A DNA stretch of 64,000 nt from assembly GCA_963848295.1 (NCBI GenBank), contig CAWKDB010000011.1, forward strand, positions 320,001-384,000. The letters are read 5' to 3'. The position numbers were made by a program, and so were the translations under genes. The notes below the pieces were generated by a model, which was not told the origin of the DNA, searched no databases, and saw nothing but the letters and a program-made list of their open reading frames with translations. This DNA is from an uncultured delta proteobacterium (GTDB taxonomy: Bacteria; Myxococcota_A; Polyangia; Haliangiales; Haliangiaceae). This document shows, one piece after another, positions 1 through 64,000 of this stretch. The first letter of the stretch is position 1; each line of letters starts with the position of its first letter.

Positions 1-1209
1 CCTTGACCCATAACACGCCGATCTCGCCGGGCGGCAGCTCCGGTGCGCCCGGGCCTTCGGCATCCTCGGCGAGGACCTTCAGCGTGTAGCCTTCGACCGC
101 TCGGCCGAGCGAGCCAGGTTGAACGTCGCCCGGACGGTTCGAGCAGTAGATGTGGAACATCTCGGCCGAGCCGATGCCGTCGTAGATATTCGGCGGCTTG
201 CCGGCGCCGAACCGTTCGGTGAACCGGCGGAGCAGCGGCTCCGGCAACGCCTCGCCGGCGGACAGCTGGAACCGCACCGACGAGAAATCCAAGCCCGGTT
301 TGCCTTGTGCGCGCCGCTCGTCGTCGAGATCGAGCAGCTTGCCGAGCATGGTCGGCACGTTCGTGACGATCGTCGCGCGATAACGTTTGATCGCCTCGGA
401 CACGCTCTCCGGCGTCGGCCGCTCGGAGAATAGCCCTACCGTCGCGCCGACCGCAAACGGGAACCACAGGTTCGTCCCGGTCGCGTAGCCGAAGAACAGC
501 CGCGGCACGCTGACCGACACGTCGGACTCGCGATAGCCGACGGTCTGCTTCGCGTACACCTCGGTGTTGAACGCGAAGTCGCGGTGGCTGTGCATCGCGG
601 CCTTCGGCCGACCGGTCGAGCCCGACGTGAACAGCCAGATCGCGGGATCGTCGCGGCGAATCCTCGGCAGTGCGACGATGCGCGACCGACCGATCGCGAT
701 CGTTCGCGCCAGCGAGACGCAGCGCGGCAAGCCGTCGACCGCGGGGCAATCTTGCTCGGGATCGTCGCCGGTCGCGGCATCGGGCGACAGCAACACGAGC
801 TTGAGGTTCGCCGCCTTCGGGTTCGCCGGCCCGAAGTGCGAGGCGAGCTGCTTGCCGACCGCAGGCGTCGTGATCAGCACTGCGGCGCGGACATACTCGA
901 CGACGTACGCGAGGTCCTCGATCGGCGCGTGCGGGTTGCCCATCGTGACGACCCCACCGGCGGCGAGCGTGCCGAAGATGCTCCACGCGAACGCCGGCGT
1001 ATCGGGCAACACGATGTAGACGCGCTGTTCGGGCACGAGGCCGCCCGCGACGAGTGCTCCCGCGAGCGCGCGCGACCGCTCCGCGACCTCGCCATAGCTC
1101 CACTGGCGATCGCCAAACCGCAGCGCGATGTTGCCGGCCTTGCCCTCGCGCTCGCGCGCGAACAAGAAGTAGTCCGCGAGATCGAAGTCTTCCGGGAACG
1201 TCACCGCGG

Positions 1210-1213
<4 letters not shown>
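1..1213 (-). CDS. Benzoate-CoA ligase family AMP-binding enzyme (3' end outside window)
   Basis: Own translation from ATG at 1213: MTAVTFPEDFDLADYFLFAR...; AMP-binding motif WLFTSGSTGRPKAAMHSH and VPRLFFGYATG. ATG overlaps the upstream gene's stop (ATGA). Confidence 0.88.
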
Positions 1214-2385
<1,172 letters not shown>

Positions 2386-2389
2386 CGCG

Positions 2390-3214
2390 TCAGTCCGGTT
2401 TCGTAGGAGCGCCGGCGAATCGCGCCGGTCGATTCGCTTTGAACGCTGCGTGCGCTTCTGCAAAGTCGCCGTGCTGCATGCACAACGCCTGCGCTTGGGC
2501 CTCGGCCTCGATCGCATCGCCGAGCGCCATCGCGTGCTCGCTCTCGAGCATCTGCTTGGTCATCGCATGCGCGAACGCCGGCCCGGCCGCGAGCTGATCC
2601 GCCCACTGCCGGGCGAGCGCGACCGCTGCGTCTGCATCGTCGACCACCCGGTTGACGAACCCGATGCGCAACGCGTGCGCCGCGTCGATCACCTCACCGA
2701 ACATCAGCAACTCGGTCGCGTGGCCGAGGCCGACGATCCGCGGGAGCAAGTACGTCACGCCCATGTCGGCGCCGGACAACCCGACTTTCGGGAAGATGAA
2801 GCCGAACTGCGCGGCCGCCGCCGCGATCCGCAGATCGCACGCGCACGCGATCACCGCGCCGGCTCCAACCGCGACGCCGTTGATCGCCGCGATCACCGGT
2901 CGGCGACAGCGTCGGATCGCCGCGATCAGTCGACCGGTTGCACGCGTGAACGCGAGCAGCTCGGGCGTCGAGCGTCCCAACAGGTGATGGATGATGTCGT
3001 CCTGATCGCCACCCGAGCAGAACCCGCGCCCGGCCCCGGTCACGATCACCGCGCGCACGTCATCCACGCGATCGAGCTGTTCGAACGTCTCGGCGAGCTC
3101 GCGATAGCTCTCGAACGTGAGCGCGTTGAGCCGCTTGGGCCGATCGAGCGTGATCAGAGCGACGCCCGCGGCGAGCTCGAGCTTGAACGTCGCGGGCGCG
3201 GGCAGCGTGCTCAT
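2390..3214 (-). CDS. Enoyl-CoA hydratase/isomerase family protein
   Basis: LDRPKRLNAL, GFCSGGD, PVIAAINGVAVGAG, CDLRIA crotonase motifs. Confidence 0.93.
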   Translation of the reverse strand: MSTLPAPATFKLELAAGVALITLDRPKRLNALTFESYRELAETFEQLDRVDDVRAVIVTGAGRGFCSGGDQDDIIHHLLGRSTPELLAFTRATGRLIAAIRRCRRPVIAAINGVAVGAGAVIACACDLRIAAAAAQFGFIFPKVGLSGADMGVTYLLPRIVGLGHATELLMFGEVIDAAHALRIGFVNRVVDDADAAVALARQWADQLAAGPAFAHAMTKQMLESEHAMALGDAIEAEAQAQALCMQHGDFAEAHAAFKANRPARFAGAPTKPD

Positions 3215-3612
3215 TCTTCGTGCTCCAGGTACGCGACCACTTGGATCTCGACGAGCGCCTCGGGCTCGACCAGCGCGGTCACGCCGACCAGTGCCATCGC
3301 GGGGAAGTACGTGCCCAGCCGCTCGCGCCAGACCGCGCCAATGGCTTTGCGCGCGGCGCGATACGCGGCGATGTCGGTGACGTAGACCGTCATCGCCGCG
3401 ATGTCCGTCGGATGCGCGTGCACCGCCCGGAGCACCGCGAGCACGTTATCGAGCGTCTGCGCGAACTGCCCGACCAGGTCCGTGGCGACGAACACTTGCT
3501 GCGCGTTCCACCCGATCTGTCCGGCGACGTGCAGCACCTTACCGTGGCCGATCCGGCCATCGGCGTAGCCCTTCGGCGTGACACCTTCGAGCAACACCAG
3601 CTCCGTGCTCAT
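3211..3612 (-). CDS. RidA/YjgF family protein
   Basis: PKGYADG, VAGQIG, FPAMALVGVTALVEPEALVEI; start MSTEL overlaps the SDR stop. Confidence 0.9.
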   Translation of the reverse strand: MSTELVLLEGVTPKGYADGRIGHGKVLHVAGQIGWNAQQVFVATDLVGQFAQTLDNVLAVLRAVHAHPTDIAAMTVYVTDIAAYRAARKAIGAVWRERLGTYFPAMALVGVTALVEPEALVEIQVVAYLEHEE

Positions 3613-4373
3613 TTCAGGATCGCTCCTCCATCGATGACGATGGTCTGGCCGTGGATGCCGCGCGCGCCGTGCTCGCACAACGAGACGACCGCGTGCGCGA
3701 CCTCATCGGGCTCGATCATGCGCTTCTGCGGGCTCATCGCCTCGAGCGTGGCCCGCGCGTCTGCGACGCTGCGCTTGGTCTTCTCCGCGATCCGCGCGAC
3801 CGCATCGCCGGCGAGCTGCGTGTCGACCCACCCCGGGCACACCGCGTTGATCGTCACGCCGGTGCGCGCGAGCTCGATCGCGAGCGCACGAGTCATCCCG
3901 ACCAACGCGTGCTTTGCGGCGCAGTACGCGGTCGAATAGGCGTAGCCCGAGACACCGGCGTTCGAGGCGATGTTGATGATCCGGCCCCACTTGGCCGCGG
4001 TCATCGCCGGCGCGAGCGCCCGAATCAACCGGAACGGCGCGGTCGCATCGAGCTCGAGGATGCGATCCCAGATCGCATCGGTCGTGCGATCGAGCGCCGC
4101 GCTCTCCGCGATCCCCGCGTTGTTGACGAGGATGTCGACGCGACCGTGCGCGGCGAGCTCGGCGACGAGCCGATCGGTCGCCCGCCGATCGCCGAGATCG
4201 GCGACGAGCGCGACGCCCCCGACCGCGTTCGCGACCGCCTGCAAGTCAGCCGAGCCGCGCCCACACACGACAGCCTTCGCACCCGCCGCCGCCAGCGCGC
4301 GCGCACACGCGGCGCCGATGCCTCGGCCACCACCGGTGACGAGCGCTAGCCTACCAGCGAGCGGCGGACTCAC
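3609..4373 (-). CDS. Short-chain dehydrogenase/reductase
   Basis: TGGGRGIG, NNAG, YCAAK (YxxxK), NAVCPG. Confidence 0.94.
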   Translation of the reverse strand: MSPPLAGRLALVTGGGRGIGAACARALAAAGAKAVVCGRGSADLQAVANAVGGVALVADLGDRRATDRLVAELAAHGRVDILVNNAGIAESAALDRTTDAIWDRILELDATAPFRLIRALAPAMTAAKWGRIINIASNAGVSGYAYSTAYCAAKHALVGMTRALAIELARTGVTINAVCPGWVDTQLAGDAVARIAEKTKRSVADARATLEAMSPQKRMIEPDEVAHAVVSLCEHGARGIHGQTIVIDGGAILK

Positions 4374-4385
4374 GCCCGGGGCATA

Positions 4386-5207
4386 TCACGGCGGCGCTGG
4401 CTTGAGGGCGAGCATGATGCCGGTCCACCCGTAGAGGTTCTCGTTCGTCGTCGTCACCGTCTGATCGGCGACCGGACCCGCGGTCGATTGCGCGAGCGAG
4501 CCGGCGAGGAAGTTCTCCGACATCGTGATATCGGAGAGGACGTTGTAGATCGTGGTGAACCCCGCGGGCCCGCTCTGCGTGCTCGGACCGGTGACATCGG
4601 CGTCGTTGTTATCGCCGTACAAGAGCACGATCAGATCGCCATCGGAGGTCGTGGTTAACCCTGGAACGTCTTGCAGCTGTGGCGTGAGATCGATCGTGCA
4701 GGCATCGGTCTCGTTCGTCGTACCGGCGACACCGATCGCGTCGAACGGCGTATTCGGATCGACGCCTCGAAACGAGATGATCGTGGCGTTGCAGTACCCG
4801 CTGCACGTCGCTTGCGGCGCCGGCATCATGCTCAGGTCGGCCGCGAACAGCATGTACACCGCCGACCCCGAGCTCGCGCATTTCGGGTCGGTCCATGGCG
4901 CGACGACCGGTGTCCAGCTCCCGAACACCGGACCGATCCACGATCCGAGATTCTCCGCCCACGTCGCGTGCATCACCATCAGGTCGCCATCGATCGTGCC
5001 GGCGGGAACCGCCACCGCGAGCGACGCGTTCGAGGTGTTGATCCAGCTCGTGTACGCGCCGGCGGCGACGACCGCGATCGCGCCGGAGCTCGCATCCGGC
5101 GATCTGCCGTCACTACCCGGACCCCCGTCGCCGCCCGCCGAACCGAGCGCGAAGTCGATCCGTCCGCACGCGCAGAGTGCGAGCAATGCTAGTCGCGAAC
5201 CGCCCAC
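4386..5207 (-). CDS. Secreted lipoprotein-like hypothetical protein
   Basis: GTG at 5207; hydrophobic signal ending LCAC-GRIDF, G/D-rich linker, T/S-rich beta domain. Confidence 0.7.
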   Translation of the reverse strand: MGGSRLALLALCACGRIDFALGSAGGDGGPGSDGRSPDASSGAIAVVAAGAYTSWINTSNASLAVAVPAGTIDGDLMVMHATWAENLGSWIGPVFGSWTPVVAPWTDPKCASSGSAVYMLFAADLSMMPAPQATCSGYCNATIISFRGVDPNTPFDAIGVAGTTNETDACTIDLTPQLQDVPGLTTTSDGDLIVLLYGDNNDADVTGPSTQSGPAGFTTIYNVLSDITMSENFLAGSLAQSTAGPVADQTVTTTNENLYGWTGIMLALKPAPP

Positions 5208-5271
5208 ATCCCGCACGGTACGGGCCGGCGGTTCGCGCGTCAAACACCGGTTTCGTCTACGCTCGCGCCCG

Positions 5272-6705
5272 ATGGAGCTCTCCACTCTGGACGCGACCGC
5301 GCAGGCCGAGCTCGTTGCGACGCGTCAGATTTCGCCGCGCGAGCTCGTCGACGCCGCGATCGACCGGATCGAACGCCACAACCCGGAGCTCGGCGCGGTG
5401 ATCCTCCCGCTCTACGACGAAGCGCGCAAGACCGCGGACGCGGCAGTCGACGGTCCGTTTCGCGGTGTGCCGATCTTGATCAAAGACATCGGCGCGACGA
5501 TCGGAGGCGTGCTCTACACCGCTGGCTTGGTCCCGCTTAAGCAGATCGGCTATACGCCCCCGCACGACGCGCACCTCGTCACCCAGCTCAAGCGCGCGGG
5601 CTTCGTGATCGTCGGCAAGAGCAACTGCTCCGAGCTCGGCATCGTGCCCGCCGCGGAACCGCCGGCGTGGCCGCCGACTCACAACCCCTACGATCTCTCG
5701 CGCGGGTCGGGAGGCTCGAGTGGTGGTTCGGCGTGTGCGGTCGCGACAGGGATGGTCCCGATCGCGCATGCGAACGACGGCGGCGGCTCGATCCGGATTC
5801 CGGCGAGCTGCTGCGGCTTGTTCGGGCTCAAGCCGAGTCGCGGCCGCGTCTCGCTCGCGCCGGACCTCGGCGACGTCAACGGCGGGTTGACCTGCGATCA
5901 CGTCGTGACGCGCTCGGTCCGCGATTCGGCGGCGGTGCTCGATCTACTCGCCGGCATGCAACCGGGCGATCCGTATTGCGCGCCGCCCCAGCTCACGCCG
6001 TATCTCGCGGAGGTCGGCGCACCGCCCGGTAGGCTGCGCATCGGCTTCGCGAGCCGACACTTGAGCCTCGACGGCGGCCTGCACGACTCGCATCCCGATT
6101 GCGTCGCCGCGGTCGATCACGCCGCGAAGCTGTGCGAGTCGCTCGGCCATCACGTCGAAGAAGCCGACCTGTCGTCGCTCACCGATCCGGCGTGGGTGCC
6201 GAGCTTCCTGGCGATCTGGGTCGTCGGCGTCGCGACCGAGCTGCGCGAGCTCGCCACGCTGATCGATCGCCCGGTGGTCGAGAGCGATGTCGAGCCGCTG
6301 ACCTGGGCGCTCGGCGAGCTCGGCAAGCTCGTCAACGGCCCGGGCTACGTCGGAGCGTGGCGCTGGATCCAGCGCGCGACGCGACGGATCGCCGGCCTGT
6401 GGCAACGCTACGACGTCTTGCTGACGCCGACCGTGACGTCGCCGCCGGTGCCGCTCGGCACGTTCAAGTCGACGCCCGACGATCCGCTCAGCGGCATCTT
6501 TCGCGCGGGCGATTTCGCGCCGTTCACCGCGGTGTTCAACGGCACCGGGCAACCGGCTGCCTCGATCCCGCTGTATCGCAGCGCGAGCGGACTACCGATC
6601 GGCGTCCAGCTCGCGGGCGCGTATGGCCGCGAAGATCTGTTGATCCGATTGGCGTCGCAGCTCGAAGCCGCGCAACCGTTCGTCCATGCCGCGACGCGCG
6701 CGTAG
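5272..6705 (+). CDS. Amidase signature family protein
   Basis: [32 protein letters not shown] at 5272. Confidence 0.94.
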
Positions 6706-7293
6706 CTACGGCAGCTGCTTGCGGATGTTCGCGATCACTTCGGCGTAGCTCGTGCTCTCGACGACCTCCGCCATCTCGGCGGTGTAGCGCGACACCAGAT
6801 CTTCGCGACCGCGATCGATCGCATCGCGCCGCGCGTTATGGAGCGTTAGAAACGCGCGCTCGGCATTCGAGAAGTACTGCACGGCGGCGAGCACGGCCCG
6901 CGCGGTCGACATCGTGATCGAGCGCGACGCATCGCCGAACGAGAACCGCCGGCCCTCGGAGTTCGTGATGTCGAGCGTGACCTTGCCGACAGCGTCGACG
7001 CCATGCATCGCCTTCTTGGTCTCGATGTCGGCGGCCAGGTGAAACCCGGTGAGCTGTAGCGTCCTGAGCGATTGATACTCGCGCGCGTAGCGAGCGAGTA
7101 AGCCCGAGTACAGCGCGTCGACCACGCCGACGCCTTTGCCCTCGACCTCGACCGGGGTCTCGCCTTCGAGCACGGTGATCTTCGCGGCGCAACCATCGGC
7201 GGTCTCGTCGATGGCGAGCCTGGCGACCGACAGCGCGAGGAAGTTCGCGCCGAGGACTCGACGGATCAGAGGATCGTGCTCCAAGGTGATCAC
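6706..7293 (-). CDS. Hypothetical protein resembling a stand-alone LeuA (2-isopropylmalate synthase) regulatory domain
   Basis: GKGVGVVDALYSGL resembles the LeuA GNGPVDA(L)xxAL motif; SRSITMSTARAVLAAV resembles DIVxASxxAxxxA. Confidence 0.5.
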   Translation of the reverse strand: MITLEHDPLIRRVLGANFLALSVARLAIDETADGCAAKITVLEGETPVEVEGKGVGVVDALYSGLLARYAREYQSLRTLQLTGFHLAADIETKKAMHGVDAVGKVTLDITNSEGRRFSFGDASRSITMSTARAVLAAVQYFSNAERAFLTLHNARRDAIDRGREDLVSRYTAEMAEVVESTSYAEVIANIRKQLP

Positions 7294-7438
7294 ACGGTCA
7301 GTTTACCCCCGTCGTCGCCGGTGCGCCGGTGCGATCCTGCGTCGCAGGGATCATATGGCCGAGGTTGCGTGCAGTTGGCCGAACTCCCGGTCGTGCGTGC
7401 GTCACACGGCTTACATGCACGTGGCATAGTTTGCCGCC

Positions 7439-8074
7439 GTGTCGCTCGTCCAGCTCCGCCGTCACGTCGCCCACTTGCGGGCGTGCACTGCCTGCCCCGA
7501 AATGATCGGGCCGGTCGTGACCGGTGAACCCGTGCTCTCGCCGGTGATGCTCGTCGGGCAGGCGCCGGGGACCCACGAAGGCCCGGCCGGCAAACCGTTC
7601 GCTTGGACCGCCGGCAAGACGATGTTCGCGTGGTTCGCGAGCATCGGTCTGCCCGAAGCGGAGTTTCGCCGCCACATCTATATGGCCGCAGTATGTCGCT
7701 GCTTCCCGGGCAAGGCGGCGAGCGGCGGCGATCGCGTACCGTCGCCCGCCGAGGTCGAGCGCTGCAGCGTGCATCTCCGCGCGGAGGTCGAGCTGCTCGA
7801 GCCCGAGCTGATCATTCCCGTGGGCAAGCTCGCGATCGCCCAGCTCGCGCCCGACACCGACAAGCTGGTCGACATCGTCGGCCAGACCCGGCGCGCGACG
7901 ATCGCCGGCGTCGCGACCGACGTGATCGCCTTGCCGCATCCGTCGGGCGCCTCGACCTGGCATCGCACCGAACCCGGCAAGTCACTGCTCGCGCGAGCGC
8001 TGCAAGCGATCGGTAAGCATCCGGCGTGGCAGCGTGTGGTCGCGAACGCGAGCGAGCATAGGATGTCGTCGTGA
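7439..8074 (+). CDS. Uracil-DNA glycosylase superfamily protein
   Basis: CTAC, VGQAPG, CRCFPG, LPHPSG motifs. Confidence 0.88.
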   Translation: MSLVQLRRHVAHLRACTACPEMIGPVVTGEPVLSPVMLVGQAPGTHEGPAGKPFAWTAGKTMFAWFASIGLPEAEFRRHIYMAAVCRCFPGKAASGGDRVPSPAEVERCSVHLRAEVELLEPELIIPVGKLAIAQLAPDTDKLVDIVGQTRRATIAGVATDVIALPHPSGASTWHRTEPGKSLLARALQAIGKHPAWQRVVANASEHRMSS

Positions 8075-9156
8075 GTCGCGTCGCCGAATTGCTCGCCGAG
8101 CTCGTCGCGCTGCCGACCCAGCAAGCCGGCAGCGATGGCCAGCCAGGCAACGAGCTCGCGCTGTGCGAGCACCTCGCGCCGATGCTGCGTGCCCGCGGCG
8201 CCGACGAGGTCGTCGTGCAAGCCGCGCCGCGCACGGATGGCAGCCCCGGCGCCTTCGTGTTCGCGCGCTGGGGCTCGCCGACGCGGATCATCAATGCGCA
8301 CGTCGACACCGTGCCCGCGAACGCCGGCTGGTCGCGCGATCCGTGGCAGCCCGCGATCGTCGGCGATCGGCTCTACGGCCTCGGCTCGTGCGACACCAAG
8401 GGTGCGATCGCCGCGACGCTCGTCGCACTCGACGCGGGCCAGCCGCGCGATCGCGGCGTGCTGTTCTCGGGCGACGAAGAAGCGGGCAGCGCGATCATCG
8501 ACGCGTTCCTCGCATCGCGCCATGCGACGGGCATCCGCGAAGCGATCGTGTGCGAGCCGACCGCACGCGCCGCAGGCATCGCCCATCGCGGCATCCTCGG
8601 CCAACGCGCGACGCTCGTCGGCACTGGCGGTCATTCGTCGAAGGCCGACTTCATGCCGCGCCCGCTCGCTCAGCTCGCGCGGCTCGCGGTCGCGATCGAT
8701 GACCTCGGGCGCGCGCAGCTCCATGCCGGCCCGCCCGGCATGACCGGCCTGTGCCTCAACATCGCCGCCCTGACCGGCGGTGTCGCGTTCAACGTCGTGC
8801 CGGCGCGCGGCGAGCTCGAGTGGTCGCTGCGCCCCTATCCCGGCTTCGATGCCGCGGCGTGGAACGCACAGATCGTCGAGCTCGCGCGCTCGATCGATCC
8901 GGCGATCGCGGTGAGCGCGGCGATCGAGCACGTGCCGTTCTCCTGCGACCGCCTCGCCGCGGTGGTCAAGCCGTTCGTCCGCGCGCCGGTGGCCTTGGAC
9001 TTCTGGACCGAAGCGGCGGTGTTCGCGCAGCACGGTATCGACGCGATCGTGGTCGGCCCCGGCGACATCGCGCAGGCGCACTCGGGCGACGAGTTCGTCG
9101 CGCTCGCCGATCTCGATTGGGCCGTCGACCTCTACCGCGCGATGCTCGGCGACTGA
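8071..9156 (+). CDS. M20 metallopeptidase / acetylornithine deacetylase (ArgE-like)
   Basis: NAHVDTVP, GLGSCDTKG, GDEE, CEPT, GPGDIAQAH. Confidence 0.88.
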   Translation: MSRVAELLAELVALPTQQAGSDGQPGNELALCEHLAPMLRARGADEVVVQAAPRTDGSPGAFVFARWGSPTRIINAHVDTVPANAGWSRDPWQPAIVGDRLYGLGSCDTKGAIAATLVALDAGQPRDRGVLFSGDEEAGSAIIDAFLASRHATGIREAIVCEPTARAAGIAHRGILGQRATLVGTGGHSSKADFMPRPLAQLARLAVAIDDLGRAQLHAGPPGMTGLCLNIAALTGGVAFNVVPARGELEWSLRPYPGFDAAAWNAQIVELARSIDPAIAVSAAIEHVPFSCDRLAAVVKPFVRAPVALDFWTEAAVFAQHGIDAIVVGPGDIAQAHSGDEFVALADLDWAVDLYRAMLGD

Positions 9157-9485
9157 TGCGGGTCGCGATCGCGGCGCTCGTCGTGTGTGCGGCGGCTTGG
9201 GCGCACGCCGACCGCACCTGGGACCTTCGAATGCCGCCCGGCACGCACCATGACGCGTCCGGCGAGCTCGTCGCGGGCCGCGGCCTGCGCGACACGACCG
9301 ACTTCATCGCGAAGGAGCTGGCTAGGCGCGGGATCGCCGCCGACCAGGTCGGGCCGTACAGCGTCCGCGGCGTCGAGCTCACCCGGTTCATCAGCAGGAC
9401 GGCGCAGACCGCCTGGCTGGCGGTCCACGTCATGCGGGTCGCCGGCAAGACCGTGATCTTCTTCGTCGCCCGCCCCGGCCCTTGA
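9156..9485 (+). CDS. Small secreted hypothetical protein
   Basis: ATG overlaps the M20 stop; signal peptide MRVAIAALVVCAAAWAHA. Confidence 0.65.
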   Translation: MRVAIAALVVCAAAWAHADRTWDLRMPPGTHHDASGELVAGRGLRDTTDFIAKELARRGIAADQVGPYSVRGVELTRFISRTAQTAWLAVHVMRVAGKTVIFFVARPGP

Positions 9486-9526
9486 CGGCATCGCCCCGCT
9501 ACCGTTAATCAATGGGCCGCCGTCAC

Positions 9527-9600
9527 TCGGGGATCGTCTAATGGCAGGACGCCAGACTCTGACTCTGGCTATCTAGGTTCGAATCCTAGTCCCCGAACCA
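9527..9600 (+). tRNA. tRNA-Gln (anticodon CTG)
   Basis: Acceptor TCGGGGA/TCCCCGA, anticodon arm CCAGA-CTCTGAC-TCTGG, GGTTCGAATCC T-arm, encoded CCA. Confidence 0.96.
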
Positions 9601-9604
9601 ACGC

Positions 9605-9633
9605 TTGACCGTGCATCACCCCTCTTGTAGAAC
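9605..9633 (+). promoter_or_regulatory. Putative sigma70 promoter of tRNA-Glu
   Basis: TTGACC-17 nt-TAGAAC. A similar TTGACG...GTTAAT (9482-9509) precedes tRNA-Gln. Confidence 0.5.
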
Positions 9634-9646
9634 CTCCGCTCCTTCC

Positions 9647-11009
<1,363 letters not shown>

Positions 11010-11011
11010 AG

Positions 11012-11230
11012 CTATACCTTTCTCGACGAGCTTCGCGCGCTCGCCGCGTCGCACACGTTGCGGATCCAGTCCGAGAGTCCGAGCCCTGCCGCCTTCGCAG
11101 CTCGCTCGTACGCCGCGCGTTCGCGGTCGGTCGCGCGTAGCCCGATGATCGCGGTTGGACGGTCCGCGCGCAGCGGTCGGCCGATTCGCGGAGCCTTGCT
11201 CGACTTCGTTCGCGCTCGCACTGTGACCAT
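11012..11230 (-). CDS. Small ribbon-helix-helix-like DNA-binding protein
   Basis: IIGLRATDRERAAYERAAKAAGLGLSDWIR fits an RHH (MobC/CopG-like) pattern. Confidence 0.65.
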   Translation of the reverse strand: MVTVRARTKSSKAPRIGRPLRADRPTAIIGLRATDRERAAYERAAKAAGLGLSDWIRNVCDAASARSSSRKV

Positions 11231-11269
11231 CTTGCTGTTTCCGTTTAACGAATGCAAGTGCCCTCCGAA

Positions 11270-11785
11270 TTACCAAACGCGCTCGCGTAGTTTCGGCTCA
11301 GGCCCGTACCGCGTCGGCTCGTGCAGATCCGATCTCGCCACGCCGAGCCGCGCACCGGGCAACGCTCGTTTGACGCGCCGAAACGCCTTCGCCTCGATTT
11401 GGCGGATCCTTTCGCGAGTCACGTTGAGGCGCTCTCCGACCTCTTCGAGCGTGACCGCACCGCGATCGGCGATATCGAGCGAACACGAGCCCCATCGCTG
11501 AATTTGCTCGGCGAGCGCATCGGCGGCGGCTTCGAGATCGGCTTCCGATGGATCGGCCGGCACGTCGTGCGTGCCGATGGTGAGACCACCACGGAACCCG
11601 ACGTCGACGGAGAACATGTGGTGACGACACGAAATGAATGGGCATCCCGAGGCGGGACGCTTGCCGTGCAGAGGATCGCAGTCACCACGCGTTCGTGGTC
11701 GGTGCGGCTGCGCGTCACTCGTGCTCGTAAAGTCGGCGACCGGATCTGTGTTCGCGAGCACCGCGAGAGCTGCGACACGCTTCAT
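11270..11785 (-). CDS. Sigma70 region-4 HTH domain protein with Cys/His-rich N-terminal region
   Basis: TLEEVGERLNVTRERIRQIEAKAFRR is a region 4.2 signature; RPRTRGDC...CPFISCRHH. Start uncertain (11785 or 11857). Confidence 0.8.
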   Translation of the reverse strand: MKRVAALAVLANTDPVADFTSTSDAQPHRPRTRGDCDPLHGKRPASGCPFISCRHHMFSVDVGFRGGLTIGTHDVPADPSEADLEAAADALAEQIQRWGSCSLDIADRGAVTLEEVGERLNVTRERIRQIEAKAFRRVKRALPGARLGVARSDLHEPTRYGPEPKLRERVW

Positions 11786-11822
11786 CGCGAGCGCCTCAGC
11801 TTCACTAGCGCCGTGGCACTCG

Positions 11823-12086
11823 TCATCGTCCGTGCTCGCGTAGGACGTCGTCGACAACCTTCGCGAGCGGTTGACGCCGGTCTCGCTTCAGCGACCTGGC
11901 GACCTGACGGCGGATCCACTCCCCCAGCGACAGCGGTTTCCCGTTGGCGCCCCTCGCCGCACTCGCGCGCCGTTTCCAGTCCCTGAACGTCGCGTCGTCG
12001 AGCCAGATCCCCGCGTTGTTACGCGCGCGCTCCGCGGCGGGCTTCGCGGGTCTGCCCGGATCTCCGAATGTTGGTCGTCGTGACAT
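11823..12086 (-). CDS. Small RHH-like hypothetical regulator
   Basis: GRPAK...GIWLDDATFRDWKRRA...SLGEWIRRQV; GGAG SD upstream. Confidence 0.55.
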   Translation of the reverse strand: MSRRPTFGDPGRPAKPAAERARNNAGIWLDDATFRDWKRRASAARGANGKPLSLGEWIRRQVARSLKRDRRQPLAKVVDDVLREHGR

Positions 12087-12209
12087 CAGTCGACTCCTGC
12101 TGTTTCAAGGAAAACAAGCCCCCCGGTCGAGGCGATTTTTCGTGGGAACGATGCCCGGGCTGAGTAGCCGCCTGTGATCATTCTGCGACCACTGCGCCAT
12201 CGGTTCCTG

Positions 12210-12944
12210 TCATCGCGAGGACGCTGCGACGTCGGCCGGACGCCACACGCCGAGCACACGCGTGACCGTGACGGCCTCGACCGCCTCGGGCTGACCGTTC
12301 GACGCGTTTGCCGCGATGTAGCTGTGCAGTCGACGAAGCCAGAACACGCGGAGCCACTCGCCACGCTGCACGCTTTCGGCGTGTGCGGCAGCGACGCGCC
12401 TACCGAGGTCGACCGTCTCGACCCCGATGCTTTTCGCAAGCTCGGCGGCCCAGGTCGAGTCGCACGTGACGAACGCCGACAGCGGCGACACGGTCGGCAG
12501 CGGGAACACGCGCTCGTCCTCCGCGGTGAGCGGCATGATCGGTCCCAGCGCTCGGATCGCGAACGCGACCTCCGCAGTGGCCACACCGGCCGCGTAGCCT
12601 TCCGCTACAACGCGTGCGGGCTCACGGATGGCGGCGAGGATGCCGGCGTTCAAAAGCTCGGCAGAAGCGAACCCGTTGGGCTCTGACGGCACGCCGAGCG
12701 CTCGGTCGAGCGTGAGCCGGATCGGAGGGATCAACGGAATCGGCGGCGGGTTTCGTGCCTCGCGAAGTTCTTGCTCTGCGCGATCGGCGTGGAGTGTGGC
12801 GCTCGCCAAGTCGTCGGCGATCGCGAGACGCTTGGCGGCCGCGACGAATTCGGGCGCGCGGCCCACGGGACCGCCGGCGGCGATTGAACCGGCGATCGCG
12901 GCGAGACGGTTTTCGAGAGCGCGAGTTTGATGGACGATGTTCAC
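12210..12944 (-). CDS. Hypothetical protein (element)
   Basis: GTG at 12944 preceded by GAAAGG; same strand as the element core genes. Confidence 0.6.
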   Translation of the reverse strand: MNIVHQTRALENRLAAIAGSIAAGGPVGRAPEFVAAAKRLAIADDLASATLHADRAEQELREARNPPPIPLIPPIRLTLDRALGVPSEPNGFASAELLNAGILAAIREPARVVAEGYAAGVATAEVAFAIRALGPIMPLTAEDERVFPLPTVSPLSAFVTCDSTWAAELAKSIGVETVDLGRRVAAAHAESVQRGEWLRVFWLRRLHSYIAANASNGQPEAVEAVTVTRVLGVWRPADVAASSR

Positions 12945-13057
12945 GGTCGAGGCCTTTCGTTGTGGTCGAGAAAGCGGCTCCGCGCGACCGCGCTCCACGC
13001 CGCGAACCGGGTAGCGGTGCGGCGCATCGGAACGACGCGATGCGCGGAGCCAAAGAG

Positions 13058-13264
13058 TTAGCGGGCGAGCAGAGTCCTCGCGGCGGCGTGCGCGTCGCCG
13101 TTCTTCGCGAGGCTACGCGCGAGATCGCTGAGCGTGCACCCGGCGAGCTTGAGCTTGCGCCAGAGATCGGGGTGCTCGCTGCACGCGCGCACGGCGGCGG
13201 CGAGTTCGGTTTGGCTCGGCTCGGCAGCGAGCCCCATGGTGTGGTGTGCAGTCGGATCGCTCAT
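13058..13264 (-). CDS. Small hypothetical protein (element)
   Basis: ATG at 13264 preceded by GAAAGG; 68 aa. Confidence 0.55.
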   Translation of the reverse strand: MSDPTAHHTMGLAAEPSQTELAAAVRACSEHPDLWRKLKLAGCTLSDLARSLAKNGDAHAAARTLLAR

Positions 13265-13370
13265 GACGGTGACCTTTCGTATCGGTGCTGAACGCCGCAC
13301 GCGGGATGCGCGAGGCGAATCGGTTTCTTGATCCTCGGACGTGTTCGTTCGCCGGGTTCCAGTGCTCGGT

Positions 13371-13558
13371 GTGTCCCGCCCCAATCTCTTAGGGGCGGAC
13401 ACGCCTGGACCCGGCTGTGTCCCAAGGTTCGGGACACGCACGGGACACACGGGACACACGTCGGTCGCTCCGACGACAACCGCGTGTCCCAAGGCTCCGG
13501 ACACGTTGATAGGCTGGGAGCGTGTCCCGGCGCTCGCGGAAACAACATGTCCGGACAC
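13371..13558. repeat. Iteron-like cluster (GGACAC/GTGTCC x10), putative replication origin
   Basis: Ten exact hexamers in both orientations, immediately downstream of the helicase gene. Confidence 0.8.
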
Positions 13559-13565
13559 GCTCCGA

Positions 13566-15116
13566 TCACGGTGTCACTGCCTTCCAATTGCCGCCGTGGA
13601 TCCGCGTGATCCGCCCCGCGGTCTCTAGCCGAATAGCGGCAGCGTCGACCCTGGCGGGACGGACCCCAGTACCTCGCTTGTCCTTCACGCGGCCGATCGC
13701 GGCGTCGCGAAGATCGCGGCTACCGATCCCGATGTCGGGCGACGCCGCCACGACCGCGAGCACGATCGGATCGAGAAGCGCCGACTCCTGCGATGCGCGC
13801 GCGTTCTGGAGCGAGCCCGCGCGCTCGTGCCGGACGTACTTGCGGCCTTCGTCGTCGGCGCCAAAGCGGCGCACGATCACGAACGGCTCGACGTCAATCT
13901 CGTGGTTCGACTCGACGCTAACGACGACTTGGTGCTCGCTCGGACCACGCTCGATGCCGACCGCGTGACGCGTTGTGGCCCCGATCAAGCTCGATCCGCG
14001 AGCCCGCTGAAGCACGCCGGTGCCGGTCGCCGGCGCGTCGCCCGTCCCCTTGCGGAAGTGGTGCACGATTGGGATTGCCGTCGACGTTTCGAGCGAAAGA
14101 TCGCGCCACCGATTCATAATCGGCGCCATCCGCTCGACGCTGTTCTCGTCGGCGTTGTGGACCGTCGACAGCGAGTCGATCGCGCAGATGTCGTAGTCGC
14201 CGAGCTGCGACTTGAGCCGGGCAACGTGGCTCGGATCGTCGAGGTACAGGGCGCTCGTCGCGTCGATGTCGAGATGGTCGGCGAGTTCCCATAGCTCGAT
14301 GGTCGCGCCGCGGGCGAGCTGATGTAGCCGTCGCCGGGTCGTGCGGACCGAGTCTTCGCGCAGAAAGAGCAACACGCGACAACGCCGGTTCAGCCTCACG
14401 CCACACCACTCCTTGCGGCCGGCCGCGAGGTGCAGCATGAGATCCTCGACGAGGAACGTCTTCCCGACCTTCGGATCGCCGATAAACAAGCTCGGTTCGC
14501 CGCGGACGATCAGACCGTGCGCCTCGAACACGTCAGCCGGATTGTCGTCGGGCTCGTCGCCCACAAACTCGATGAAGGGTCGGCCGTAGCGCGGCGCCCC
14601 GTCGCTGCGTTTCAAGACCTCGCGGTAGCGTTCGTTGAACTGCTCGATCTGTCGAATCGCGTCGGCGCTGTACTCGTCCGGATCGTCGTCGCCGCGAGCA
14701 GCACAGCGAGCGATCTGATCGAGGATGATCGACAACCCGCGCTTGTACGCGGCATCTCGAACGATCGCGACGTACGCGACGACGTTGTCCGCGGTCGGGA
14801 CGCGGAGCGCCAGTTCACCGAGGAACGCGATACCCCCGACCGCGTCGAGCTTGCCGGCCCTCTCGATCTCGGCTTCGAGCGTAACGACGTCGATCGGGGC
14901 GCCGGCCGCTTCGAGGTTCCGCATCCCAGCGAACACGATCCGGTGTTGCGGCGCGTAGAAATCGCTCGGCTCCAACTGTGGCAGCGACGCGAGCTGGGCG
15001 TTGTCGAGGATAACGCCGCCGAGGATCGATGCTTCGGCGTCGAGGTTGTGCGGCAGCGACGTCGCGATCGCGCGCACCGACTGAGCGCGGCCGTTGTTAT
15101 GTGCGATCGAATTCAT
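13566..15116 (-). CDS. Replication protein: DnaB N-terminal domain fused to a RepA-like (AAA_25) helicase
   Basis: LPHNLDAEASILGG...DFYAPQHRIVF...PIDVVTL (DnaB-N); Walker A GDPKVGKT; IDSLS; IVHHFRK; ARGSS. Confidence 0.88.
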   Translation of the reverse strand: MNSIAHNNGRAQSVRAIATSLPHNLDAEASILGGVILDNAQLASLPQLEPSDFYAPQHRIVFAGMRNLEAAGAPIDVVTLEAEIERAGKLDAVGGIAFLGELALRVPTADNVVAYVAIVRDAAYKRGLSIILDQIARCAARGDDDPDEYSADAIRQIEQFNERYREVLKRSDGAPRYGRPFIEFVGDEPDDNPADVFEAHGLIVRGEPSLFIGDPKVGKTFLVEDLMLHLAAGRKEWCGVRLNRRCRVLLFLREDSVRTTRRRLHQLARGATIELWELADHLDIDATSALYLDDPSHVARLKSQLGDYDICAIDSLSTVHNADENSVERMAPIMNRWRDLSLETSTAIPIVHHFRKGTGDAPATGTGVLQRARGSSLIGATTRHAVGIERGPSEHQVVVSVESNHEIDVEPFVIVRRFGADDEGRKYVRHERAGSLQNARASQESALLDPIVLAVVAASPDIGIGSRDLRDAAIGRVKDKRGTGVRPARVDAAAIRLETAGRITRIHGGNWKAVTP

Positions 15117-15118
15117 GT

Positions 15119-15304
15119 TCAGTCGATCAGTCGGCGCTCGGTGTGGGTCGGTGCGGAACGAACGTCGTCGAGCAGGCGAAGTTTGCGATCGAGTTCGAAG
15201 AGTTTTTGACGGTCCAGCCGCGCGCGATCTTCGAGACGTGCGAGGCGTGCCGCTACACGTTCGCGATCGGCGATCAATTGCGAGCGAGACCGCGCGCGCG
15301 TCAT
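15119..15304 (-). CDS. Small coiled-coil hypothetical protein
   Basis: Start overlaps the upstream gene's stop; stop lies 2 nt before the helicase start. Confidence 0.5.
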   Translation of the reverse strand: MTRARSRSQLIADRERVAARLARLEDRARLDRQKLFELDRKLRLLDDVRSAPTHTERRLID

Positions 15305-15615
15305 CGGCCGCGACCCCGATTCGTCGGCGACGACAGCGGCTGCGCGCCGAGCAAGACTGCCTCGATCATCGAGACCCTTCCGAGCCAGCCGCGTCCGACC
15401 TTGCGAAGCGCGCCCGCACCGACCAGCGACGGAATGAGATCGGTGAGCCAGATCCGGCGCGTCGTACCGGGAACCGCTTCGACGAGCGTCGCGACGGTCC
15501 AGCGCCGCACGGGGTCACTCGGCGCCACTGTTGCCGCACGAGGTCCGCGCGATGTCACCGGCTCCGCACCAACCGGCGCGGTCGATTCGTCGACGACACG
15601 AAGCGGCGTGATCAT
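15301..15615 (-). CDS. Hypothetical protein (element)
   Basis: 4-nt overlaps with both neighbours. Confidence 0.55.
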   Translation of the reverse strand: MITPLRVVDESTAPVGAEPVTSRGPRAATVAPSDPVRRWTVATLVEAVPGTTRRIWLTDLIPSLVGAGALRKVGRGWLGRVSMIEAVLLGAQPLSSPTNRGRGR

Positions 15616-15938
15616 GACGCCCGCCGTGGATCGGGATCCGCCATCGAGTGACCGGCTATGTTGCGTACCGGCCGCGCAGCGCTGATCGGGATGATCGGCG
15701 TCGCATCAGGTTCGCGCTCGTCGCCGATGTGACGCCGCGCCATCCACGCTCGCAGCTCGGCGATCTTGAAGCGTACGAGTCTCGGACCGAGACGATAGTG
15801 CGGGATGGTGCCGCGCGACACCCAAGCGCGCACGGTCCCGACGCGTACACCGAGCAGCCGGGCCGCGCCTTCGTAGTCGATCGGTTCCGCCGTGATGTCG
15901 TCGTGCGATGGCGGCGTCGTCGTTCGGTGATCTCGCAT
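15612..15938 (-). CDS. Excisionase-like HTH DNA-binding protein
   Basis: IDYEGAARLLGVRVGTVRAWVSRGTIPHYRLGPRLVRF (HTH_17 pattern). Confidence 0.85.
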   Translation of the reverse strand: MRDHRTTTPPSHDDITAEPIDYEGAARLLGVRVGTVRAWVSRGTIPHYRLGPRLVRFKIAELRAWMARRHIGDEREPDATPIIPISAARPVRNIAGHSMADPDPRRAS

Positions 15939-15996
15939 TTGAGATACCGATAGCGCCGTTCACCGCGCGCAATACCCTACGTCAGATGGCAGGTGA

Positions 15997-16734
15997 TCAC
16001 GCTGGGTTGCGGGATGCGCGGTATCCCGCTCGACGTAGCCGCTGCCAGCGCGCGTCTGCAACGTCCGCGTGACGTCGATCGAGATTCACCGCCTCAGTCG
16101 CCTGATCGTCGACGACCGGCCGAACGGCAGCATCGAGTGCACGGTCGAGCTTGCCGTGATCGTGCGAGCCGGGTCCGAGCCATTCGGCTGCCGCGAACAC
16201 GCGCCCGATTTCGTGGTCGGCGAGTACCGAGCGCGCAAGCACGTGCCATGCAGCGTCGATCGAGCCGGTCGGCAGTTGCCCGAGCCCGGCACGTGCGGCG
16301 TCGCGCATCCTTGCGGCGATCGTGATGGCGATGCCCATGATCTCCGTGAGCCGTCGCGGACTCCGCGGTCCGCGGCGATACGCACGTCGCACGCTGTCCA
16401 CCATCGCACGCTCGATCTCGCCGTCGAGCTGCGCGTGGATCGCCGCGACCGTTTCCTCGTCGAGGCCGTCGAGCTTACCCGCCCCCTTCACGCGCACCGC
16501 GTGATCGATCCGGCTCCACGATTGCTGAGCTGCGTGCATGTCGCGGCGGGTTCCACTGCGCTCGCGATCGGCATCGCGGAGTACGACCAGCTCGGCGAGT
16601 AGCCACCGCATCACAACGCGGCGTTCCTCGATACGGAGGTTCACTCGCGCGTGTCGTCGCGGATGCAACCCCGGCGCGTTCGAGGCCGCGGCGGACTTCG
16701 CATTGCGCTCGGCGGCTCGTCGCGTGCTGCTCAT
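15997..16734 (-). CDS. Hypothetical protein (element)
   Basis: 245-aa ORF heading the minus-strand module; no motif recognised. Confidence 0.5.
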   Translation of the reverse strand: MSSTRRAAERNAKSAAASNAPGLHPRRHARVNLRIEERRVVMRWLLAELVVLRDADRERSGTRRDMHAAQQSWSRIDHAVRVKGAGKLDGLDEETVAAIHAQLDGEIERAMVDSVRRAYRRGPRSPRRLTEIMGIAITIAARMRDAARAGLGQLPTGSIDAAWHVLARSVLADHEIGRVFAAAEWLGPGSHDHGKLDRALDAAVRPVVDDQATEAVNLDRRHADVADARWQRLRRAGYRASRNPA

Positions 16735-17013
16735 GGTCCGTCTTCGTTCCCTGGTCCGCGTGCATCGAAAGGGAACCCGCCGAGCGCACGCTACGGACCA
16801 GAGACGTGCTACCGGGTGCCCCCGGTCGGCGGTGCAGCTCGAAGCTGCGAGCCCATCCTCGCGATCGAAACGTTCGCAGTCAACCGGAACGAAGCGCGGG
16901 TCCGCGATCGAGCCGCCAGTGATCGACCCGAAAGGTCAAGGCACCGTCGTGGATAACCCCCCGAGATCGTACTGTTCACGCCGAATCGCGCGGGGTCGTG
17001 GTACGCCACCGGC

Positions 17014-17754
17014 ATGCCGGGCCCGTTGCTTCCGAAAGCGCCCATCGACGAGGTGGTGTTCGGCTTCATACTCAGCACGCCGCTCGGCCCCGATGCGGTG
17101 GACGCGGGTCGCTACTTCGCGGACCGCCGGGACCGGTTCACGAAGCATGAAATCAAAGAGCCGATCCTTTCGGAGCCGGGCTGGGTCGAATCACCGGGCC
17201 CGGTGCGCGTGTGGCTTTCGTCGGAGGACGAGAGTTGGCTTGTGCAGCTGCAACAGGACCGCTTCCACGCAAACTGGCGTCGGAGGGGCGAAGCCGTCTA
17301 CCCTGGTTTCACGCGCGCCGGCGGGGCAATGCATTTCGCTCTCGATGAATTCCGGCGTTTCCAGGATTTCTGCGAGCGACTACGTGGCGAACGACCGACG
17401 GTAGCGGCGATCGATGTGTCGAAGATCGACGTGCTGGTCCAGGCGCGCCACTGGGATGACCTCGCCGATGCACTGCACCTCGTCCCCAGCCTCCGTGCGA
17501 TCTCCGAGATTACAACCGCGCCGACACCGGTCATGTCGCTCGGCTACCAGGAGTCGCTCAACGGCATGACGGTTTCCGTCTCGATCATGCCTGCCAAAAC
17601 AAAGGCCCCACCGTCGGTGTCCGCGTTCAGGTTAGAATTTCGGGCGGCCCAACCCGCAGGCGACGACCTGGAGGCGCAGTTTGTGGCGATGAACGTTGTG
17701 CTGAACGAAGCGTTTGTGCGCGCCGTACCCAATCACGAGACGAGGTTCTCGTGA
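17014..17754 (+). CDS. TIGR04255-like family protein
   Basis: KAPIDEVVFG, RVWLSSEDESWLVQLQQDRFHANWR, YPGF, typical of this family as recalled. Confidence 0.78.
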   Translation: MPGPLLPKAPIDEVVFGFILSTPLGPDAVDAGRYFADRRDRFTKHEIKEPILSEPGWVESPGPVRVWLSSEDESWLVQLQQDRFHANWRRRGEAVYPGFTRAGGAMHFALDEFRRFQDFCERLRGERPTVAAIDVSKIDVLVQARHWDDLADALHLVPSLRAISEITTAPTPVMSLGYQESLNGMTVSVSIMPAKTKAPPSVSAFRLEFRAAQPAGDDLEAQFVAMNVVLNEAFVRAVPNHETRFS

Positions 17755-18254
17755 GCTTCGACGGGAGTTCCAGTTCGTCGACGGTGGACGATGTCGTTGA
17801 AGCGATTCCGATCGGCCGTCCGCGTTCGCCGATGGTTCGGCGGCGCGCGACGCAGAAGCAGGACGCGACCACGGGGGACGGCAATCTCCACCGTGGGACC
17901 GTAGATGCCGGCGAGGGGTCAGGACTCGACAGTGTCGAGATGACGGCGAAGCCGTTCGTCGTCGAAGGCGATCTGCGAGCGTTCGTTCGATGGGTCGAGC
18001 AACGCAAGCTGACCTTCATCGTCAACTACGTCGCTGAAATTCTTCGAGAGATTCTTCACTCGTCGGTCGTGACAGCCAGCCTCGATACAGAGCCCGACGA
18101 TCCCGAGGTAAGCCGGGTGATGCTCGTCGCTACGGTGCGCGTGGACGACGAGCAGGCGCTAGACCACCTGTTCGGCTTCACCGGTATGCCGTGGTGGCTG
18201 GGCATCGTTCGCTCGACGCGGAATGCAGTCGTAGTCGACATCCAACGCGGGTAG
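17751..18254 (+). CDS. Hypothetical protein, candidate antitoxin partner of the HEPN gene
   Basis: Overlaps the upstream gene (GTGA); disordered N-half, C-domain ...DDPE...ALDHLFGF..PWW. Confidence 0.6.
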   Translation: MSFDGSSSSSTVDDVVEAIPIGRPRSPMVRRRATQKQDATTGDGNLHRGTVDAGEGSGLDSVEMTAKPFVVEGDLRAFVRWVEQRKLTFIVNYVAEILREILHSSVVTASLDTEPDDPEVSRVMLVATVRVDDEQALDHLFGFTGMPWWLGIVRSTRNAVVVDIQRG

Positions 18255-18259
18255 CAGCC

Positions 18260-18655
18260 GTGAACGATTGGGCCGGCTTTCTCGCGCTTGCCAAGACACT
18301 CGCGCAAGCCCTTCCAGCGGAGGGCGCCAGCCTTCGTTCAGCGATCTCGCGCGCCTACTACTCGGCGTACAATGACGCGAGGCAATACCTTCGCTCGAAG
18401 GACTTGAACTACAACCTGTCGAGAAACGACTCACAGCACGAGAAGGTGTGGACCTGGTTCTCGTCTCAGTATGGGAGGGTGACCCAAGTCGCGACGCTCG
18501 GCGAGGCGCTGCGTAAGAAGCGGAACAACGCAGACTACGAATCAACGTTTCCGAATCTCAAGTACGAGGCAGGTGACAGCGTGCAGAAGGCCCAGCGGAT
18601 CCTCGTGCTGCTCGCCGACGCGCGCACGCCGCCTGTGCGTCCACCGTCGCGATAG
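18260..18655 (+). CDS. HEPN domain protein (UPF0332-like)
   Basis: SAISRAYYSAY, QH, LRKKRNNADY motifs. Confidence 0.85.
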   Translation: MNDWAGFLALAKTLAQALPAEGASLRSAISRAYYSAYNDARQYLRSKDLNYNLSRNDSQHEKVWTWFSSQYGRVTQVATLGEALRKKRNNADYESTFPNLKYEAGDSVQKAQRILVLLADARTPPVRPPSR

Positions 18656-18909
18656 CTTCGACATCGGTCCCTTGGCGCTCGGTTGGCAGGGTCCACCGAT
18701 CGCGCGCTCCTACGCGAAGCTATGAGGCGACCGCGGCCGACGATCCTGGGGTCCACTGGGGGTACAGCTGAACGTGCACGAAGCGAATCGAGCGATCGCG
18801 AGCGTTATCGATTGTCTCTATCGCTTCGCGTGAATCCTCGACGGAGAATCGTGGTTTTCGGGAGCTTCGTCCGCGATCTCGCTCGCTTGCTCGTCGACCG
18901 CTGAAACCC

Positions 18910-18933
18910 GTTCAAGTCCCGACGGGGTCACCA
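18910..18933 (+). repeat. attR: displaced original tRNA-Glu 3' end including CCA
   Basis: GTTCAAGTCCCGACGGGGTCACCA. Confidence 0.95.
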
Positions 18934-18942
18934 ATCTGAACG

Positions 18943-18971
18943 GAACGATGTCGCCGGCTTCGGCGTCGTTC
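18943..18971 (+). terminator. Hairpin, probably the native tRNA operon terminator
   Basis: GAACGATGTCG / CGGCGTCGTTC stem (with G-U pairs) just after attR; no U-tract. Confidence 0.45.
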
Positions 18972-19118
18972 GGGCCATCCATCCCGGCGTTGTAGCGCGG
19001 GTCAGCCGGTCGTGACGACGTGCTACTCGCGTCACCGCCACCAGGCCATGCGCTCCTCACGTTCGTCTCTCGTTGTCCGCACACAACCCGCCGGTCGAAG
19101 TTGCATAGGATGGTGGCA

Positions 19119-19717
19119 ATGCGCATCCGATCATGGGGTGTCGCGGTGCTCGTCGTCGCGCTCTCGGCTGTTCGTCGAAGTCGAACATGGCCGGCAGCGA
19201 CCGCGGCCGCAGTGACGGCGGCGACGGCGACAGCGGCCCCGCGTGCGGGACCTGCGCGATATCGACACCGACCTGCGGCGTGTACGAAGCGTGTGGCCAA
19301 CTCGTCAACTGCGGCATGTGCGCGTTCGACTCCTCGGCGCTGCCGTACCAGAGCCAGAGCGCGTTCGCGGCGAGCGCGCCGGGAGGCGCGATCGAGCTCG
19401 CTTATCTCTCGCAGGCCGACTTCACGGTGCACGTCGCGCTACGCCGGAGGCTCGTGGAGCGACAAGGTCGCCGTCTCGCGCCCGGTGAACGACACGCCGA
19501 CCAACCCCCCAGCCCGCGATCGCGCCCGACGGCACGCGCTGGCTGGAGTAGCGCTGACGAACATCGCGTACAAGCGAGGCGACGCGAACGATATCGGCAT
19601 CGACTCGCGCACGAAGCATGGAAGATCTACCAGACCAAGACGCCGTCAATGACGTCAGTTAGCACCGCGGCAAACGCATGGACGTGCGCGCCGGAACGCG
19701 ATGATGATCTGGACTAA
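19119..19717 (+). pseudogene. Frameshifted secreted-lipoprotein remnant
   Basis: Signal MRIRSWGVAVLVVALS in one frame, lipobox/Cys-rich part (GCSSK...CGTC...CGMC) in another, then a further shift. Confidence 0.45.
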
Positions 19718-19725
19718 GATAGGCC

Positions 19726-22700
19726 GTGGTGGACCACGACGCGCTGTGCGGCCGGGCGCTCGGCGAGTTCGTGCTGCGCGAACGCATCGGCGAGGGCGGG
19801 TTCGGCGCGGTGTATCGCTGCGAACAGCCGCTGCTCGGACGCGAGGCGGTCATCAAGGTCCTGCACCACGGCCTGCGCGAGAGCGAGATCGTGCTGCAGC
19901 GGTTCATGCGCGAAGCCCAGCTCGCGTCGCGGCTCGATCATCCCTACGCCGCTCACATCTACGCGTTCGGGGTCGAGAAGGATGACGGCCTGTTCTGGAT
20001 CGCGATGGAGCTGGTCCAAGGTACCGGGCTCGATCGATGGCTGCGCGATCGCGGACCGCTGCCGCTCGTCCAGCTCGTGCCGTTCTTCGAGCGGGTCGCC
20101 GAAGTCGTCCAGACCGCGCACGAGCGCGGCATCGTCCATCGCGATCTCAAGCCATCGAACATCATGGTCGTCGAGCGCGCCGGCCGGCTGCTGCCGAAGC
20201 TGCTCGACTTCGGGATCGCAAAGATGTTCGGCCCGAGCACGGCGCCGAGCGGTCCGACAACACGCCGGAGGCTCAGCTCGGTCGCGGCCGACGCCGCGAC
20301 CGAATCGCCCGAGCTGGTAACCCATGCGCCGGTGGCGGTCTCGCCGCCGTTGCGTGCGCCGAAGCCGTCGGAGATCGCGACGGTCGCTCCCACGACCGAG
20401 AAGGTGGCCGAGGACGCGCATGGCGCACCACTGACCCAAGCGAACGCGACGATCGGATCGCCGCCGTACATGTCGCCCGAGCAATGGACCGACGCGACGA
20501 CCGTGGGGCCGAGCGCCGATCTCTATGCCCTCGCGGTGGTCGCGTTCGAGGCGATCACCGGGCGCCGGCCGTTCTCGGCGCCGACGGTGACGGCGTTCGC
20601 GTACCTGCACTGCAACGAAGCGGTCCCGTCGCTCGGCAACGGCTTTCCGGCGGCCCTCGATCGGTTCTTCGCTCGCGCGATGGCCAAGCGCCCGGACGAT
20701 CGCCCGGCCACCGCGCTCGAGCTCGCGGCGACGTTACGCGTCGCAGCCGGATTCGGCTCGGTCCCCGAGGATCTACCGCGCCTCGACGAGGCGGTGCGCG
20801 ATACCTGGCTGTCCGAGGCGCCGCAGAGTCTCGCCGAGGGTGTCGGCGCGCTCGATGGTGCGCGGAACCCGCACCAGGCGCGTGATGCCGCGCGAGACCT
20901 GTTTCGCGGCTTGATCCGCTACCTGCTCGTGATCGCGCTTTCGGCGCGGGCGCAAGTCAGGAGCGAACGCGACGACCCGAGCGTGCGCGAGCTCCTCCGC
21001 GCGCTTCGCGTTCGCGAGCTCGACGAGGACGAACGGATCAAGCTACTGCGCCTGCTCGTCCGCCCATTCAGCGGGCGACCCGGCGTTCACCCGGTGCCGG
21101 AGCTCGTCGAGCTGCTCGCGGTGCACGTCGATTCCGGGGATGACGCGCTCGATGCCGTGCTCCGGATGCGGCCGTCGAGCGACCACGCCGGCTCCGAGGA
21201 CGTCGTGCGATCGCAACTCGCGCAGCTCGTCGCGGGCCTTTCGAAGTTGATGCGCGCGGCGACATTCATTCTCGACTACGCGCTCGTCGTGCCGCGAGAC
21301 GGGGTCCCCGAGCGTTGGATGGGGCTACGCCGTCAGCACCGCGCATTGGCGGTGGTCCGCGAGGTCAAGTTGGTCGAGGCGCAGCCGCTGCTCGTCGACC
21401 GCGAAGGCCGATTCGCGCTCGCGTTGTTTCCGCTGCTCCAGGTAGCGGCTCCGTCGGTGGGCGTCGACCTCGAGCTGTTCGCATTCGAAGGCAAGGGCCG
21501 CCACGGTGCGCGACTCAGCGCCGCGCCCGCGAGCTTCGATCACCACGACCCGGGAGTCTGGGATTGGTTCGGCGACAACGTGCTCGGCGAGCTCGATCGC
21601 GACAGCGAGCACGGCCAAGATGATCGCCCACCGTTCCTCGGGCTCGCGTCGTTCGCGACCGAGGACGCCGACCGCTTCGTGGGTCGCGAGCACGAGATCG
21701 ACGCGTTCATCAATCGCCTGCGTCGCCAAGCGCTGCAGATCGTCGTCGGGCCATCGGGCGCAGGCAAGAGCTCGTTCATCCACGCGGGGGTGATTCCCGG
21801 ACTCCCCGTGGGGTGGCGCGCGGTCTCGCTCAGACCGGGCGTGGCGCCGCTGACCGTGCTCGCCGCGAAGCTCGCGAGCGCGGGCCATGCCGCCGACGAG
21901 CTCCGCGCACTGTTCGCGCTCGCACCGGATGCAGCGGCGGTATCGGTGGCGAGAGCGGAAGCCCGCGAGACGGTCATCGTCGTCGATCAACTCGAAGAGC
22001 TCTTCACGTTGTGCGATAACGCCGCCGAGCGGCTGCGGTTCGCGACTGCGCTCGCACGATTATCATCGGCGCCCGATGGCTCGACCCGGGTCGTGTGTAC
22101 GGTGCGCGACGACTTCTTGATGCACGTCGAAGCGCTCGCCCCGCTGAGGCCGATGCTGTCGCCCGCGCTGTTCCTGCTCGGCAACCCATCGCGCGACGAC
22201 CTCGTCCGCACGGTGGTCGAGCCCGCTCGCCGCGCCGGCTACGCGTTGTCCGATGACGAGCTCGCGCGCGACATGGTCGGCGTCGTCGCCGATCGCCCAG
22301 GTGCGCTCGCCTTGTTGTCGTTTACGGCCTCGCGGCTGTGGGAGCTGCGCGATCGGCGGTTTCGCCAGCTGACTCGGAAGGCGTACGACGCGATGGGCGG
22401 CGTCGCCGGCGCGCTCGGCCAGCACGCCGAGGCCACGTTCTCGTCACTGCTCCACGACGATCAGCGGATCGCGCGAGAAGCATTTCGCCACCTCGTGACC
22501 GCCGACAAGACCCGCGCGGTGATGGCGGTCGACGAGCTTCGCCAGCGACTCGCGAGCTCGCGCGCGGACTCGGTGATCGATCGGCTGGTCGCCGCGCGTT
22601 TGCTCGCGGTCATCGATGGCGAAGCGCAGTCTCACATCGAGATCGTCCACGAGGCGCTGATCTCGGCGTGGCCGAGGCTCCTGCAATGGACGCGAGAGAA

Positions 22701-25170
22701 CACCGCGGACACTCGCACGCGCGAGCAAGCGTCCGCCGCCGCGAAGCAGTGGGACGAGCGGCGTCGCCCGCGCGAGTTGTTGTGGCGCGGCGATCTGCTC
22801 GCGGAGCTCGAGCGCCTGCGCGCGCGTGCTCAGCTCACCGAGCTCGAGCTCGCGTTCGCGAACGCGAGCCGCGACGAGGCCGCCCGCGGTCGGCGGATCC
22901 GCCGCGCGATCTTGACCGCGATGCTCGTGATCGCGGCCGTGTTCGTCGTCGGGCTGTGGCGCGCCAACCGCGCCGCGCAAGAGGCGGCCGAGTCACGCGA
23001 GGCGGTGCTCCGTGACTCGATCTTCGACCAAGGCCGGCTCCGCATGCTCCAAGGCGACAAGCTCGGCGCCCTGCCCTATCTTGAGAAGGCGTACGCGATG
23101 GGCGAGACCGGCGCCGCGAACCGGCTGCTGATCGAGGAGGCGCGCCGACCGACGCGCGCGCGGGTCGCGACCCTCGAAGGGCACACCGACAAGCTGTGGA
23201 GCGTCGTCTACAGCCCCGATGGCAAGCGGATCGCGACCGCGAGCGCCGACGGCACCGCGCGGATCTGGGACGCCGCGACGAGCAAGACGCTCGACGTGAT
23301 CCAGCTCGAGGGGACGGTCAACGCGGTCGCGTTCAGCCCGGATGGCGCGCTGCTGGCGATCGGTGGCCGCGACGCCGCGGTCCGGCTGTGGGATGTCGCG
23401 GGCCGGCGTCAGATCGCGGCGCTCGCCGTGACGATGCGGATCGGGCACCTGGCGTTCAGTCCCGATGGGACGCGGTTGCTGGCGACCGGCAACGATGAAC
23501 ACGGGCCGTCGTTGGTCCGGATCTGGAGCATTCCGGATGGTCGTCCGGTCCTCGATCTCCCCGGGCACCGCGGTGAGGTCGGTGCGCGGTTCTCCGCCGA
23601 CGGCGGACGGCTGGGGACGTGGGATGACCACGGCCATGCGGCGCTGTGGGACGGCCACAGCTTCATCGAGCAGGCGCATTACGACTCGTCGTCGTCGGTT
23701 TTTGACGCCGGGGATCTCGATCGCTCGGGCTCGCTGTTCGCGCTCGGCACCGCGTCCGGGCAGCTCGACCTGATGCACCTCGATGGGACGATCGAGTCGC
23801 ACCCGGCCATCCATAGCAAAGCGATCCGCTCGATCGCGATCGCACCCGATGGCGCGACGATCGCGACCGCGACCGCGGATGCCACCGCCGAGCTGTGGGA
23901 CGTTCGCTCGCAGCGGTCGCGCGCCAGCCTCGCGGGCCACGGCGCGGCGGTCACGGTCGCGCGGTTCTCGCCCGATGGCCGGCTCGTCCTCACCGCGTGC
24001 GCGGACGGCGGCGTGCGGATCTGGACCGCGTCGACCGGGATCCTGCTCGGCGAGCTCGCCGGCCACACCAACGACGTGGACGCGGCGGCGTTCTCGCCGG
24101 ACGGGGCACGCGCAGTGACCGCGTCCTGGGACCATCAGGCGATCGTGTGGGACCTCGCCGCCGCGCAGCAGTTCCGCCCGGTGGAGACGCCGCTCGTCGA
24201 CACTCAGGCTCCGAACAGCGCCGTGAAGTACGGCCCTGACGGCCACACGATCGCGATGATCAGCGCGGATCGAGGGCTCGTCGTCTCCGATGCAAGCGCG
24301 ATCATGTGCCGCACTCGCGATCACCTCGCGATCCACGACTTCGCGTGGAGTCGTGACGGCGCTTGGATCGCGACGATCGACGGCGTTAATCCGCTCGTCC
24401 GGGTATGGAATGCTCGCACGTGCGAGCTCATGCACGAGCTGACGCAGTCCTCGGTCGCGTGGAGCATCGCGACCGGACCGAACGGCGTGCTCGCCGTCGG
24501 AGGCGACGACTCGATCTGGTTGTGGGGCGTTGCGCGCGAGCATCTCGACGCCACGTACGATCAGCTGCCGGGGAGCGTTTATGTCATCGAGTTTGCGCCC
24601 GGCGGCGATCGTCTGTTCGCGACGACGTACGAAACGTCTGGGTCGAGCGTCGTCGTTCAGGAGCTCGCCGACGCCCGCGCACGCCGGACCTTCCCGGCCG
24701 GCAAGCTGCCCCTGACAGCCCTCGAGCTCGACGCCAAGCACGGCTGGCTACTCGCGTCGAGCTTCGACCAGCACGTGCGGATCTGGGATCTCCGCTCGGG
24801 CGCGTTGGTCGATAACCTCGAAGGAACCGGCCCGTTGTTCGGATTGCGCGAGAGCCGCGATGGCGCGCTGATCATCGGCATCGGCGGCACGTCGCCGGCG
24901 GTCTGGGACGCGGCCACGCGCTCGCGGATCGGCATGCTCGAAGGCCACTCCGATCTCGTGATTCGCGGAGCGTTCCTCGACGACCGGTTATTCGTGACCG
25001 CGAGCCGAGATGGTACCGCGCGGGTATGGGACGTCTCGACCTTGCGCCCGCTGCTCGTGTTCGGAGCTACCGAGGCGGTCGATGGCAACGCCGCCGGTAC
25101 GGCATGGGTGCTGTCCGATGTAGGTGGCGCGCGCGAATGGTCGCCTGCGCTGCCAGAGCCGCGCGAATGA
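19726..25170 (+). CDS. Ser/Thr kinase - STAND (nSTAND1-like) NTPase - TM - WD40 protein
   Basis: GEGGFG, HRDLKPSN, DFG, YMSPE; Walker A GPSGAGKSS, VVDQLEELF; TM AILTAMLVIAAVFVVGLW; many GH...WD repeats. Confidence 0.95.
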   Translation: MVDHDALCGRALGEFVLRERIGEGGFGAVYRCEQPLLGREAVIKVLHHGLRESEIVLQRFMREAQLASRLDHPYAAHIYAFGVEKDDGLFWIAMELVQGTGLDRWLRDRGPLPLVQLVPFFERVAEVVQTAHERGIVHRDLKPSNIMVVERAGRLLPKLLDFGIAKMFGPSTAPSGPTTRRRLSSVAADAATESPELVTHAPVAVSPPLRAPKPSEIATVAPTTEKVAEDAHGAPLTQANATIGSPPYMSPEQWTDATTVGPSADLYALAVVAFEAITGRRPFSAPTVTAFAYLHCNEAVPSLGNGFPAALDRFFARAMAKRPDDRPATALELAATLRVAAGFGSVPEDLPRLDEAVRDTWLSEAPQSLAEGVGALDGARNPHQARDAARDLFRGLIRYLLVIALSARAQVRSERDDPSVRELLRALRVRELDEDERIKLLRLLVRPFSGRPGVHPVPELVELLAVHVDSGDDALDAVLRMRPSSDHAGSEDVVRSQLAQLVAGLSKLMRAATFILDYALVVPRDGVPERWMGLRRQHRALAVVREVKLVEAQPLLVDREGRFALALFPLLQVAAPSVGVDLELFAFEGKGRHGARLSAAPASFDHHDPGVWDWFGDNVLGELDRDSEHGQDDRPPFLGLASFATEDADRFVGREHEIDAFINRLRRQALQIVVGPSGAGKSSFIHAGVIPGLPVGWRAVSLRPGVAPLTVLAAKLASAGHAADELRALFALAPDAAAVSVARAEARETVIVVDQLEELFTLCDNAAERLRFATALARLSSAPDGSTRVVCTVRDDFLMHVEALAPLRPMLSPALFLLGNPSRDDLVRTVVEPARRAGYALSDDELARDMVGVVADRPGALALLSFTASRLWELRDRRFRQLTRKAYDAMGGVAGALGQHAEATFSSLLHDDQRIAREAFRHLVTADKTRAVMAVDELRQRLASSRADSVIDRLVAARLLAVIDGEAQSHIEIVHEALISAWPRLLQWTRENTADTRTREQASAAAKQWDERRRPRELLWRGDLLAELERLRARAQLTELELAFANASRDEAARGRRIRRAILTAMLVIAAVFVVGLWRANRAAQEAAESREAVLRDSIFDQGRLRMLQGDKLGALPYLEKAYAMGETGAANRLLIEEARRPTRARVATLEGHTDKLWSVVYSPDGKRIATASADGTARIWDAATSKTLDVIQLEGTVNAVAFSPDGALLAIGGRDAAVRLWDVAGRRQIAALAVTMRIGHLAFSPDGTRLLATGNDEHGPSLVRIWSIPDGRPVLDLPGHRGEVGARFSADGGRLGTWDDHGHAALWDGHSFIEQAHYDSSSSVFDAGDLDRSGSLFALGTASGQLDLMHLDGTIESHPAIHSKAIRSIAIAPDGATIATATADATAELWDVRSQRSRASLAGHGAAVTVARFSPDGRLVLTACADGGVRIWTASTGILLGELAGHTNDVDAAAFSPDGARAVTASWDHQAIVWDLAAAQQFRPVETPLVDTQAPNSAVKYGPDGHTIAMISADRGLVVSDASAIMCRTRDHLAIHDFAWSRDGAWIATIDGVNPLVRVWNARTCELMHELTQSSVAWSIATGPNGVLAVGGDDSIWLWGVAREHLDATYDQLPGSVYVIEFAPGGDRLFATTYETSGSSVVVQELADARARRTFPAGKLPLTALELDAKHGWLLASSFDQHVRIWDLRSGALVDNLEGTGPLFGLRESRDGALIIGIGGTSPAVWDAATRSRIGMLEGHSDLVIRGAFLDDRLFVTASRDGTARVWDVSTLRPLLVFGATEAVDGNAAGTAWVLSDVGGAREWSPALPEPRE

Positions 25171-25270
25171 CGTCGCGGAACCTGCTTGCAGAAACTGCAA
25201 GGCTTCACGGATAGCGCAGCGCCTGCGGAGGCAAACGTGCTGATTTGCTGGGTCGAGTCCGAGCGCGCAC

Positions 25271-25286
25271 TGGCCTAGCGCTTGCT
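25271..25286 (+). promoter_or_regulatory. Sigma54 -24/-12 promoter of the small peptide gene
   Basis: TGGCCTAGCGCTTGCT (GG-N10-GC). Confidence 0.7.
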
Positions 25287-25298
25287 CATCGGGAACAC

Positions 25299-25457
25299 AT
25301 GAAGAAACGACAGGCGAACCGCAAGCTGCAGCTGATGGTGAAGGTTATCCGCGATCTCAAGCCGTCCGAGGGTCGAAATGCCGCGGGCGGTTCAAACAAC
25401 CGCCCACCGCCGGACTGCACGTCGATCACCCACTGCGGCCAGACCTACGGCGAATAG
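25299..25457 (+). CDS. 52-aa double-glycine leader peptide (RiPP-precursor-like)
   Basis: MKKRQANRKLQLMVKVIRDLKPSEGRNAAGG|SNNRPPPDCTSITHCGQTYGE. Confidence 0.65.
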   Translation: MKKRQANRKLQLMVKVIRDLKPSEGRNAAGGSNNRPPPDCTSITHCGQTYGE

Positions 25458-25474
25458 CTGGCCCGCGCAGCCGC

Positions 25475-27277
25475 TCAACCCTCGCCGGTCGAGTCGCGCT
25501 TCTTCTTCGGCGTCAGGCCGTACTGCTTGGCCTTCTCGAAGAACGTACGCACCGGCATCGCGAGCAGGCCCGCCGCCCGCGTCTGATTGCCGCCGGTCGC
25601 GTCGAGCGCTTCGCGAATCCGCGTGATCTCGAGCTCGCGCAGCTCGTCGCCGAGTGGCCGGAACTGCGAGGGCGCGACCACCACCGGCGCGATTCGTCCG
25701 GTCACCCGCGAGCTCCGCGACAGCCGCTCGGCGACATGCTCGGCGGTGAGCGCATCGCCGAGATGTGCCGCCGCGACGTACTGCATGAAGTTCTTGAGCT
25801 CGCGGACATTGCCAGGCCAGGCGTACGCGAGCAACGCGGTCATGGCGGCGTCGGAGATCGCCATCATCGCCCGCCCGCTGCGCCGGCACGCATCGTCGAG
25901 AAATGACGCGGCGAGCAGCGGCAGCTCGCGCGCACGTTGGCGCAGTGGCGGCAGGTGCAAGGTCGCGCCCGACAGCCGGAAGTAGAGATCTTCGCGGAAT
26001 CGGCCGGCCGCGATGTCGGCCTCGAGATCGCGGTTGGTCGCGGCGACGATCCGGACGTCGACCGCTCGCTCGCGCACGTCACCGACGCGCGTCACCCGCT
26101 GGGTCTCGAGCACGCGCAGCAGCTTCGCTTGCGTGGCCGGCGCGAGCTCGCCGACCTCGTCGAGAAACAGCGTCGAGCCCGATGCGGCCTCGATCAGCCC
26201 GCTCTTGGAGCCCACCGCGCCGGAGAACGCGCCCTTCTCGTGACCGAATAGCTCGCTCTCGACGAGCGTATCTTGGATCGCCGCACAGTTGAGCGACACG
26301 AGCTGGTGGGCATGCCGCCGCGATAGCTGGTGGATCGCGGTCGCCGCGAGCTCCTTGCCGCAGCCGGTCTCACCTGTGATCAGCACCGCGAGATCGACCG
26401 GCGCGAGCCGTTCGATCAAGGCGTAGAGCCGAACGACCGACGGGTCGGCGACGATCACGCGCTGCGTCCCGATCGTCAGCGTCTGGTACGAGCGCGTCGT
26501 GCCTCCGATCTCGCCGGGGGCGATGCTGAGCGCGGCGTTGTGCGCGCTGGCGAGCAGCGCATCGGCGTCGTACCCGTCGAACGGACACGTGACGTGACCG
26601 ATCCGCAGCGCGGTGGTGCCGAGCTTGGCGCGAATCCTTCCGGCGATCGTCAACGCCTCGTCTTGCGAGGCTTCAGCAAGCAGCACGTGAAGCGCGTTGT
26701 CGCTGTCGGACCACGCCGCGGCGTCGATCCGGCGCAGCTGGTCGGCGACCATGTTTTCGGTGACTCGCCGGTCCGCGATCGTGCCGGGCCAGAGCAGGCA
26801 CAGCACCGAGAACGCGCGCTCGTAGCGGACTGCGCGATCGCTCTCGTCCTCGACCCGTTGCCGAAACGCGGGGCGGTCGAGCACCATCGCCGACGTCAGT
26901 GCCGCGGCGGTCGCGTGCAAGATCAGCGTCGTCTTGTTGATCGTGATGACGTCGTTGGCGCTCAGCATTTGCTCGCCGACGATCCGGACACCGTTGACGT
27001 ACGTCCCACGCTGCGACCCTTGATCGGCGACGGTCACGTGTCCATCCACGATCGTCAGCATCGCGTGCTGCCGCGAGATCGCCGCGTCGTCGATTCGAAG
27101 GTCGGCCGCTTCGGACCGCCCGACCATCACGCGCCCGGTCGTCGGGAGCTGATACATCCACGACGACGAGCCGCTGAACACCAACAAGTGCCGGCGCTCG
27201 ATGCTCGGGGTGGCCGACACCTCATCGCGCGGCGCGGCGGTATCGCTCTGCGTGGCTCCCCTGGGCGTCTTTTCCAT
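25475..27277 (-). CDS. FHA - degenerate GGDEF-like - sigma54 enhancer-binding protein (AAA+, Fis HTH)
   Basis: FHA VGRS...ISRQHA...[51 protein letters not shown]. Confidence 0.93.
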
Positions 27278-27540
27278 AGGGACGAGTCGCTGCTGCGATC
27301 CACCGACGATTCTCGGCGGATCGCCAGGAACTTACAAGCGGCAGGCCGCCAGCGTCGGCGGCGGCCGTCATCCGCTCTTCATCTAAGGCTGCGTGAACCC
27401 CGGTTCGCCGAGCCGCAAAGCGCGCGTAAATCGACCGCGCAACATCATCGCTTGTTCCCCTGCCTCCACGAGGGTTCGCGCACCACTTGCGCGGCCGGAG
27501 ATCACGACGCATGCAGTGCGCGATCAGCGCCGGTTCTTCC

Positions 27541-27556
27541 AGGCACGGCTCTTGAT
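27541..27556 (+). promoter_or_regulatory. Sigma54-like promoter of hemN
   Basis: AGGCACGGCTCTTGAT (GA at -12 variant). Confidence 0.5.
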
Positions 27557-27568
27557 GGCTGTGTGGGC

Positions 27569-28927
27569 ATGCAGCTCACCGCCGAGCGCCTTGCCGAGAT
27601 GTCGAGTCGTGGCCCACGCTACACGAGTTACCCACCGGCAACCGAGTTCGCGGCGCTCGATCCCGAGGTCGTGGACCGCGAGCTCGACACGATGCGCCGG
27701 CACCCCACCGCCGGTTCGCTCTACGTTCATGTCCCGTTCTGTCGCAGCTTGTGCGCCTACTGCGGCTGTAACGTGATCCCGACGCGGGACGTCTCCAAGG
27801 GCGAGCGCTACATCGACGCGCTCGCGACCGAGGCCGCGATCCTGGCGGGCAAGCTGGGCTCGGCGTACCCGGTCGCCGAGATCGCGATCGGCGGCGGATC
27901 GCCGAACTTCTTGTCGCCTCGCTCGCTGAGAACGCTGATGACCTCGTTGCTGCGCAGCTTCGCGGTGGCAGACGATGCGCGGTTGTCGGTCGAGCTCGAT
28001 CCGCGCGACACGACGTTCGCGCAGGTCGACGCGTTCGCCGCTGCGGGGTTTCGCGCGCTGTCGGTCGGCATCCAGGACTTCTCGCCCGATGTCCAGGATG
28101 CGATCCGTCGCCACCAGACGATCGCGCAGACCGGGTGGTTGATCGAGCGTGCCCGCAAGGCGGGGTTCACCGACATCAACGCCGACATCGTCTACGGGCT
28201 CCCGCGCCAGAACGAGGCGTCGTTCGCCGCGACGCTGGACGCGGTCATCGGCCTGGGGCCCGAACGCATCGCGCTGTTCGGGTATGCGCACCTGCCCGAT
28301 CGCCTGCCGCACCAGCGTCTGGTCGAACGCGCCGGGCGGGTCCTCGACCGCTACGAGCGCGCGCAGCTGCTGCTGCTCGCGATCGAACAGCTATCGCGCG
28401 CGGGCTATCTCCGGCTGGGCCTCGATCACTTCGCGAAGCCGGGCTCCGCGCTCGCCCATGCCGCGGCGGGCGGACGCATGACGCGTACGTTCCAGGGCTA
28501 CGTCGAACGCAAAGCGGACGCGATCCTCGGCCTCGGCGTCTCGGCGATCTCGTCGACGCCGCACGTGTTCTGGCAGAATCACCCCGACCTCGCGTCTTAC
28601 GAGCGTGCGCTCGCCGCGGCCGAGCTACCGATCACGCGCGGCAAGGCCTTGGACGGCGATGACGAGGTCCGGCGCGCGCTGATCGAGCACCTCATGTGCA
28701 ACGGTGAGGTCGATCTCGAGCAACTCGGGGAGCGCTACGCGATCGACGCGGAGACGTACTTCGCGACCGAGCTCGGCTCGCTCGTACGGCAGCCGGAGCT
28801 AGCGGTCTACGACGCCGAGGCTCGCGTGATCCGGACTACCGAGCTCGGCACCCTGCTCGTGCGCAACGTGTGCATGCTGTTCGATCGCTATGACCACGCT
28901 GCCGGGCGATTCTCGATGACGGTCTGA
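27569..28927 (+). CDS. hemN: Oxygen-independent coproporphyrinogen III oxidase
   Basis: GPRYTSYP, YVHVPFCRSLCAYCGC (radical SAM), GLDHFA, RTFQGY. Confidence 0.95.
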   Translation: MQLTAERLAEMSSRGPRYTSYPPATEFAALDPEVVDRELDTMRRHPTAGSLYVHVPFCRSLCAYCGCNVIPTRDVSKGERYIDALATEAAILAGKLGSAYPVAEIAIGGGSPNFLSPRSLRTLMTSLLRSFAVADDARLSVELDPRDTTFAQVDAFAAAGFRALSVGIQDFSPDVQDAIRRHQTIAQTGWLIERARKAGFTDINADIVYGLPRQNEASFAATLDAVIGLGPERIALFGYAHLPDRLPHQRLVERAGRVLDRYERAQLLLLAIEQLSRAGYLRLGLDHFAKPGSALAHAAAGGRMTRTFQGYVERKADAILGLGVSAISSTPHVFWQNHPDLASYERALAAAELPITRGKALDGDDEVRRALIEHLMCNGEVDLEQLGERYAIDAETYFATELGSLVRQPELAVYDAEARVIRTTELGTLLVRNVCMLFDRYDHAAGRFSMTV

Positions 28928-28930
28928 CGG

Positions 28931-29038
28931 TCAGTGCATCAGCAGCACGACCATCACCATGATCACGCCACACAAGATCGTGGTCCACATCAGCACGTGC
29001 AACGGGATGGTCCACGCTTCGTCTTTGGGGATCGCCAT
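28931..29038 (-). CDS. 35-aa single-TM small protein
   Basis: [35 protein letters not shown]; own sigma54 motif at 29051-29066. Confidence 0.55.
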
Positions 29039-29050
29039 GGCTGACGATCG

Positions 29051-29066
29051 AGCACGCGCCATGCCA
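29051..29066 (-). promoter_or_regulatory. Sigma54 promoter
   Basis: TGGCATGGCGCGTGCT on the minus strand. Confidence 0.6.
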
Positions 29067-29173
29067 TGCCGCGCGCGGCGAGCCATCGCGCATCGATCAC
29101 GCAGACGCTGCATCGGCCGAGTCGAGCGACGCAGGGCTTGCGCGCGTTCGGTCGCCAAACAGCGCGGGAAGTG

Positions 29174-29189
29174 CGGCACGCGAGTTGCG
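29174..29189 (+). promoter_or_regulatory. Sigma54 promoter of the cco operon
   Basis: CGGCACGCGAGTTGCG. Confidence 0.7.
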
Positions 29190-29202
29190 AACGGTGTGCG
29201 CC

Positions 29203-31387
29203 GTGCCGAACGAAACGATCCGTTATGACGACGCGATAGTACGACGTTTTCTGACCGCGACGCTCGTATGGGGTGCGGTCGGCATGTTGGTCGGATTGTG
29301 GTGCGCGCTGCAGCTCGCGGCGCCGTCGCTGAACTTCGCGCCGTACTTCACGTTCGGTCGGCTACGCCCGCTCCATACGAATGCCGTGATCTTCGCGTTC
29401 GCGGGCAACGCGATCTTTGCGGCGGTGTACTACTCGTCGCAGCGGCTGCTGAAGGCGCGACCGCTCGCGACCCTGTCCAAGATCCACTTCTGGGGGTGGC
29501 AGTCGATCATCGTCGCGGCAGCGATCACGCTCCCGCTCGGGTTCACGCAGGCTAAAGAATACGCCGAGCTCGAGTGGCCGATCGATCTCGCGATCGCGGT
29601 CGTGTGGGTCACGTTCGCCGTGAACTTCTTTGCGATGGTACGGAACCGGCGCGAGAAGCATCTCTACGTCGCGCTGTGGTTCTACATCGCGACGATCATC
29701 ACGGTCGCGATCCTCCACATCTTCAACAACCTCGCGCTTCCGGTCGGTGCGTTCAAGAGCTACTCGATCTACGCCGGCGTCCAAGACGCGTTCATGCAGT
29801 GGTGGTACGGGCACAACGCGGTCGCGTTCTTCCTGACGACGCCGTTCCTCGGCCTCATGTACTACTTCTTGCCGAAGGCGGCCGAGCGCCCGATCTATAG
29901 CTACCGCCTCTCGATCCTGCACTTCTGGTCGCTCGTCTTCATCTACATCTGGGCCGGGCCGCACCACCTCCACTACACCGCGCTGCCGCAATGGGCGTCG
30001 ACGCTCGGCATGGTGTTCAGCGTGATGCTGTGGATGCCGTCGTGGGGCGGCATGATCAACGGCCTGCTCACGCTGCGCGGCGCATGGGGACGCGTCGCCG
30101 AAGATCCGGTCCTCAAGTTCTTCGTCGTCGGGATCACGTTCTACGGCATGGCGACGTTCGAGGGCCCGATGCTCTCGGTCAAGAGCGTCAACGCGCTGTC
30201 GCATTACACCGATTGGAACATCGCGCACGTCCACGGCGGCGCACTCGGCTGGGTCGGTTTCATGATCGTTCGGCATGACGTACTGGCTCGTGCCGCGGCT
30301 CTATCAAGCGAAGCTGTACTCGAAGAAGCTCGCGACGACGCACTTCTGGCTCGCAACGATCGGCATCGTGCTCTACGTCGTCGCGATGTGGGCGTCGGGC
30401 ATCACCCAAGGCCTGATGTGGCGCGCGTTCGACTCGACCGGTCGGCTGCAGTATCCCGACTTCCTCGAGACCGTTACCCGGCTCGTGCCGATGTACTGGA
30501 TGCGCGCGTTTGGCGGCGCGATGTACATCACCGGGCTCGGCGTCGGCGTTTACAACATCTACAAGACCTGGCGAGCGCGGCCCGCGACCTACGACGAGCC
30601 CGAGATCTCGGTGCCGCCGATGATCCGCGCGGCGAGGCAAGTCGAACAGAAGCAGCGAGTCCTCGAACGCGCGACCGAGAAGCCGGTCCACTGGCATCGC
30701 CGGTGGGAGGGATTGCCCGCGCTGTTCACGGTGCTGGTCGCGCTGGCGGTGATCGTCGCGTCGCTATTCGAGATCCTGCCGACGTTCCTGATCGGCAGCA
30801 ACGTGCCGACGATCAAGACCGTGCAACCGTACACGCCGCTCGAGCTCTACGGCCGCGATATCTATCTACGCGAGGGTTGCTACAACTGCCACTCGCAGAT
30901 GATCCGGCCGTTCATCGACGAGACCGTGCGCTACGGCTCGAACGGCAAGCCGGCGGAGTATTCGAAGCCGGGCGAGTTCATCTACGACCACCCGTTCCAA
31001 TGGGGCAGCAAACGAACCGGACCGGATCTCGCGCGCGAAGGCGGCAAGCGCGATGAGCTCTGGCTGCTGCGCCACTTCGACGACCCGCGTTCGACGTCGC
31101 CGGGGTCGGTCATGCCGGACTACCCGGACCTCCTGACCGACACGATCCCGTGGGACACGATCCAGGCGCACGTCGATGGCATGGCGAAGCTCGGCGTGCC
31201 GTACGGCCCGACGGCGCTGGCGCACGCGGACGCCCTCGCGAAGACCCAGGCCCTCACACTCGCCGCGATGCTCGAGGCCGAAGGCGGCCCACCGCAGATG
31301 AACGACAAGGAAGTCATCGCGCTGATCGCGTACATGCAGCGCCTCGGCAAGGACATTCGGCTCGACAGCGACGGAGGTTCCAAGTGA
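29203..31387 (+). CDS. ccoNO: cbb3 cytochrome c oxidase fused subunits I/II, with a +1 frameshift at ~30268
   Basis: [26 protein letters not shown]; after removing one G it reads [11 protein letters not shown]...[23 protein letters not shown]. Confidence 0.92.
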
Positions 31388-31566
31388 TTCGCTTATCCGA
31401 GCTCATCTCAGCGCTGACTCCGGCCGAATACGCGGAGCTCTCGCTCGTCTTGTTCCTCGCGGTGTTCGCGGCGATCGCCTTCCGACATGGTGGAAAGCGG
31501 CGCAGGGCCGAGCACGACGAGTGCGCGCGCATGCCGCTGTGCGACGACGCGGGGGAGCCGCGATGA
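31384..31566 (+). CDS. ccoQ: cbb3 oxidase subunit CcoQ-like
   Basis: Single TM SLVLFLAVFAAI, then ...ARMPL.DD; located between ccoO and ccoP. Confidence 0.75.
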   Translation: MIRLSELISALTPAEYAELSLVLFLAVFAAIAFRHGGKRRRAEHDECARMPLCDDAGEPR

Positions 31567-32189
31567 GTCCCGCGACCGCGCAGTCGCGTGACGCCGAAGT
31601 CACCGCCTCGGCGGGCGAGCAGGAGCTCGAGCCCCACCTCATGGATCACTCGTACGACGGGATCCAGGAGTACGACAACCCGTTGCCCGGGTGGTGGCGC
31701 GCGATCTTCTACGCGTCGATCGTGTTCGCGTTCGGGTACTTCACGTATTACGAGATCGCCGGTCTCGGCCGCAACGCGGACCAAGCGTATCGCGCCGCGC
31801 TCGCCGACTACGACAGCAAGCGCGCGTTGCGCGACGCCGCCGATGCCGCGAACGTCACCGAGGCGATGCTCGCGACCGGCGCCGCGAATTCGGAGTTGAC
31901 CGAGCGAGGCCGGACGATCTTCGCGACGCGCTGCGCTACGTGCCACACCGCCGATGGTCACGGCTTGATCGGGCCGAACCTCACCGACGAGTTTCAGATC
32001 CACGGCACGACGCGAATGGACATCTTCAAGACGATCCGCGGCGGAGTCCCGGGGACCGCGATGCCGGCGTGGGGCGAACAGATGGCCCCGACCGACGTGG
32101 TCGCGGTCGCGACGTTCGCGATCTCGCTGCGCGGCAAGAACATCCGAGGCAAGGCGCCTCAAGGTCACCGGGTGGAGAAGTTCAAGTGA
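31563..32189 (+). CDS. ccoP: cbb3 oxidase subunit III (monoheme)
   Basis: DHSYDGIQEYDNPLPGWW, CATCH, GPNLTD, MPAW. Confidence 0.93.
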   Translation: MSPATAQSRDAEVTASAGEQELEPHLMDHSYDGIQEYDNPLPGWWRAIFYASIVFAFGYFTYYEIAGLGRNADQAYRAALADYDSKRALRDAADAANVTEAMLATGAANSELTERGRTIFATRCATCHTADGHGLIGPNLTDEFQIHGTTRMDIFKTIRGGVPGTAMPAWGEQMAPTDVVAVATFAISLRGKNIRGKAPQGHRVEKFK

Positions 32190-33560
32190 CCAAGAACCTG
32201 CAGTCGGCCGGCGTGTTGTCGACGATGCACGCCGACGGCACGCGCAACGTGCTTCATCCGAAGCTCGCCCGCGGCCGATTCCTGCGTCGCCGGCAAGTCG
32301 TCGCGTATGCGCTGATGCTCGTGTTCGCGATCCTGCCGCGCATCCGGATCGGCGGGCGCCCCGCGCTGTTGATCGACTTGGCGGCGCGCGAGCTGTCGGC
32401 CTTCGGCACGGTCTTTCGCCCGAGCGACGGCTTCTTGCTCGCGCTGCTCGGCGTCGCGGTCATCGCTGCGGTGTTCTTCGTGACCGCGCTGTTCGGGCGC
32501 GTGTGGTGCGGTTGGGGCTGCCCCCAGAGCGTCTACCTCGAGCATCTTTACCGCCCGATCGAGCGTCTGACTCGAGGGCACCCACGGTCGTCGCGCGAGC
32601 GTGTGGCGCCGGTTCGTGAAGCTCGCGACGTTCGCCGCGATCTCGTTCGGCCTCGCGAACGTGTTTCTCGCGTACTTCGTCGGCAGCGATCAGCTGGAGA
32701 GCTGGGTCACCGAGTCGCCGCTCGACCATCCCGTCGGCTTCTCGATCGTCGTCGCGGTGAGCGCGTTGATGCTGTTTGACTTCGGCTGGTTCCGCGAACA
32801 GATGTGCATCGTGACGTGCCCGTATGGCCGGCTCCAATCGGTGTTGCTCGATCCGCAATCGCTGATCGTCGGATACGACGCCAGACGCGGCGAGCCACGG
32901 ACGCAGCTCAAGAAGAAGCTGCCGGTCGTGAGCGGCGGAGATTGCGTCGACTGCTCCGCGTGCGTCGCGGTCTGTCCGACCGGGATCGACATCCGCAACG
33001 GCTTGCAGATGGAGTGTCTCGGCTGCGCGCAGTGCATCGACGCGTGTGACGGCGTGATGACCAAGCTCCACCGCAAGCCGGGGCTCATCCGTTACACGTC
33101 GCAAGACGAGCTGAGCGGCAAGCCGCGCAAGCTGCTGCGCGTGCGGACGGTGGTCTATCCGGCGTTGCTCGCGTTCGCGGCGCTCTGGCTCGGCACCAGC
33201 ATCGCCCATCGCTCCGGCACCGAGGTGTGGGTCGAGCGTAACGCCGGCCCGAGCTTTACCGAGCTGCCGGACGGCCGGATCGCGTCGCTCGTCCGGATCA
33301 AGATCGAGAACGAGACCGATGATGTCCGCGCGTACACGTTCGAGCTCTTGACGGCGCCGGCAGGATCGCAGCTGCGTTCGCCGCTGCCCCAGTGGCAGGC
33401 GCAACCACACGCGTCGATCGACGTCCCGCTCTTCGTCGACGTCGCGCGCGGCGGGTTCGTCCACGGCGAGGCGCGCGTGCGCATGGCGGTCCGCGACGGC
33501 GATGGCCGCACCAAGGTGGTCGCCGCGACCTTGCTCGGCCCCGACGGAGGTGCTCGATGA
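32186..33560 (+). CDS. ccoG: Cytochrome c oxidase accessory protein, with a +1 frameshift at ~32570
   Basis: GRVWCGWGCPQ; REQMCIVTCPYGRLQ; CVDCSACVAVCPTGIDIR; ECLGCAQCIDAC, split over two frames. Confidence 0.9.
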
Positions 33561-34003
33561 CGCCGGCGCGGAAATGGATCGCCGCGATCGTCGGCTTGCT
33601 CGGCGCGAACGTGATCGGCACCTCGGTCCTGATCGTCTACGCGCACAGCGGGGCGTCGCGGGTGATTCCGGAGTACTACGACCGCGCGGTGCACTACGAC
33701 GCCGCGATCGATCAGGCGGCGATCAACCGCAAGCTCGGATGGTCGGTCGAGACCACGATCGCGCACGGCGGTGCGACCGTACGCGTGCGCGATCGCCGCG
33801 GCGCACCGATCGAGGGTGCGACGGTCCGGATCGAAGCGACGACGCGCATCGGCTCGGAAGCGCCCCGGACCGCCACCCTGGTCGCGGCGGACCGAGGCGA
33901 CTATCGCGGCGCGCTCGCGGCGACCGGCTGGACCGATCTCGTCGTCACGGTCGAGCGAGGGAGCGAGCGCTTCATCACGCGCGCGGCCGTCGAGGGGCGA
34001 TGA
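33557..34003 (+). CDS. ccoH: FixH/CcoH-like protein
   Basis: N-terminal TM, EYYDRAVHYD...LGW; operon position. Confidence 0.75.
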   Translation: MTPARKWIAAIVGLLGANVIGTSVLIVYAHSGASRVIPEYYDRAVHYDAAIDQAAINRKLGWSVETTIAHGGATVRVRDRRGAPIEGATVRIEATTRIGSEAPRTATLVAADRGDYRGALAATGWTDLVVTVERGSERFITRAAVEGR

Positions 34004-34701
34004 CGCTCGCGGTGCTCGGCGGGATCGCGGCCACGAGCGTGCTCGGCAGCGTACACTGCGTCGCGATGTGCGGTCCGCTCGTCGGGTTGCACGGCGGCGC
34101 GCGTACGGTGGCGCTCGCAGTCGTCCATGCGCTCGGTCGCCTGATCACGTACGCGACGATCGGCGCGCTCGCCGGCTTGGTCGGTAGCGCGCTCGACCTC
34201 GCCGGCGGGTTCGCGCAGGTCCAGCGCGCGGCGACGATCGTCGCTGGCATCGCGATCGTCACCTGGGGCGTCGTCGCATTGCTCGGCACACAGGTCCGCA
34301 CGCCTCGCCACGCCGCAGCCGAGCCCGGCACCTCCGCGTTCGCCGCTGGGTTGGTGCAGATCCGGACTCGACGCCCGGCTCGGCGCGCGCTGCTCGTCGG
34401 CGTGCTGACCGGCCTGTTGCCATGCGGCTGGCTGTGGGCGTTCGCGATCACCGCGGCGGGCACGGGACATCCGGTCACCGGCGCGCTCGTAATGACGGCG
34501 TTCTGGCTGGGCACCGTCCCGGCGATGGTCGGCATGCTCGCGCTCGCCGGGCCCCTGGTCTCGCGGCTGCGCGCGCGCATGCCGGTGGTCACGGCGGCGG
34601 TGCTGATCGGTTTGGGCATCACGACGCTCGCGGCGCGCTGGCACGACGCGGGGACCACCCAGGTGCTGGCGCCGCACTGCCACGGACATGGAGCTGCATG
34701 A
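34000..34701 (+). CDS. DsbD_2 / TauE-SafE family membrane protein
   Basis: GSVHCVAMCGP, GRLITY, GLLPCG, FWLGTVP. Confidence 0.88.
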   Translation: MTLAVLGGIAATSVLGSVHCVAMCGPLVGLHGGARTVALAVVHALGRLITYATIGALAGLVGSALDLAGGFAQVQRAATIVAGIAIVTWGVVALLGTQVRTPRHAAAEPGTSAFAAGLVQIRTRRPARRALLVGVLTGLLPCGWLWAFAITAAGTGHPVTGALVMTAFWLGTVPAMVGMLALAGPLVSRLRARMPVVTAAVLIGLGITTLAARWHDAGTTQVLAPHCHGHGAA

Positions 34702-37112
34702 CCCAGGCGCTCGCGGTCAGGCCGTGCGCGCATTGCGCCTTGCCCATCCCGGCGGGACGCGGCGATGACTTCTGTTGCGCCGGGTGCGAGGTAGTCCATC
34801 GCGCGATCGCCGAGCACGGCCTCGATCGCTATTACGCCCTGCGCGAGCCCGGTGTGCCGTCGCGTACGACGTCGCGCGGCTACGCCGAGCTCGACGATTC
34901 GGCGTTTGCCCGCGTGCACGTTCGAGACGACGCCGACGGCACGGCACACGTCGCGCTGTACTTGGAAGATCTGCGCTGCGCCGCTTGCGTATGGCTTGTC
35001 GAAGCGACGCCGCGTTGTGTCGGCGGCGTCACCGAAGTGCGAGTCGATCTCGGCCGCAGCCGCGCGGACGTGACGTGGGATCGGCGCCGGACCTCGCTGT
35101 CCGCGATCGCACGCCACCTCGATCGCATCGGTCACGCGGTGCACCCGTTTCGCGGGCTCGATCGCGACGCGCAACGCCGGCGCGAAGATCGCGCGTTGCT
35201 GATCAAGCTCGGCGTCGCCGGTGCCGCGACCGGCAACCTGATGCTCCTCGCGATCGCGCTGTACGCGGGCCTGTTCGGCGGCATGGGCGCTGGCGACAAG
35301 GCCTTCTTTCGTTGGGCATCGATGCTCGTCGCACTCCCCGCGCTCGGCTATGCCGCGACGCCGATCTTTCGCACCGCGCTCGGCGCCTTGCGAGCGAGGC
35401 GCTTGCATCTCGATCTTCCGCTTTCGATCGGAATCCTGTGCGGGCTTGGGTGGGGCAGCGCAAACGTGATCCGCGGGGTCGGCGAGATCTACTTCGATAG
35501 CCTGTCGATGCTGGTGTTCCTGTTGCTCGTGTCGCGCTGGATCGTCCTCCAGCATCAGCGACGCGCGTCGAGCGCGGCCGAGTTATTGCTCGCGCTGACC
35601 CCGAGCCGGGGACGCCGGATCGATCCGGAGTCCGGGCGCATCGATGACGTGCCGATCGACGCGATCGAGATCGGCGACCGACTCGAAGTGCGCGCCGGCG
35701 ACACGATCCCCGTCGATGCGACGGTCGCGCAAGGTCGGTCCGCGATCGATGCGGGGCTACTCACCGGCGAATCACGCCCGGTCGATGTCGCGGTCGGCGA
35801 TCGCGTGCACGCCGGTACGGTGAACCTCGTCGGGCCGCTCGAGCTCGTGACGACTGCGGTAGGCGAGCACACGCGCGTCGGCGCGCTGGTCTCGACGATC
35901 GACGCGTTGTCGGCGCGCAGATCGCCGATCGAGCGCATGGTCGACCGGTTAGCTGGACGGTTCGTCGCGATCGTGACGCTCGCCGCTGCGCTCACGTTCG
36001 CCGGCTGGGCGATTGTCTCCCCTGCGCTCGGTGCGGAGCACGCGATCGCGCTGCTGATCGTCACCTGTCCGTGCGCGCTCGCGCTCGCGACGCCGCTTGC
36101 GATCGTGATCGCACTCGGTCGCGCGGCCCGGCGCGGGATCTTGATCAAGGGCGCCGATGCGCTCGAACGGCTCGCGGTGCCGGGGACGATGTTCATCGAC
36201 AAGACCGGGACGCTCACGGAAGGGCGACTCGCGGTGGCGACGTGGTTCGGCGACGTCGATGCTCGACGTTTCGCGGCTGCGGTCGAAGCAGGCAGTGCAC
36301 ACCCGATCGCGCGCGCGTTGACCGCCGCCAGCGCGCCGGCCGGGATTGCGAGCGCGGTTCGCGAGGACCTCGGTCGCGGTATCCGCGGCATCGTCGCCGG
36401 TCGCAACGTCCTCGTCGGCTCGCCGCGCTGGGTGAGAGAGCAGTCCGGCGCTGCGGCTCGCCATCGCGAGCTGACATCGTGGATAACGGACATCACGAAC
36501 CGCGGCGAGACGCCGATCGCGATCGCCGTCGACGGCGCGATCGTGGCAGTCGCCGGACTCGCCGACCCGATCCGCGCCGACGCAAAAGCCGCGCTCGAAG
36601 CGCTCGCCGGCCAAGGGTGGAAGATCGAGCTGCTCTCTGGAGATGACGAGCGGGTCGTCGACGCGGTGGGTGACGCGCTCGGCGTGCCGGCCTCGCGCCG
36701 CAGCGGTGGCGTGCCCCCCGAGTACAAGCTCGCGGCGGTGAAGGCGGCGACGTTGCGCGGTCCGGTCGCGATGGTCGGTGATGGGGTCAACGACGCGGCG
36801 GCGATCGCGGCCGCGACCTGCGGGATCGCGGTGTCGGGCTCTGCCGAGATCGCGATCGAGGCCGCCGATGTCTACTTGCGGTCGCCATCGGTCGAGCTGA
36901 TCGCGGCGACCACGGCGGGCGCGCGAGAGACGGTCGCGACGATTCGGCGCAGCCTGCGGATCTCGCTCGCCTACAACCTGACCGCCGGGATGCTCGCGGT
37001 GACCGGCGTCATCCATCCACTCGTGGCAGCGTTGCTCATGCCGTTGAGCTCTCTCACCGTGCTCGGCTCGTCGTTGCGGTCGCGTGCGTTCATCTCGGCG
37101 GGGTTGCCATGA
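34698..37112 (+). CDS. ccoI: Cu-translocating P1B-type ATPase
   Basis: CAHC, FCCAGC, CAAC, TGES, CPC, DKTGTLT, HP, MVGDGVND. Confidence 0.94.
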   Translation: MTQALAVRPCAHCALPIPAGRGDDFCCAGCEVVHRAIAEHGLDRYYALREPGVPSRTTSRGYAELDDSAFARVHVRDDADGTAHVALYLEDLRCAACVWLVEATPRCVGGVTEVRVDLGRSRADVTWDRRRTSLSAIARHLDRIGHAVHPFRGLDRDAQRRREDRALLIKLGVAGAATGNLMLLAIALYAGLFGGMGAGDKAFFRWASMLVALPALGYAATPIFRTALGALRARRLHLDLPLSIGILCGLGWGSANVIRGVGEIYFDSLSMLVFLLLVSRWIVLQHQRRASSAAELLLALTPSRGRRIDPESGRIDDVPIDAIEIGDRLEVRAGDTIPVDATVAQGRSAIDAGLLTGESRPVDVAVGDRVHAGTVNLVGPLELVTTAVGEHTRVGALVSTIDALSARRSPIERMVDRLAGRFVAIVTLAAALTFAGWAIVSPALGAEHAIALLIVTCPCALALATPLAIVIALGRAARRGILIKGADALERLAVPGTMFIDKTGTLTEGRLAVATWFGDVDARRFAAAVEAGSAHPIARALTAASAPAGIASAVREDLGRGIRGIVAGRNVLVGSPRWVREQSGAAARHRELTSWITDITNRGETPIAIAVDGAIVAVAGLADPIRADAKAALEALAGQGWKIELLSGDDERVVDAVGDALGVPASRRSGGVPPEYKLAAVKAATLRGPVAMVGDGVNDAAAIAAATCGIAVSGSAEIAIEAADVYLRSPSVELIAATTAGARETVATIRRSLRISLAYNLTAGMLAVTGVIHPLVAALLMPLSSLTVLGSSLRSRAFISAGLP

Positions 37113-37306
37113 CCGTGTTGTACATCCTGATCCCACTCGCGCTCCTGATCGCCGGCGGTGCGGTCGGTGCCTTCGTCTGGACCGTCCGCAGTGGACAACT
37201 CGATGACGTCGACACGCCGCCGCAACGGATCTTGTTCGATGACGAACCGCGCGCGTGGTCAGCAACAAGAAGAGCTCGCTCGACCGAGCGCTCAGCTGAA
37301 CCCTGA
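37109..37306 (+). CDS. ccoS: cbb3 oxidase maturation protein
   Basis: MTVLYILIPLAL...WTVRSGQLDDVDTPPQRILFDD. Confidence 0.9.
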   Translation: MTVLYILIPLALLIAGGAVGAFVWTVRSGQLDDVDTPPQRILFDDEPRAWSATRRARSTERSAEP

Positions 37307-38155
37307 CGCCCCCGCCGCGTTCGGGTGTTCGAGCTCGATGATCTCGCTGATCGACTCCGGCCCTGCGAGCTCACCCTGCATGTCGCGGAACCGGCGGACG
37401 ATCGCATGCACGCGATCGGGGGACAGCACGTCTTCGACCCCGGCGCGCCGGATCGTCGCACCGAGCTTGCGTTCGAAGATGTCGAGATAGACATCGCGAT
37501 CGACACCCAGAGTCGCCGCGTCCCTCTCGGTGCGGCGCAGACTGCGCAGGCCGAAGTGCAACATCGCCTGCAGCTTGATGCCGAGCGTACGCCGCGCCAT
37601 GGATGATAGCCGCGGATGGATTCGCCGCAGCGCTTCGACGACATAGGAGATGTGCCGCGCCTCGTCTCGCAACGCGTGCTCGCAGATTTGCTTGAGCAGG
37701 TCGTCGGCGTGCGACCTGCGCAGCATCGCAAACAGCACTTCACCGAGGGTCTCGCTCATCATCACCGAGAAAAAGAAGCTCTCGACAGAGCTGCCCATCA
37801 TATCGGCGATGCGCGTGATCACCCTCCACAGCAACGGACATTCCTCGAGCGCACCGATCTGTCTGCAGTAGCGCTCGAGCACGTAGACGTGGCGCGCCTC
37901 CTCGAACGCGTGGGCCGCCGCGCATAGCGCGAGGTGATCATCGCCGAAATAGCGGCGGATCGGCTCGGCCATGCGCTGGACGGTCCACAGCGACTGGTGC
38001 TCGGACCAGTACAGCTCGTTGATCAAGCGTCTACGTGCGGCTTCGATCGTGGAATTCGCGATGGCGGTCGGCGTGGTCCAATCGAGATCGCGGTCGGCAT
38101 TCCATTGGCAGGCAAGCGAGCGCTCGTAGATGCGGAGTGCGGGGTCGGCAGTCAT
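37292..38155 (-). CDS. Ferritin-like di-iron enzyme
   Basis: WNADRDLDW; E...EEARH and E...DEARH ExxH pairs. Confidence 0.82.
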   Translation of the reverse strand: MTADPALRIYERSLACQWNADRDLDWTTPTAIANSTIEAARRRLINELYWSEHQSLWTVQRMAEPIRRYFGDDHLALCAAAHAFEEARHVYVLERYCRQIGALEECPLLWRVITRIADMMGSSVESFFFSVMMSETLGEVLFAMLRRSHADDLLKQICEHALRDEARHISYVVEALRRIHPRLSSMARRTLGIKLQAMLHFGLRSLRRTERDAATLGVDRDVYLDIFERKLGATIRRAGVEDVLSPDRVHAIVRRFRDMQGELAGPESISEIIELEHPNAAGASGFS

Positions 38156-38958
38156 CGCGGTTGTTTCTCCTTGGTCTTTGCGGCGGCCGCGGCAACCTCG
38201 GCGCGGGTCACACCGATGGCTTTGAGTGCGGGCAACCAGACTTCAGCGACAAACGCGGTGCGGTCCATGCCCGCCTCGCGCATCACCTTCACGCGCTCGT
38301 CGTAGTCGGGCAGCAGGTCGTAGGCGGGCATCGTGAAGTGCTTGAACACGTGCGCGAGATCGCTCAGCGTGCCGGCGTGATCTTCCTCGAGCAAGACCCG
38401 TGCGCACGCAGCGTAGAACCCGAAATGCGCGACCTCGTCGCGCGCGATAAGGCCATAGATCGCGCCGAGTAGCGGATCGCCCTTGGTCAGGGCCAGTTGC
38501 TTGTGCTTCTTGTAGAACACGTAGGTGGTGAGCTCCTGGATCATCGGATACAGGGTCATCTGTCGCGCGGTCTCGAACGGTGGCGACCACCGCTTCGACA
38601 GGATCGCGCGTTCGTACGCGACGATCTCGCCGTCGGTCCGCTGATGGGTCCGCCGCAAGTACTCGCGCAAGACGAGCGAATGCTTGCTCTCCTCGTAGCC
38701 CCAGTTCGCGAGCCACCACGCGCGGCCGAACGAATCGCGCATCACGTTGATGCCTTGGCCGACGTAGTCCGGCAGGTACATCTCGACTCCGCAGAACGTC
38801 TCGGCGCACTGAGCGAGCTTCGCGTTTCGCGGGCTCTCGTCAGCGAGCTCCCACGGAACGTCGTCGAATACGCTCCAGCGGCGGTGCTTCTCCGCTCGTT
38901 CGAAGAACGTCATGTACTCGCGGTAGATGTTCTCTGCGCTTGCGACGGAAACCGGCAC
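38152..38958 (-). CDS. Acyl-ACP desaturase-like ferritin-fold enzyme (paralog of 56921-57733)
   Basis: VEMYLPDY, WGYEESKH, IQELTT, RDEVAH. Confidence 0.85.
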   Translation of the reverse strand: MPVSVASAENIYREYMTFFERAEKHRRWSVFDDVPWELADESPRNAKLAQCAETFCGVEMYLPDYVGQGINVMRDSFGRAWWLANWGYEESKHSLVLREYLRRTHQRTDGEIVAYERAILSKRWSPPFETARQMTLYPMIQELTTYVFYKKHKQLALTKGDPLLGAIYGLIARDEVAHFGFYAACARVLLEEDHAGTLSDLAHVFKHFTMPAYDLLPDYDERVKVMREAGMDRTAFVAEVWLPALKAIGVTRAEVAAAAAKTKEKQPR

Positions 38959-38978
38959 GCATTCACCTCGTGATCGAC

Positions 38979-39998
38979 CTAGTGCAGGTAACCGCGCCGC
39001 TGCTGATCGCGTTCGATCGAGCGAAACAACGCGCCGAAGTTGCCTTCGCCGAACGACGTATGGTTTCGACGCTGGATCAGCTCGAGGAAGATCGGGCCGA
39101 GCAGATTCTTCGTGAAGATCTGGAGCAGATAGCCTCGGGCATCGCCGTCGACGAGCACCGCGCGTTGCGCCAACTCGGCCCGATTCTCGCGCACGTCGGG
39201 CACGCGGTCGAACACGTCAGCGTAGTACTCGGGTTCGATATCGAGGAACGCGATCGACGAAGCGTCGAGCGCGCGCAGCGACGCGAGGATGTCGTCGGTG
39301 AGCAGGGCGACGTGCTGGATGCCCGGCCCGCGGTACTCCTCGAGGTATTCGTCGATCTGGCTGCCGGTGCCGGTTCCTTCGTTGATCGGGATACAGAACG
39401 AGCCGCACGGCGAGCGCAACGCAAACGAGTGGAGCCCGGACTGTTGCCCTTGGATGTCGAAGTAGCGGACCTGGGTGAACCCGAACACGTGCTCGTAGAA
39501 CTCCGCCCACCGGCGAAGCTCGCCACGCGGCACGTTGTTGGTCATGTGATCGATCGCGAGGAAACCCTTGGCGGCGACGCGGTCCGGCCGCGCGAGCGGC
39601 TCGAAGCCCAGCGATCGCCATGTGGCCATAGCGTCGACGAAATAGATCAGCGAGTCGCCGATGCCGGCGACCGCGGGCATGTTCAAGCCTCCGTCGACCG
39701 CGCGCGCCCCACGCGTGACCGCCGTGCTCGCCGCACGCACCGCATCATCGGCGCGCCAGCCGACCGCACAGATGCCCGGGCCGTGATCGTCGCTGAACTG
39801 CGCCGAAGCGCCGGCGGGCGATCGGTCGAGCAAGATCGCGATCGCGGCTTGTTCGTAGAGCTCTACCGCGCGCGACGTGTGGTGCATCGTGCGGGAGAAC
39901 CCGAGGGCGAGCAGCAGCCGATGAACGGCGTCGGGATCGGGCGATGCGATCGCGACGAACGAGATGCCGCGGACGGCGCATGGATTGTCATTCATCAT
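38979..39998 (-). CDS. hppD: 4-hydroxyphenylpyruvate dioxygenase
   Basis: IDHMTNNV, IPINE, SQIDEYL, GPGIQHVAL, YLLQIFT, FGEGNFGALFRSIERDQ. Confidence 0.95.
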   Translation of the reverse strand: MMNDNPCAVRGISFVAIASPDPDAVHRLLLALGFSRTMHHTSRAVELYEQAAIAILLDRSPAGASAQFSDDHGPGICAVGWRADDAVRAASTAVTRGARAVDGGLNMPAVAGIGDSLIYFVDAMATWRSLGFEPLARPDRVAAKGFLAIDHMTNNVPRGELRRWAEFYEHVFGFTQVRYFDIQGQQSGLHSFALRSPCGSFCIPINEGTGTGSQIDEYLEEYRGPGIQHVALLTDDILASLRALDASSIAFLDIEPEYYADVFDRVPDVRENRAELAQRAVLVDGDARGYLLQIFTKNLLGPIFLELIQRRNHTSFGEGNFGALFRSIERDQQRRGYLH

Positions 39999-40174
39999 CG
40001 CTGTGGCCGTAGCGGGCCGTCGATGCGCGTCCACGCGACCGGCGGGTGCTCGCGATCCAGGTATGCATAGCGGCCCGCGAAGCCGTCGCGTGCGTAGTCT
40101 TCTTCGACCGTACCTTCGGGAATGCCGACGTGTGCCTGCGCGGCGACGCGACCGCGAATGTCCGGGATGTTCAC
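39995..40174 (-). pseudogene. hmgA: Truncated N-terminal fragment of homogentisate 1,2-dioxygenase
   Basis: QAHVGIPEGTVEEDYARDGFAGRYAYL..HPPVAWTRIDGPLRP resembles the N-terminus of deltaproteobacterial HmgA as recalled; stops after 59 aa, overlapping the hppD start. Confidence 0.65.
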
Positions 40175-40241
40175 AACGCTGAACGTGCACGCGCCGCGAT
40201 GAGAATGATAGAACAATGATCGGTCGATCAATGTGCACAAC

Positions 40242-41114
40242 ATGAACAATCTCGGAATCACGTTGGAGCATGCACGCGCGCTCGATGCGCTCGATCGCCA
40301 CGGTACGTTCGCGGGCGCCGCGACCGCGTTGCGCCGCGGCCACACGTCGGTGCTTTACCTGGTACGGACCCTCGAAGATGCGCTCGGCTTCGCGGTGGTC
40401 GATCGATCCGGCTATCGCACGCGGTTATCGGCGCAGGGCCGTCGCATCCTCGAAGGCTGCCGCGCGATGCTGGCCGCCGAGGCCGAGCTAGGAGCAACGG
40501 TTGCCGAGCTGCGAGCGGGCTGGGAGCCAGCGATCGCGGTGGTCTTTGACGGTGTCGTGCCGATCGAGCCGCTGTTGCGTGCGGTGGGACGGCTCGTCGC
40601 CGAGCGCGTCCCGACGCGTATCGACGTGCGCGCCGAATTCCTAGGTGGTGTGGAGGACGCATTCGAGCAGCTCCACGCGGATCTGATGATCGCCGTGCTG
40701 CCGCCGCGCACGCTCCAGCTCTCCTCGATCAAACTGCCGACGGTCGTCGCTTCGCTTGTCGCCCATGCGGATCACCCACTCGCGCGTGGACGCCACGACG
40801 TGCGCGCGATTCGCAAGCACCTGCTCCTCACCGTGCGAGGCTCGGACCCGCGCCTCGAGCTTCCGACGTCTGCGATCGAGCCACACTCGACGATTCACCT
40901 GAACGACTTCGCCGGCAAGCGCGCCGCGATCCTCGCCGGCATCGGATTCGGCTGGATCCCCGATGCGATGATTTCACGCGATCTCGCTAGCGGTCGACTG
41001 CGCCGCGTCCGATGGACGCGGTCATCGCGCCACGTGTTCCATCCGCGCCTGTACCATCCCAATAGCCCGGGACCGGCGGCGCGGCGGCTGATCGACGCGA
41101 TAACCCGTCGCTGA
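40242..41114 (+). CDS. LysR family transcriptional regulator
   Basis: LDALDRHGTFAGAATALRR...LEDALG...DRSGYR; divergent from hppD. Confidence 0.92.
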   Translation: MNNLGITLEHARALDALDRHGTFAGAATALRRGHTSVLYLVRTLEDALGFAVVDRSGYRTRLSAQGRRILEGCRAMLAAEAELGATVAELRAGWEPAIAVVFDGVVPIEPLLRAVGRLVAERVPTRIDVRAEFLGGVEDAFEQLHADLMIAVLPPRTLQLSSIKLPTVVASLVAHADHPLARGRHDVRAIRKHLLLTVRGSDPRLELPTSAIEPHSTIHLNDFAGKRAAILAGIGFGWIPDAMISRDLASGRLRRVRWTRSSRHVFHPRLYHPNSPGPAARRLIDAITRR

Positions 41115-41189
41115 CTGCCGTGCGAGCGAGAGGCCGGTGTGACTCTGGGCAGTCCGCTCTCGACGCGTCACCGAACTAGCACCAGCGAG

Positions 41190-42716
41190 CTACTCGATCA
41201 CCGGCATGCAGGTCGCGCCGTCGTTGATCTGGGCGTTCGCGCGGAACGTGTTGAGCTGAGTCCACGCCGGCACCTCGTGCGCCGGGATCGTGCCGTCCTC
41301 GCGCACGTTGGTCACGTGATACGTGTGCTCGTTCCAGATCCGCCTGGCCTGGATCCAGCGGTCCATCTTGTCGCGGATGACCTGGACCGTCGGCGACGTG
41401 GTGAGGTACTGGTTCGACACCACGACGATCTCGGCCGACCCGTCGTTGTCGATATCGGCGACGACCGGGTACTCGGCCAGCGTCTCGCTCGAGCGCGGCA
41501 TCGAGAAGATCGCGTTGCCCGCATCGTCGAACACCCACAGCGTCGTCTCGTCGGCGTACATCGCCTCGGTGTGGCCATCGCCGAGGAAGTCGAAGGCGGT
41601 CCCGGCCGCGATGCCGGACTGGTCGGAGACCGGGGCGCTCCACACGATCGTGCCGTCTGCCTTGTAGTCGGTATAGAAGTCGGCCGAGCTCATCGCGTAC
41701 TCGGACGTGCCGTCGCCGTTGAAGTCGCCGATCACGGCCGGCCTGATCCACGTCGTGCGCCCCGCGGCGACATCGGTCGGTCTGACGTTCGAGTACTGCA
41801 CGATCCCATCGTGCGAGATCAACGACAGGCCCGATTGGTTGGTGAGCAGCACCTCGGGCTTGCCATCGCCGTCGAGATCCGCGACCTGCGGATAGCCCGG
41901 CTCGAGAGCGGTGGTCCAATACAGCGTGCCGTCGTCGTGATAGGCCGACTGGCCCAGCACGACCTCCATCTTGCCGTCGCCGTCGAGGTCCGCGATCGTG
42001 GTCGCGCTCCAGCTCGCCTCCGGCTGGCTCGCGACCCACTTGATGTGGCCGGTGTCGTCCCAGACCGTGTTGCCACCGATGATCTCGACGTGGCCGTCGC
42101 CGTCGAGATCCGCGAGCGCGATCGACGCCGCGTACCACGAGATCTGGGAGCCCTCGCTGGACAGGCCGTCCCACACGTCGGCCGGGCCGAACATCACGCT
42201 ACCGTCGTGGTGGAACGCCCATAGCTCGCCTTCGGTATCCACGGTGACGATCTCGGGGATGCCGTCACCGTCGAGATCGCCGAGCGCCGGCGTCACCGAA
42301 GCGTCGACAAAATACGGAATCATGAGCTCGACCGCGCCGGTGTCGCCCGCGAGCACGTAGATGTGGCCGGGATCCTGCGGCGAGCCTGGATCGCTCGATG
42401 CCACGACCACGACATCGGGGACGTCGCAAAGGTCGATCGCGCCGTCGCCGTTGTCGTCGGTGAGGTTGGCCACCAGGGGCGTGACGATGCTGTTGGTATC
42501 GTCGCCCGAACCATTCCACGCCCACTGGATCTCGGGATCGAAGCTGTCGGGCGGCGCCACGCTCATGCACGCGGGCACGCCATTGCCGGTGTTGTCGTTG
42601 ACCTTGCACTTGTTGATCGGCCCCGCGTCGCCGCCACCCGCGTCGATGCCGTCGCGACCATGATGTCCGCAGCCGGCCAGCAGACCGAAAAGTGCCACCG
42701 AAATCGAGGTGTTCAC
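41190..42716 (-). CDS. FG-GAP/VCBS repeat lipoprotein
   Basis: Lipobox LAGC; multiple DLDGDGxxE repeats. Confidence 0.9.
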   Translation of the reverse strand: MNTSISVALFGLLAGCGHHGRDGIDAGGGDAGPINKCKVNDNTGNGVPACMSVAPPDSFDPEIQWAWNGSGDDTNSIVTPLVANLTDDNGDGAIDLCDVPDVVVVASSDPGSPQDPGHIYVLAGDTGAVELMIPYFVDASVTPALGDLDGDGIPEIVTVDTEGELWAFHHDGSVMFGPADVWDGLSSEGSQISWYAASIALADLDGDGHVEIIGGNTVWDDTGHIKWVASQPEASWSATTIADLDGDGKMEVVLGQSAYHDDGTLYWTTALEPGYPQVADLDGDGKPEVLLTNQSGLSLISHDGIVQYSNVRPTDVAAGRTTWIRPAVIGDFNGDGTSEYAMSSADFYTDYKADGTIVWSAPVSDQSGIAAGTAFDFLGDGHTEAMYADETTLWVFDDAGNAIFSMPRSSETLAEYPVVADIDNDGSAEIVVVSNQYLTTSPTVQVIRDKMDRWIQARRIWNEHTYHVTNVREDGTIPAHEVPAWTQLNTFRANAQINDGATCMPVIE

Positions 42717-42951
42717 AACGCGTCAGTTAGATGGCCTCGAGCGGCCTGAATCAAGCAACATCTTGTCGACGGCGCTCGGCGCAGCGGTCGGGCCAATGCG
42801 GGGGTGGGACGGTCTCCAGCGAGTTTTTCCCCTTGCCGACTCGGCCACCGGGTTGCGCGACCCGCGCATACAAGTCGATCGCCACGCTGCGCAGGTCGCG
42901 TTTAGTGAACGGCCGCGGGGAGGTCGTTGCGCGACGACGAGTACGACCTGC

Positions 42952-43390
42952 ATGCGGATCAAAACGCTCATGTTCACAATGGCGCTCGCGGGGTGCAGTC
43001 ACAACGATCATGCCGGTCCCGATGCCGGCGGTGGCGACGCGGCCAACGCGTGCAAGGTGCAGGATGAGGGGAACGGCAATGCCGTACCGATCTGCACGAT
43101 GCACGCGCCACCCGACAGCTTCGATCCGGTGATCCAGTGGACGTGGAACGGCGGCGACTCGGGCGAGTCCAACAGCTACGTGAACCTCACCGACGACAGT
43201 GATCCGCGATTCGCAGGACCGCTGGATCCAAGCGCGCCGGATCTGGAACGAGCACTCGTATCACGTCACGAACGTCCGCGAGGATGGCACGATCCCGAGG
43301 GTCGAACCAAACTCGTGGCAGCAGCTCAACACGTACCGCGCGAACGCGCAGATCACCACGAACGGCGTGTGCGCGCCGCAGCTACTGTGA
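42952..43390 (+). pseudogene. Internally deleted, frameshifted paralog of the FG-GAP lipoprotein
   Basis: N-terminus (LAGC...PPDSFDP.IQW) joined out of frame to the C-terminus (IRD..DRWIQARRIWNEH). Confidence 0.85.
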
Positions 43391-43452
43391 ACCGCGAGAC
43401 GTCCCAACGACGATGAGCGCGCGGCGGCGCAGGTAGGAATAGCGGCGACTCC

Positions 43453-44166
43453 ATGCGACGTTCACCGATGATGATGCGCATGGTGGTCGCCGCGATGATC
43501 CTGTCAGCTGCGACCGAGGCGCGCGCCGGTGCATGTCTCGGCGAAGACGAGATCGTCGGCGAGATCGTACAGCTCGAAGCGTACGCGAAGGACCCGAAAG
43601 CGACGATCGACGGCTATCTGTGCGTGCGAGTCGCGTTCGGCGACGACGACGACATCGTCCCCGCGGCGCATCGCAAGAAGCTGCAAGCCCGGATCGAGAA
43701 GGCGTGCACCACGATCCTCACCCGCGATCACACCGACGCCGAATGTATCGAGCTCGCGGTCTGGCTCGGCAAGAAGTCGCTCGGGGGCGTCACGCTGTTC
43801 GACGTCGTCTCGAAGTACAAGATCGACATCTGGAGCTGGGATCGCTGGACGCCGATGTTGTGGATGCTCGGCCAGCTCGGCGACCCGCGCGGCGCGCCGA
43901 TCATCCGCGACGCGTGGACCGCCGCGATCGAGGTCGCGGCGAAGTACGAGAAGGCGCATCGCCATGGCGACATGCAGGCATGGGCGGGCTGGCGCAAGGA
44001 AGCCGCAGAGACGCTAGGCATGCTCGGCGTCGCCGCCGACAAGACCTTCCTCGAGGAACAGGCCGCGGCGACCAAGGACCGGTACGTCAAGCAGTCGTGT
44101 CTCGACGCCGCGAAGGCGATCGAACATCGGCTGTCCCTCGCGACGCCGCCCGCCGCTCGACCGTGA
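43453..44166 (+). CDS. Secreted hypothetical protein with HEAT-like C-terminus
   Basis: Signal peptide; LGQLGDPRG and AAETLGMLG. Confidence 0.65.
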   Translation: MRRSPMMMRMVVAAMILSAATEARAGACLGEDEIVGEIVQLEAYAKDPKATIDGYLCVRVAFGDDDDIVPAAHRKKLQARIEKACTTILTRDHTDAECIELAVWLGKKSLGGVTLFDVVSKYKIDIWSWDRWTPMLWMLGQLGDPRGAPIIRDAWTAAIEVAAKYEKAHRHGDMQAWAGWRKEAAETLGMLGVAADKTFLEEQAAATKDRYVKQSCLDAAKAIEHRLSLATPPAARP

Positions 44167-44181
44167 CGCGCCTGCGCGGCA

Positions 44182-44919
44182 TCACTGCGAGCAGTTGGAC
44201 CCGTTGGTCACGAAGTCGTAGTTGACCACCGCCGCGCTCGGCGCCGGCGTCGGCGTGAACGTGCAGCTCGGGGCCCCCGGGACGCATCCGGCACTGCCGG
44301 ACCGGAACGTACCGAAAGCGGTGCAGCCGGGGTCGGCGGTGGCCGTGAGGGTCGTGGTCGCCCCATTGATGAGGAAGCCGACGCACACGCCTCCAGCGGT
44401 GCAGGTCAGATCAGGATCGCAGGTATTGCAGTTGATCTCGCTCGCGGCATCGTCGACCGAGCCTTGGTCGGGGATCAGCGCGAGCCAGGCCTGCGAGCTC
44501 GGTGCGAACCGCGCGGTGACGAGGAGCTCGCCGCTCGTCGGGGCGAGGATGCAAGTCGGCCTGCCGCCGGTGTCGTTGACGTTCTGGTACAGGCACGCGT
44601 TATCCCAGAGCACGAACACGCTCGTCATCGGCGCGGCCGTCGCGGTCAGCGTGACCGTCGTACCTGCCGGATACTGGGAGATGCACTTCGTGGGCGACAT
44701 CTCGTTGCAAGTCGTGGGAGCGTTCCGCCCGTCGTCGATCGAGACCGTGCCCAGATCGCCCAGCGTGGTCACGTCGAGCTGAAACATCCCCACCGGCACG
44801 TCCCGCCCGATGTCGGCGACCACGGCGTCGCTACCGGCGAGCGGGATGTGCTCGATGCCGAACAGCTGGCCACAGCCGCCGCCGATCAACGCGAACGCGC
44901 ACGTGGCGATGATCCGCAC
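44182..44919 (-). CDS. Lipoprotein with InlB-B-repeat-like domains
   Basis: GTG at 44919, GCGQLFG lipobox; YPAGTTVTLTATA...FVLWDNAC, repeated. Confidence 0.7.
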   Translation of the reverse strand: MRIIATCAFALIGGGCGQLFGIEHIPLAGSDAVVADIGRDVPVGMFQLDVTTLGDLGTVSIDDGRNAPTTCNEMSPTKCISQYPAGTTVTLTATAAPMTSVFVLWDNACLYQNVNDTGGRPTCILAPTSGELLVTARFAPSSQAWLALIPDQGSVDDAASEINCNTCDPDLTCTAGGVCVGFLINGATTTLTATADPGCTAFGTFRSGSAGCVPGAPSCTFTPTPAPSAAVVNYDFVTNGSNCSQ

Positions 44920-45857
44920 TAGAACCTCACCGCCAGCGATAGCGACGCCGATCGGCGATCGAGGCCCGGCACGACCTCGGCGTTGCGCGGTCTGCCTACG
45001 AACCACAGCACGATGCCTGCGGCGATCGCGGCGGCCCCGATCGCGCCGGCGGCGGTCGCGACCGATGCACGCGTGGTCGCGCGATCGCTCAGCGAGACCG
45101 CGTGAGCATCGTGGCACGGCGTTCCGCTCGGGCAGGTCTGCCGCGCGTCGTTCATCAAGATCGTCGCGTCGATCAAGAGCCCGAGGCCGGTGCCCGCCGA
45201 GGCGACCCCGGCGCCGCCGAGCACGAGCGCGGCGGTGCGCAACCCCGAACGCGGCTGCGGCTCGGGACGCCGCGACACGACCGGTGCCGGCAGCGGGATC
45301 AGCGCCGGCACCACGACCCGCTCGCGATCGCCGTCGGGCTTGACCGCGATCGAAGTGCGCCACGGTGCGAAGCCCGGCGCGGTGGCCGAGATCGCGTGCC
45401 CGCCGGGATCGATCGCGATCGGCTGGCCCCATGCCGCGGCGGCCAGGGGCTTTCCGTCGCGCGCGATCACGAGCCCGGCGATCGTCGACGGCGCGACGAT
45501 CGTGATGTAGGAGAGCGCCGGCTCGAGCTCGGCGGCCCGCTTGTCGGCCTCGGCCTTGCGCTCGTCGCCGAGCTTGCCGGCGAGCCGTCCGGCTTCGACG
45601 AACGCCGCCCACGCACTGGCGGTCTGCGCGAGCTTCGCGCGGCAGTCGCCGAGGTTCAGGAACGTCCCCACCGAGGCATCGAGCGCCGCACTCGCGGCGA
45701 ACCGGTCGCAGGCTTCGGAGAGCTTGCCGTCCTTGAGCAACGCCCGTCCATCGCGGAACAGCTGCTCGGCCTCCGGGTTGGGGGGCTCGTTCAGCGGATC
45801 GCCATGCGCCGCGTGGACTGCGCACATGCACGCCGCGACCACCCAAAACAGCCGCAT
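44919..45857 (-). CDS. TPR/PEGA-like myxobacterial surface protein
   Basis: AEQLFRDGRALL...ACDRFAAS...GTFLNLGDC; IDPGGHAISATAPG; C-terminal hydrophobic segments. Confidence 0.75.
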   Translation of the reverse strand: MRLFWVVAACMCAVHAAHGDPLNEPPNPEAEQLFRDGRALLKDGKLSEACDRFAASAALDASVGTFLNLGDCRAKLAQTASAWAAFVEAGRLAGKLGDERKAEADKRAAELEPALSYITIVAPSTIAGLVIARDGKPLAAAAWGQPIAIDPGGHAISATAPGFAPWRTSIAVKPDGDRERVVVPALIPLPAPVVSRRPEPQPRSGLRTAALVLGGAGVASAGTGLGLLIDATILMNDARQTCPSGTPCHDAHAVSLSDRATTRASVATAAGAIGAAAIAAGIVLWFVGRPRNAEVVPGLDRRSASLSLAVRF

Positions 45858-45915
45858 CCTGTCCAGGCTGGCGCGTCCGACCGCGAAACACAAGCGACGA
45901 ACGGCGACGACCGAC

Positions 45916-45931
45916 CGGCATCGCCCGTGCA
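45916..45931 (+). promoter_or_regulatory. Sigma54 promoter
   Basis: CGGCATCGCCCGTGCA. Confidence 0.55.
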
Positions 45932-45943
45932 ACCGCAAAGGGG

Positions 45944-47215
45944 ATGGCGAGCCGCGCAACCATCGTGTGGTGTTTCGCGACCATCGCAGCCGGCTGCGGC
46001 GGCGGTGGTGTAGCGAAGCCCGACGCCCCCGCCACTCTCGACGCCGGCGCCCCGGATGCGGCCCCGTCGTTGACCGAGCTGTGTGGCCCGTTCGAGTCGG
46101 GCGCCGAGTGGCAGCGCTGCTCGGCGAACCCGCTCGTCACCGGCATGCGCCCGTCGTCCGACGGCCGGATCGAGCTGACCGAAGCCGATCCGACCGTGAT
46201 GTTCGATCCCGACGATCACCTGTGGAAAGCGTGGTGGTCGGTCGTGATCACGTCGGACTGCATGACGATCGGCACGCCGACCGACGATCACGAAGTCGAC
46301 ATCAAGTACGCCGAGAGCAGCGACGGCGTCCATTGGTCGATCCAAGCCGAGCCCGTGATGCGCTCGCACGGCGCGTCGACCGCATGGGACTACACGACGG
46401 TCGAGACCCCGACCGTGGTCAAGGACGACTCCGCCCCGGCCGCTCAGCGCTACGCGATGATCTATTCCGGCGGCAACAACGCCGCCCTGATGATCCTCGG
46501 CCAGACCGGTTGGCAGGTCGGCCTCGCTTATTCGCCCGACGGCAAGACGTTCACGCGTCTGCCCGCCGCCGATTCTCCGTATGCGTCCGCGGCGACGCCA
46601 TTTCAAGACATCACCGGCCTGGTGTTGCTCGCGAGCGACGCGTTTCCCTCGCTGACGAACCTCGGGCCCGGCATCATCGCCGATCCCGAGCTGCACAAGC
46701 GCGGCGACACCTGGCACCTGTGGTTCTCGTCGCTCGCGATGTCGAGCGATGGCCAGACCGCGCTCGCGTACGGCGTGTCGCACGCGACCTCGACCGATCT
46801 CGTGCACTGGACGATGACGCCGACCAATCCGGTCATCGCCGGCGCGGCGACGCCCGCGGTGTACGACGACGGGACGTCGTACGAGCTGTGGTTTCACCAG
46901 GACTCGACGGCGGACAAAGCGACGGTCCCGAGCGTCTTGTATCCGACGCTCGGCGTCTGGCACGTGACCTCGACCGACGGCGTCACGTGGACCGCGCCGG
47001 GCGCGACGCGTGACTTCACGTGGGATTCGCAAGCCACGTACGAGACGTATGGCCAGCTGCCCGGCGTCGCGATCGCCCACGATCCGATCGGACCGTTGCG
47101 CATGTATTACTCGGCCTGGGGATCGGTCCCCGCGCCGGCGGGATCTTGCGTGTACACGCAAGCCGGTACGGTGCCGGGCACCGATAACCTGCTGCTCGCG
47201 GTTCGAGCAGAGTGA
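45944..47215 (+). CDS. Five-bladed beta-propeller glycoside-hydrolase-like lipoprotein
   Basis: Lipobox AAGC; repeated ADP / YAESSDGVHW / STDLVHW / STDGVTW. Confidence 0.7.
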   Translation: MASRATIVWCFATIAAGCGGGGVAKPDAPATLDAGAPDAAPSLTELCGPFESGAEWQRCSANPLVTGMRPSSDGRIELTEADPTVMFDPDDHLWKAWWSVVITSDCMTIGTPTDDHEVDIKYAESSDGVHWSIQAEPVMRSHGASTAWDYTTVETPTVVKDDSAPAAQRYAMIYSGGNNAALMILGQTGWQVGLAYSPDGKTFTRLPAADSPYASAATPFQDITGLVLLASDAFPSLTNLGPGIIADPELHKRGDTWHLWFSSLAMSSDGQTALAYGVSHATSTDLVHWTMTPTNPVIAGAATPAVYDDGTSYELWFHQDSTADKATVPSVLYPTLGVWHVTSTDGVTWTAPGATRDFTWDSQATYETYGQLPGVAIAHDPIGPLRMYYSAWGSVPAPAGSCVYTQAGTVPGTDNLLLAVRAE

Positions 47216-47386
47216 ACTTTCCCGGGAGCGGTCGATTACCTGGTCATGTCGACGAACCGTGATGCGATCGCGTGGTGGCTATGCGGACTGGTGGCGGTAG
47301 CGACCGGCCGGGTGCGGCTCAACGATGTGGCCCTCGAGCTCGCCCGCGTGTCGCAGCTGGCGTGCGCCTAGCCGTATAGTGGCGGC

Positions 47387-48604
47387 GTGGAGACCGCCGA
47401 CCAGCAGTGGCAACGCTATCGCCGCGCGCTCTCGGCCGAGCGCCTGCCCGCTGCGCTCGTCGACCTCGACGCGTTCGAGCGCAACATCGATCGCATGGTC
47501 GAGCCGCTGCGCGCGGCGGGCAAGCGACTGCGGATCGCCACGAAGTCGTTGCGTTGCCCCGCGCTCGTCGAGCGCGTGCGCGAGCGCGCCGGCGAGCTCG
47601 CGATCGGCTTGATGACGTACACCGCCGGCGAGACGGCGTGGTGGGCCCGCCACGGGGCCACCGACCTGCTGCTCGCGTATCCGACGGTCCGGTCGGCGGA
47701 CACCGACGATCTCGCGGTCGCGAACCGCTCCGCGACGGCGGCGGTGGTCGTCGATCACCGCGACCAGGTCAGCGCGATCGCGACCGCAGCGCGGCGCGCG
47801 GGGACGATCGTGCCGCTCGTGATCGAGCTCGACGTGTCGTGGCGTCCGCTCGGGGCGATGCACGTGGGCGCGAGACGCAGCCCGCTGCGCACGGCGGCGG
47901 CGGTCGTCGAGCTCGCGCGCATCATCGCCGCGACCGAAGGCACCAAGCTCGCCGGCGTGATGGGCTACGAAGCGCACATCGCCGGCACGACCGACGCCGG
48001 ACCGTTCCATCGCTGGCAACACGGGGCGCGGCGGGTCGTCAAACGCTTGTCGCGCGGTCCGGTCGAGGAGGCGCGAGCCGACGTCGCGCGCGCGCTCGCC
48101 GACGCCGGGCTGCCGGCCGCGTTGTTCAACGGCGGCGGGACTGGTTCGGTCGCGTGGGCCGCCGCCGACCCGACGCTGACCGAGGTCACGATCGGCAGCG
48201 GGTTCGTCGACTCGCTGTTGTTCGATCAGTATCGCGGGCTCGAGCTCGAGCCCGCAGCGTGCTTCGCGTTGCAAGTCGTGCGGCGCCCTGCCCCGTGGCT
48301 CGTCACCTGCCACGGTGGCGGGTTCATCGCCTCGGGAGACGGCGGACCGGATCGGTTGCCGCGGCCGTGGCTGCCCGAGGGCTGCACCCTGCTCGCGCTC
48401 GAAGGTGCGGGCGAAGTTCAGACCCCGGTCGCGTTGCCCGAGCACGGCGCGATCGAGATCACACTCGGCGATCCGATCCTGTTCCGCCACGCGAAAGCCG
48501 GCGAGCTCGCCGAGCACTTCGATCACTACCTGCTCGTGCGCGGCGACGCGATCGTCGAGCGCGCGCCGACGTGGCGCGGTTTGCAGCAATGCTTTCTTGG
48601 CTGA
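47387..48604 (+). CDS. Alanine-racemase-fold PLP enzyme (DSD1/amino-acid aldolase-like)
   Basis: RIATKSLRC, GVMGYEAH, NGGGTGS, GAGEVQTP, FRHAKAGE. Confidence 0.88.
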   Translation: METADQQWQRYRRALSAERLPAALVDLDAFERNIDRMVEPLRAAGKRLRIATKSLRCPALVERVRERAGELAIGLMTYTAGETAWWARHGATDLLLAYPTVRSADTDDLAVANRSATAAVVVDHRDQVSAIATAARRAGTIVPLVIELDVSWRPLGAMHVGARRSPLRTAAAVVELARIIAATEGTKLAGVMGYEAHIAGTTDAGPFHRWQHGARRVVKRLSRGPVEEARADVARALADAGLPAALFNGGGTGSVAWAAADPTLTEVTIGSGFVDSLLFDQYRGLELEPAACFALQVVRRPAPWLVTCHGGGFIASGDGGPDRLPRPWLPEGCTLLALEGAGEVQTPVALPEHGAIEITLGDPILFRHAKAGELAEHFDHYLLVRGDAIVERAPTWRGLQQCFLG

Positions 48605-48621
48605 GTGCTACATTGCTGGCG

Positions 48622-50631
48622 ATGCAGCGGAGGCGCGCGGCGCACATCGTCGTCGGGGGCATCCTCGCGACCGCGGGCTGTTCCGGATCGAAGGTCGCGC
48701 CGACTCAGCTGTCGATGTCGTTCGCGCGCACTTCGTTCTACGACGCGCCATTCCCGTCTGACGATCTCGTGACCTCGACCGGCACGATCGATCTATCGGG
48801 CCTACCCGATCCCGACATGCCGATGCTGATGGAGCAAGCACGCGGCCTGCTCGCGACGGCCGACGGTTTCGCCCAAACGGGCGCGGTGTTCTTCCGCGCG
48901 ACCGCGGCACTCGATCCGACGACGCTGCCCGATCTCGCCGGCTCGGTCGCGAGCGATGCGGCGGTCTACCTCGTCGCGATCGATCCCGCGCAGCCCGATT
49001 ACATGGTGAAGAAGCCGATCGACATCGCGTACGTCCCCGACGGCGGACCGTTCGGCGCGACGTTCATGCTCTCGCTGTTACCGTTGCAGGGCTCGCCCCT
49101 CGGCGCTGGCGAAACCTATGCGGCGGTCGTCACGACCTCGGTGACCGACGCGACCGGCCAAGCCCTCCTGCCATCCGACGCGATGACCGCGCTCGCGGCC
49201 GGCGGCGCGCCCGATGGCCTGTCCGGCGATGCCCTCGCTCACTATCAAGCCGCGATCACGGCGATCACCGCAGCGGGCTCCGATGCCTCCACGATCGCCG
49301 GGCTCGCGGTGTTCACGACCGAGCACGCCGCCGCCGGACTCGACGCCGTGCGCGCCGATGCGCTCGCACTGACCCCGCCGACGATCAGCGCGCCGACGCC
49401 GAGCGACGTGTTCGACGACTACTGCGTGTTCGACGCGATGATCGCGATGCCCGACTATCAGACCGGCACGCCGCCGTACACGAACGACGGCGGCGGCTGG
49501 TCGTACGATGCGACCGGCAAGCCGATCGTCGACCACAGCGAGATGGCGCGCGTCGTGTTCACGATCCCGAAAGCTCCGACGCCGCCCGGCGGATGGCCGC
49601 TCGTACTGTTCGTGCGCACCGGTGGCGGCGGCGATCGCCCGCTAGTCGATCGCGGTGTGTGCTCGACGCCCGACTTCACGGCGCCGATCACCCCGGGCTC
49701 GGGGCCCGCGATGGACCTCGCCCAGGTCGGCTACGCCGGGGTCATGGTCGACGGCCCACTCGGCGGCATTCGCAACCCGAACGGCGCGGATGAAGAGTTC
49801 CTGATCTTCAACATCGAGAACGCGGCGGCGTTGCGCGACAACGTGCGCGAAAGTGCGGTCGAGCTCGCGCTGTTCCGCCACGTCGTCGGCCCGTTCACGT
49901 TCGATGCATCGAGCTGTCCGGGCGCCGGACAAGTCGCGTTCGACGAGTCGCACGTCGCGATCATGGGGCACTCGATGGGTGCGTGGATCGCGCCGCTGGT
50001 GGTCGCGACCGATCCGAGCGACTTCGGCCCGTCGGTGCTGTCCGGCGCGGGCGCGAGCTTCATCGCGAACATGCTCGACAAGCAGAAGCCGATCGAGGTC
50101 GATTTCATCATCGCGTCGCTGCTCGACTACCCGAGTCATGGCTATCAGATCGATCGCCACGATCCCGGCCTGTCGATCCTGCAGTGGGCCGCCGAGCCCG
50201 CCGATCCGCAGGTCTACACGCCGTCGATCGTCCACGGCGCGACCCCGCACTCGGTGCTGATGATCCAGGGCATCGTCGATCACTACATCCTGCCGTCGAT
50301 CGCGAACTCGACGAGCCTGTCGCTCGGGCTCGACGAAGCCGGCACCGCGTACGACGCGACGAACGCCGAGCTCCAGGGTCTCGATCAACCGGTGCTCGGC
50401 CCATTGCTTCCGCTCGTCGGCCGAAGCGCGATCGCCGAGCCGGTCACCGGCAATATCTCGGGCTCGACCACCGCGGTGGTCGTCCAGCACCCCGGCGACG
50501 CGATCGAAGACGGGCACGAGGTCATGTTCCAGACCGAGCCGCCGAAACATCAATACCGTTGCTTCTTGAAGTCGTGGCTCACCGGCACGCCGACCGTTCC
50601 GCCCGACGGTGCCGAGCTCGATCCGTGTTGA
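48622..50631 (+). CDS. Secreted alpha/beta-hydrolase lipoprotein
   Basis: ATG at 48622, ATAGC lipobox, nucleophile elbow GHSMG. Confidence 0.75.
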   Translation: MQRRRAAHIVVGGILATAGCSGSKVAPTQLSMSFARTSFYDAPFPSDDLVTSTGTIDLSGLPDPDMPMLMEQARGLLATADGFAQTGAVFFRATAALDPTTLPDLAGSVASDAAVYLVAIDPAQPDYMVKKPIDIAYVPDGGPFGATFMLSLLPLQGSPLGAGETYAAVVTTSVTDATGQALLPSDAMTALAAGGAPDGLSGDALAHYQAAITAITAAGSDASTIAGLAVFTTEHAAAGLDAVRADALALTPPTISAPTPSDVFDDYCVFDAMIAMPDYQTGTPPYTNDGGGWSYDATGKPIVDHSEMARVVFTIPKAPTPPGGWPLVLFVRTGGGGDRPLVDRGVCSTPDFTAPITPGSGPAMDLAQVGYAGVMVDGPLGGIRNPNGADEEFLIFNIENAAALRDNVRESAVELALFRHVVGPFTFDASSCPGAGQVAFDESHVAIMGHSMGAWIAPLVVATDPSDFGPSVLSGAGASFIANMLDKQKPIEVDFIIASLLDYPSHGYQIDRHDPGLSILQWAAEPADPQVYTPSIVHGATPHSVLMIQGIVDHYILPSIANSTSLSLGLDEAGTAYDATNAELQGLDQPVLGPLLPLVGRSAIAEPVTGNISGSTTAVVVQHPGDAIEDGHEVMFQTEPPKHQYRCFLKSWLTGTPTVPPDGAELDPC

Positions 50632-50635
50632 TGCG

Positions 50636-51184
50636 CTACCAGCGATAAGCGCTCGCGAGTGAGAGCGCGACCGCGTAGTCACCGTTGCTGTCGAACGCGA
50701 CCTCCGCGGTCGGGCGCACGCGAAAGTGCGCGGTGCCGATATCGAGCCCGAGGCGCGGCACGATCTCGGCGTTGGTCGTGCGCAGGTTGTCGGAGTCGTC
50801 CATCAAGCGCTCGTGGCGGACGCCGAGGTCGACGCCGACTACCAAGCAGGCGAACCTGCGCGCGCTGCACACCGGTGATTCGAGGCCGACGCGCGCGTCG
50901 AGATAGTCGTTCGATCCGCCGCCCCCGTCGACGTCGGCCATCCCGCCCTGCGCGAGCAGCACGTGCGCCCACAACCGCGGGTCGCCGAGCCGGATCCCGC
51001 CCTCGAGCTCGAACGCGCCGTACGCCACGCCGCTCGCGCCGCCGTTGTACGCGGCGCCCAGCGCGACACCTCCGCCGAGATACGCGGTGGATGGCGCCGG
51101 CACCGACGCGACGATCGAGGGTTCGGCCGAAGCGACGCTCGCGGTGACCGCGAGCACGGAACTTACCAAGATAAGGGTTCGCAT
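50636..51184 (-). CDS. Small outer-membrane beta-barrel-like protein
   Basis: Signal peptide, amphipathic strands, C-terminal AYRW. Confidence 0.65.
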   Translation of the reverse strand: MRTLILVSSVLAVTASVASAEPSIVASVPAPSTAYLGGGVALGAAYNGGASGVAYGAFELEGGIRLGDPRLWAHVLLAQGGMADVDGGGGSNDYLDARVGLESPVCSARRFACLVVGVDLGVRHERLMDDSDNLRTTNAEIVPRLGLDIGTAHFRVRPTAEVAFDSNGDYAVALSLASAYRW

Positions 51185-51798
51185 TAGTTTCCTGAGGTGG
51201 CAGAGGTCTGTCGTTCGAGGTTGTCGCTACCAGGTGAGGCGCTCGACAATGCGAGGGCGACGCCGAAGCCACCGTCGCTGGCCAACGCGACCTCCGCACT
51301 CGGGCGCACGCGAAAGTGTGCGTTGCCGACGTTGAAGCCGAGGCGAGGCACGACCACCGCTGTGTTCGCGTTGAGATCCTCGGTGTCGATCATCGCGCTG
51401 CCGACCGCTGTCAGATGTTCGTGGCGGGCGCCGACATCGACACCGAGGAAGAAGCATGCGATCGAGTGCGCGCTGCAGATCGGCCCTTCGATACCGACGC
51501 GGGCCTCGACGTAGTCGTTCGAGGTCGGGTAGCTCTCGTCGTCGAGGTTTGTCATCCCGCCGATCGCGAGCAAAGCGTGAGCCCAGGCGTGCGAGTTGCC
51601 GACCCGGAACCCGCCTTCGATCTCGAACGCGCCGTAAAGCCCGCCACCGGCGTCGCTGTGAACGCCGCCGAGCACGACGCCACCGCCGACGTACGACGCA
51701 GGCTCTTCGGTGATCGCAGCGACGAGACCAGGAAGCTGCGCAGCCGCGACGCCACATGTGGCGGCGACTACCAAGCTAACGACCGACGCTTGCCGCAT
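51184..51798 (-). CDS. Tandem paralog beta-barrel-like protein, probable frameshift at the C-terminus
   Basis: Shares YGAFE.EGG, NDY..ARVG.E.P.CS and HFRVRP.AEVA; ...ACC TGG TAG lies in a shifted frame ending at 51227. Confidence 0.65.
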   Translation of the reverse strand: MRQASVVSLVVAATCGVAAAQLPGLVAAITEEPASYVGGGVVLGGVHSDAGGGLYGAFEIEGGFRVGNSHAWAHALLAIGGMTNLDDESYPTSNDYVEARVGIEGPICSAHSIACFFLGVDVGARHEHLTAVGSAMIDTEDLNANTAVVVPRLGFNVGNAHFRVRPSAEVALASDGGFGVALALSSASPGSDNLERQTSATSGN

Positions 51799-51810
51799 GA
51801 CCTGACCACC

Positions 51811-51826
51811 AGCAATGGTCGGACCA
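51811..51826 (-). promoter_or_regulatory. Sigma54-like promoter
   Basis: TGGTCCGACCATTGCT on the minus strand. Confidence 0.5.
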
Positions 51827-51958
51827 AGGTCTAACTGGCTGCGATCCGGTCGCTCGCGCTGATCACAGAGCGCCGAAGTCTGACATTCGTGTCGGCGCGC
51901 GTCGGAAAACCAGGGGCGAGCGATTGCCCCACCGTGCCGCTTCTCGCCGAGGTCGCGA

Positions 51959-52795
51959 TCAGCTGGCGCGCGACACGAGCGCGACGATCTGATCGTGAAG
52001 CACGCCGTTACTTGCCAACGCAGCGCCGCGCTCGAGTACGAGTGGCTCGCCGCGCCAACCGGTGCACTTGCCGCCGGCTTCCTCGACGAGCAACGAGCCC
52101 GCCGCGAGATCCCACGGCTTGAGCTTCATCTCCCAATAACCGTCGAACGTGCCGGTCGCGACCATCGCGAGATCGAGCGCCGCCGAGCCGTAGCGCCGCA
52201 CGCCGCGGACCTTGAGCTTGACCGCCATGAACTGCGCGAAGTTGTTGTCGGGCGACGTCGCGCGATCCGACGGGAAGCCGGTGCCGAGCACGGCGCGGTC
52301 GAGCGCCGCGGTGTCGGAGACCGCGAGCTTGTTGCCGTTGCAGAACGCGCCGCCGCCGCGCACCGCGGTGAACGTCGCGCCGAGCACCGGCGCGTGGACC
52401 ACGCCGACATCGACTCTGCCGTTCACCGAGCGCGCGATCGCGACGCAGAAGAACGGCAGGCCGTGCGCGAAGTTCGTCGTGCCGTCGAGCGGATCGACGT
52501 ACCAGATCGCGCCGTCGCGATCGCCGTCTTGCCCGCCGCCCTCTTCCGCGATCACGCGATCCCCGGGAAACGCACCGCCGAGCCGATCGACGAGCAGGGC
52601 TTCGGACCGGCGGTCGAAGTCGGTGACGAGGTCGAACTCGCCGGCTTTCGTCGCGGCGCGCTGGCGCAACCCGAGCAGCGCGGCCGGGCCACCGGCAAAT
52701 CCACTAGCCAGTAACGCGCCCGCCTCCCGCGCGGCGGCTACAGCGACCTCGAGCGCGCGCTGCGGATCGGCGATGGTCGGCACGGGCGCGGACAT
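51959..52795 (-). CDS. suhB: Inositol monophosphatase
   Basis: DLVT..DR.SE, WYVDPLDGTTNF, RRYGSAALDL, WDLAAG. Confidence 0.92.
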   Translation of the reverse strand: MSAPVPTIADPQRALEVAVAAAREAGALLASGFAGGPAALLGLRQRAATKAGEFDLVTDFDRRSEALLVDRLGGAFPGDRVIAEEGGGQDGDRDGAIWYVDPLDGTTNFAHGLPFFCVAIARSVNGRVDVGVVHAPVLGATFTAVRGGGAFCNGNKLAVSDTAALDRAVLGTGFPSDRATSPDNNFAQFMAVKLKVRGVRRYGSAALDLAMVATGTFDGYWEMKLKPWDLAAGSLLVEEAGGKCTGWRGEPLVLERGAALASNGVLHDQIVALVSRAS

Positions 52796-52872
52796 TGGCA
52801 CGATCTGGCACCCCGGGGGACCCCGTGATCCGTCTTCCATCTGGAAGGGGCTTCGTGATACGCCCCCCGGCG

Positions 52873-53844
52873 ATGAACGTCCTGGTTACCGGCGGTAACG
52901 GTTTCATCGGCTCGGTCGTGGTGCGCACCCTCGTGGCCGAAGGCCATAAGGTCCGTTGCCTGCTCAGGGAAACCAGCAAGACCGACCGGCTCGATGGCGT
53001 CACCTACGAACGCGCCATCGGCGACGTTCGTGACGCTGCTTCGATCACCGAAGCAGCCTCCGGCTGCGACGCGATCATCCATCTCGCGAGCCTGTCGGCC
53101 TGGGACCAGATCGACTCGCCCCTGATGGACGAGGTGGTCGAGGGCGGCACCCGCAACGTGCTCGCTACCGCCAAGGCAACGCCGGGGACGCGGGTCGTGT
53201 TCGTGTCGAGCATCCTCGCGGTCAACGGCTCGGATCGGCCGAAACAGTTCGACGAGGCGTCGGTCTGGACCGTGCCCGACGCGCACCTCAAGTACTCGCG
53301 CTGCAAGCGCCGCGCGGAGGCGATGTGCATGGCCGCGGTCCGCGAAGGCGTGCCGGTCATCATCGTCAACCCGGGCGAGGTCTACGGGCCGAACGATACC
53401 GCGCTGATCACCGCCTGCAACCTGATCGACTTCGCGAAGAGCAAGCCCGTGTTGGTGTGCAGCGGCGGCACGTCGGTCGTGTACATCGACGACGTCGCAC
53501 TCGCGATCGTGCGCGCGCTCGAGAAGGGCCGCGTCGGCGAGCGCTACATCCTCGGCGGCGACAACCTCAGCGTGCAGGACCTCGCGAAGCTGTCGCTCGA
53601 GCTGCTCGGCCAGAAGAAGACGATCCTCAAGGTGCCGAACGCGGTGATCAAAGCGATCGCGACGATCGGGACCAGGTTTCGCCTGCCGCTGCCGTTCAAC
53701 GCCCACGTCATCCCCTACGCCACGAAGTACTGGTTCATGTCGAACGCGAAGGCGAAGCGCGAGCTCGGGGTCGAGTTCCGCTCGGCGCGCGAGACGCTCG
53801 GTCCCACGCTCGACTGGCTGCGCCAGACCGGGAGGATCTCGTGA
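52873..53844 (+). CDS. NAD(P)-dependent epimerase/reductase (extended SDR, DFR/HpnA-like)
   Basis: TGGNGFIG, HLAS, YSRCK, VNPGEVYGP. Confidence 0.9.
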   Translation: MNVLVTGGNGFIGSVVVRTLVAEGHKVRCLLRETSKTDRLDGVTYERAIGDVRDAASITEAASGCDAIIHLASLSAWDQIDSPLMDEVVEGGTRNVLATAKATPGTRVVFVSSILAVNGSDRPKQFDEASVWTVPDAHLKYSRCKRRAEAMCMAAVREGVPVIIVNPGEVYGPNDTALITACNLIDFAKSKPVLVCSGGTSVVYIDDVALAIVRALEKGRVGERYILGGDNLSVQDLAKLSLELLGQKKTILKVPNAVIKAIATIGTRFRLPLPFNAHVIPYATKYWFMSNAKAKRELGVEFRSARETLGPTLDWLRQTGRIS

Positions 53845-55757
53845 AGCCCGAGCTCGTTCGCGATGACTGCCACCCGACCGCGCCGGTCGCGCACGCGCCT
53901 GCGATGCCGCGGCGCCCGATGACGGCGACCAACCCGAAGACGCTGCTCGATGCGCTCGAGCAGTGCCATCTCGTCGGCGACGTGCGCGGCTACGCGTTCG
54001 TCGCCGCCGACGGCAGCGAGACGATCTACGGGTTCAGGAGGCTCGTCGAAGAGGCGCGCAAGCGCGGTCGGCAGCTCGCCGGCATGGGCCTGCGCAAGGG
54101 CGATCGCGTCGCGCTCGTCATCCCCGATGCGACCGAGTTCGTGCTGACGTTCCTCGGCGCGGTCACCGCCGGCATCGTGCCGGTGCCGCTCTATCCGCCG
54201 CTGTCGCTCGGGCGGCTCGACGCGTATCTCGGCGGCATGGTCCGCACGCTCAACGCGGCGGCCGTCGATCTCGTGATCGCGACCGCGCAGGTACAAAAGG
54301 TCTTGTGGTCGGTGATGCCGCGGGTCCCGACCGCGCGCGATCTGATCACGGTGGAAGATCTCGCGTCGCGCGCCGAGTCCCCCGCGCCGGCGCCCGAGAT
54401 CGTGCCCACCGACCCGGTGTTCCTGCAGTTCACCTCGGGCTCGACCTCGACGCCGAAGGGCGTCGTCGTCACCCACGCTAGCCTGTGCGCGAACGGGATC
54501 GGGATCATGTTCCCCGGCCTGGAGATCGATCCGGAGACCGACAAGGCGGTCTCGTGGCTGCCGCTCTATCACGACATGGGCCTGATCGGCTTCGTGCTCG
54601 CGCCGCTGATCGCGACGCTGCCGGCGGTGTTCATGCCGACGCTGTCGTTCGTGAAACGGCCGACGCTGTGGATGGACGTGATCGATCGCCACCGCGGCAC
54701 GATCACGTTCGCGCCGAACTTCGCGTTCGCGCGACTGACCAAGCGCGCGAGCGACGCCGATCTCGCGAAGTGGGATCTGTCGTGCGTGCGCACCATGGGC
54801 TGCGGCGCCGAGCCGATCCACGCCGGCACGATGCGCGCGTTCCTCGATAAGTTCGCCGCCGCGAAGCTCGCATCGAACGTCTTGCTGCCGTGCTACGGCA
54901 TGGCCGAAGCGACGCTCGCGATGAGCTTCGTGCCGCTCGCCGCGGAGCTCCACGTCGACGCGATCGATCCCGACGCGTGCTACGCGGAGCGCAAGGCGGT
55001 GCCGGCGACCGCGCTCGGCGCGCTCGAGCTGGTGTCGTGCGGCAAGCCGTTCCCCGGCCACGAGCTCGGCATCTTCGACGACAACCATCACAAGCTCGGC
55101 GAGCGCCAGATCGGCGAGATCCGGTTCCGCGGACCATCTGTCGCCGCCGGGTACTTCCGCAACGCGGAAGTGTCCGCGAACGTGTTTCGCAGCGATGGCT
55201 GGCTGTGCACCGGCGACCTCGGCTACCTCGCCGACGGCAACCTGTACATCTCGGGTCGCAAGAAGGACATCCTGATCGTCCACGGCCGCAACTACTACCC
55301 GCAAGGGATCGAGTGGCTGGTCGAGGATGTCGCGGGCGTGCGCAAGGGCAACGTCGTCGTGTTCTCGGTGCCTGGGGCGACGTCCGAGGAGGTCGTCGTG
55401 GTCGCCGAGACGTCGGAGGCCGACGCCGACAAGCGCAAGCAGATCGCCCACGCGATCAAGGCGCACGTGTCGGAGGACATGTCGCTCGTCGTCGGGGACG
55501 TCACGCTGCTCGGCGTCGGCGAGCTGCCGAAGACGACGTCCGGCAAGGTCCAGCGCCAGAAGACGCGCACCGACTACCTCGCCGGCTCGCTCGGCAAAGA
55601 GGGCGTACGCAGCCTGTCATCGGGCGCGCAGAAGCTCGCGCTCGCGAGGCACGTCGCGGCGAGCTTCGTGTCGCGCGTTCGTCACACCGTCGGTACGCGA
55701 CTCGGCCTCGGCTGGCTCGCCAAGGCAAAGCCGGCTCCTGATCTGGAGGATCGCTAA
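53841..55757 (+). CDS. Fatty acyl-AMP ligase (FAAL)
   Basis: FLQFTSGSTSTPKG, SWLPLYHDMGLIG, CYGMAEATL, GRKKDILIVHGRNYYP, PKTTSGK. Start could be further downstream. Confidence 0.92.
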   Translation: MKPELVRDDCHPTAPVAHAPAMPRRPMTATNPKTLLDALEQCHLVGDVRGYAFVAADGSETIYGFRRLVEEARKRGRQLAGMGLRKGDRVALVIPDATEFVLTFLGAVTAGIVPVPLYPPLSLGRLDAYLGGMVRTLNAAAVDLVIATAQVQKVLWSVMPRVPTARDLITVEDLASRAESPAPAPEIVPTDPVFLQFTSGSTSTPKGVVVTHASLCANGIGIMFPGLEIDPETDKAVSWLPLYHDMGLIGFVLAPLIATLPAVFMPTLSFVKRPTLWMDVIDRHRGTITFAPNFAFARLTKRASDADLAKWDLSCVRTMGCGAEPIHAGTMRAFLDKFAAAKLASNVLLPCYGMAEATLAMSFVPLAAELHVDAIDPDACYAERKAVPATALGALELVSCGKPFPGHELGIFDDNHHKLGERQIGEIRFRGPSVAAGYFRNAEVSANVFRSDGWLCTGDLGYLADGNLYISGRKKDILIVHGRNYYPQGIEWLVEDVAGVRKGNVVVFSVPGATSEEVVVVAETSEADADKRKQIAHAIKAHVSEDMSLVVGDVTLLGVGELPKTTSGKVQRQKTRTDYLAGSLGKEGVRSLSSGAQKLALARHVAASFVSRVRHTVGTRLGLGWLAKAKPAPDLEDR

Positions 55758-56651
55758 ATGGGTTCGACGCAGAAAGATATCGAAGTCTCGTACGACGTCG
55801 ACAACGAGTTCTTCCGGCTGTGGCTCGACGAGCGCATGAACTACACGTGCGGCTTGTTCGAACCGGCGGACCTGGCGATCAAGACCCCGCCCGGCGCGAA
55901 GCCGGCAGGTAGCCTCGAGAAGGCGCAGCTCAAGAAGCTCGGCTGGCTCGCCGACGCCGCGCACGTGCGGCCCGAAGCCAAGCTGCTCGACATCGGCTGC
56001 GGCTGGGGCGCGAACCTCGAGTTCCAGACCACGTCGCGCGGCGTCAAGGAAGCGCACGGCATCACGCTGTCGACCGCGCAGGCGAACGAGATCGCGGCGC
56101 GCAAGCTGCCCGGCGTCACCGCGAGCGTCGTGTCCTACCTCGACTACCAGCCGACCGTGAAGTTCGACTCGGTGATCTCGATCTGCATGATGGAGCACAT
56201 CTGCGCGCCCGAGGAAGCTCGCGCGGGCAAGCAGGTCGACATGTATCGCAACTACTTCCGGCTCGCCCACGAGTGGACGAACCCCGGCGCGCACTTCGGT
56301 CTGCAGACGATCCTGCGCAACCGCGTGCCGCGCATAAAACAGGACATCCGCGACATCGGCTGGCTGACCTACACGATCTTCCCGGGCGGGATCTCGCTGC
56401 GCCTCGAGGACGTGATCGCGGCGGTCAACCCGTACTGGGAGGTCATCGAGGTCCAGACGCGGCGCGAGCACTACGGCCGCACCTGCGAGCACTGGCGGTC
56501 GCGGCTGCGCGATCACAAGGAACTGATCGAGCAGCGCTGGAGCCCGCAGCTATTTGCCGACTACGACCGTTATCTGTCGACCTGCGTCCGCGGGTTCGAG
56601 ATGCACTATCAATCGTTGGCGCAGTACTCGCTGCGCCGGATCGACGCGTAA
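55758..56651 (+). CDS. Cyclopropane fatty-acid synthase / mycolic-acid-methyltransferase-like SAM methyltransferase
   Basis: YDVDNEFFRLWLD, MNYTC, LDIGCGWG, GITLS, MEH, IFPGG, HYGRT. Confidence 0.92.
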   Translation: MGSTQKDIEVSYDVDNEFFRLWLDERMNYTCGLFEPADLAIKTPPGAKPAGSLEKAQLKKLGWLADAAHVRPEAKLLDIGCGWGANLEFQTTSRGVKEAHGITLSTAQANEIAARKLPGVTASVVSYLDYQPTVKFDSVISICMMEHICAPEEARAGKQVDMYRNYFRLAHEWTNPGAHFGLQTILRNRVPRIKQDIRDIGWLTYTIFPGGISLRLEDVIAAVNPYWEVIEVQTRREHYGRTCEHWRSRLRDHKELIEQRWSPQLFADYDRYLSTCVRGFEMHYQSLAQYSLRRIDA

Positions 56652-56663
56652 GGGAGTAACGAT

Positions 56664-56915
56664 ATGACCGCCAAGCCGATCGACATCATCAAGCTATTCA
56701 CCGAGGCCGCGTTCGAGGCCGACGGCCGCACGCTCGAAGGGCTCACGCTCGACAGCAAGTTCTCCGAGCTCGCGATGGACTCGGTCGCCGTGATGGAGAC
56801 CATCGGCGTGTTCGAGAATCGGCTCTCGATCCGGTTCAACGACGACGATCTGTCGCGGCTGACGACGCTGCGCGATCTCGAGGCGCTGGTCTCCAAGTCG
56901 GTCAAAGCGGCATAA
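56664..56915 (+). CDS. Acyl carrier protein
   Basis: ELAMDSV (Ppant Ser); acidic, 83 aa. Confidence 0.88.
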   Translation: MTAKPIDIIKLFTEAAFEADGRTLEGLTLDSKFSELAMDSVAVMETIGVFENRLSIRFNDDDLSRLTTLRDLEALVSKSVKAA

Positions 56916-56920
56916 CGCCC

Positions 56921-64000
<7,080 letters not shown>

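Follow-up and report, generated by a model that had tools for sequence, protein, structure and literature searches.

The described systems closest to the locus analyzed here are the tripartite toxin-antitoxin-chaperone (TAC) modules, the HEPN-MNT type VII toxin-antitoxin (TA) pairs and one validated defence system with the same gene order. In TAC, a SecB-like chaperone binds a disordered segment of the antitoxin, the ChAD, which is C-terminal and dependent on aromatic residues, and phage proteins compete for the chaperone (Mets et al., bioRxiv 10.1101/2024.02.24.581848). In HepT/MntA, a GS-x10-DxD motif is needed for AMPylation (PMC13000451). DS-42 (PRO1), of the DefensePredictor study, is a validated E. 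coli system in which two hypothetical proteins of 238 and 190 aa are followed by an MBL hydrolase, and Table S4 of that study, as far as it was accessible, holds at least eight TIGR04255 genes as predicted novel defence genes (PMC13092281). Given these entries, the idea of defence for the TIGR04255 family is thus not wholly new.

Our analysis considered a window of 64,000 nucleotides, in which three genes lie in tandem on the forward strand. Gene A (17014-17754) encodes a probable, divergent TIGR04255-family protein of 246 aa, a candidate control unit (scaffold or sensor); gene B (17751-18254) encodes 167 aa, with a disordered N-tail and an alpha/beta C-domain predicted, and is a candidate antitoxin; and gene C (18260-18655) encodes a HEPN-T/UPF0332-type protein of 131 aa, a candidate RNase toxin. 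Genes A and B overlap by 4 nt, B and C are separated by 5 nt, and the GC content of the three ORFs is 75-77% at the third codon position vs 45-47% at the second, a coding pattern. An alternative start for gene C at 18191 was dropped, as the homologues begin at the 18260 codon. A search for promoter and terminator patterns gave none.

The cassette sits in a 9.2-kb element flanked by an identical 22-nt repeat. The integration site is a tRNA-Glu(CTC) gene (9647-9719, forward strand), whose last 22 nt form attL (9698-9719), while attR (18910-18931, forward strand), a copy of this tRNA 3' end, lies 255 nt past gene C. The element core is encoded on the reverse strand and comprises a tyrosine integrase (9681-11276 as the longest ORF, the real start being probably further in), an adjoining small protein that combines a Cys/His-rich segment with a sigma-70 region-4 domain (11270-11857), a replication protein with DnaB_N and AAA_25 domains (13566-15116) and an excisionase-type HTH_17 protein (15612-15938). 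A first-pass annotation of this DNA had reported three coupled genes opposite in strand to the core and close to attR, and the ORFs, junctions and att distance bear this out. It had also treated the carrier as a satellite. Of the features by which PICI/P4-like satellites are recognized, the integrase, replication module and att sites are present, but none of the 10 core ORFs scanned had a capsid or terminase family as its best match and no packaging or packaging-hijack gene was identified among them, so we limit the name to satellite-like integrative element. GC content is 62.5% in the cassette, 66.8% in the element core and 68.2% in the whole window. A second repeat, 85% identical, lies inside both element ends (9772-9797 and 18741-18766), 53 nt from attL and 143 nt from attR, and possibly represents integrase arm sites.

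Like the TAC modules HigBAC and CmdTAC, this arrangement has three genes, a constant component that accompanies varied TA pairs, a disordered antitoxin extension (here a predicted one) and a mobile location. However, the genes here run lead, antitoxin, toxin, in contrast to the toxin-antitoxin-chaperone order of TAC; the antitoxin has an N-terminal, Ser/Thr-rich tail where that of TAC is C-terminal and aromatic; the lead, a TIGR04255 protein of 246 aa, is at most a putative relative of SecB; and the effector is a HEPN protein. With its inverted order, its tail at the opposite end of the antitoxin and almost no aromatic residues in that tail, the cassette falls outside the SecB TAC family as defined. 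With HepT/MntA, the cassette shares a small alpha/beta partner immediately followed by a HEPN gene and a Tyr right after the motif, but gene B has no GS-x10-DxD and is extended by a long tail, the operon starts with a third gene, and gene C has RxxADY. DS-42 has the same three-gene order and the same 4-nt first overlap, and differs in its effector, a HEPN protein here and an MBL hydrolase there.

Judged by its profile scores, gene A is probably a divergent member of TIGR04255 (NCBIfam), to our knowledge a family without assigned function. It scores 23 bits (E 5.8e-5) against the family profile, under the 30-bit cut-off, and relatives at 31-36% identity (L016, L017) score above that cut-off; the Atlas clusters nearest to it also carry this name. 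We found 31 relatives at 43-66% identity, and the gene A profile matches 5049 clusters (50% identity clusters). The structure model (pLDDT 95, pTM 0.91) has a beta-sheet fold of two strand-(helix)-three strands-helix repeats, and the two halves align weakly but in register (P 0.013). In the wide structural search, of which we considered the best 50 rows (Z 4.1-7.5), the best were phosphagen kinases (Z 7.5, rmsd 4.4, 185 aligned), followed by McsB (Z 6.9, rmsd 5.0, 177 aligned); AdoMetDC, RepDE and TBP were also among the best rows, the curved sheets of the latter two at Z 6.0-6.2 and rmsd 4.6-6.0, and glutamine-synthetase and PafA folds ranked lower. All of these rows should be considered with the rating of the search tool in mind, by which Z < 8 is possibly just a common arrangement. 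SecB was absent among the rows listed by Foldseek and by the wide search (top 50), both of which used the whole-chain model only, and PDB sequence searches with the gene A profile and with the B-domain profile gave nothing useful.

Conservation within gene A differs with the breadth of the alignment. E13, R65, Q78, Q80, N87, W88 and Y96 are invariant in 150/150 subfamily sequences, but across the broad family (67 aligned sequences) near-invariance is confined to P10, Y96 and F234, and just 41-49 of the 67 retain the polar residues that are fixed in the subfamily. We therefore favor a scaffold over an enzyme. Complex prediction for gene A with residues 1-75 of gene B gave a median of 0.31 vs a mark of 0.32 (runs of 0.28, 0.43 and 0.31; three controls at 0.00), which speaks neither for nor against an A-B contact.

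The long disordered N-terminal part noticed earlier in the middle gene is also predicted by the structure model of gene B, in which pLDDT is 43-61 at residues 1-60 and 91-97 at residues 71-167. The predicted tail spans about residues 1-66, is Ser/Thr-rich, contains a single aromatic residue (F3) and carries a recurrent [AS]-S-T-[LVI] pattern that is also found in relatives. Residues 71-167 are modelled as helix-helix-strand-strand-helix-helix-strand, with a conserved WW motif. When compared with one canonical MNT encoded beside another HEPN gene, this C-domain gave an in-register but weak match (E 0.077), and GS-x10-DxD, the active MNT motif, is not in gene B, with a loose pattern in 1 of 21 relatives; gene B is thus unlikely to AMPylate gene C. 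Foldseek with gene B found nothing that reached E 0.001 and listed no nucleotidyltransferase among its rows, the weak rows being PrgK, OsmC/Ohr, ribosomal S3 and CDF C-domains. Domains similar to the C-domain occur in the Atlas as stand-alone proteins of 93-108 aa, and Gloeothece plasmids encode a 118-aa gene B-like partner of HEPN without gene A. The simplest reading is that gene B is a non-catalytic binding antitoxin, with the degenerate MNT fold suggested in the first-pass annotation as a candidate for its ancestry. Among 301 genomes, the gene B profile matched only its own.

The last gene had been called a HEPN protein, and its relatives confirm this. The gene C of the window has no Pfam HEPN match of its own. 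It has 24 relatives, relatives exceed the PF05168 cut-off, and the family profile finds the solved HEPN structures 9xbd (E 2e-6) and 9xbc (E 1.5e-5) and, weakly, 2hsb (E 0.05). Its motifs are SRAYY, H60 and R88-x-x-A-D-Y; RxxADY is present in 25/25 aligned sequences, with R88, D92 and Y93 invariant throughout and H60 nearly so. The canonical Rx4-6H motif is absent, as the first-pass annotation had noted in doubting nuclease activity. This doubt becomes smaller, as in HEPN-T proteins D is often found in place of H, and an H elsewhere could contribute to activity (Anantharaman 2013 Table 1, PMC3710099), which makes gene C a plausible candidate RNase. The PDB entries 9xbd and 9xbc represent a solved HEPN protein with RNRSDY and its Tyr-to-Phe counterpart, a pair from which it seems that the residue corresponding to Y93 has already been studied; the literature searched contained no paper behind these two entries.

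The trio co-occurs elsewhere, which was one of the checks proposed with the first description of these genes. At 8 of 13 metagenome loci found through gene A, A-B-C stand in order; the other five are one with a 46%-identical gene A and a different pair (L009), three distant ones with other pairs and one broken fragment. The named relatives of A and C are Kofleriaceae genes two locus tags apart. The same arrangement, with more distant partners, recurs in L018/L026 and L051, on the viral contig L102 and on a Thermus plasmid (L122), the latter being Thermus brockianus pTB1, where the trio sits between vapBC and cas6. The spread is patchy: the gene A profile matched 0/34 same-family and 10/250 same-class genomes, had no match in its scan of viral contigs and had one in that of genome contigs, on the same contig as L003. 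tRNA genes adjoin two relatives (L003, L006) among 12 loci scanned, one of these being a duplicate.

The main result of our analysis is that TIGR04255 genes generally head such trios. Among 401 sampled genomes of the phylum, 56 carry the family; of the 71 matches listed, 65 loci were fetched. Twelve of these were dropped, one by script and 11 on visual inspection, as the contig ended, the ORF was unclear or no pair was evident (e.g. L046 and L075). In 51 of the 53 kept loci, and hence in at least 51 of 65, two genes follow downstream and neither gap exceeds 20 nt; it should be noted that the second and third ORFs were picked by eye and script before counting. For the junction and cluster analysis we used 68 loci (the 53 kept and 15 others). 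In 41 of them the first junction is a 4-nt overlap. The second genes group into 27 and the third genes into 23 BLAST-unlinked clusters. Third genes above Pfam cut-offs include RES, PIN, HNH and HEPN, and larger third-gene classes that have no library match were presumptively labelled by us, from motifs, as MazF-like, ART-like, papain-like and Fic. Second genes bear HTH, HEAT, PDC-M32A-like or B-type domains. As the same lead gene precedes many different predicted toxin-antitoxin pairs, the lead protein is likely a shared control unit.

The N-ends of the second genes have a common composition. Their Ser/Thr fraction is 0.179 in the first 60 residues vs 0.112 in the last 60, being higher in 23/27 clusters (p 2e-5), and third-gene N-ends, at 0.125, have less (p 1e-4), although wrong start calls can also yield Ser/Thr-rich, low-order N-ends and this should be considered when referring to these values. 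No aromatic enrichment was found in the second-gene N-ends. Among 21 loci found through gene C, a TIGR04255 gene is present at only two, and the HEPN pair is therefore able to stand alone; the other 19 are largely one redundant prophage group, in which the partner gene has a TPR-like N-part.

We propose that the cassette works as a conserved unit of three genes, with C as the toxin, B as its block and A as a gate on this block that acts through the tail of B, probably as an anti-phage defence, a reading to which we give a probability of a little under one half. Gene C would likely be an RNA-cutting HEPN toxin, held inactive by the folded C-domain of B, and gene A would likely bind the predicted disordered N-tail of B and so decide whether the toxin stays locked. 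In this scheme, A may stabilize or shield the tail until this protection is lost to a phage protein or to a shut-off of gene expression in the host; B would then be lost, C would degrade RNA and the infection would be aborted. The operon structure, the conservation, the pair swapping, the Ser/Thr-rich N-ends and the HEPN pair that occurs without A are the computed support for this gate. Tripartite TA modules can serve element maintenance instead of defence, which counts against the defence part. The arrangement follows TAC logic in mirror order, with a constant lead, swappable pairs, pairs that are also found alone and a common tail type. The tripartite toxin-antitoxin(-chaperone) reading of the first-pass annotation is thus strengthened, in that the unit is modular and conserved, the lead heads many pairs and the HEPN pair is also found where this lead is absent, but it does not extend to SecB TAC as defined.

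A broader claim, which we hold more tentatively than the gate itself, is that TIGR04255 proteins form a widespread, unrecognized class of TA adaptors and phage sensors, separate from SecB, which captures pairs through a Ser/Thr-rich N-tail grafted onto the antitoxin. The captured pairs would comprise HEPN, RES, PIN, HNH, ART-like, MazF-like and peptidase-like toxins, and the class, with its thousands of sequence clusters, would be a mirror image of TAC. An unlikely, more modest explanation takes B-C as an ordinary type II-like pair that stabilizes the element, with B as a non-catalytic HEPN partner, possibly MNT-derived, and A as a co-transcribed regulator, e.g. a nucleic-acid-binding saddle, with no phage-sensing gate. 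The B-C-type pairs found without A, the location of the cassette in mobile elements and the resemblance of A to the curved sheets of TBP and RepDE at low scores are all consistent with it, but genes of the A family stand before many pairs that are unrelated to one another, the second genes of these pairs have Ser/Thr-rich N-ends in common, many of these second genes already bear an HTH, and the fold scores are at common-arrangement level. We consider it rather less probable still that A is a fused pair of SecB-like units and the cassette a true TAC of inverted order with an N-terminal chaperone-addiction tail. The two repeats of gene A, with halves that align weakly in register, form a fold reminiscent of the SecB dimer, and a SecB match is absent from the host genome (85% complete); gene A, however, has no Pfam SecB match, its profile halves matched three SecB sequences at E 0.15 and 0.36 and out of register in what was a shallow test, and the tail of B lacks the aromatic residues of a ChAD.

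Two further explanations place the activity differently, and to both we assign a low probability. If A were an enzyme that switches the antitoxin by modifying the tail of B, e.g. through phosphorylation or ligation, then the phosphagen kinases and McsB as best structural rows, the lower-ranking glutamine-synthetase and PafA folds, the seven residues invariant throughout the subfamily and the Ser/Thr-rich tails would all fit, but every one of these rows has Z < 8 at identities of 3-13%, and the polar residues are less well kept across the broad family. It is similarly improbable that C is catalytically dead and structural, with the active output in A or B or with a non-defence role for the unit. 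The replacement of Rx4-6H by RxxADY in all 25 sequences agrees with a dead HEPN, and an RNase assay of the D-for-H variant was not found in the literature searched, as far as its texts were accessible. Against this stand the invariant R88, D92 and Y93, the near-invariant H60, the alternative His described for HEPN-T (Anantharaman 2013 Table 1, PMC3710099) and the other toxin-type domains that occupy the third slot elsewhere.

The cassette is a real, conserved and apparently undescribed variant of tripartite toxin-antitoxin control and represents the HEPN version of a widespread TIGR04255-led trio. As had been asked of the trio at the outset, we looked for it in PADLOC, where it is not catalogued: none of the models matches gene A or B, and the best match for the three proteins of the window is that of C, at E 0.017. 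PADLOC PDC-M32A matches, with its C-part, the second genes of five other TIGR04255 loci (E 4e-9 to 4e-3), and PDC-M05B weakly matches HEPN relatives. The term TIGR04255 appears in no main text of the literature searched, which also, mostly at the level of titles and abstracts, contained no description of the trio; bioRxiv supplements and subscription papers lie outside this literature and possibly contain one. The analysis provides a testable role for a large family without known function (5049 clusters, 56/401 sampled genomes of the phylum), and it leads to the prediction that ordinary TA pairs have a second way, alongside SecB-TAC, of becoming gated immune modules. All three genes are small, the proposed steps can each be tested in E. 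coli, and the cassette also offers a test for RNase activity in the D-for-H variant of HEPN-T.

Several other arrangements were noted in the course of the analysis. The commonest trio in the phylum consists of a TIGR04255 gene, a tailed HTH protein and a protein of 250-280 aa with QG and T-[QH]-x-CD motifs that has no Pfam match (L028-L037, L039, L041, L047, L048, L050 and L053). At eight loci (L016, L043, L069, L071, L072, L074, L082 and L094) the third gene carries a conserved His and a TCATF motif; four of these genes were scanned and gave no library match, and we take the protein to be peptidase-like, an unusual effector candidate. Related arrangements are also headed by other genes. In L060:403-1923 (G490:C69), a B-type domain with a long N-extension and a HEPN gene stand behind a different lead gene of 134 aa, which does not match the gene A profile and for which the label DUF3467 found no library match; the lead slot may thus itself be swappable. 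On a viral contig, L114:2759-4420, a portal-like gene is followed by a 211-aa lead, again with no match to the gene A profile, a tailed partner and a HEPN gene. As their leads lack this match, L060 and L114 were left out of the TIGR04255 trio counts. Finally, in the prophages L105-L113 and L115-L120 (viral contigs, at about 3150-4400), a TPR-like gene of roughly 257 aa is paired with a HEPN-T gene. The four loci of this group that were scanned gave no convincing PADLOC or NCBIfam match, and the pair, which lies mostly within the tail-gene region, is a candidate two-gene defence moron.
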